From: Patescibacteria group bacterium | GTDB lineage: Bacteria; Patescibacteriota; Gracilibacteria; Peribacterales; Peribacteraceae | Assembly: GCA_038064175.1 (NCBI GenBank) | Contig: JBBTTQ010000034.1 | Location: 1 to 26,118, forward strand | DNA length: 26,118 nt | Direction: 5' to 3' | Part shown: positions 1 to 26,118 of the stretch, in pieces | Numbering within the stretch: position 1 is the first letter of the stretch | Layout: each line of letters begins with the position of its first letter | Program-made: the position numbers and the translations under genes | The notes under the pieces: generated by a model | Seen by the model: only the letters and a program-made list of their open reading frames with translations | Told to the model about the DNA's origin: nothing | The model's database searches: none

Positions 1-1
1 T

Positions 2-370
2 GAATTTGAGAAAGTTTTACGGGAATGTGGCATTTCCCCCGAAGGGAAAGATTTTCTTTTCGGACTGCTGACGCAGAGCGAAATCATCATGCTTGGACGG
101 CGTGTGCAAATCGCACGGAGACTATTGCAAGGACATTCTTCAAAAAAAATCGAAAGGGAACTGAAAGTAGGCCAAACCACAGTGCAAGCGGTGCATCAAT
201 GGCTTCAGAAGAAAATCCCCGGCTACCGTCGTGCCCTTCCAGCAGTTCCTCAACCGCGCAAGAAAGGTTTTGTTCCAGCTGATCCCTATACGTTCCGCGG
301 ACTCCGCAAAAGATACCCATTGCAGTATTTGCTTCTGAATTTGCTGCTTGGAGATCCTGAGTGGCGGTGA
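2..370 (+). CDS. TrpR-like / YerC-YecD family HTH protein, 5'-truncated by the window edge
   Basis: Frame is open from base 2 (EFEKVLRECGISPEGKDFLFGLLTQSEIIMLGRRVQIARRLLQG...VGQTTVQAV). It matches the FL-x-x-LLT-x-x-E-x-x-ML-x-RR-x-x-IA pattern plus HTH of the TrpR/YerC family. Confidence 0.7.
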   Translation, partial: EFEKVLRECGISPEGKDFLFGLLTQSEIIMLGRRVQIARRLLQGHSSKKIERELKVGQTTVQAVHQWLQKKIPGYRRALPAVPQPRKKGFVPADPYTFRGLRKRYPLQYLLLNLLLGDPEWR

Positions 371-403
371 GATATTTCGTGAGAATTGGAGTACCATGCT
401 CCA

Positions 404-913
404 ATGAAAAAAGCTCTCGTCATCATCGCGCAGGAGGGATTTCAAGACAAAGAACTGGAGGGAACAAGGAAGGGTCTTGCCGACGCGGGATTTGAAATCG
501 TTCTTGCGAGCACGAGTGCCGGCGAGTGTCACGGGAAATTCGGCGGAGTTGAACATGCGAAGATTACCCTCACCAATGTGAACATTGGGGACTACGACCG
601 GGTTGCTTACATAGGGGGTCCCGGAGCGGCCGCCCTCAAAGAGGACGCTGATGCGAAGCGCATTGCGGTCGAAACCGTGAAAGCGAGGAAGCCTCTCGGA
701 GCCATCTGCATCGCGCCGACGATTTTGGCCGCTGCCGGAGTGCTTGAAGGTATCAAAGCAACCGTCTGGAACCGCGATAACGCCGAGTCCGCTTTTCTGG
801 AATTGCACGGAGCGATATTCACGAATGAATCTGTAACGCAGGACGGCCTGATCATCACGGGAAACGGACCCGAGGCGGCGGAGGAGTTTGGAAAAATATT
901 TGCCAGTCTGTAG
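404..913 (+). CDS. DJ-1/PfpI family protein (protease/glyoxalase-like)
   Basis: KKALVIIAQEGFQDKE start, IGGPGA, nucleophile elbow AICIAP, and C-terminal DGLIITGNGP. ATG at 404 preferred over TTG at 386. Confidence 0.9.
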   Translation: MKKALVIIAQEGFQDKELEGTRKGLADAGFEIVLASTSAGECHGKFGGVEHAKITLTNVNIGDYDRVAYIGGPGAAALKEDADAKRIAVETVKARKPLGAICIAPTILAAAGVLEGIKATVWNRDNAESAFLELHGAIFTNESVTQDGLIITGNGPEAAEEFGKIFASL

Positions 914-977
914 CTTTTAGCTGATAGCTGATAGCTGATAGAATGAAGGTTTTCTAAAAGCTATCAACGAAAAGCTA
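911..977. repeat. Heptamer tandem repeat TAGCT(T/G)(T/A) in inverted arms between convergent genes
   Basis: tagcttt-tagctga-tagctga-tagctga-tag (911-941) versus the minus-strand arm tagcttt-tcgttga-tagcttt-tag (954-977). Each arm starts at the TAG stop of a flanking gene. Confidence 0.85.
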
Positions 978-2147
978 TTGACTCAACTTGATGCCCGCAA
1001 AGTGCTGTACCCAATAGCCTGCGGAGATGCCGACGCCGATCTCGCGAAATCCTGGATGGAGAATCGCTCTGCGGTGTTCATCGCTTCGCATCCAGGCATC
1101 CATGGTCTCCTTCACACTCTTCTGACCGCGTGCCAGGTTTTCACCGAGCAGGAAGGTCTGTGCGCAGACGCCCGTATTGCAGTCGGACATGGTAAACGCA
1201 TTGTAGTACCCCGAACGTTCGATGCGCTGCTGGAACGTTTCGCCATCCGGGCCGTTATGGCCGAAGCTGTTCTCCCGGGACATTTTCTCCGCATAGCGCT
1301 TCGCAGAATCATGCAGCTCCTGACGAAAGGTGAGCGAACGCAAGCCGAGCCTCTGTCGCTCGCCATTCACTGCTGTAAGCATCTCCCTGCGCAGTTCGCC
1401 GATACGCATGGCATCGAGCACGTCTTCGAAACTCAGTTTCGGTTTCATCGGTGCAGGTTTCGGCGTCACTCGCTGGATCCAACGTTCCGTCGGCTTCCGG
1501 ATAATCGTGACTTCCTCCTCCATATGAGAAATCACAAGGAAGAGTTGCAGGCGCTCTGCCGCAGCGTTGCGCGCGTCCGCGAGGATTTCGAGTGGCGGGA
1601 AATTCGTTCCGCGTTCTTCGAATAGTCGCTCCAATGCAGCAGCGACCTCTTTATGGGTCAGGGGATTTCCCGGCGCCAATTTTGGGAACGTTTCATTATA
1701 AGGGAGGAGGCCATACTGGTAGGCTATGCCTGCGAAGGGGACGTACCAATACCCTCCCCCGACATCCAGGTACCCCTGTTGCAGATTCTCGGGAAGGCCG
1801 AAGGTGTAGGTGAGCATTTTTAAAAATTCAGTGCGATTGATGGCTTCGTTCGGGCGCAGGCGTCCCAGGGGATCCGCGCGGAGGATGCCGTACCTCTCCG
1901 CGAGAATCATGTACGGTTCGTACCATGTGTCGCTTTGGATATCCGGGAAACGGTTGAGATTTCTCAGCGTCGGAACACTCGGAAGGCGGGACAGGAGGAG
2001 AATCTGCGCTGCTTCCGCCCGCGTGACATACGGGGTGTCGAACTCTGTCGCGAAGCCTGTCTGGAGGAGCGCGGCGCTCAAGAGACAGAGCGAAATGCTG
2101 TAGGTCAGAACGATGCCAAGAGGGGTTTTTATGCTAGGGGATGCCAA
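975..2147 (-). CDS. Exported protein with N-terminal SLH-like repeats and C-terminal CAP (SCP) domain
   Basis: Hydrophobic N-terminus; SLH-like motifs (FPDIQSDTWY...GIL...LRPNEAINRTEFLKM, YLDVGGGYWY); CAP motifs (NGERQRLGL...L...A..YAEKM, FGHNGPDG, GENLARGQ, WMRSDEHRRAILHP..EIGVG). The ATG at 2162 overlaps a -10 box, so the in-frame TTG at 2147 is chosen; start uncertain. Confidence 0.85.
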   Translation of the reverse strand: MASPSIKTPLGIVLTYSISLCLLSAALLQTGFATEFDTPYVTRAEAAQILLLSRLPSVPTLRNLNRFPDIQSDTWYEPYMILAERYGILRADPLGRLRPNEAINRTEFLKMLTYTFGLPENLQQGYLDVGGGYWYVPFAGIAYQYGLLPYNETFPKLAPGNPLTHKEVAAALERLFEERGTNFPPLEILADARNAAAERLQLFLVISHMEEEVTIIRKPTERWIQRVTPKPAPMKPKLSFEDVLDAMRIGELRREMLTAVNGERQRLGLRSLTFRQELHDSAKRYAEKMSRENSFGHNGPDGETFQQRIERSGYYNAFTMSDCNTGVCAQTFLLGENLARGQKSVKETMDAWMRSDEHRRAILHPGFREIGVGISAGYWVQHFAGIKLSQ

Positions 2148-2153
2148 CCACTC

Positions 2154-2182
2154 ATTATACATTTTTTTGATCTTTGATGCAA
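2154..2182 (-). promoter_or_regulatory. sigma70-type promoter of the SLH/CAP gene
   Basis: TTGCAT-N17-TATAAT on the minus strand. Confidence 0.65.
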
Positions 2183-2202
2183 TAAGGCTTCTATGGGTAC
2201 AG

Positions 2203-2250
2203 TTTCGGGTTTACGGATTTACGGGTTGCGGGTTCAGCCTATAAACCCGC
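2203..2250. repeat. Octamer tandem repeat (TTACGGGT-like) with a short inverted partner
   Basis: tttcgggt-ttacggat-ttacgggt-tgcgggtt, then aaacccgc (2243-2250). Confidence 0.55.
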
Positions 2251-2261
2251 GATCGGTTGGC

Positions 2262-2290
2262 TTGACCCTTTTTCAAGGGAACCCTAAGAT
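2262..2290 (+). promoter_or_regulatory. sigma70-type promoter upstream of rplO
   Basis: TTGACC-N17-TAAGAT, ending 43 nt before the rplO ATG. Confidence 0.65.
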
Positions 2291-2333
2291 ACTGTCCCGG
2301 TCTGGAATATCTTTATCTCAAGCCAGAAATCGT

Positions 2334-2777
2334 ATGCTCCACACTCTTCGTCCCGCTTACGGCTCGGTCAAAAAACGAAAGCGCGTTGCGCGCGGCAACA
2401 GCGCCGGAGGAGGCACCACCGGCGGTCGCGGCACCAAAGGCCAGCAATCCCGCACGGGCAAAGGCCGCAAGTTCGGATTCGAAGGAGGCCAGGTTCCGCT
2501 CATCCGCAGACAGCCGAAACTCGGCGGTTTCAAAAACCCCAACCGGAGGGAGTTCGAAGTCATCAATATCGATACGCTGGAGGAGAAACTTTCTGCCGGG
2601 GCATACGACAACAATGCGCTCCGGAACATCGGACTCCTCTCCAGCAATAAACCCGTGAAATTGCTCGGGCGCGGCTCGGTTACGAAAAAGTTTGCATTAA
2701 CGCTCAATGCCGCTTCCGGCACAGCCCGCGCAGCTGTCGAAAAGGCGGGCGGTACGGTTACATTGTCACATGGCTAA
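2334..2777 (+). CDS. rplO: 50S ribosomal protein L15
   Basis: MLHTLRPA...KRVARGNSAGGGTTGGRGTKGQQSR...FEGGQVPLIRRQPKLGGF...LLGRG...A...VEKAGG. True start is ATG 2334, not 2193. Confidence 0.97.
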   Translation: MLHTLRPAYGSVKKRKRVARGNSAGGGTTGGRGTKGQQSRTGKGRKFGFEGGQVPLIRRQPKLGGFKNPNRREFEVINIDTLEEKLSAGAYDNNALRNIGLLSSNKPVKLLGRGSVTKKFALTLNAASGTARAAVEKAGGTVTLSHG

Positions 2778-2865
2778 ATGGTTACATTGTTCGCAAAGCG
2801 TGGCGGCATTTCTTCTCTTTATTGGTTTCGCTGACAATGTAACAATGTAGCAATGTAACAATGAA
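2756..2865. repeat. Octamer tandem repeats in inverted arms (TACATTGT / ACAATGTA)
   Basis: ggttacat-tgtcacat-ggctaaat-ggttacat-tgt (2756-2790, overlapping the rplO 3' end and stop) versus acaatgta-acaatgta-gcaatgta-acaatgaa (2834-2865). Confidence 0.85.
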
Positions 2866-2868
2866 TAT

Positions 2869-4146
2869 ATGTGGACGTATCTCCTCCAACTCTGGCGCTC
2901 GGAAGATTTGCGGCGGCGCATTCTGATGACGCTCGGTCTCCTTGTTGTCTACCGCGTCGTCGCGCACATCGCGATTCCTGGGGCGGATCCTTTCGCACTC
3001 CGGCAATTTCTGGACACACGGACGGCAACCGGGCCCATCGGCATTTTCGCGGCGCTCACCGGCGGAGCCCTTGACAATTTCTCCATCGTCCTCCTCGGTC
3101 TTTCGCCCTACATCAACGCGTCCATCATCGTTCAGCTCTGCACGGTGATTTTCCCCAAACTCGAGGCACTCTCCAAAGAAGGGGCGCAAGGGCAGCAGCA
3201 ACTGAACCGCTACACCCGGTACTTCACACTCCCACTCGCGTTTCTCCAGAGTTACGGGTTTCTGGTGCTCCTCGGGCAGGGCGGCATCAACCTCGTGGAC
3301 CTCACATTTCCCGGCGTTCTCGCGCCGATGCTCTACGTCACCGTAGGCTCGCTCTTTCTCATGTGGCTCGGGGAGCTCATGACGGAGAAGGGGATCGGCA
3401 ACGGCATTTCGATGATCATCTTCGCCGGCATCGTCGCCGGCATTCCTTCCACCGTTTCGGCGCTTCTGATCGCAGGCGAAGGGAAGATGGGTGCGTTTTA
3501 CCTCTTTGCTGTCGTGTCCATCGCGCTTCTCGTGATGGTCGTCCTCTTCACCGATGCGCATCGGTTGATTCCCATCACCTACGCCAATCAGGGCGCCGGC
3601 CGCGGCGTACAGGGGTCCATTCCCATCCGCCTGAATCAAGCGGGCATGATCCCGATCATCTTCGCGATCTCCCTCATTACGTTCCCGGCGATCATCGGAC
3701 AGTTCCTGCAGACGGCGCCGCGCTTCGCGCCCGTCGTGCAGTTCATTAATACCTATTTGAATTCCCAAAGCCCGAGCATCTTCTACATTGTCTCCTACTT
3801 TCTCCTCGTCATCGGTTTCACCTTTTTCTACGTCTCCGTCACGTTCAAGCCTGAGGAAGTCGCCGAAACCATCCAGAAGCGCGGTGGCTTCATTCCCGGA
3901 GTTCGTCCCGGTCCCCAGACGGCTGCGCTGCTCGCAAAAACCAGCAATCGTCTGAATTTGTGGGGCGGGGTCTTCCTCGGCATCGTTGCGATCATTCCGC
4001 TCCTCTTCACGCGCTACTCCACGCTGAGTTCCTCGGATCTCATCATCTCCGGCTCCGGTCTCATCATCATCGTGGGCGTCGTTATGGAACTGATCCGACA
4101 AGTGAATGCGCAATTGCTGGCGCATGATTATGAGAAGCTTGTGTAA
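2869..4146 (+). CDS. secY: Preprotein translocase subunit SecY
   Basis: Multi-TM protein with FSIVLLGLSPYINASIIVQL, GELMTEKGIGNGISMIIF, IPIRLNQAGMIPIIFA, GGFIPGVRPG and SGSGLIIIVGV. Confidence 0.98.
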   Translation: MWTYLLQLWRSEDLRRRILMTLGLLVVYRVVAHIAIPGADPFALRQFLDTRTATGPIGIFAALTGGALDNFSIVLLGLSPYINASIIVQLCTVIFPKLEALSKEGAQGQQQLNRYTRYFTLPLAFLQSYGFLVLLGQGGINLVDLTFPGVLAPMLYVTVGSLFLMWLGELMTEKGIGNGISMIIFAGIVAGIPSTVSALLIAGEGKMGAFYLFAVVSIALLVMVVLFTDAHRLIPITYANQGAGRGVQGSIPIRLNQAGMIPIIFAISLITFPAIIGQFLQTAPRFAPVVQFINTYLNSQSPSIFYIVSYFLLVIGFTFFYVSVTFKPEEVAETIQKRGGFIPGVRPGPQTAALLAKTSNRLNLWGGVFLGIVAIIPLLFTRYSTLSSSDLIISGSGLIIIVGVVMELIRQVNAQLLAHDYEKLV

Positions 4147-4181
4147 TCATGAAAGGAAAACCGCAGGTTTTCCTTTCATGA
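4147..4181. other. Perfect 16-bp inverted repeat directly after the secY stop
   Basis: tcatgaaaggaaaacc-gca-ggttttcctttcatga. Confidence 0.85.
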
Positions 4182-4280
4182 GCTATCCTTTCCCTCAGTG
4201 GTGCAGCTCCGGCGTCGGGGCCCGCCTCCGGCGCCCAACGCTTCGTCGCAGGTTTATCTCATGCACCATTACAACTCTTC

Positions 4281-4877
4281 ATGGATCTTGTTTTCTTTGG
4301 CATCCAAGGCTCCGGCAAAGGCACGCAGGCAAAGAGGCTTGCAGAGGAATTTGATTTCGATATTTTTGAAGCAGGCGGCGAGCTTCGAAAGATTGCGGCA
4401 CTTGCCCACCGTAGCCCTGAGGGCGAAGGCGGGGTGGGCTCGGAACTTGGAAAAAAAGTCAAATCGTACATCGATCAGGGGCATCTGGTTCCGCATGAGA
4501 TCATCATGCAGGTCGTGAAAGAGGCTATTCAAAAGCGTCCGAAAATGCAGAAGATTCTCTTCGACGGCATCCCACGTGACGAGAATCAAATGCGCGATTT
4601 CGATGCGATCATGGAGGGGGAAGGGCGCGGTTTTAAAGCTCTTCATCTGCAACTAGATCCCGAGGAAGGACTCCGACGGATCCTCGGCCGGGCGAGAGTA
4701 GAGGGGAGGGCGGATGACGCGAATGAAGAGATTGTCCGGCGCCGCATGAAGACGTTCACCGAAAAAACGATGCCGGTGATCGAGAAGTACAGGGCGAAGG
4801 GGATGATCACAGACATTGATGGCACAGGTTCGATGGATGAGGTATATGAAAACCTGAAGAAAGCGGTGAGCGATTAG
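4281..4877 (+). CDS. adk: Adenylate kinase, short LID-less type, with an insertion in the NMP domain
   Basis: P-loop GIQGSGKGTQA, GHLVP, LFDGIPR, short RILGR...GRADD lid region. Follows secY. Confidence 0.93.
   Translation: MDLVFFGIQGSGKGTQAKRLAEEFDFDIFEAGGELRKIAALAHRSPEGEGGVGSELGKKVKSYIDQGHLVPHEIIMQVVKEAIQKRPKMQKILFDGIPRDENQMRDFDAIMEGEGRGFKALHLQLDPEEGLRRILGRARVEGRADDANEEIVRRRMKTFTEKTMPVIEKYRAKGMITDIDGTGSMDEVYENLKKAVSD
4404..4439. repeat. REP-like palindromic element inside the adk reading frame
   Basis: gcccac-cgta-gccc-tga-gggc-gaaggcggg-gtgggc: nested stems, encoding roughly AHRSPEGEGGVG between LRKIAAL and SELGKKVK. Confidence 0.6.
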
Positions 4878-4928
4878 CGGCTAGCAATAAGCATTTTCTC
4901 ACCACTAACCGCTCGCCGCTCACCGCTT
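4861..4928. repeat. Heptamer tandem repeats in inverted arms (NAGCGGY / RCCGCTN)
   Basis: aagcggt-gagcgat-tagcggc-tagcaat-aagcat (4861-4894, covering the adk 3' end and stop) versus accacta-accgctc-gccgctc-accgctt (4901-4928). Confidence 0.8.
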
Positions 4929-4947
4929 GCTCGCGTACACTGAAGCC

Positions 4948-5697
4948 GTGTCGCAGTTCCAGATTTTCACATCGGCGGAAATCGCAAGTCTCCGCATAGC
5001 GGGGAAGATCCTCGCGGAATGTCTCCGGCATATCGCCTCGAACGTCGTTCCGGGTATCAAAACAATCGAACTCGATCGTCTCGCGGAGAAGTTTATCCGT
5101 TCCCACGATGGCGCCCGTCCCGCCTTCAAAGGCTATCGCAATTATCCATCCACCCTCTGCACGTCCGTGAACGAAGAGTGCGTGCATGGTCTCCCTGGTG
5201 AACGCGTTCTCAAAGCAGGAGACATTGTCGCTCTCGATTCGGGCGTCATCGTTGACCATCTTTACACCGATGCCTGCATCACGGTCGGTGTCGGCACAAT
5301 CGAACCTGCCGTTCAGAATTTTTTGAAGGTCACGGAGGAAACGCTCAAGCAGGCGTGCGTGAGGATCGCTCCCGGAGTTTGCGTCGGCGATCTCTCCTCT
5401 CTCATCCAGAAGAATGTAGAGGTACATGGGTATCATTGCGTCCAGGCACTGACGGGACACGGGCTTGGGAAAACGCTCCATCAGTTTCCGGACATTCCCA
5501 ATGTCGGTCAGAAGGGGACGGGGCCGGTCCTGCCTGCCTGGACGCTGATCGCGATCGAGCCGATTACATCCATGGGAGAAGGGCAAATCCGCGAAGCGGA
5601 TGACGGATGGACGATCCTGACGCGAGACGGATCTCTTTCCGCACATTTTGAACATACCGTTCTGACGACCGAGAACGGGCACGAAATCATCGCGTGA
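4948..5697 (+). CDS. map: Type I methionine aminopeptidase
   Basis: CTSVNEECVHGLP, GDIVALDSG, YTDACIT, GHGLG...H..P.IPN, IAIEP, SAHFEHTV. Start is GTG 4948 or TTG 4927. Confidence 0.95.
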   Translation: MSQFQIFTSAEIASLRIAGKILAECLRHIASNVVPGIKTIELDRLAEKFIRSHDGARPAFKGYRNYPSTLCTSVNEECVHGLPGERVLKAGDIVALDSGVIVDHLYTDACITVGVGTIEPAVQNFLKVTEETLKQACVRIAPGVCVGDLSSLIQKNVEVHGYHCVQALTGHGLGKTLHQFPDIPNVGQKGTGPVLPAWTLIAIEPITSMGEGQIREADDGWTILTRDGSLSAHFEHTVLTTENGHEIIA

Positions 5698-5711
5698 TAG
5701 AAACCACCTGA

Positions 5712-5978
5712 TTATCCTTTTTGCACGATCGATCGGTGCGTTCCTCTTTGGAGATCAAGAGCAATGTCCCGAAGCGCTACGAGGCCCCACACCACGTTTA
5801 ACATGAGAAATGGCCATGCGTGGCTCTCCAAAGCATTGAGTACCAGCAGTCCGGAGCCAAAGAAGTTCAGAACATCGTAGGAAAGGTCATCTGCGCTGAT
5901 TCGGTGCGTTTCCAGAAGATAGAAACCGATGAGAATCAGCGCCATTCCGAGAATGCCAAGCAGGAGAAAGAGATTCAT
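5712..5978 (-). CDS. Small multi-pass membrane protein (resembles CBU_0592-like family)
   Basis: 88 aa with three hydrophobic segments and the motif SYDVLNFFGSGLL..NAL...AWPFLMLNVVW. Has its own AT-rich upstream region. Confidence 0.7.
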   Translation of the reverse strand: MNLFLLLGILGMALILIGFYLLETHRISADDLSYDVLNFFGSGLLVLNALESHAWPFLMLNVVWGLVALRDIALDLQRGTHRSIVQKG

Positions 5979-6072
5979 AAGGCTATTTGTGGATATTAAT
6001 ATTATTATACCATATATTATAATTATTGCTACACAATTTTAATTCCTCTCAAGTTATTTGCAGAGGACAGGC

Positions 6073-6101
6073 TTGCTGACGCAAAGTTTGCTCTGTAAAG
6101 T
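6073..6101 (+). promoter_or_regulatory. sigma70-type promoter upstream of infA
   Basis: TTGCTG-N17-TAAAGT, ending 29 nt before the infA GTG. Confidence 0.5.
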
Positions 6102-6130
6102 GCCACGGCTCTTTCAGCAAAGCTTTCCCC

Positions 6131-6430
6131 GTGTCCAAAGACGTTATCGAACTCATCGGCATTGTGGAAGAAACTTTTCCCAATGCCACCTTCCGCGTTC
6201 GTGTGACGAGCGACCAGGCGAAAGATCACGAACTCCTGTGCCACCTGGCGGGTCGCATGCGCGTGCATCGCGTTCGCATCCTCCCCGGCGACAAGGTGAA
6301 AATCGAAATGACTCCCTATGATCTGAAGAAAGGGCGCATCGTGTACCGATTTCTGCCGGGGCACCTGCCTCCGCCCGCAGCGGGAACTCCTTCTGCGGTG
6401 CCTTCCACCCCTTCGTCCAACCCCTCATGA
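6131..6430 (+). CDS. infA: Translation initiation factor IF-1 with a Pro/Ser-rich C-terminal tail
   Basis: [21 protein letters not shown]...LCHLAGRMR...[25 protein letters not shown], then an extra [25 protein letters not shown]. Confidence 0.95.
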
Positions 6431-6543
6431 AAGTCCGTTCTTCCTGCAAAAAGATCTGTGAGAACTGCCGCTTGATTATTCGCAAAGGGAGGCGGCGCAT
6501 TGTGTGTCCGAAAAATCCCAAGCACAAGCAGCGGCAGGGATGA
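6427..6543 (+). CDS. rpmJ: 50S ribosomal protein L36 (Zn-binding form); absent from the ORF track
   Basis: Manual translation [42 protein letters not shown] overlap with the infA stop. Confidence 0.97.
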
Positions 6544-6641
6544 CGTTGCTCGCTCACTCGTTTCTTGTTTCTCGTGACCTTTCCTTCACTTTCCCATCAT
6601 CGTTGGCGCACGCGTAACGCGTAACGAGCCAACGAGTAACA
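6544..6641. repeat. Heptamer tandem repeats in inverted arms (ACG(A/C)GTA / NNCTCGT)
   Basis: cgttgct-cgctcact-cgtttct-tgtttct-cgtg versus acgcgta-acgcgta-acgagcca-acgagta-aca. Confidence 0.7.
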
Positions 6642-6654
6642 ATTCTTCTCACAT

Positions 6655-7035
6655 ATGCTTCGCGTCTCCGGTGTCGTCCTCCCTGGCCAGAAACGAATCG
6701 AGATCGCGTTAACCGCGATCAAGGGCATCGGGCGTCCGCTCAGCAAGCGGATCTTACACGAACTCAGTATCAACATGGACACGAAAGCGGATGCACTCAC
6801 CGAGGCAGATCAGGCGAGGCTGCGCAGTCGCGTGGAGAAGGAACTCACGGAAGGCGAACTCGTCCGCAAAGTTTCCTTGGACATCAAGCGCCTCCAGGAT
6901 ATCGGCACATGGCGTGGCTACAGACACCGGAGAAAACTCCCTGTTCGCGGCCAGACTTCGCGTCGAAACGCCCGAACGAAGCGCGGCAAGAAGAAGACAG
7001 GACTCTCCGGCCGCACCGTCCTTACGAAGACCTAA
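6655..7035 (+). CDS. rpsM: 30S ribosomal protein S13
   Basis: MLRVSGVVLP..KRIEIALTAIKGIG...DIKRLQDIGTWRGYRHRRKLPVRGQTSRRNARTKRG. Confidence 0.97.
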   Translation: MLRVSGVVLPGQKRIEIALTAIKGIGRPLSKRILHELSINMDTKADALTEADQARLRSRVEKELTEGELVRKVSLDIKRLQDIGTWRGYRHRRKLPVRGQTSRRNARTKRGKKKTGLSGRTVLTKT

Positions 7036-7086
7036 GACCGCGTCGGCCTGGGCCGACCGCTCCTACCATTCTATTTTTTCTTTCTC

Positions 7087-7533
7087 ATGGCTGATCCAAA
7101 AATTCCATCGGATATTGAAAAAGTTCTCGGCGAAGGCGAAGCGCCTGCGACAGGCCCGAAGCCGAAGAAAAAGAAAGTGAAGCGCGCGGTGCAAAATGCG
7201 CGTGTGTGCATCCATGCGGGCGAAAATAACACCATCGTGACCTTCACAGACTTAAACGGGAACGTTCTTGTTTCCGCAAGCTGTGGCAGCTCCGGATTCA
7301 AAGGAACGCGCAAGTCGACGCCGTATGCCGCGAAAGTGGCGGCCGAGAACGCATCACTCAAAGCCAAAGTCTACGGAGTCGAAACGGTGACGGTGGAGGT
7401 GAAGGGGCTCGGACCCGGCCGCGAGCAGGCCATTCGCGGTCTCCAGGGCGCGGGGCTCAATCTCGACGCCATCATTGACACCACTCCCATCGCTCACGGC
7501 GGATGCCGACCCGCTGGACGAAGACGGGTGTAG
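7087..7533 (+). CDS. rpsK: 30S ribosomal protein S11 with an N-terminal extension
   Basis: NNTIVTFTDLNGN, GFKGTRKSTPYAA, VKGLGPGREQAIR, DTTPIAHGGCRP. Confidence 0.97.
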   Translation: MADPKIPSDIEKVLGEGEAPATGPKPKKKKVKRAVQNARVCIHAGENNTIVTFTDLNGNVLVSASCGSSGFKGTRKSTPYAAKVAAENASLKAKVYGVETVTVEVKGLGPGREQAIRGLQGAGLNLDAIIDTTPIAHGGCRPAGRRRV

Positions 7534-7615
7534 TTTGCTCGTTTGCTTGTCTTTCTCCCCTTGCCCTTCTCTCATCCCCTCAACGAGTAAACCAGCAAAC
7601 CAGTAACCAGCAAAC
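7533..7615. repeat. Octamer tandem repeats in inverted arms (GTTTGCTN / NAGCAAAC)
   Basis: gtttgctc-gtttgctt-gtctttct versus gagtaaac-cagcaaac-cagtaac-cagcaaac. Confidence 0.8.
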
Positions 7616-7658
7616 GGATCTTCCCTCCATACCTCTCCCATAGCTTCTCTCACCTCGT

Positions 7659-8276
7659 ATGAAATATACCGGACCAAAGGCCAAAAAAGTGCGTCGTCAG
7701 GGCGTGAATATCTACTATGCCGATAAATACGATCGTGTCCTGCAACGGAAGCCCTACGGCCCCGGCAAGGGACCGAAATCGCAGACCACGCGCCCGTCCG
7801 AATTCTCCTCGCAGCTCAAAGAGAAGCAGAAGGCGAGGGATATGTTCGGTCTCTCCGAGAAGCAGTTCAGGAATCTCTACGCCGCCGCAAGCAGCATGAC
7901 GGGTCAGACGGGTGACATCTTCAAGACGTTTCTGGAGAAGCGCCTCGATAACGTCATCTTTCGCGCTGGTTTTGCCGTCACGCGCCTCCAGTCCCGCCAG
8001 TTTGCCGGCCACGGCCTCTTCCTCGTCGACGGCGTCAGAGTCACGAGCCCCTCCTACCGCGTGCGTTCGGGAGAGAAGATCACGGTTCGTCCTCAGGCCA
8101 GGAGTTCGCCGATGTTCGCCCCGATCCTCGCAGCGCACGAGAAGTACATGCCGCCTTCGTGGCTCAAGGTCGACGCCGGCAATCTCACGATCGAAGTCGT
8201 CGGTGAGCCGGATCCCAAGGACATGGAGCAGTCCATCGACATGCGCCAGATTGTGGAATTCTATTCAAGAACATAA
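7659..8276 (+). CDS. rpsD: 30S ribosomal protein S4 (no Zn cysteines)
   Basis: YTGPKAKKVRRQG, QLKEKQKAR, LEKRLDNVIFRAGFA..R..SRQF..HG, PSYRV, IVEFYSR. Confidence 0.97.
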   Translation: MKYTGPKAKKVRRQGVNIYYADKYDRVLQRKPYGPGKGPKSQTTRPSEFSSQLKEKQKARDMFGLSEKQFRNLYAAASSMTGQTGDIFKTFLEKRLDNVIFRAGFAVTRLQSRQFAGHGLFLVDGVRVTSPSYRVRSGEKITVRPQARSSPMFAPILAAHEKYMPPSWLKVDAGNLTIEVVGEPDPKDMEQSIDMRQIVEFYSRT

Positions 8277-8281
8277 TTCCC

Positions 8282-8341
8282 CAGCTAATGGCTTATAGTT
8301 GATAGCTTATAGGCCTCTCATCCACTAAAAGCTATCCACTA
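8282..8341. repeat. Heptamer tandem repeats in inverted arms (TAGCTTA-like; same family as 911-977)
   Basis: cagctaa-tggctta-tagttga-tagctta-tagg versus tccacta-aaagcta-tccacta. Confidence 0.75.
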
Positions 8342-8389
8342 ACCTCTGTTCATCTCTCGCCTCCACTCCTCTCCACTTCCCTTCTATCT

Positions 8390-9385
8390 ATGCACATCAT
8401 CCAGGAAGAAATCGGACCGCCGCAGTTCTCTGTCACTCAAATCAAGAAGGGTGGCACCTCGCATGCGATCTTCGTGATCGCGCCGCTGCCGCCGGGCTAC
8501 GCCACGACGCTGGGAAACGGGCTCCGGCGGGTGCTCCTCTCCAGTTTGCCGGGTGCCGCGGTGTCTTCCATCCGCATCCACGGGGTTCAGCATGAGTACA
8601 CGACCATCAAGGGCGTGCGCGAAACCGTCATGGATATCTCGCTCAACATGAAACTCCTGCGGCTCCGGAAGCACAGCAAGGAACCCGAGGTGATCACGAT
8701 CGAGGCCAAGGGGCCGAAGACCGTGACGGCTGCGGATATCAAGACCTCTTCCGACATCGAAGTCTTGAATCCCGATCTCGAACTCATGAATCTTGAGAAG
8801 GGCGCCAGTGTCGAGATGCAGCTGACCGTAGAGAAGGGAGTCGGCTACGTTTCTGCGCAGGAGAGGAACAAGAAACAGAACGAGCCGGGGCTCATCTACA
8901 TCGATGCGATCTACGGACCGGTCATCAAAGTCCGTTACGACGTCGAACCAGCCCGCGTCGGTCAACGGACGGACCTGGAAAAACTTTCCATGGATATCGA
9001 GACCAACGGTTCCCTTTCGGCCGAGGAGGCCATGCAATTTGCGTCGCAACTCCTTCAGAGTTATTTCGGCTACTTCGGATCCGAGAAGAAGATCGTCGAG
9101 CCGGAATTCATCGCCGATTTCTCGCGCGTGACGCCCGAGACGGTCGAGGACGCGACGCATGCTCCGGTAAAGGAGAGCTACACGCCGATCGAAATTTTGA
9201 ACTTCTCGCCCCGTACCTTAAATGCACTCATTAATGCGGGTGTGGGCAGTATCGAACAGCTTACGAAGTGCACGGAGGCGACGCTCAGTAATTTCCGCGG
9301 ATTTGGCGCCAAGGCTCTCGATGAAGTGAAAAAGACCCTCGGCGAACGCGGACTCAAGCTTTCCGAAGAGAATCTTGAAGGGTAA
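8390..9385 (+). CDS. rpoA: RNA polymerase subunit alpha
   Basis: PLPPGYATTLGNGLRRVLLSSLPG, GVQHEYTTIKGVRE, VEKGVGY, IDAIYGPV, ARVGQRTD, and alpha-CTD (IEILNFSPRTLNAL...FRGFGAKALDEV). Confidence 0.98.
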   Translation: MHIIQEEIGPPQFSVTQIKKGGTSHAIFVIAPLPPGYATTLGNGLRRVLLSSLPGAAVSSIRIHGVQHEYTTIKGVRETVMDISLNMKLLRLRKHSKEPEVITIEAKGPKTVTAADIKTSSDIEVLNPDLELMNLEKGASVEMQLTVEKGVGYVSAQERNKKQNEPGLIYIDAIYGPVIKVRYDVEPARVGQRTDLEKLSMDIETNGSLSAEEAMQFASQLLQSYFGYFGSEKKIVEPEFIADFSRVTPETVEDATHAPVKESYTPIEILNFSPRTLNALINAGVGSIEQLTKCTEATLSNFRGFGAKALDEVKKTLGERGLKLSEENLEG

Positions 9386-9393
9386 GAAATGCA

Positions 9394-9475
9394 GAATGAT
9401 GATTGATCATTGAACGTTCCCTCACTATCCTCAGTCTCCGTTTCAAGCCTAGCCCCAATCCCAACCCTAACCCTC
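9394..9475. repeat. Heptamer (GATTGAT-like) and hexamer (ACCCTA-like) tandem repeats between rpoA and rplQ
   Basis: gaatgat-gattgat-cattgaa (9394-9414) and agccta-gcccca-atccca-acccta-accctc (9446-9475). No inverted partner seen. Confidence 0.55.
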
Positions 9476-9479
9476 GTTC

Positions 9480-9860
9480 ATGAGACACCGTCATTCCCGC
9501 CTCCGGCTCCGTCAGAAACCCGCTCACGCGAGGCTCCTGAAGCGAAACCTTCTTACATCCCTCCTCCTCTACGAAACGGTGCGGACGACGAAGAAGCGCG
9601 CGGAGGTGGTGCAGCCGCTCATCGATACGCTCATCAGTCACGCGAAGAAGAAGGATGCGTACCTGGCCATCCGGTACGTGAACCGCTTCGTGACGGATAA
9701 GAATGCATCCCGAAAAATCATGGAAGTTTTCGTGAAGCGTTTCAAAGATCGCGCTTCGGGACTCACGCGCATCATTCCTGTGGGGGCAAGAAAAGGTGAT
9801 GGAGCGAAATTGGTGGATATTATGTTTGTTGATTCCGAAGTCCCAAGTTCCAAGTCCTAA
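9480..9860 (+). CDS. rplQ: 50S ribosomal protein L17
   Basis: MRHR...LKRNLLTSLLLYETVRTT...GLTRIIPVGARKGDGA. Confidence 0.96.
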   Translation: MRHRHSRLRLRQKPAHARLLKRNLLTSLLLYETVRTTKKRAEVVQPLIDTLISHAKKKDAYLAIRYVNRFVTDKNASRKIMEVFVKRFKDRASGLTRIIPVGARKGDGAKLVDIMFVDSEVPSSKS

Positions 9861-9865
9861 GTCCC
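9838..9865 (+). repeat. Heptamer tandem repeat AAGTYCY x4 spanning the rplQ stop and abutting the rplM ATG
   Basis: aagtccc-aagttcc-aagtcct-aagtccc-ATG. Confidence 0.85.
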
Positions 9866-10291
9866 ATGCGTACGACCTACCCAAAACCGTCGGCTCCGTC
9901 CTGGCACCTCGTCAATGCCGAGGGGCAAACGCTTGGTCGATTGGCCTCGCGCGTTGCGAGGGTTCTCAGGGGCAAGCACAAGGCCATCTTCTCGCCGCAC
10001 ATGCTCTCTGGAGATCACGTCGTCATCGTCAATGCCGGCAAGCTCGCCTTCCGTGTCAGCAAATTCCGTCGCAAGACCTACATCGATCACACGGGTCGGC
10101 CGGGAGGGCTTTCCCGCACGCCGCTCCTCAAGTTGTTTCAGGAGAAGCCCGAGGAAGTCATCATCCGCGCGGTGCGGGGGATGCTCCCGTATAATCGCCA
10201 GAAGCCGAAGCTCTTAAAGCGCCTCCATGTGTTCCGTGACGACAAGCACACCTACGATGCCCAGAAACCAGCTCCTCTGACCCTCCCCTGA
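9866..10291 (+). CDS. rplM: 50S ribosomal protein L13
   Basis: WHLVNAEGQTLGRLAS..A..LRGKHK...P....GDHVVIVNA, HTGRPGGL, VRGMLP. Confidence 0.97.
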   Translation: MRTTYPKPSAPSWHLVNAEGQTLGRLASRVARVLRGKHKAIFSPHMLSGDHVVIVNAGKLAFRVSKFRRKTYIDHTGRPGGLSRTPLLKLFQEKPEEVIIRAVRGMLPYNRQKPKLLKRLHVFRDDKHTYDAQKPAPLTLP

Positions 10292-10293
10292 AT

Positions 10294-10686
10294 ATGTCGG
10301 ACCAATATTTCTACGGCTGCGGTAAACGCAAAACATCCATCGCCCAGGTGAAGGTCTATCAAGGGGGATCCGGCGAGGTTCTCGTGAACGGCATGAAGAT
10401 GAAAGAATATCTGCACGGGATACAGGTCGAAAACGCCCTGGCGCCTCTGGCTCTCACGGGGCAGAAAGGATCGGTCACGATCGAGATCAAAGTCCTTGGC
10501 GGGGGAAAGTCTTCCCAGTCCGACGCCATCCGCCACGGGATCAGCCGCGCGCTCCTGCTGATCAATCCGGATTTTCGCAGCGATCTCAAGCGCGCCGGGT
10601 TTCTCCGCCGCGATGCACGCATCAAGGAACGCAAGAAGCCGGGACTCAAGCGCGCACGCCGCGCTCCTCAATTCAGCAAGCGGTAA
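10294..10686 (+). CDS. rpsI: 30S ribosomal protein S9
   Basis: YGCGKRKTSIA, VLGGGKSSQSDAIRHGISRAL, RDARIKERKKPGLKRARRAPQFSKR. Confidence 0.97.
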   Translation: MSDQYFYGCGKRKTSIAQVKVYQGGSGEVLVNGMKMKEYLHGIQVENALAPLALTGQKGSVTIEIKVLGGGKSSQSDAIRHGISRALLLINPDFRSDLKRAGFLRRDARIKERKKPGLKRARRAPQFSKR

Positions 10687-10806
10687 AGATGCCCAAGAGA
10701 CCGATGAAATCGAGGCGTGTTTTCATGATTCTTCAAGGTTCAACGACCTTGGTGTTTGGATCTTGATGCTTCCTTGGCGATTGGAGATTCGATGATTTCG
10801 CGCTCC

Positions 10807-11169
10807 TTACGCCACATCAATCACCATTTTCACGTAGTACAAGCTCGCTCCTTCATCCGTGTCCAAGATGAATTTCGCGTCGAGTTCCGAGAGTTGCATG
10901 ATGGTCTGGCACATTCTGAGGAGCATCCCCGGAGGCAGGCTGATGCCGGCTTCCAGACATGTTGCGCAGAGTCCGGCGGCGTCCTTGGAGCGCAAATACG
11001 GTTCGCCGTAGTCCATGATGACGTTATAGAGGGACTCCTGCACGTTCACGACGAAACGCTCGATATACGGCTCCAGGTCGTCTACCGGGATATCGTGCAC
11101 TTCGGGGAGCGCCTCGAGGACATCGAGGTCGCTATGGATGGCATGGGCGATGCAGGCGTCGATGGACAT
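10807..11169 (-). CDS. Hypothetical acidic protein (about 120 aa)
   Basis: Protein-like composition, converges on rpsI. Upstream ATGs of the ORF-track version overlap a promoter, so MSIDAC... at 11169 is preferred. Confidence 0.7.
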   Translation of the reverse strand: MSIDACIAHAIHSDLDVLEALPEVHDIPVDDLEPYIERFVVNVQESLYNVIMDYGEPYLRSKDAAGLCATCLEAGISLPPGMLLRMCQTIMQLSELDAKFILDTDEGASLYYVKMVIDVA

Positions 11170-11197
11170 GGGTGTGGGTGTTCGTGTAAATCTCACC

Positions 11198-11226
11198 ATG
11201 ATAGCAAAAATCCGCTCCATGTACAA
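11198..11226 (-). promoter_or_regulatory. sigma70-type promoter
   Basis: TTGTAC-N17-TATCAT on the minus strand. Confidence 0.6.
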
Positions 11227-11264
11227 GGGGATGTATCCAAGGCAAGAACGGCAAGGAGGTACAT

Positions 11265-11301
11265 AAAAATAGCGGACTTGATCCTTCCTGGATCAACCCG
11301 C
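11265..11301 (-). terminator. Intrinsic terminator-like hairpin
   Basis: Minus strand gcgggttgatcc-aggaa-ggatcaagtccgc followed by tattttt. Confidence 0.6.
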
Positions 11302-11486
11302 TTTCGTGCGCTCTTTGGCTCAAAACAAGCATTACTTTGGAACCTGTATGATCTTGATGATCTCAACAGAGTGGGGTGGTCGGTACCGACCTTTTCCCTG
11401 TTGATAAGCCAAAGCCCTAGCCAAGGCGACGAAGGGGCGGTGGAGCGGATGGCGAAATATCGACCGAAGGAGGCGAAGCGGGTCCA
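11289..11486. ncRNA. Candidate structured non-coding RNA (family unknown)
   Basis: Four nested complementary segments found by eye: 11296-306/11474-83, 11313-20/11407-14, 11363-69/11398-404, and palindrome 11378-91. No credible ORF; adjacent terminator suggests the minus strand. Confidence 0.3.
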
Positions 11487-11592
11487 TGCTTCGGCGGGAC
11501 AGGGCTCGAACGTTCGTGCGCACAAGCACTCCTAAACGGCATGTACAGCATGACAAAGGACACGAGCCTCTACCTCGCAGAAGACATTCCCG

Positions 11593-12861
11593 TCACAGAC
11601 TTGTAGCGTTCAGGAGCGGTTCCTTGAAACTGTCGGGATCGCCGCTGAAGCCCTCGGCTCCGGCCTGCGGAAAAGCGCCGGTCTTCAATGCATCGCGCAC
11701 GGCCGCAACGCCTGCCGCGCCGACCGGTTTTCCCGTGCGAGCGATCCAGAGCGCCGCAACGCCCGCCGCATGCGGGCTCGCCATGCTCGTTCCGCTGATC
11801 GTCTTGTAGGACGAACTTTTCCACGTCGAAGTAATGCAGACACCGGGAGCGGCGATGTCAACCGTGCTGCCGAAATTGCTGAAGTCCGCAAAAGTGTCGT
11901 CGATGTCCGATCGGCAGGTTTTGGGAGCTCCTCCACCGGGGAGACCGTTGAAGTCTGCGATCGCGGAGACGGCAAGAACATCGGGATGATTTGCGGGGCT
12001 GAACGTTGCCGCATCTTTCGCGGAATTCCCGGCTGCAACGACGAAGACGACTCCGGCGGCTGTAGCCCGCGTGAGGGCGCTGTCCATGGCGGCCGTTTGA
12101 CATTCGCAGCCAAGACTCATGTTCGCGACTTCGATCAAAGCCGCATTCGCCGCAACGTAATCGATGCCGGCGATCACATCGGAGAGGAATCCTGAGCCCC
12201 AGCGGTCGAGGACTTTCACGGACCAGAGGCGGGCGCCGGGCGCGACCCCGACGACACCGACGCCGTTATCTTTTGCGGCGGCCGTGCCCGCGACGTGCGT
12301 CCCGTGTCCGTTCAAGTCCTGCGAGGAAAGTTCGCGGCTGAAATTGGCGAGCTTGAAGACGTTCAAATCGGGATGGGTGCTCTGGATGCCCGTATCGAGA
12401 ATGGCGATGTCGACATCCACCCTCTCATCCAGGCCATCGATCTTCGCAGTCGGATTCTTCTCCGCATCGACGCGGTTGATGCCGGTCGGAAGCGTCTGCG
12501 GATCCCTGTGTGAAAAAGCATAGACGATTTCGTCCTTTTCAATAAGAACGACATCCGTGTTCTCCCGGAGGAGCGCAACCTGCGCCGGTGCGAGGGTGGC
12601 GGCGAAACCGCCGAGATACTGAAACACATGGGACACGTCTGCGAACCCTGCGGCACCCGACATTTCATCCAGGAACAACGGCGCGGATGTTCCTTCTTTT
12701 AGGAGGACAATAAAACGTTCCTGAGCACCTCGCTCCATACCCAGTTTCTCCATCACATCAAAAGACTCCTCGGCGACCGCGCTACCGAAGGAGAGAAAAA
12801 ATGCCAAGGCCAGGGCCACGGTTCGTCGTATGGTCGTCACAGAGAGAACATGGTACAGCAT
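11593..12861 (-). CDS. Secreted subtilisin-family (S8) serine peptidase with an inhibitor-I9-like propeptide
   Basis: Signal peptide (RRTVALALAFFLSFGSAVA) and catalytic motifs ILDTG, HGTHVAG, AAGN, GTSMASPH. Start ATG 12861 preferred over 12975. Confidence 0.93.
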   Translation of the reverse strand: MLYHVLSVTTIRRTVALALAFFLSFGSAVAEESFDVMEKLGMERGAQERFIVLLKEGTSAPLFLDEMSGAAGFADVSHVFQYLGGFAATLAPAQVALLRENTDVVLIEKDEIVYAFSHRDPQTLPTGINRVDAEKNPTAKIDGLDERVDVDIAILDTGIQSTHPDLNVFKLANFSRELSSQDLNGHGTHVAGTAAAKDNGVGVVGVAPGARLWSVKVLDRWGSGFLSDVIAGIDYVAANAALIEVANMSLGCECQTAAMDSALTRATAAGVVFVVAAGNSAKDAATFSPANHPDVLAVSAIADFNGLPGGGAPKTCRSDIDDTFADFSNFGSTVDIAAPGVCITSTWKSSSYKTISGTSMASPHAAGVAALWIARTGKPVGAAGVAAVRDALKTGAFPQAGAEGFSGDPDSFKEPLLNATSL

Positions 12862-12888
12862 TCTGTACCCGGACAGTGCGAGCTTTTG

Positions 12889-12917
12889 CTGACAAATATG
12901 CGAAAAAATTGTATAAT
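12889..12917 (+). promoter_or_regulatory. sigma70-type promoter pointing at the ECF gene, overlapping a divergent TTGTAG-N18-TACAAT for the S8 gene
   Basis: CTGACA-N17-TATAAT (plus). Minus-strand elements at 12909-12938. Confidence 0.55.
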
Positions 12918-13096
12918 AATCATATTTTTTGTCTACAACCATTGATCGATGGAAGCACATAGCAGCGACTTTCACTGTCTCATAAGCAGTAAAATCTTTT
13001 TGTGATCAAGAAAAGTGCGCGAAAGAATCCGAGCTGTTGCATGTGAGTAATCTTGGGTACCATTCCCCCCTTTTCCTAATGTGAGGAAATTTTGAC

Positions 13097-13663
13097 ATGG
13101 ATGCATCTCTGAATCTTCGGGAACGCTTCACCCGTGCGTACGAGGAATACGCCGGTGCCATCGCGAAGTACTGTATGCAACAGGGGGCGGATCCCGCCGA
13201 TGCCGAGGAATACACGCAGGAGGCGTTTCTTCGCACGTGGGAGTACCTGGCCTCGGGGAAGGAGGTGCTCCATTTAAAAACATTTCTCTATCAGGTCGCG
13301 TCGAACGTGATGATCGACGAAGTGCGGCGAAAAAAGAGGAAGCGCGAACTCTCGCTCGACGCGCTCCATGAGCAGGGCTTCGATCCCGGCCACGACGACC
13401 GATCGGCACTGCAGAAGCTCATGGAAGCAAAAATCATTCTCTACAAAACAGAGGTGCGGAAAGAGTACAAACTCCTCGTCATGCGCTATATCCATGGATT
13501 TCCCGTGCGCACCATCGCGTCCATGATCGGACAAACACCGAATGCTGTTGCCGTACGATTACATCGTGCCGTCAAACGACTATCCCGAATGTCAATCTCG
13601 GGTTTGCAGATAATGAGCGTTAAATCGACTGCTGATGCACGCAATGAACCACTTATGAAATAA
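13097..13663 (+). CDS. ECF-type sigma-70 factor (divergent; no adjacent anti-sigma)
   Basis: Region 2 (AEEYTQEAFLRTW...KTFLYQVASNVMIDEVRR) and region 4 (MRYIHGFPVRTIASMIGQTPNAVAVRLHRAVKRL). Confidence 0.88.
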   Translation: MDASLNLRERFTRAYEEYAGAIAKYCMQQGADPADAEEYTQEAFLRTWEYLASGKEVLHLKTFLYQVASNVMIDEVRRKKRKRELSLDALHEQGFDPGHDDRSALQKLMEAKIILYKTEVRKEYKLLVMRYIHGFPVRTIASMIGQTPNAVAVRLHRAVKRLSRMSISGLQIMSVKSTADARNEPLMK

Positions 13664-13697
13664 AGAACAGAATTTCAAAACAACGCAAGCAATGTTT

Positions 13698-13727
13698 TGT
13701 AATACTTATTCTTCGGGGGGCGTCTAA
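13698..13727 (+). promoter_or_regulatory. Putative ECF-type promoter of the giant repeat gene
   Basis: TGTAAT-N17-CGTCTAA, similar to B. subtilis SigX/SigM-type consensus (TGTAAC/TGAAAC-N16-17-CGWC). Ends 28 nt before ATG 13756. Confidence 0.45.
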
Positions 13728-13755
13728 AGGGAACTTATTTTTTCTCCAGCACTCT

Positions 13756-16700
13756 ATGCCTACTGTGCGCAGAACTCTCGGAACAAAAACACAAAGGAAG
13801 AAAAAGCAGAAACGTATCACTCTTTCCCTCCGAAGCACGCTCGCGGCAGGGGTGACAGCAGTGATGCTTTTCTGGGTGAACGGGACGGCTTCGGCTAACC
13901 AGTTCAGCGCCATCACGACCGTCGCGAACACGATTGTCAGCGCGATTTTGAGTCCGACGTCGCTCTTCTCGACGACGACGAGTCAAACTTCCAGCGGGCC
14001 GGTGAACCAGGACGTCCTCTACGACGGTTCTGCGGACACGGCTGCGGATGTCTCCGGCGCGATCGCGGCGGATAACACCGCGGATATCGTTCAGGCGGAG
14101 ACCGCAGTGGGTTTAACGAACCAGGACGGCTTGATCGACGGATCCGCCGTCTCCGATGTCCTCGTGGACGTCGCTGCGGATGCGACGGTCGCGGCCACTG
14201 TCGATCAGACGGCTACGGGTCCCGCGAACCAGGACGCAGAGGGCACGAGTGAGGGATCCACGGATGTTGATAGTGACATTGGCGTGGATACCATGAACGA
14301 TCTCCTCGTCGATCAGTCCGCGGACACGGGTCTCATCAATCAAAACGGAGGTATCGTGGCGGATGCCGATTCCGAGGTGGTTCAGCTCATCGCGGGCGGT
14401 TCCACGGGAACGTCCGATGTCACGCAGGCCTCCACGGGCGGCCCCGCGAACCAGGACATCACGAATATCACCGTGCTGAACACGGTCTTGAACGCGGTTC
14501 AGAATATTCTGACCTTCAACGTGGTCGATATTGATCAGAATTGCGTTGGAACATGCAATCAGACTGCGGATGTCGATGTGAATGCGGTGACCCTCGCGGG
14601 CCAGGTGCTCATAGGCGATTCCACGGCGGTAAACACTCTGACGCAGACGAATGCCGGCGGCAGCGCCAATCAGAATGCGGGCAACAACTCCTCGACCGCT
14701 TCCATCCTCGAAGCTCTCCAGGATATCCTCACAGGCAATTCCGTCGGGGTCACCCAGACGGGCGTTGACGGCAACGCAAACCAGGACATGGCGCTCGAAG
14801 GCAATGCCGGCGTCCTCGCGGAGCAGGTGGTCGACAGCAGCGCCGTCACCTTAGACGAAGTCACGCAGGCGAATGCTGGCGGAAGCGCGAACCAGGATCT
14901 TGAAAACAGCGGCACCGCTCTCGATGCGGTTATCGCATTGCAGGGTGCTTCCGCTCTGAATTCGGTTCTTGCCAGTCAGAACAATGATGACGGTAATGCG
15001 AACCAGGATATCGATGTCGCCTTTGACGCGAATGTCGCTGGCGCTCAGGTCGTGGAAGGTACGGCAGCAGCCGTTTCTGACCTCACGCAGACGAACGTCG
15101 GCGGCGCCGCGAACCAGAACGCAGTGAACGCCGCGACGGCAGTCGACTCGATCCTTGCGGGTCAGGAGCTCGGCGCCGCGAACACGGTCGACGCCAGTCA
15201 GGACAACGGCGAAGGAGATGCGAACATGGATATTGATGCGGATGTCTCAGCCAGTGTGGAGGGCGCCCAACTCATTTCCGGTCCGGCAGTCGCAGCGACG
15301 ACGGCCGTACAGTCGAATATCGGCGGCAGCGCGAACCAGGACTTCGGTAATTCCGCGGTCGCTCTGGATACGATCGTCGCCGGCCAGAGCCTCGGCTCTT
15401 CCAATGACGTGGACGTTGACCAGGACAACGACGAAGGCAACGCCAACATGGACGCGGGCGTCTCCGCCCTCGCCGGTGTCGCCGGTGTGCAGGCTATTGA
15501 AGGAACGGCGCTGTCCGCGAACCTGATCGGTCAGGTCGTTGTCGGCGGAGATGGAAACCAGGAACTCGATAACGATTCCGTTGCAAGTGACGTGATCGTT
15601 GCTGGCCAGGAGATGGCGGCCCTCAATCAGATCGATGTCGGTCAGGAAAATGACGACGGCGATGCCAACATGAACGCAGAGGTCGGCGCCGATGCCGCTA
15701 CGGAAGGCGCGCAGCTCATTGAAGGCGGCGCGGTGTCATTGAACGCCCTCGGTCAGGCGGTCGTGGGCGGTGACGGAAATCAGGATCTCACGAACGCTTC
15801 GACAGCGGCGAATGTCATCGTAGCCAGTCAGGATCTGATTGCAGGCAGCGATATCGACGTTACCCAGGACAATGACGACGGCGATGCCAACATGAACGCA
15901 GAGGTCGATGCCGAAGCGGATGCAGCCGGCGCGCAGCTCATCGAAGGAACGGCAGTCTCCGCAACGCTTGCGGGACAGGCAGTCATTGGTGGCGACGCGA
16001 ACCAGGATATGGATCTCACCTCCGTCGCGTCTGACACGATCGTCGCAGGCCAGGGTGTTGCGGCCGGACATGAAATCGATGTGGATCAGGAGAATGACGA
16101 TGGCGACGCCAACATGGACGCAGGCGTCCTTGCGGATGCGGACGCCGATGGCGTTCAGCTCATCTCCGGTCCCGCAGTGGCAACGACGACCGCAGGGCAG
16201 ATCGCGGCGGGCGGCAACGCGAATCAGGATATGGATAACGTGACCGTTGCGTCCGATGCCATCGTTGCGGGCCAGGAGGTCCTCGCCGGCAGCTCGGTCG
16301 ATATCGACCAGGACAACGACGACGGTGATGCCAACATGTCGGCGGATGCTGAGGTTCTCTCCGATGCGGACGGCGCCCAGATCATCGACGGCACTGCGCT
16401 CGCGGACAACGATCTCACACAGCTCAATGTCGGTGGTAACGCCAATCAGGACATGGCGAACGATTCTGCCGCGACGGATGTCATTGTCGCCGGACAGACG
16501 GTTTTCGCTGGCAGCGAAGTCGAGATGGACCAGGAGAACGACGACGGTAATGCCAACATGGATATCGACTTCCTCGCCGATGCGGATGCGGACGGAGTGC
16601 AGGTGGCGACGGGGGTTGCTGTTTCCTTGAGCGAACTGGATCAGACGAACGTCGGTGGCGACGCGAACCAGACGGTCGATCACGATAGCGATGTCGTCTC

Positions 16701-18915
16701 CGTCACGGATCTCGACCAGGCGGTCGTTGCCGTGAACGGCGCGGAACTCGATCAGGACAATGACGACGGCAATGCCAATATGGATCTCGCTATGGACATG
16801 GACAGCGACGCGACAGCGGCTCAGGTCGGCACGACCGTCGCATTCGACAGCGCTACGATCGGTCAATTGAATGACGGCGGCGCCGCGAACCAGAGCGTCG
16901 AGAGCAACACTCCTTCGACAGCAGTCACCGTTGGTGACCAGGCAGTCGTAGCGGTCAATGGCGCGGAGGTGGATCAGGACAACGACGATGGCAGCACGAA
17001 TATGCTCGTGGACGCGGATCTCGATGCGGCCGCAAATGGAGGACAACTCCTCGACTCCGTTGCCGGGGATGTCCTCACCGTCGACCAGACAAACGTCGGC
17101 GGCTCGGCCAATCAGGATGTGGACACGAACAGTGAGTCCACAGCGGTAACGATCGGTGTTCAGGAAATCGTCGCCGTGAATGCAGCGGACATTGATCAGG
17201 ACAACGACGATGGCTCTGGGAATATGAGCGCCCTCCTCGACATGGACAGCGACGCCGCAGGCGAACAGGGTGTCACATCCGTCGCAGGCAGCAGCTCGGA
17301 CGTCGATCAAACGAACGTCGGCGGCTCCGCGAACCAGACGGCTGCCAGCGACGGCACATCCACGGCTGTCGGTGCAGGCGATCAATCCATCACGTCCCTG
17401 AACGATGCGGACGTCGACCAGGACATTGACACCTCGCTCGGCGCAGGTTCGCAGGCGGCGGACATCATCGCCGATGCGGATGCTTCAGGCACGCAAGGCG
17501 TTACCTCCGTTTCCGGCAACAGCCAGGACTTGGATCAGACGAACGGCGGAGGCGCTGCAAATCAGGACGGCAGCAACACGGCGGATGCCACTTCCCTTGC
17601 AGACGGCAACCAGGAGATCGCTGCGGTGAATGACATCGACCTCGATCAGGATATCGATCTCGTCGCAGGCGCCGGTGCGCAATCGACGACGATCATCGCC
17701 GATGCAGACGCTTCGGGCAGCCAGACGACGGTTGCGGTAGCCGGCAACAGCCAGGACTTGGACCAGACGAACGGCGGAGGATCCGCGAACCAGACCGGTT
17801 CCAATAATGGCTCTGCGACGGCGGTCGCCGATGCGGGCTCGTCCCAGACCATCACGGCCTTGAACGACATCGACGTCGATCAGGACCTCGATGCGACGAG
17901 CGCGGCAGGCGCGCAGTCAGCGCTCATCACCCCGACGGCCACGGCCACGGGCGAGCAGACGACGGTCGCAGCCTCCGGAAATGACCAGTCCGTCACGCAG
18001 ATGAATGACGATGGCGCAGCGAACCAGGACGGTTCGAACACGGGAAATGCGACAACCGTCTCCGATGCGGATCAGGACATCTCAGCCACGAACAACGTGA
18101 CCCTCGTCCAGGACGCGACGGCAACGAACGCGGCAGTCGCCCAGGCGGCTCGCGTCGCTCCGACGTCCGAGGCTTCCGGCAGCCAGACAGTGGATGGCGT
18201 CTCCGGCAACACGCAGTCGGTGGATCAGAGTGTCGATGACGGCTCCGGTAACCAGGAAGGCAGTAATGACGGCACGGCCGTCACAGGCGCCTCCGGCGAA
18301 CAGGACGTCGCTTCCGAGACGAACACATTGATCACCCAGGACTGCGACGTGAGCTTCGGCGCATGCGCTCAGTACGTCGATCTCGCTCCGGGCGCCAGCA
18401 CGACGGCCAACCAGGAACTCTCGGCCGGCTCCGGCAACGATCAGACGGTGAATCAGGCGGTGGAGGACGGCTCCGGTAACCAGAACGCCGCGAACTCCGG
18501 CGAAGCGGAAACGATTGCGGATGCCGATCAGGATGCTTCGTCCTCCGTCGACACGACAGTTGTCCAGACCTGCACGCTGACGGGCGGCGCCTGCGCCCAG
18601 TACACGGGCGGCACGCCGACTTCGACGACGACAGCCGATCAGTCCATCACGGCAACGTCGGACAATGATTCCGAAATCAACCAGGACCTGGACGCCGACG
18701 CTTCCGGCAACCAGGATGCTGATTCCGACACAAGCGCTCTCACATATGTCTCCGCTGTTCAGAATGCTCTCTCGAACACGACGACGGACGTGACGCAGAC
18801 ATCGGGTGCCGGCGGCAATCAATCGGCCACGGTGAACGGTTCTTCGACCACGACCTCGACCATGAGCTTGACCGCAGGTTCGTCGAACACGACCACGATC
18901 AACCAGAATCAGTAG
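13756..18915 (+). CDS. Giant secreted acidic repeat protein (1719 aa; about 44 Q/N-patterned ~37-aa units)
   Basis: Basic n-region, hydrophobic segment and ASA cleavage motif (about aa 47). The rest alternates QxxxGGxANQ and QDNDDGxANM units with a 74-aa period. No C-terminal anchor. Confidence 0.92.
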   Translation: MPTVRRTLGTKTQRKKKQKRITLSLRSTLAAGVTAVMLFWVNGTASANQFSAITTVANTIVSAILSPTSLFSTTTSQTSSGPVNQDVLYDGSADTAADVSGAIAADNTADIVQAETAVGLTNQDGLIDGSAVSDVLVDVAADATVAATVDQTATGPANQDAEGTSEGSTDVDSDIGVDTMNDLLVDQSADTGLINQNGGIVADADSEVVQLIAGGSTGTSDVTQASTGGPANQDITNITVLNTVLNAVQNILTFNVVDIDQNCVGTCNQTADVDVNAVTLAGQVLIGDSTAVNTLTQTNAGGSANQNAGNNSSTASILEALQDILTGNSVGVTQTGVDGNANQDMALEGNAGVLAEQVVDSSAVTLDEVTQANAGGSANQDLENSGTALDAVIALQGASALNSVLASQNNDDGNANQDIDVAFDANVAGAQVVEGTAAAVSDLTQTNVGGAANQNAVNAATAVDSILAGQELGAANTVDASQDNGEGDANMDIDADVSASVEGAQLISGPAVAATTAVQSNIGGSANQDFGNSAVALDTIVAGQSLGSSNDVDVDQDNDEGNANMDAGVSALAGVAGVQAIEGTALSANLIGQVVVGGDGNQELDNDSVASDVIVAGQEMAALNQIDVGQENDDGDANMNAEVGADAATEGAQLIEGGAVSLNALGQAVVGGDGNQDLTNASTAANVIVASQDLIAGSDIDVTQDNDDGDANMNAEVDAEADAAGAQLIEGTAVSATLAGQAVIGGDANQDMDLTSVASDTIVAGQGVAAGHEIDVDQENDDGDANMDAGVLADADADGVQLISGPAVATTTAGQIAAGGNANQDMDNVTVASDAIVAGQEVLAGSSVDIDQDNDDGDANMSADAEVLSDADGAQIIDGTALADNDLTQLNVGGNANQDMANDSAATDVIVAGQTVFAGSEVEMDQENDDGNANMDIDFLADADADGVQVATGVAVSLSELDQTNVGGDANQTVDHDSDVVSVTDLDQAVVAVNGAELDQDNDDGNANMDLAMDMDSDATAAQVGTTVAFDSATIGQLNDGGAANQSVESNTPSTAVTVGDQAVVAVNGAEVDQDNDDGSTNMLVDADLDAAANGGQLLDSVAGDVLTVDQTNVGGSANQDVDTNSESTAVTIGVQEIVAVNAADIDQDNDDGSGNMSALLDMDSDAAGEQGVTSVAGSSSDVDQTNVGGSANQTAASDGTSTAVGAGDQSITSLNDADVDQDIDTSLGAGSQAADIIADADASGTQGVTSVSGNSQDLDQTNGGGAANQDGSNTADATSLADGNQEIAAVNDIDLDQDIDLVAGAGAQSTTIIADADASGSQTTVAVAGNSQDLDQTNGGGSANQTGSNNGSATAVADAGSSQTITALNDIDVDQDLDATSAAGAQSALITPTATATGEQTTVAASGNDQSVTQMNDDGAANQDGSNTGNATTVSDADQDISATNNVTLVQDATATNAAVAQAARVAPTSEASGSQTVDGVSGNTQSVDQSVDDGSGNQEGSNDGTAVTGASGEQDVASETNTLITQDCDVSFGACAQYVDLAPGASTTANQELSAGSGNDQTVNQAVEDGSGNQNAANSGEAETIADADQDASSSVDTTVVQTCTLTGGACAQYTGGTPTSTTTADQSITATSDNDSEINQDLDADASGNQDADSDTSALTYVSAVQNALSNTTTDVTQTSGAGGNQSATVNGSSTTTSTMSLTAGSSNTTTINQNQ

Positions 18916-18935
18916 GCAACGGGCGAAAGCCTGGG

Positions 18936-18967
18936 AAAAGGGGAGCCGCACAGGGCTCCCCTTTTTT
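18936..18967 (+). terminator. Intrinsic terminator (potentially bidirectional)
   Basis: aaaa-ggggagcc-gcacag-ggctcccc-tttttt. Confidence 0.85.
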
Positions 18968-19017
18968 GTACGCGATACGAGAATCGCTTTGCGGTAGAGA
19001 GAGATGGCTAACCCGTC

Positions 19018-19045
19018 ACTGTCAATATAATATCATATTGACAGT
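19018..19045. other. Perfect 11-6-11 inverted repeat between two terminators
   Basis: ACTGTCAATAT-aatatc-ATATTGACAGT. Confidence 0.8.
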
Positions 19046-19062
19046 CCGGTCTCCGCTCATGC

Positions 19063-19094
19063 AAAAAAAAGCCGCCCCGCGCGCGCGGGGCGGC
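19063..19094 (-). terminator. Intrinsic terminator of the minus-strand gene
   Basis: GC-rich palindrome gccgccccgcgcgcgcggggcggc with an A8 run on plus (U-tract on minus). Confidence 0.85.
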
Positions 19095-19114
19095 CCAGAT
19101 TCTTTGTGCATCCA

Positions 19115-19456
19115 TTACTTCGTCTCCCTTGTTTCCTCCACCGGTTTTTCCCCGACATCCAGTGCGTCCTCCGGGAGTCCGTAGTGCAGGAGACATTTCT
19201 TCAGGAAAGACTCATAGTCGCTCCTGAGGTACATATTCTTCTCCGCCATGTTGGTGTAGGTCTTTGCATCTTTCGTTCCCTTCGCCAACTCTGCCTTGGA
19301 TTTGAGAAGCGTGCGGGCATCCGCCGACGCTTCCCGCGCACATTGCCGGTAGGAAAGGATCGGTCTGATCTGGAACCAGTAGAAAAAGAAACCGGTGAGA
19401 ACGAGCGCGACGAGGAGCCAGAGTCGCCCGCGGAATGGATTGCTTCGAAGCAGCAT
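19115..19456 (-). CDS. Hypothetical protein with one N-terminal TM and a Cys pair
   Basis: MLLRSNPF...WLLVALVLTGFFFYWFQIRP...QC...KKCLLHYGL. ATG 19456 follows a pyrimidine-rich leader. Confidence 0.7.
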   Translation of the reverse strand: MLLRSNPFRGRLWLLVALVLTGFFFYWFQIRPILSYRQCAREASADARTLLKSKAELAKGTKDAKTYTNMAEKNMYLRSDYESFLKKCLLHYGLPEDALDVGEKPVEETRETK

Positions 19457-19625
19457 GGGAAGGAAGGGGAAGAAGAAGAAGAACGCGCGGCGAACCGGGC
19501 GAGTGGCAGACGGTACGTGAGCGAACATTCATTTGTCAACATCCATTGCCTTTTGTCCACTTCGAACGTACGAAAAAACGCTATTAAAACTCCTTTTTCC
19601 CTTATTTAAGCCATTCTACTTCTTT

Positions 19626-19655
19626 TTGACAAAGTTTGATAATCGTTTCTACAAT
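19626..19655 (+). promoter_or_regulatory. sigma70-type promoter
   Basis: TTGACA-N18-TACAAT, 8 nt before ATG 19664. Confidence 0.55.
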
Positions 19656-19663
19656 TCCTTTCC

Positions 19664-20986
19664 ATGCTGCGCTGGATTGCCACCGTGCTTCTCTCGGCCT
19701 GTCTCTCGCTTGGGATGGTTCTTCCCGCGGAGGCTGCGTACGTCTCGCTTAAGGATTTCAAGCTCCATGATTTTGACGATGCAATCTTAAAGCAACTCGG
19801 GTTCAGCGTCGGGGTCGTCGTGTATTACAGTGAAATGGCCTCCATCACATCCGAACAGGTGACGGAGCGGAGGCAACTGGAACGGATCGGATGCAATCCG
19901 TTCCTCATCATGAAAGAAGGACAGGTGCTGGAAAAAGGATATAACTGCCGGTCGTTCTTCTGTGCCGGCTACATCAAAGGACCGAAGCAGTGCATGACGA
20001 ATAAAGGCGAACCCACGGGCGGCGTCGTTGAGATCAGCCGGCGCCTCGGTCTCGTCGTGATTCCCGAAGAGACGACCTACTTCGACATGATGCCTTCGGC
20101 GGAGGTAACGGAGAGCATGCGCACAAGGATGGCTGATATGTCTGAAGTCCGCTGCAGGCCGTTTTATATCCGCATGTTCGATATCCTCATCGGCGAAGGC
20201 TACACATGTGACGAGGTGGGACAGTTCCCGTACTTCTCCCCGGCGAACCTTTGCAAAGACGATTGGCGTGATCAGAAGAAAGTTTTTTCCTGCACGCTCC
20301 CGGAGCGCCGCGATGAAGTGGAGATCCGCAAAACCGCCATTTCTCTTCGCGAGGACAGGAGCGTGAGCAGCGCCGCTTCGTCCGCTTCTTCTTCAGACTT
20401 TTCCGTTATGACAGGCATTCCCCCCACGTCGTTTGTCGACGTCATCGCCGGTCAGTATGGCTATACGGCCATCATGGATCTCCTCCGTCGCGGGATCATT
20501 CGCGGTTACGATGACGGACTCTTTCGGCCGAAAGCGATGGTGAATCGGGCCGAATTTGTGAAAATGCTCATCGGCGGACTGCACCCTTCAGAGGCACAGG
20601 GCGAAACGAACTGTTTTCCGGATGTCACGGACGAGTGGTTCGCGTCCTCCGTCTGCGCGGCGAAGAGACTCGGTTGGGTTTCCGGTTACAGCGACGGCAG
20701 ATACCGGCCGGACCAGGTCATCCGTCGCGACGAAGGACTCAAGATTGTCGTTGCCTCCCTGGGGCTGCCCCTCGAAACGACAGCCCCCGCGCCGCCGGAC
20801 GTTGCAAGCAGCACCTGGTTCACGCCCTACGCCCGCAAAGCCATGGAACTCAGACTCATCCTGGAGCCGACCTTTCGTCCCATGCTGATCGCAACGCGCG
20901 CCGATGCGGCAGTCTGGATGTACAGAGGCCTTCAGGCGATGCAAGGGGCAGGAACATCCTCATCCAGTACAAAAACTTCTCCATAA
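19664..20986 (+). CDS. Secreted protein with a duplicated Cys-rich module and C-terminal SLH domains
   Basis: Signal peptide (...PAEA); SLH motifs FVDV...GIIRGYDDGLFRPKAMVNRAEFVKM, FPDVTDEWF...GWVSGYSDGRYRPDQVIRRDE, PPDVASSTWF...ATRADAA. Confidence 0.88.
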   Translation: MLRWIATVLLSACLSLGMVLPAEAAYVSLKDFKLHDFDDAILKQLGFSVGVVVYYSEMASITSEQVTERRQLERIGCNPFLIMKEGQVLEKGYNCRSFFCAGYIKGPKQCMTNKGEPTGGVVEISRRLGLVVIPEETTYFDMMPSAEVTESMRTRMADMSEVRCRPFYIRMFDILIGEGYTCDEVGQFPYFSPANLCKDDWRDQKKVFSCTLPERRDEVEIRKTAISLREDRSVSSAASSASSSDFSVMTGIPPTSFVDVIAGQYGYTAIMDLLRRGIIRGYDDGLFRPKAMVNRAEFVKMLIGGLHPSEAQGETNCFPDVTDEWFASSVCAAKRLGWVSGYSDGRYRPDQVIRRDEGLKIVVASLGLPLETTAPAPPDVASSTWFTPYARKAMELRLILEPTFRPMLIATRADAAVWMYRGLQAMQGAGTSSSSTKTSP

Positions 20987-21098
20987 TAATTTATATATTT
21001 GTCAACACACCTCGGATACGCCCGTGGTGAGTCAATTATTTTGGCTACCATAAGCCAATAAATTATAACTTCCAACCATATTTCGACCGAAGCGGCAA

Positions 21099-21127
21099 TT
21101 GACACTTCGTGGAAAAAACGAGATTCT
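21099..21127 (+). promoter_or_regulatory. Possible sigma70-type promoter
   Basis: Perfect TTGACA, N17, weak -10 GATTCT. Confidence 0.3.
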
Positions 21128-21163
21128 ACCTTCCTTTATTTTGCCCCCTTCTCCTCTTCTGCC

Positions 21164-23275
21164 ATGTCCGCACGCTCTCTCTCGATTCAGTCACTCTTCA
21201 CCGTTCCGGTTCTCGTCATTGCATGGGTCGTTGGAACCCTTTCATTTTCTGCGTTGGCGGCGGGCGAAACATGTAACGGCCTTGCAGCGACGATCGTTGG
21301 CACCGCGGGCAATGATTCGATCAATGGAACGTCCGGCGATGACGTGATCGTCGGTCTCGGCGGCCATGACAGCATCAATGGAAATGGCGGCAACGATACC
21401 ATTTGCGGGAATGCGGGTGATGACGAGATCAATGGGGACAATGGGCATGATTACATCGAAGGCGGAGACGGTGCGGATGAAATCAAGGGCGACAACGGCG
21501 ATGACACGATATTCGGAGGAGAGGGCAATGACGAGATCGACGGCGGCAACGACGAGGACTCGCTGTGCGGCGATGCCGGCAACGACATTCTCGAAGGCAA
21601 GAATCATAATGACACGCTCTGCGGCGGCGATGGCGAGGACGAATTGAAAGGCGGTATCGGTGACGACGTTTTGGACGGTGGCGCGGGTACCGATACGCTC
21701 CAGGGTGATCTTGGAATCGATGCCTGCCACCAGGGTGAATCGAACTCCGGCTGCGAATCGACGAGCGGCTCGGCCTCTTCGCTCTGCCCCGCAAGCGGTG
21801 GCGGCAGTTCCAGCAGCGTCAGCAGCGCAAGTTCCAGCGACAGTTCAGGGGCAAGCAGTGTCAGTTCATCGGTTTCTTCAAGCTCATCTTCCGTCGTATC
21901 CTCCTCTTCCTCCGTTGACCCCGGAATTGTTCCGACATGCCGGGGGAGAACCGCGACTATCTACGTGTATCTCGGAGTCATCATCGGAGGCGACGACCAC
22001 GGCAGTCTCTATGGCGGAACATTGAATGGAACGGCGGGAGACGATGTGATGGTCGGCACTGCCGGTTCCGATACGATCGACGGCGACATGGGCAATGACG
22101 TCATCTGCGGTCTTTCGAGCAACGATGACATCGAGGGGGGATTCGGCGATGACGAGGTGGATGCAGGAGACGGCAATGACACCGTCACAGGAGAGATCGG
22201 CGACGACACGCTCTGCGGCGGGGAGGTGGACGACGTGCTCAGAGGGAGTATCGGTGACGATATTCTCTGCGGCGACAATGGCAATGATACGCTGGAAGGC
22301 GATATCGGCAGTGATAAATTGCAGGGCGGTCCCGACACCGACTCCCTCGATGGAGGCATTGACAGCGATATCTGCCTGAACGGAGAATCACTCTCCAGCT
22401 GCGAGGACACGGCAACGCCGTTCCCGGAGTGCGATCCCTCCGGCGGCTCTTCGTCCAGTGACGGCAGCTCTTCAAGTTCAGGCGGGTCTGGCGGGTCCGA
22501 GGGATCATCGAGTTCGGATGGCGGCGGCTCCAGTATTTCCTCCAGCGCCGGGAGCAGCGTAAGCAGCAGCGGTGGGGGAGGGGGAGGGGGAGAAGACGAG
22601 GGTGGTGGGGGGGGCGGAACGCTCAGTCTCGACGGCACGAACGGCCAGGGCGGTCATCGCGGTCACCGGACGAACTTGATCGCAGGCGTCGCGCGCATGC
22701 TGGTCTTCTGGCACCTGGAACCCGGTGCGCGGGGCTTTACCGGCATCGCTTCGGGCGGATTCGGTGGCATCGCCCCCGGGGCGTTCGGCGGGAACCCGGG
22801 AGGAAGCTATTCGGAGGAGGAACTGAATCTCGCTTGCGCTCTCCGGGAGGCGCTTCCGCGCATCATGACAGCAGGAGTTCTTCAGTGGACGATTGAATAC
22901 ATCGCCAACCTCGTGAACGGCAATCCTGAGGTTATCCGGGAAGTGCTCATCGATCCCGATCTCTGTGAAAAACCCTCCTTCTCGGCGAGCGCGGCTCCGG
23001 AACTTTTGGTTACCCAGGCGGAACGCATCCCTTTGCCCGTTGCCGACGACGGCACGCCGACATCGACGAATATGGCATTCAACGCCTGTATCCGGAGACA
23101 AGTTCTTCTTGATCGTGACGGAAAGCCTTATAACTGCCGTCGCTACTACGAAGCGAACACCTGGATCCACCCGGATACGGGAGCGACGTTCGTGTGGCAT
23201 AACCGTGTGCGTCCCATGCTCTTCCTGCCGGACAACGTGTACGCCGTGCGTGACACGTACGTCGTCTCCAGGTAG
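21164..23275 (+). CDS. Secreted hemolysin-type (RTX-like) Ca-binding repeat protein: two modules, Ser/Gly linkers, unknown C-terminal domain
   Basis: N-terminal signal peptide; many GGxGxDxI/L nonapeptides; each module opens with TCxG..AT and closes with C..GE...CE. Confidence 0.88.
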   Translation: MSARSLSIQSLFTVPVLVIAWVVGTLSFSALAAGETCNGLAATIVGTAGNDSINGTSGDDVIVGLGGHDSINGNGGNDTICGNAGDDEINGDNGHDYIEGGDGADEIKGDNGDDTIFGGEGNDEIDGGNDEDSLCGDAGNDILEGKNHNDTLCGGDGEDELKGGIGDDVLDGGAGTDTLQGDLGIDACHQGESNSGCESTSGSASSLCPASGGGSSSSVSSASSSDSSGASSVSSSVSSSSSSVVSSSSSVDPGIVPTCRGRTATIYVYLGVIIGGDDHGSLYGGTLNGTAGDDVMVGTAGSDTIDGDMGNDVICGLSSNDDIEGGFGDDEVDAGDGNDTVTGEIGDDTLCGGEVDDVLRGSIGDDILCGDNGNDTLEGDIGSDKLQGGPDTDSLDGGIDSDICLNGESLSSCEDTATPFPECDPSGGSSSSDGSSSSSGGSGGSEGSSSSDGGGSSISSSAGSSVSSSGGGGGGGEDEGGGGGGTLSLDGTNGQGGHRGHRTNLIAGVARMLVFWHLEPGARGFTGIASGGFGGIAPGAFGGNPGGSYSEEELNLACALREALPRIMTAGVLQWTIEYIANLVNGNPEVIREVLIDPDLCEKPSFSASAAPELLVTQAERIPLPVADDGTPTSTNMAFNACIRRQVLLDRDGKPYNCRRYYEANTWIHPDTGATFVWHNRVRPMLFLPDNVYAVRDTYVVSR

Positions 23276-23276
23276 A

Positions 23277-24359
23277 TCACGGGGTGTCTCTGGGTTCGTC
23301 GCGTCCCGCGGTCATCGGTTCCGCCCATGCACCTGCAATGAATTGGAGCGGATGGACCGTGAAGTGTGAGGCCTCCGTCCTTCCCGGAAGGGAAGACGGC
23401 CAATAGGGTTGATGGGCAAGTTCGTCCGGTTCTCCCCGGTCGACCTGGAGATGCAGGTGCGGAGCGGTCGTGTTCCCCGTTATGCCGACCCGACCGACAA
23501 TCGTACCGGGACGCACGGTGTCGCCTTCCTGCACATGCACCGATCCGAAATGTCCGTAGATGGAGAAGTAAGTATCACCACGGATCCGATGTTCGATGAT
23601 GATATGGAGCCCGAGGCCCCGCGCGTCACTGCGCACGGCGTGCACGCGGCCGCCGCCGATAGCCCCAATGGGCGTTCCGAGAGCTAATTTCAGATCCACA
23701 CCGGGGTGCACGGCGCTGAATTCTCCTGCATCCAGATCGTAGGCGGCAAAATGACGTGTGGAGTAGAAGAGCTTGGTGGTGATCGCAGGCACGCTCTCCG
23801 CGCGGCGCACTAGGAGAGATTCCATCGGCGTCATCAACGTGTCCATGTCGTACCGCGGAACGGGCACGAAATCCTCATTTGTCATTTCGGAAAACGTACG
23901 TCTCCATTCCTCTTCTGTATCCATGATGCCCCAGTTTGGAACACGGCTGACGGGGAAGACCGCGCGCTCAAAGGGCGGAAAATAGTCAGATACTTCCGGT
24001 ACGGGAATTACTGCGGCATGAGATACGGCGGATGAGGTCGCCTCCTCGGCGTCCGCAGACGATTGTTCAGAAGAAATTGGTTGAAGGTATGGTTGGGGCG
24101 ATGTTTCCGAAGAAAGAGAAGAAGAGGAAACACTTTGTACGGTCATCGGTTTCCTCGGAGCTGTTCTTCGACGTGACGGTTGGCTTACGCGATAAAATTG
24201 CCGCGGGCGGAGGATCATAGCTTCCGTTTGAGATTCGAATCGGGGCTGGAGCGAGAGACCGAGCGAAGCCCCCGCTATCGTGCCGAGGAAAGCGGCGGCA
24301 AGAGGTCTTGTCTGTGTTTTCAAAAATGCAAGAATGTGTTTGTATTTTTCTTTGTACAT
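23277..24359 (-). CDS. M23 family metallopeptidase with an N-terminal membrane anchor
   Basis: HPGVD (HxxxD), YGH, GNTTAPHLHLQV (HxH); hydrophobic N-terminal segment and Ser-rich linker. Confidence 0.9.
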   Translation of the reverse strand: MYKEKYKHILAFLKTQTRPLAAAFLGTIAGASLGLSLQPRFESQTEAMILRPRQFYRVSQPSRRRTAPRKPMTVQSVSSSSLSSETSPQPYLQPISSEQSSADAEEATSSAVSHAAVIPVPEVSDYFPPFERAVFPVSRVPNWGIMDTEEEWRRTFSEMTNEDFVPVPRYDMDTLMTPMESLLVRRAESVPAITTKLFYSTRHFAAYDLDAGEFSAVHPGVDLKLALGTPIGAIGGGRVHAVRSDARGLGLHIIIEHRIRGDTYFSIYGHFGSVHVQEGDTVRPGTIVGRVGITGNTTAPHLHLQVDRGEPDELAHQPYWPSSLPGRTEASHFTVHPLQFIAGAWAEPMTAGRDEPRDTP

Positions 24360-24365
24360 CAAATC

Positions 24366-24394
24366 ATTATATCATATTTTTGTTATTACGTAAA
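24366..24394 (-). promoter_or_regulatory. sigma70 promoter with extended -10; predicts a leaderless M23 mRNA
   Basis: TTTACG-N17-TATAAT with TGn extension; ATG begins 6 nt after the -10 hexamer. Confidence 0.7.
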
Positions 24395-24506
24395 TTTTCG
24401 GAAGAGCCCTGATACAAGGGAAAAAAAGAAGATAGGTGCAAGGATATTTGAAAAGTGATCCTGCAATCTTTGTAACAAATTTCAGCGGGAGACGTTTCAT
24501 CATTGC

Positions 24507-24683
24507 ATGCATCTTTTTTTCCTTTCACTCCTTCTTTCAGCTGAAACAGCATTCGCTCAATCACCTTGGATCATGCCCCATTTCTGGTTCTCGAAACCAG
24601 GACCGCTCTGCGGCGAAGGATGGACCACACCGGGACTCGGACTGATCTGGGACAATGTCCCGCTGTCGGTTTGTATTTTTTGA
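24507..24683 (+). CDS. Putative 58-aa secreted Trp/Cys-containing peptide (below the ORF-track cutoff)
   Basis: MHLFFLSLLLSAETAFA|QSPWIMPHFWFSKPGPLCGEGWTTPGLGLIWDNVPLSVCIF*; preceded by TGTAAC-N16-CGTTTC (24471-24498). Confidence 0.4.
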   Translation: MHLFFLSLLLSAETAFAQSPWIMPHFWFSKPGPLCGEGWTTPGLGLIWDNVPLSVCIF

Positions 24684-24887
24684 TCAGCCCTACATGACAC
24701 AACTAAAAAAGAATTGAGCGGCTGTTATATGGATCTGCCAAAATGTGGAGAGAAGTGTATAGCGCCACCACATAGTGTCATGCAGAGAGGGTGGAGAGAG
24801 AAGCGTGGAGACTATTGCCCAACTGTGTCTCCTGTGCCAAGGGGATACCGAAATCTGCGTATGGATATCGCGAATGTTTCTGAAGGG

Positions 24888-24962
24888 TGGAGCCGCTGAC
24901 CGGACTTGAACCGGTGACCCACGGTTTACGATACCGTTGCTCTACCACTGAGCTACAGCGGC
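24888..24962 (-). tRNA. tRNA-Thr(CGT)
   Basis: Full cloverleaf: GCCGCTG/CAGCGGC acceptor, D arm GCTC-AGTGGTA-GAGC, anticodon arm ACGGT-ATCGTAA-ACCGT, T arm ACCGG-TTCAAGT-CCGGT, encoded CCA; 75 nt. Confidence 0.95.
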
Positions 24963-24972
24963 TTAGACTGCC

Positions 24973-25001
24973 AGTTTAAGGTTTGAAATGGGGCAGGACA
25001 A
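24973..25001 (-). promoter_or_regulatory. sigma70-type promoter of tRNA-Thr, back-to-back with the dprA promoter
   Basis: TTGTCC-N17-TAAACT (minus). Plus strand has TGt-TACAAT at 25015-25023 for dprA. Confidence 0.55.
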
Positions 25002-25032
25002 GCGTGTTTGGCGCTGTTACAATGGCTTCTCC

Positions 25033-26112
25033 ATGACTTCCCCGTTCGCCCTCACCTGGTCGTACCTGAATATCCTGACGAGGGAACGCTATGACGCGCT
25101 GCTCCAAGTCTTCGGGAATCTGGAGGAACCGCTCAAAATTATCAATGAAGAAATGCTCCGGGGACTCAGATGTCGCGAGGAAACGATTCGTCGGGCACTC
25201 ATCCGTCTGGAAGAATTCGATGCTGAGAAATATGCGGTGGATCTCACTTCACGAGGGATTTCTTTTCTGACGATCGGTGACGATGCGTATCCGAAGAAGC
25301 TCAAAGAAATCGGCGACCCGCCGCCTTTCCTGTATTACAAGGGTGATCTCTCCATTCTGGATCAGCCATGTATAGCGCTTGTGGGGACACGGGATATGAG
25401 CGCGCTCGGGAAACGCGCGGCGGAGCTCTTCACGTCCGCGGCAGTCCGTGCAGGGCTTGTCACCGTGAGCGGGCTCGCCCTCGGTATTGATTCCGTCGTC
25501 GCGAAGGAGACGCTCCTAGCCGGCGGCAAAACGGTGGCGGCCCTGGGTCACGGACTCGGGATGATGTATCCGCAGAGCAACGCAAAACTTGCCGCGGAGA
25601 TCTTAAAGACGGGCGGTCTGCTTCTCACCGAGTTCCCGCTGGATATTTCCCCCGACAAGTACACCTTTCCGGCGCGGAACAGAATCATCGCCGGACTGAC
25701 GCTCGGGACGATCGTCCTGGAAGCCCCGAAGGGGAGCGGGTCCATCATCACGGCGGAGCTCGCGCTCGAGTACAACAGGGACGTGTTTGCCGTGCCGGGG
25801 CCGATTTTCGACGAAGGCTACAGAGGCTGCAACGAACTCATTGCCAAGGGGCATGCAAAATTAGTCTCGACACCGGAGGATGTTTTCACGGAGATCGGTG
25901 TCATCGCTCCAGAAGCCCAAAAATCGACGTACTCACCGGAGTCTCCTGTCGAGGAAAAAATCCTCGCGGCCCTCACGAGCATGCCGCAGAAGGTCGATGA
26001 TCTGTTGGAGCGTTCGCTCCTGGACGCGTCTACCGTGCGTTCGACACTCACAATGCTGGAACTCGCGGGCGCGGTGAAGAATGTCGGGAATGGTGAATGG
26101 ATTCGGACATAG
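25033..26112 (+). CDS. dprA: DNA-processing protein DprA (Smf)
   Basis: YPKKLKEIGDPPPFLYYKG, IALVGTR, VSGLALGID, GKTVAALGHG, FPARNRIIAGL, SGSIITA, VFAVPG, C-terminal winged helix (LTMLELAG). Start ATG 25033 preferred. Confidence 0.96.
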   Translation: MTSPFALTWSYLNILTRERYDALLQVFGNLEEPLKIINEEMLRGLRCREETIRRALIRLEEFDAEKYAVDLTSRGISFLTIGDDAYPKKLKEIGDPPPFLYYKGDLSILDQPCIALVGTRDMSALGKRAAELFTSAAVRAGLVTVSGLALGIDSVVAKETLLAGGKTVAALGHGLGMMYPQSNAKLAAEILKTGGLLLTEFPLDISPDKYTFPARNRIIAGLTLGTIVLEAPKGSGSIITAELALEYNRDVFAVPGPIFDEGYRGCNELIAKGHAKLVSTPEDVFTEIGVIAPEAQKSTYSPESPVEEKILAALTSMPQKVDDLLERSLLDASTVRSTLTMLELAGAVKNVGNGEWIRT

Positions 26113-26118
26113 TTGCGG

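Follow-up and report, generated by a model that had tools for sequence, protein, structure and literature searches.

A Peribacteraceae surface-protein gene cluster with a probable dedicated ECF sigma factor that lacks an anti-sigma partner

Introduction

The sigma-X, sigma-M and sigma-W factors of Bacillus subtilis recognize bipartite promoters such as TGTAAC-N17-CGAC and TGAAAC-N16-CGTA, are autoregulated and are paired with membrane anti-sigma factors. Sigma-BldN of Streptomyces transcribes the chaplin and rodlin surface-amyloid genes; it has an anti-sigma factor, RsbN, as well as a pro-sequence, and the chaplins are small. HrpL (ECF32) of Pseudomonas syringae is a cluster-situated ECF sigma factor without an anti-sigma. 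Gene regulation among candidate phyla radiation (CPR) members is almost unknown because these bacteria are uncultured and have few regulators, and the main text of the ECF classification of Casas-Pastor et al. (2021; groups ECF01-ECF2xx) makes no mention of CPR phyla.

Here we describe a locus in the 1.18-Mb genome of a groundwater member of Candidatus Peribacteria (CPR). The window analysed is a whole contig of 26,118 nucleotides. A first-pass annotation had proposed that housekeeping sigma makes an ECF sigma factor, that this factor switches on the gene of a giant repeat protein, and that a neighbouring S8 protease processes or sheds the product. The features are collected in Table 1. We conclude that the locus is probably a cluster of cell-surface genes particular to the Peribacteraceae lineage. 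Its regulatory core would pair a dedicated ECF sigma factor, for which no anti-sigma partner is encoded, with one main target promoter.

Table 1. Features of the locus, in positions of the window
Feature	Coordinates	Strand	Evidence or remark
Secreted subtilisin (S8), signal peptide and I9 propeptide	11593..12861	-	Pfam, NCBIfam, PDB, synteny 7/13
Overlapping divergent sigma70-like promoter matches, AT-rich spacer core	12889..12935	both	Promoter scan
Promoter and leader next to the ECF gene, conserved: TTGGGTACCAT (extended -10-like), then CCCCCC-TTTT	13053..13076	+	11/13 orthologous loci
ECF (group 4) sigma factor, 188 aa, without anti-sigma partner	13097..13663	+	Pfam, NCBIfam
ECF-type promoter TTTTGTAAT-N17-CGTCTAA; motif TGTAATACTTATTCTTCGGGGGGCGTCTAA at 13698-13727	13694..13727	+	About 29 nt before giant start codon
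Giant secreted repeat protein, 1719 aa	13756..18915	+	
Intrinsic terminator of giant gene	18940..18967	+	Folding energy
Small single-pass membrane protein, 113 aa (19115-19456), own terminator 19096-19069	19069..19456	-	
SLH-domain protein, 440 aa (19664-20986), behind TTGACA-18-TACAAT promoter	19626..20986	+	
Secreted RTX-repeat protein, frequent neighbour	21164..23275	+	

Results

Gene order at the locus

Thirteen other Peribacteraceae genomes carry a giant homologue with an assembled upstream flank. In 12 of these 13, which come from 11 other genera, a same-strand ECF gene lies directly upstream of the giant gene; the homologue in G172 has neither an adjacent ECF gene nor a clear promoter motif. 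An independent metagenome contig (Logan) has the same gene order as here, namely S8, ECF, a 1553-aa protein, a 126-aa protein and an SLH protein. Of the three genes for which a synteny check across relatives had been suggested, the ECF and giant genes kept their adjacency in these 12 of 13 relatives.

The ECF sigma factor

The ECF protein matched the Pfam models Sigma70_r2 (PF04542, 46.2 bits) and Sigma70_r4_2 (PF08281, 33.4 bits), with region 3 absent, and scored 69.3 bits against the general ECF (group 4) model TIGR02937, for which the cut-off is 42.9. It fell below the cut-off of every curated NCBIfam subfamily (SigM, BldN, SigW, SigX, SigY, SigE-strep and PG0214 models), the best scores being 69.2 for SigM_subfam (cut-off 147.95) and 66.2 for the BldN family (cut-off 206.45). 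The next gene is that of the giant protein rather than an anti-sigma, as the first-pass annotation had read it: the stretch from the ECF stop (13663) to the giant start (13756) contains no ORF, and neither the giant nor the small membrane protein matched anti-sigma families.

ECF matches were found in 136 of the 200 family genomes. In the ECF tree, 20 ECFs whose genes are followed by a DUF5667-like partner formed a clade (100/99), and all giant-linked ECFs fell outside it. This clade of paralogues is common across the family, whereas in the ECF loci examined the giant-linked set occurred solely next to giant genes. The genome studied here has six sigma70-family genes, of which five are alternative sigma-like; one is a paralogous ECF on contig C14 that has a DUF5667-like partner, as do most members of its clade.

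The promoter of the giant gene

The TGTAAT-N17-CGTCTAA motif seen upstream of the giant gene at 13698-13727 is present, and it is conserved before orthologues. Exact TGTAAY-N17-CGTCT precedes the giant gene in seven genomes, and five more have one-base variants. The form GTAAY-N17-CGTY is likewise exact before the giant gene in 7 genomes, and G105, G123, G187, G034, G175 and G019 show variants of one base with unchanged spacing; the N17 distance between the -35 and -10 elements is fixed while the spacer sequence drifts. The exact motif has only zero to five copies per genome, and in seven genomes one copy is the giant promoter. When the genome was scanned with a position-weight matrix, the giant site, which is itself among the training set, scored best (23.5 bits, next 19.2), and the giant-gene site was the top match in 9 of the 13 loci.

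A looser pattern, TGTAAY-N16/17-CGT, occurs at four sites in the window (2854, 13698, 21272 and 24471) against 0.19 expected. The occurrences at 2854 and inside a coding sequence near 21272, which had been given as a reason for caution, are thus real, and 24471 is a further one. Site 21272 (TGTAAC) lies within codons of the RTX protein and is not kept in G002. The regulon may exceed one gene, since ECF-type motifs precede RTX-type secreted genes in four genomes (G000, on contig C138; G019; G032; G116).

The link from sigma factor to giant gene is well supported because a stand-alone ECF gene precedes a giant gene bearing a matching, conserved ECF-type promoter; the near-constant adjacency, the -35/-10 pair held at N17 and the missing anti-sigma partner all uphold what had been proposed. 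Another ECF could nevertheless read this promoter, since giant-linked and paralogous ECFs hardly differ in region 2.4 and in the sigma-4.2 recognition helix and the genome has several alternative sigma-like genes. If the reader were, for example, the C14 paralogue, the giant gene would be under a conventional anti-sigma-controlled envelope signal and the adjacent ECF would have other or redundant targets, an arrangement with which the G172 homologue agrees. We consider this quite unlikely, because it is the distinct ECF set that accompanies the giant gene in nearly all loci across genera, because the motif is missing upstream of the paralogues themselves, and because the paralogue clade is widespread whereas the giant-linked set was confined to giant loci among those examined.

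The 92-nt spacer between the ECF and giant genes has no terminator or stable structure (z 0.39), so read-through from the ECF gene could also express the giant gene. It is very improbable, however, that the two genes form a single operon transcribed from the ECF's housekeeping-type promoter alone, with GTAAY-N17-CGTCT acting as a binding site or RNA element. The open spacer and the short ECF-giant gap in G034 (about 40-100 nt) would suit such an operon, but in bipartite form, in spacing and in sequence the element matches canonical ECF promoters, its 17-nt spacer is unconserved, and in all loci its distance to the start codon is that expected of a promoter.

Control of the ECF gene

The S8 and ECF genes diverge from one spacer (12862-13096), which is AT-rich as described (GC 0.396, and 0.273 in the core at 12880-12945, against 0.566 for the window). 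The overlapping sigma70-like matches are also present, with CTGACA-17-TATAAT on the plus strand (12889-12917, 11/12) and TAGACA-16-TACAAT on the minus strand (12935-12908, 10/12). Because the scan of the region gave 5 sites against 2.4 +/- 1.5 in shuffles, the matches at 12889-12938 alone are not significant, and G002, a genome of the same genus, does not conserve them. The spacer sequence as a whole is unconserved except for the ECF-proximal promoter, where TGGTAcgAT-N3-5-CCCC-TTTTTT is kept in 11 of the 13 orthologous loci. The proposal that housekeeping sigma makes the ECF is therefore plausible, but the conserved promoter is the one at 13053-13076 and not the pair to which transcription had been assigned.

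Upstream of the ECF gene, the best ECF-type motif scored 7.3 bits in G000 and at most 6.5 bits in 12 relatives, whereas most giant promoters score 19-23 bits; no such motif was found anywhere in the S8-ECF spacer at the scan threshold of 14 bits. Judged by the sequence, the ECF appears not to be autoregulated, as no target-type motif stands before its own gene.

The subtilisin

The ORF at 11593-12975 on the minus strand encodes a Peptidase_S8 domain (PF00082, 154.2 bits) with the triad motifs DTG, HGTH and GTSMASPH in order, and a marginal Inhibitor_I9 match (PF05922, 22.2 against 21.2 bits); with its signal peptide, it has the features of a secreted zymogen-type S8 protease. Translation probably starts at ATG 12861 (MLYHVLS...), which gives a signal peptide that ends in AVA. 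GTG 12975 is the less likely start because it lies upstream of the minus-strand promoter match and because relatives have no counterpart of the N-terminal extension; the position of that match (12935-12908) is compatible with the later start. The nearest PDB structures are savinase, subtilisin Carlsberg and proteinase K (E 1e-45), and by sequence the enzyme looks like the classical degradative, broad-specificity subtilisins.

The first-pass annotation had made this protease an integral partner. In a full three-part module, it would specifically mature, trim or shed the giant protein, as FapD and SipW do for their subunits, and would be co-controlled with the ECF from the shared spacer. Both proteins are secreted, and the S8 gene diverges beside the ECF gene in G000, G002, G032, G116, G117 and the Logan contig, while in G149, G079 and G187 it has another place within the locus. 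Close S8 orthologues are also found much more often in genomes with a giant (9/15) than in others (6/185), a contrast that is overstated because the genomes are related. However, the gene is within the locus in only 7 of the 13 relatives and absent from six (G019 and G175 have an orthologue on another contig), so the constant peptidase-subunit linkage of the FapC/FapD and TasA/SipW type was not found here. Six of the 15 close orthologues are in genomes without a detected giant, four of these beside RTX and/or M23 genes. The spacer had no ECF-type motif at the scan threshold and is conserved only next to the ECF gene, and the enzyme resembles degradative ones.

A three-part module is therefore unlikely, and the idea of the subtilisin as a machine part needs correction. 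We infer that it is a general secreted protease often encoded among surface-protein genes, not a fixed component, and that it may have no specific role here; a looser functional tie to the giant protein is possible. Amino-acid acquisition via external proteolysis has been inferred in a Peribacteria genome paper (PMC4736985).

The giant repeat protein and its downstream neighbours

The giant protein has a signal peptide with cleavage at ASA/NQ and a 37-aa repeat with a 74-aa double period, and its mature form is extremely acidic, with no Lys, one Arg and 219 Asp. No Pfam family (E <= 0.01) and no NCBIfam family matched it, Curlin_rpt (PF07012) included, and only 5 representatives among 1.84 billion match. 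Its structure model (pLDDT 94.3) had parallel beta-helices as best structural rows (SufD/SufB, Z 10.6-10.8; curli CsgA, Z 9.8); on CsgA, the VIA Z of 9.8 came with an rmsd of 8.1 over 141 residues, and Foldseek gave E 0.039 and TM 0.05. The predicted fold is a very wide, flat beta-solenoid with strands of about 33 residues and one 74-aa coil per double repeat. The strong terminator noted after the gene is borne out by a folding energy of -33.5 kcal/mol (60-nt stretch; z -4.7), followed by U6.

Two genes beyond the terminator had been missed in the first pass, those of a conserved small membrane protein and of a co-occurring SLH protein. The former follows the giant gene in 9 of the 13 relatives, and the plus-strand ORF at 19106-19609 is its antisense shadow. 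The latter matches the S-layer homology domain in two stretches (PF00395, 72.7 bits), and its N-terminal domain occurs in 20 of the 200 family genomes, including 13 of the 15 that bear a giant. A role in anchoring or assembly suits these two proteins better than it suits the protease, and they are the likeliest partners of the giant protein, which the SLH protein may anchor.

Discussion

We propose that the housekeeping-type extended -10 promoter would drive transcription of the ECF gene, at a level that some signal may set and without feedback of the sigma factor on its own gene. The ECF holoenzyme would then start at the giant promoter and transcribe the 5.2-kb gene to its strong terminator, and the product would be exported by Sec, cleaved after ASA and assembled or anchored with the small membrane protein and the wall-binding SLH protein as likeliest partners. 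More speculatively, and with rather less than even confidence, the four genes may specify an undescribed Peribacteria surface structure: wall-anchored plates or ribbons of a Ca-binding, lysine-free beta-solenoid about 11 nm wide, switched on as a unit by the dedicated sigma factor without an anti-sigma, for example upon attachment to a host or mineral. If this is true, it would be among the first circuits of sigma factor, promoter and target to be readable from CPR genomes alone.

The locus yields a sigma factor, its predicted promoter (TTTTGTAAY-N17-CGTCTA) and a main target from comparative genomics. In addition, a giant surface protein that is very rare and uncatalogued is tied here to specific partners, an SLH wall anchor and a small membrane protein, which narrows the ways in which Peribacteria could form their envelope or adhere to other cells.

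The promoter shares the bipartite form of the Bacillus subtilis ECF promoters, in which 16-17 nt separate a -35 resembling GTAAC from a -10 that includes CGT, and the SigM, SigW, SigX and SigY models are among the best partial NCBIfam matches, all below cut-off. Sigma-BldN is alike in switching on secreted, self-assembling surface-coat proteins, and its NCBIfam model gave a partial match of 66 bits; this is so far below the cut-off of 206 bits that the ECF is not a BldN member. Here the target is a giant 1719-aa repeat protein rather than small chaplins, and no anti-sigma gene stands beside the ECF gene.

Among fibre systems, curli (CsgA/CsgB, under CsgD), Fap (FapC/FapD) and TasA/SipW resemble the locus in having a secreted Gln/Asn-rich repeat subunit, for which a stacked beta-solenoid is predicted here, and the best structural rows include curli CsgA (Z 9.8 and 7.4). 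Unlike curli, the giant has strands of about 33 rather than about 8 residues and is one long chain instead of many small subunits; CsgG/E/F-type genes were not seen beside it in the loci compared, and its regulator is an ECF sigma factor and not one of LuxR type. Unlike Fap and TasA, it has no consistently linked peptidase.

In arrangement, the factor also resembles sigma-AntA of the Streptomyces antimycin cluster and HrpL, which are likewise ECFs inside the cluster that they control, without a co-encoded anti-sigma and not autoregulated. As orphan ECFs, they share with this factor an output set by the amount of sigma made and a few local targets. The C-terminus here (...EPLMK) lacks the Ala-Ala degron, the target is a structural surface protein rather than biosynthetic or secretion genes, and the factor belongs to a CPR bacterium whose genome measures 1.2 Mb.

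Conserved gene order around the giant gene

The source genome (G000, 1.18 Mb) is 96.5% complete, and the window, its contig C34, carries the S8 protease, ECF sigma factor and giant repeat protein genes directly downstream of a ribosomal-protein/rpoA block. The 15 runs containing window DNA (12700-14300 queried) are all groundwater DNA metagenomes, and no RNA run is among them. Homologs of the giant protein were detected in 14 of 200 same-family genomes and 11 of 84 genera, and one further giant (G175) was found via its ECF. Synteny was compared in the 13 relatives with an assembled upstream flank of the giant gene. An ECF gene lay directly upstream of the giant gene, on the same strand, in 12 of these 13, the exception being G172; this is the pairing described in the first-pass annotation. 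One unrelated public run yielded a 21.5-kb contig with the same order: S8, ECF, a 1553-aa protein without a Pfam match, a 126-aa gene on the opposite strand and an SLH protein. The P0009 contig was not accepted as an independent example because it derives from the same organism as G032 and is mis-joined.

Features of the locus and of related loci (window coordinates unless a locus is named)
Feature	Position	Strand	Remarks
L15-secY-adk-map-S13-S11-S4-rpoA-L17-L13-S9 block	left half of window		
S8 protease ORF	11593-12975	-	Peptidase_S8 154 bits; I9 propeptide match marginal
Inverted repeat ggtacagcattctgtacc	12852-12869		across likely S8 start codon (12861); could affect S8 translation
CTGACA-17-TATAAT	spacer, within 12889-12938	+	sigma70-like match
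TAGACA-16-TACAAT	spacer, within 12889-12938	-	sigma70-like match
Conserved ECF-proximal element	13053-13076		kept in 11/13 loci
ECF gene	13097-13663	+	sigma-2 and sigma-4 only
TGTAAT-N17-CGTCTAA	13698-13727	+	upstream of giant gene
Giant gene	13756-18915	+	1719 aa
Giant terminator	18940-18967	+	-33.5 kcal/mol, z -4.7, then U6
Near-perfect palindrome tgtcaatataatatcatattgaca	19022-19046		between two convergent terminators
Small membrane protein	19115-19456	-	113 aa; single-pass; own terminator
SLH-domain protein	19664-20986	+	behind TTGACA-18-TACAAT
Loose TGTAAY-N16/17-CGT copies	2854-2878, 13698-13723, 21272-21297, 24471-24495	+	
Signal-peptide ORF with two Cys	24507-24683	+	58 aa; 51-aa counterpart in G002 (L173:1640-1792), C-terminal half 60% identical
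Short giant-like secreted proteins	L052:12579-13508, L058:5955-6806, L055:11942-13006		upstream of SLH orthologue

The probable promoter of the giant gene

The ECF-type motif that the first-pass annotation had placed before the giant gene is present, within a 92-nt gap free of ORFs and of stable structure, and it recurs upstream of the orthologues. Seven genomes have an exact GTAAY-N17-CGTY (G000, G002, G032, G149, G079, G116 and G117), and six more have one-base variants at the same spacing: G105 (TGTAAG), G123 (-10 CGTGTT), G187 (TTGAAA...CGTCAT), G034 (TGAAAT), G175 (CGTAAG) and G019 (AGTCAC). Between the two elements, the 17-nt spacer varies in sequence, which is what two separate contact points would lead one to expect. 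The longest-ORF ATG lies a few bases 3' of the motif in three genomes, which only shows that those ORF starts are over-extended. The motif is also rare, with 0-5 exact copies of TGTAAY-N17-CGTCT per genome across ten whole genomes; in seven of the ten, the giant-promoter site is one of these copies. Against a weight matrix trained on eight sites, the window's own among them, the window site scored 23.5 bits, the highest in the whole genome (next, 19.2 bits), and the giant promoter was the best match in 9 of 13 loci.

The conserved gene order and the conserved, rare motif uphold the proposed link between the ECF and the giant gene, and we consider it likely, from these sequence comparisons, that the adjacent ECF reads the promoter. 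Another sigma factor might do so instead: six sigma70-family genes are present in G000, and the sigma-4.2 helix and region 2.4 are nearly identical between giant-linked ECFs and their paralogues. The giant gene may also be expressed by read-through from the ECF gene.

Other copies of the motif

The sole other exact motif in G000 (contig C138, 11404-11431, - strand) is followed after about 45 nt by a secreted LamG/TSP3/RTX-type gene (C138:9928-11431, -; locus L176), and in G019, G032 and G116 weaker motifs stand before secreted genes of RTX type. The LamG-RTX genes of G000 and G032, both preceded by a motif, have a LamG domain in common (56% identity), whereas no motif precedes the homologues in G149 and G117. 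The LamG-RTX gene as a conserved second target is a lead rather than a finding. Separately, an exact TGTAAT-N17-CGTCT occurs at L083 (G032:C10:1787-1814, -), some 150 nt ahead of a gene for 492 aa that resembles the primary sigma factor, which may be chance.

The first-pass annotation had cautioned that the motif also occurs near 2854 and inside a coding sequence near 21272; both copies were found, plus one at 24471. The plus strand of the window holds four loose copies against 0.19 expected. The 2854 site lies within a ACAATGTA tandem repeat overlapping the secY start, the 21272 site encodes Thr-Cys-Asn of an RTX protein and reads TGC in G002, and the 24471 site (TGTAAC-N16-CGTTTC) precedes an ORF that is kept in G002 while the motif is not. 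These explanations cover the three copies singly and not the excess itself.

The ECF gene and its own control

The window ECF passes the general ECF model and falls below every named subfamily model. Of 34 ECFs from these genomes placed in a tree, 20 form one clade (support 100/99), and for most of that clade the next gene encodes a protein whose N-terminal motif is conserved. One example in G000 is a paralogous ECF (C14:2370-4401, locus L006; 41% identity) overlapping the 5' end of the next gene, whose 510-aa product matches DUF5667 weakly. Such ECF/DUF5667-like pairs are widespread in the family and constitute a separate, well-supported clade. All 13 giant-linked ECFs fall outside it, ten of them in a 97/97 group, and none of the 13 is trailed by a DUF5667-like partner, in agreement with the earlier description of an ECF followed by the giant gene rather than an anti-sigma. 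The small membrane protein encoded beyond the giant gene was considered as a hidden anti-sigma. A classical role of this kind is unlikely because its N-terminal tail is short (about 10 residues) and its C-terminal part carries two invariant Cys; complex prediction with the ECF scored 0.00, which gives no support for pairing and no verdict on it.

No ECF-type motif was found upstream of the giant-linked ECFs' own genes (best match, 7.3 bits). Immediately 5' of the ECF start codon, 11 of 13 loci have the element TGGTAcgAT and, after it, a run of C and a run of T, which we read as an extended -10 promoter with a pyrimidine-rich leader of the type seen at other genes of the lineage. It was proposed earlier that the housekeeping sigma makes the ECF, and this is reasonable given the lack of an ECF-type motif and the shared extended -10; the conserved element, however, is at 13053-13076 and not at 12889-12938. 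The AT-rich S8-ECF spacer (235 bp; 39.6% GC, core 27%, window 56.6%) does contain the described sigma70-like matches with overlapping -10 hexamers, but they are about twice the shuffled expectation and are not kept in the nearest relative.

The composite of -10 and CCCC-TTTT was rejected as an ECF-specific regulatory site because pyrimidine-rich leaders also occur at paralogous ECF genes and elsewhere. Such leaders (CCCC, TTTT and TCC runs), not Shine-Dalgarno sequences, precede start codons in the window (13066-13096, 13728-13755 and 19656-19663) and at paralogous ECF loci, often just 10-30 nt after a -10-like hexamer, and may be a general trait of translation starts in the lineage.

The giant protein and its conserved neighbors

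Behind a Sec signal peptide and its basic tail, the giant protein carries about 44 copies of a 37-aa repeat with a double period of 74 aa, which orthologues keep gap-free. Its mature chain contains 0 Lys, 1 Arg, 219 Asp and 49 Glu. The protein fits no Pfam or NCBIfam family, and its repeats matched only five representatives among 1.84 billion proteins. In a predicted model of residues 455-898 (pLDDT 94.3), twelve strands, each about 33 residues long, are linked by turns of 3-4 residues. Foldseek found no match in the PDB at E <= 0.001, an Atlas fold search reached TM 0.24 or less (TamB-like), and Atlas feature searches with the giant and the SLH-protein N-domain returned nothing usable. Exhaustive structural alignment ranked parallel beta-helices highest (SufD/SufB, Z 10.6-10.8), with curli CsgA at Z 9.8 and TPS domains, RTX rolls and antifreeze solenoids lower. 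We read the predicted fold as a very wide, two-sheet beta-solenoid. A strong terminator lies downstream of the gene, as had been noted.

In 9 of 13 relatives the small membrane protein gene comes directly after the giant gene. Its product has an FYW...RP motif, two invariant Cys and no known family; the plus-strand ORF across it (19106-19609, 167 aa) is an antisense shadow, the conserved protein being on the minus strand. The SLH protein is present in 10 of 13 loci, and its N-domain occurs in only 20 of the 200 genomes, including 13 of the 15 that bear a giant. In G026, G077 and G013, which have no giant, a 283-354-aa protein lies directly upstream of the SLH protein. These short proteins share with the giant the segment 240-300 (NAVQNI...QNCxxxCxQ) and a Gln-rich C-terminus, and may represent an unexpanded form of the family. 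Because this pairing with the SLH protein exists in genomes without a giant, it seems older than the ECF link, and it suggests wall anchoring.

The S8 protease

The S8 gene encodes a secreted protease with a predicted signal peptide and all three catalytic motifs, and is divergent from the ECF gene, as described previously. The true start is probably ATG 12861, after which the signal peptide ends AVA, because a minus-strand promoter match lies downstream of GTG 12975 and relatives lack the extension. The further proposal that S8 processes or sheds the giant product was not borne out. Of the 13 relatives, seven carry S8 in the locus, four of them with the gene divergent beside the ECF. Close orthologues (at least 58% identity) were identified in 15 same-family genomes, and nine of these also have a giant or short giant-like gene; neither was detected in the other six, and in four of those S8 adjoins RTX and/or M23 genes. 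The spacer upstream of S8 has no ECF-type motif at or above the 14-bit scan threshold. The nearest solved relatives are degradative subtilisins (savinase, subtilisin Carlsberg and proteinase K), and Peribacteria are inferred to feed on externally degraded protein (PMC4736985). A loose S8-giant tie is possible, given the enrichment of S8 in giant-bearing genomes.

Comparison with known systems

Every feature listed in the first-pass annotation sits at its stated position. Within the three-gene module first proposed, the ECF-giant part is supported and the S8 part is not, and the small membrane and SLH proteins had been missed. The whole account, with anchoring roles and a minor role for S8, appears somewhat likely. 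Literature searches combining Peribacteria or Peregrinibacteria with sigma or ECF returned nothing relevant. The ECF circuit sits in a CPR genome, and its product would be a giant surface protein that is very rare.

Autoregulation and a regulator encoded alongside are the rule for ECFs, although some groups lack a canonical one (PMC7826278). The window ECF belongs functionally with the latter: judged by its sequence context, the regulatory core is a cluster-situated ECF without anti-sigma, without autoregulation and with one main target. FapC/FapD and TasA/SipW, in contrast to S8 and the giant, are fixed subunit-peptidase pairs, a type of pairing not supported here.

What the first reader, a model, noticed from the sequence alone, without database searches (positions are those of the whole stretch)
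13756..18915. 1719-aa secreted, lysine-free protein built from about 44 Q/N-laddered 37-aa repeats: candidate beta-solenoid fibre or functional amyloid
Seen: after a signal peptide the whole chain is a regular alternation of two ~37-aa units, Q-x3-GG-x-ANQ and Q-DNDDG-x-ANM. The period is exactly 74 aa in the core (QTNVGGAANQ to QSNIGGSANQ to QVVVGGDGNQ). Each unit has a second Gln mid-unit (AGQ/GAQ/GVQ) and small or beta-branched residues between the turns. By eye the ~1670-aa mature part has no Lys, no Trp and one Arg, is very rich in Asp/Asn/Gln/Ala/Gly, and has three Cys pairs near the ends (CVGTC, CDVSFGAC, CTLTGGAC). It has no TM, SLH or sortase anchor and ends in TTINQNQ. Known: fixed Q/N columns and G-N-Q turns typify beta-arch amyloids (CsgA curlin, Pseudomonas FapC), which have far fewer repeats. 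Inference: a long beta-solenoid or self-polymerising, possibly cation-binding filament or matrix protein. It costs about 5 kb in a probably reduced genome and would be nearly invisible to tryptic proteomics. I do not recognise the repeat as a named family.
Basis: partly seen in the sequence, partly recalled or inferred. Interest (0 to 1): 0.85.

Follow-up and report, generated by a model that had tools for sequence, protein, structure and literature searches.

The report
Giant ultra-wide cross-beta ribbon protein
A tiny groundwater bacterium (Candidatus Peribacteria) encodes a 1,719-residue secreted protein with no lysine that is predicted to fold into a flat two-sheet beta-solenoid, with rungs about three times longer than those of curli, and to stack end to end; nothing like it has been described.

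Summary
Window 13756-18915(+) encodes a 1,719-aa protein with a Sec-type signal peptide. Its mature part has 0 Lys, 0 Trp and 1 Arg and is tiled by 37-aa units in strict A/B alternation. It matches no Pfam, NCBIfam or PDB sequence family. A profile search of 1.84 billion proteins found only 10 relatives. In genomes it occurs once each in 17 of 200 species of one Peribacteria (CPR) family.

The gene is real: dN/dS is 0.15, and four independent public assemblies reproduce it.

The "beta-solenoid" inference is supported in silico, but with a different geometry. AlphaFold2 (pLDDT 95.7) makes each 37-aa unit one ~33-residue strand, so a rung is 74 aa (strand, DDG turn, strand, GG turn) in two face-to-face parallel sheets. 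Covariation, one-sided conservation and superposition on flattened beta-helices agree with this.

A head-to-tail docking test passed (0.63 against 0.00 for controls). An ECF sigma gene lies directly upstream in 14 of 16 loci, and a conserved ECF-type promoter precedes the giant gene.

Most likely it is a sigma-controlled extracellular structural ribbon or fibre, curli-like in principle but not a curlin. Its biological role is untested.

The parts
11593..12975 (-). S8 subtilase with I9 propeptide, divergent from the sigma gene; a possible processing protease (link inferred only)
   Evidence: Pfam Peptidase_S8 at 5.9e-45. An ortholog lies near the giant gene in 8 of 16 loci.
13097..13663 (+). 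ECF-type sigma-70 factor directly upstream of the giant gene
   Evidence: Pfam Sigma70_r2 and r4_2; TIGR02937 sigma70-ECF. An ortholog lies directly upstream on the same strand in 14 of 16 loci.
13698..13726 (+). ECF-type promoter TGTAAT-N17-CGTCTA, about 30 nt before the ATG
   Evidence: Conserved in the alignment of six loci. GTAA[TCG]-N16-18-CGTCT is found upstream of the giant gene in 9 of 16 loci, against 0.007 expected per 330 nt. The strict motif occurs once in the whole genome.
13756..13896 (+). Signal peptide (aa 1-47): basic n-region, hydrophobic core, ASA|NQ
   Evidence: Read from the translation. It holds all 5 Lys and the only Trp. Cleavage is predicted by eye, not by a tool.
13897..14667 (+). 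N-terminal degenerate rungs (aa 48-304). The first strand (48-84) has no acidic residue. The CVGTC turn lies at aa 263-267 (nt 14542-14556).
   Evidence: Unit HMM hits at 84-304 with rising scores; composition. Residues 49-117 form the predicted head-to-tail interface.
14668..17331 (+). Core: 24 exact 37-aa units, making 12 rungs of 74 aa (aa 305-1192)
   Evidence: Exact 37-aa spacing; alignments A2 and A5. AF2 pLDDT is 95.7 with eight ~33-residue strands in 296 aa. Covariation.
17332..18915 (+). C-terminal rungs of 76-78 aa (aa 1193-1719) plus the stop codon. Two C-x6-C turns lie at aa 1530-1537 (nt 18343-18366) and 1606-1613 (nt 18571-18594). The last strand is uncharged and ends in the conserved ...GSSxNTTTIxQ.
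   Evidence: Alignment A6. AF2 pLDDT 85.6, with strand to the last residue. VIA Z 10.8-12.9 to SufB/D beta-helices. Interface residues 1652-1719.
19069..19096 (-). GC-rich hairpin terminator between the convergent giant gene and the small membrane-protein gene
   Evidence: 12-bp stem followed by a T run.
19115..19528 (-). Conserved 137-aa membrane protein of unknown function, a frequent neighbour of the giant gene
   Evidence: ORF listing. 52% identity to the gene called beside P0006. tblastn signal beside the giant gene in 10 of 16 loci. No Pfam family.
19664..20986 (+). 440-aa secreted protein with a Cys-rich N-domain and SLH repeats; a candidate wall anchor (link inferred only)
   Evidence: Pfam SLH at 2.3e-20. 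Orthologs at 45-51% identity near the giant gene in distant loci, in 11 of 16 loci.

Best explanation
The gene encodes a Sec-exported structural protein found only in a subset of Candidatus Peribacteria (CPR).

Outside the cell it is predicted to fold into an unusually wide, flat, two-sheet parallel beta-solenoid. Each 74-aa rung has four parts: an A strand of about 33 residues, a tight D-D-G turn, a B strand of about 33 residues running back against it, and a G-G turn. There are 23 such rungs, each stacked on the next.

The inner faces are zipped by in-register Asn/Gln ladders (N1, Q2, Q18, Q30, N32, N38, Q53, Q67), by small or beta-branched residues, and by large-against-small pairs (Q18-G51, Q53-A16). 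The outer faces are variable, acidic and free of Lys and Arg. Cys pairs staple three A-to-B turns near the two ends.

If the strands are straight, one molecule is a tile roughly 11 nm wide, 11 nm long and 1 nm thick.

The first and last strands are uncharged and rich in Ser, Thr and Asn. They are predicted to stack on each other, so molecules would join head to tail into ribbons or fibres.

Transcription is most likely driven by the adjacent ECF sigma factor from a conserved TGTAAT-N17-CGTCTA promoter.

Shown by tools: the sequence anatomy, purifying selection, distribution, gene neighbourhood and promoter motif. Predicted: the fold and the head-to-tail contact. Inferred: sigma dependence, polymerisation in vivo and a structural role (fibre, matrix, coat or attachment ribbon).
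For: The gene is real and constrained:
- dN/dS is 0.15 against the same-genus ortholog.
- Orthologs of 1,086-2,619 aa occur as single copies in 17 of 200 genomes of the order (12 of 84 genera). None was found in the other families of the class.
- Independent assemblies agree.

Fold:
- AF2 on a 4-rung fragment gives pLDDT 95.7 and pTM 0.81, with eight strands of about 33 residues broken only at the DDG and GG turns.
- The C-terminal 527 aa give pLDDT 85.6 and are all strand to the last residue.
- VIA-align superposes the models on flattened parallel beta-helices (SufB/D type). Z is 5.6-5.8 (rmsd 2.0-2.5 A over 114-118 residues) for the core and 10.8-12.9 (rmsd 2.4-3.2 A over 187-207 residues) for the C-terminal model, at about 16 aligned residues per 37-aa unit. 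CsgA comes next at Z 10.6. This fits two opposed sheets, not one flat sheet.

Independent of AF2:
- Profile columns pair like-with-like or large-with-small along i+j=69, and only at even A positions.
- On 103 double units, 18 of the top 60 APC-corrected MI pairs have i+j between 68 and 73 (expected 4.8, p=4e-7). 15 of those 18 lie on the same face. The i to i+37 register is not enriched.
- Assigned inner positions are 83% identical between orthologs, against 51% for outer positions.
- Cys pairs replace the N32/N38 positions that flank the turn.

Polymerisation: ESMFold2 head-to-tail docking gives ipSAE 0.63 against a best control of 0.00. That mark was reached by 51 of 78 solved complexes and 2 of 108 mismatched pairs. 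The interface is residues 1652-1719 against 49-117, one whole rung from each side. The terminal strands carry no acidic residue.

Regulation: the sigma gene is adjacent in 14 of 16 loci. The promoter motif is present in 9 of 16 upstream regions, against 0.007 expected, and is unique in the genome in its strict form.
Against: - There is no experimental datum at all, and no RNA run holding the gene was listed.
- Model coordinates could not be inspected. Strand straightness, sheet spacing and handedness are deduced from DSSP strings and superpositions.
- AF2 can be overconfident on regular repeats, and the alignments were shallow (20 and 10 rows, partly internal repeats). The five C-terminal models ranged from pLDDT 85.6 down to 47.7.
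- The docking controls were unrelated proteins, not other solenoid ends, so a predictor may simply continue the repeat.
- The MI analysis treats related units as independent.
- No anchor, nucleator or secretion partner has been identified.
- The sigma factor belongs to a family present in 136 of 200 Peribacteria, most of which lack the giant gene. No anti-sigma factor is evident.
- A net charge of about -267 would oppose stacking unless counter-ions are present.
Confidence: 0.54

Rival explanations
1. The fold is the same, but the protein does not polymerise. Each molecule is a single cell-attached plate or stalk, for example an S-layer-associated shield or a host-contact adhesin, held by a partner such as the neighbouring SLH protein.
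For: - An SLH protein with a Cys-rich N-domain is conserved near the gene in 11 of 16 loci.
- Disulfide-stapled turns and uncharged terminal strands could act as caps rather than docking faces.
- CPR bacteria are epibionts that invest heavily in surface proteins (PMC4736985).
Against: - The head-to-tail test passed with a full-rung interface.
- AF2 shows strand to the last residue and no separate cap domain.
- No interaction with the SLH protein was tested.
- The neighbourhood may be plain synteny among related genomes.
Confidence: 0.22
2. The geometry is different. Either each 37-aa unit is its own coil or beta-arch stacked in parallel, or the chain is one flat antiparallel meander sheet.
For: - A and B units are homologous and share N1, Q30, N32, G35 and A37 in the same order. 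In-register stacking would therefore also give ladders.
- The units are pseudo-palindromic, so sequence alone cannot exclude an H-bonded hairpin.
- Coordinates were not inspected.
Against: - The i to i+37 register shows no covariation, whereas i+j around 69 does, and on one face only.
- Q18/Q53 and G17/G51 are out of register between A and B.
- DSSP breaks occur only at the unit ends.
- Superposition at 2.0-2.7 A on two-sheet beta-helices, at one strand per unit, cannot be reached by a flat sheet.
- The docking interface spans 68-69 residues per chain, not about 35.
Confidence: 0.1
3. The primary role is cation binding or mineral control. Arrays of Asp on a rigid beta surface would sequester Ca2+, Mg2+ or metals, or template or inhibit mineral growth in carbonate-rich groundwater.
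For: - The mature chain has 268 acidic residues and a net charge of about -267.
- Outward-facing D-x-D-x-D runs would form Asp ladders at 4.8 A spacing.
- An RTX calcium-binding protein lies nearby.
- The organism comes from groundwater.
Against: - Acidity is not conserved in the family. P0006 has 63 acidic residues in 1,387 aa yet keeps the repeat, the Q/N ladders and 0 K / 0 R.
- There is no recognisable Ca-binding motif family hit.
- Nothing was tested.
Confidence: 0.1
4. The protein is a largely disordered, acidic, low-complexity secreted protein, and the predicted order is an artefact of repeat regularity.
For: - Composition is biased: A, D, G, T, V, S, N and Q make up about 84%.
- Phmmer-type searches returned nothing significant.
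- AF2 overconfidence on repeats is a known risk.
Against: - Unit length is kept at exactly 37 aa, without a single indel, over 24 units and across genera.
- Strict two-residue periodicity, with one face 83% conserved and the other 51%.
- Covariation on the hairpin diagonal.
- Two different predictors give confident beta structure.
Confidence: 0.04

Closest known systems
Curli subunit CsgA (Pfam Curlin_rpt PF07012; Sleutel et al. 2023, PMC10192328)
   Same: - Secreted, two-sheet, parallel in-register beta-solenoid built from strand-arc-strand repeats.
- Each strand is bracketed by Asn and Gln, which form ladders around a small or hydrophobic steric zipper.
- Arcs are 4-residue X-G-X-X turns.
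- Head-to-tail stacking of monomers continues the solenoid (for curli; here).
- CsgA is among the best VIA matches (Z 6.1 and 10.6).
   Different: - The rung is 74 aa with ~33-residue strands, against about 23 aa with ~7-residue strands.
- An extra mid-strand Gln is present.
- No match to Curlin_rpt.
- No CsgG in the genome.
- Sec signal only, in a CPR bacterium with SLH-type wall proteins (a likely single-membrane envelope is general knowledge, not tested here).
- 23 rungs in one chain, with disulfide-stapled turns.
- The superposition rmsd on CsgA is poor (about 8 A).
SufB/SufD core beta-helix (PDB 1VH4, 5AWF, 9H78)
   Same: Best structural superposition: a flattened two-sheet parallel beta-helix, with Z up to 12.9 and rmsd 2.0-3.2 A over 114-207 residues.
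   Different: SufB/D is a cytoplasmic Fe-S assembly scaffold with much shorter strands. Only about 16 of every 37 residues align and identity is 5-10%. There is no sequence relationship and no functional link. The resemblance is of architecture only.
Methanospirillum hungatei sheath protein SH (Wang et al. 2023, PMC10593813)
   Same: An extracellular amyloid-like protein whose beta-arches form two giant sheets 10 A apart. It polymerises by strand addition into cell-scale structures, with disulfides between units. This shows that such cross-beta sheets can form envelopes.
   Different: SH is archaeal and small, with 6 arches per monomer plus a cap domain. Its strands are antiparallel within each sheet. 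Assembly is into rings and hoops. Sequence similarity was not tested here because no SH sequence was at hand.
Pseudomonas FapC functional amyloid (PDB 9U4U, 9NQD)
   Same: A secreted, repeat-built, Q/N-rich cross-beta fibre. It was the top Foldseek row.
   Different: The match is not significant (E 3.7e-3, TM 0.12). FapC has a Greek-key type fold, three repeats with linkers and a dedicated fap operon. No family hit.
Bacterial ice-nucleation proteins and RTX/MpAFP beta-rolls
   Same: Very long single-chain beta-solenoids with dozens of rungs and ordered outward-facing arrays. RTX and antifreeze rolls appear among the weaker VIA hits (Z 3.5-7.2).
   Different: Their rungs are 16-18 residues with other motifs (GGxGxD; TxT). 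No HemolysinCabind or other hit on this protein.

Membership tests
Curlin / CsgA (PF07012) | Sequence match to the Curlin_rpt profile | tested here: not met
   hmmscan of P0001 against Pfam at E<=1 gave 0 families. A six-frame search of the own genome with PF07012 gave no match, while the E. coli control was positive.
Curlin / CsgA (PF07012) | Repeat of about 19-23 aa forming one strand-arc-strand rung (N-x5-Q motifs a and b) | tested here: not met
   The unit is exactly 37 aa and the rung is 74 aa. Curlin repeat length is taken from PMC10192328.
Curlin / CsgA (PF07012) | Two-sheet parallel in-register beta-solenoid with an Asn/Gln-flanked steric zipper | tested here: met
   Met in prediction only: AF2 and VIA, covariation and one-sided conservation.
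Curlin / CsgA (PF07012) | Dedicated CsgG/E/F secretion channel and CsgB nucleator | tested here: not met
   PF03783 (CsgG) was not found in the own genome, which is 96.5% complete; controls were positive. CsgB, CsgE and CsgF were not searched separately.
Functional amyloid (operational definition) | Fibres with cross-beta diffraction, ThT or Congo red binding, and detergent resistance | not testable with these tools
   This needs protein expression and biophysics.
SLH-anchored S-layer proteins | SLH domain(s) in the protein | tested here: not met
   No PF00395 hit on P0001. The neighbouring gene at 19664-20986 has SLH.
Sortase-anchored (LPXTG) surface proteins | C-terminal LPXTG motif, hydrophobic stretch and basic tail | tested here: not met
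   The sequence ends ...SSNTTTINQNQ, with no LPXTG and no hydrophobic or basic tail.
RTX beta-roll proteins (PF00353) | GGxGxD nonapeptide repeats | tested here: not met
   No HemolysinCabind hit on P0001. The neighbour at 21164-23275 has 9 stretches.
ECF sigma / anti-sigma pair, with the giant protein as anti-sigma | Cytoplasmic anti-sigma domain of about 50-90 aa before the membrane helix | tested here: not met
   Only about 25 basic, poorly conserved residues precede the hydrophobic segment in P0001-P0005. No anti-sigma Pfam hit.
FapC amyloid | Sequence or fold match to FapC | tested here: not met
   No Pfam hit. Foldseek gives E 3.7e-3, probability 0.14 and TM 0.12.

The most novel reading that the evidence does not exclude
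This is a previously unseen class of extracellular cross-beta material. It would be an ~11-nm-wide, ~1-nm-thick two-sheet tape with the longest beta-solenoid rung known (74 aa, two ~33-residue strands). The tape would polymerise head to tail under the control of a dedicated ECF sigma factor. It would form a coat, sheath or host-attachment ribbon on ultra-small CPR cells, making it a bacterial counterpart of the archaeal amyloid sheath.
Probability: 0.3. Interest if true: 0.85.

Novelty: new variant of a known kind. Interest (0 to 1): 0.7.

Why it matters
From my own knowledge, not from a tool result, beta-solenoid rungs described so far span roughly 12-30 residues, and curli rungs are about 23 (PMC10192328). 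A natural, strongly constrained protein with 74-residue rungs and ~33-residue strands would extend the known design space of cross-beta and functional-amyloid architecture. It would also offer a scaffold for wide, flat protein tapes that lack Lys and Arg.

For CPR biology, it is a 5-kb investment in a 1.18-Mb genome, with a sigma factor encoded beside it. That makes it a concrete, testable candidate for the surface or attachment structures of organisms that cannot yet be cultured alone.

It also explains why metaproteomics would miss it: trypsin has a single cleavage site in 1,672 residues.

Tried and rejected
- **Word-seeded homology search.** The search of 5.8 billion proteins with the full protein gave nothing at E<=1e-3.
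- **ESM Atlas by features.** The scores were uninformative (0.76-0.78), and there was no usable named hit for the core fragment.
- **PDB sequence search with the unit profile.** Only chance hits, with E>=0.24.
- **Foldseek on PDB and AFDB clusters.** No fold match, with TM below 0.2. The Atlas shape search gave TM 0.58-0.60, but only to unnamed clusters.
- **First AF2 alignment.** MAFFT slid overlapping windows of the same protein onto each other (A4), so I rebuilt the alignment from non-overlapping windows (A5).
- **Giant protein as anti-sigma factor.** Rejected, because the cytoplasmic tail is too short and poorly conserved.
- **Phyletic co-occurrence of the sigma with the giant gene.** Not informative. 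Similar ECF sigmas (35-46% identity) occur in 136 of 200 genomes, and the own genome holds a 41% identical paralog.
- **Autoregulation of the sigma gene.** The motif is absent from 12976-13096.
- **RNA evidence.** No RNA run was listed.
- **The 167-aa plus-strand ORF at 19106-19609.** Rejected as a gene, in favour of the minus-strand 137-aa ORF.
- **Weak relatives P0012 and P0013 (E about 1e-4).** They lie in other gene contexts without a sigma gene, so I did not use them for inference.
- **DNA tandem-repeat search.** It found nothing.
Full report
**1. Observation**

The ORF at window 13756-18915(+) is intact and encodes 1,719 aa. The N-terminus has a basic n-region (all five Lys of the protein), a hydrophobic core (the only Trp) and ASA|NQ. 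I read this as a Sec signal peptide cleaved after A47. That is read by eye; no predictor was available.

The mature chain has 0 K, 0 W, 1 R (R1466), 2 H, 219 D, 49 E and 6 C. Its computed net charge is about -267. The other genes in the window average 4.6% K and 6.2% R, so this composition cannot be chance.

The [AGT]N[QM] landmark recurs at exactly 37 residues from 304 to 1192, which is 24 units without a single indel. It recurs at 36-37 aa before that and at 76-78 aa per double unit after it. An HMM of the 74-aa double unit tiles essentially the whole mature chain in 23 copies.

**2. The gene is real**

- Tandem Repeats Finder finds no DNA-level repeat, so the units are old and diverged.
- Contigs from four public groundwater runs in three studies cover the gene at 99% identity or more. 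They show no indels or joints and only two shared base differences, at 15777 and 15987.
- Against the same-genus ortholog (73% identity, 1,720 aa), dN/dS is 0.15.

**3. Organism and distribution**

The genome is 1.18 Mb and 96.5% complete. Its relatives are named Candidatus Peribacteria, a CPR lineage.

The protein matches no Pfam or NCBIfam family and no PDB sequence. A profile of the 74-aa unit, searched against 1.84 billion representative proteins, found only 10 hits at E<=1e-3. Those checked are labelled hypothetical or carry no name.

In genomes, the unit occurs as one large ORF (1,086-2,619 aa) in 17 of 200 species of the order, covering 12 of 84 genera. It was found in none of 337 genomes from other families of the class. 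There is no paralog in the own genome.

Unit length is kept at 37 aa in other genera, while unit number varies. Absence of Lys and Arg holds in most members. Acidity does not: P0006 has 0 K and 0 R but only 63 D+E in 1,387 aa.

**4. Fold**

AlphaFold2 on four double units, with 19 aligned non-overlapping fragments, gave pLDDT 95.7 and pTM 0.81. DSSP shows eight strands of about 33 residues, interrupted only at the DDG and GG turns. The C-terminal 527 aa gave pLDDT 85.6 and are strand to the last residue, although the five models varied.

I could not open the coordinates, so I deduced the geometry from four lines of evidence.

(a) VIA-align superposes the models on flattened two-sheet parallel beta-helices of the SufB/D type. 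The core model scores Z 5.6-5.8 at rmsd 2.0-2.5 A. The C-terminal model scores Z 10.8-12.9 at rmsd 2.4-3.2 A over 187-207 residues. That is about 16 aligned residues per 37-aa unit, or one SufD strand per unit. CsgA follows at Z 10.6. Consecutive units must therefore alternate between two sheets about 10 A apart, which a single flat sheet cannot do.

(b) In the unit profile, columns pair along i+j=69 only at even A positions: Q2-Q67, [MVL]4-[LI]65, N6-N63, S8-S61, A10-A59, D12-G57, I14-V55, A16-Q53, Q18-G51 and A22-A47. This like-with-like and large-with-small pattern is what a face-to-face zipper requires.

(c) APC-corrected mutual information on 103 double units puts 18 of the top 60 pairs at i+j between 68 and 73 (expected 4.8, p=4e-7). 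Of these, 15 lie on that same face. The i to i+37 register is not enriched.

(d) The assigned inner positions are 83% identical between orthologs, against 51% for outer positions.

In addition, the Cys pairs replace the N32 and N38 positions on either side of the A-to-B turn.

Taken together, a rung is 74 aa: the A strand, the DDG turn, the B strand and the GG turn. A stacks on A and B on B, and the invariant N and Q residues form ladders.

If the strands are straight, a molecule measures about 11 x 11 x 1 nm. That figure is an inference.

**5. Self-association**

The first strand (48-84) and the last strand (1687-1719) contain no acidic residue and are rich in S, T and N. The C-terminal ...GSSxNTTTIxQ is conserved across the family.

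I ran a head-to-tail docking test with the C-terminal 221 aa and the N-terminal 256 aa (ESMFold2, no alignments). It scored ipSAE 0.63 in three runs, against 0.00 for the best of three controls. In the tool's calibration that mark was reached by 51 of 78 solved complexes and 2 of 108 mismatched pairs. The interface is residues 1652-1719 against 49-117, one whole rung from each side.

This supports end-to-end stacking but does not prove it. A predictor may simply continue a repeat, and the controls were unrelated proteins.

**6. Context and regulation**

An ECF-type sigma gene (13097-13663) lies directly upstream on the same strand in 14 of 16 loci, across many genera and despite other rearrangements.

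The motif TGTAAT-N17-CGTCTA sits about 30 nt before the ATG and is conserved. GTAA[TCG]-N16-18-CGTCT occurs in 9 of 16 upstream regions, against 0.007 expected per 330 nt, and near-variants occur in several more. The strict form is unique in the genome.

The motif is absent upstream of the sigma gene itself, and no anti-sigma factor is evident. The giant protein's cytoplasmic tail is too short to be one.

The sigma factor belongs to a family widespread in Peribacteria. The link therefore rests on adjacency and the promoter motif, not on co-occurrence across genomes.

Frequent neighbours are an S8 subtilase, a 137-aa membrane protein (19115-19528, minus strand) and a Cys-rich SLH protein. Their involvement is conjecture.

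**7. Comparison with known systems**

In principle the protein works like curli. Both have strands bracketed by N and Q, G-containing 4-residue arcs, a steric zipper, parallel in-register sheets and head-to-tail continuation (PMC10192328).

It is not a curlin, for three reasons:
- It does not match Curlin_rpt.
- Its rung is about three times longer.
- The genome has no CsgG.

The archaeal sheath protein SH shows that two giant beta-sheets can build cell envelopes (PMC10593813), but it differs in topology. I found no paper describing this family.

**8. Verdict**

This is a real, strongly constrained, lineage-restricted secreted protein. It is predicted with good but purely computational support to be an ultra-wide two-sheet beta-solenoid that can stack end to end, and it is probably expressed from an ECF-dependent promoter.

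Its cellular role is unknown; it could be a fibre, a coat, a matrix component or an attachment structure. I classify it as a new variant of a known kind, with interest 0.7.

Noticed in passing
window 19106-19609 (+) versus 19115-19528 (-): The 167-aa plus-strand ORF looks like the antisense shadow of a real 137-aa membrane protein on the minus strand (one TM helix plus an ~80-aa domain with 2 Cys). That protein is conserved beside the giant gene in many loci, in either orientation, and has no known family.
   Followed up: partly
window 15777 and 15987: Contigs from all four public runs read C and G where the window has A and T. Both are third codon positions: G674 is synonymous and I744 becomes M. 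This is either a strain difference or a small consensus error inside the repeat region.
   Followed up: partly
window 19664-20986: A 440-aa secreted protein with a Cys-rich ~230-aa N-domain of unknown family and C-terminal SLH repeats. Orthologs at 45-51% identity lie near the giant gene in distant Peribacteria.
   Followed up: partly
window 21164-23275: A 703-aa RTX (HemolysinCabind, 9 stretches) protein in a CPR genome, where no outer membrane or type I secretion context was looked for. RTX-like hits also recur near the giant gene in other loci.
   Followed up: no
G000 contigs C14, C15, C53, C72 and window 13097-13663: The genome carries five ECF-like sigma genes plus one primary sigma in 1.18 Mb. 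The C14 copy is 41% identical to the one beside the giant gene.
   Followed up: partly
window 24471-24497: A looser ECF-like motif, TGTAAC-N16-CGTTT, lies here, as another first-stage note said. It is one of 8 loose matches in the genome, against 5 for the reversed control pattern, so it is not clearly significant on its own.
   Followed up: partly
P0007 (metagenome protein, 570 aa): A relative whose last ~70 residues turn Arg/Pro-rich. This looks like a frameshift or a broken assembly of a longer family member.
   Followed up: no
window 15736-17385 (-) and other long antisense ORFs: Long open frames antisense to the repeat gene (up to 549 aa) are by-products of its biased codon content, not genes.
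   Followed up: no
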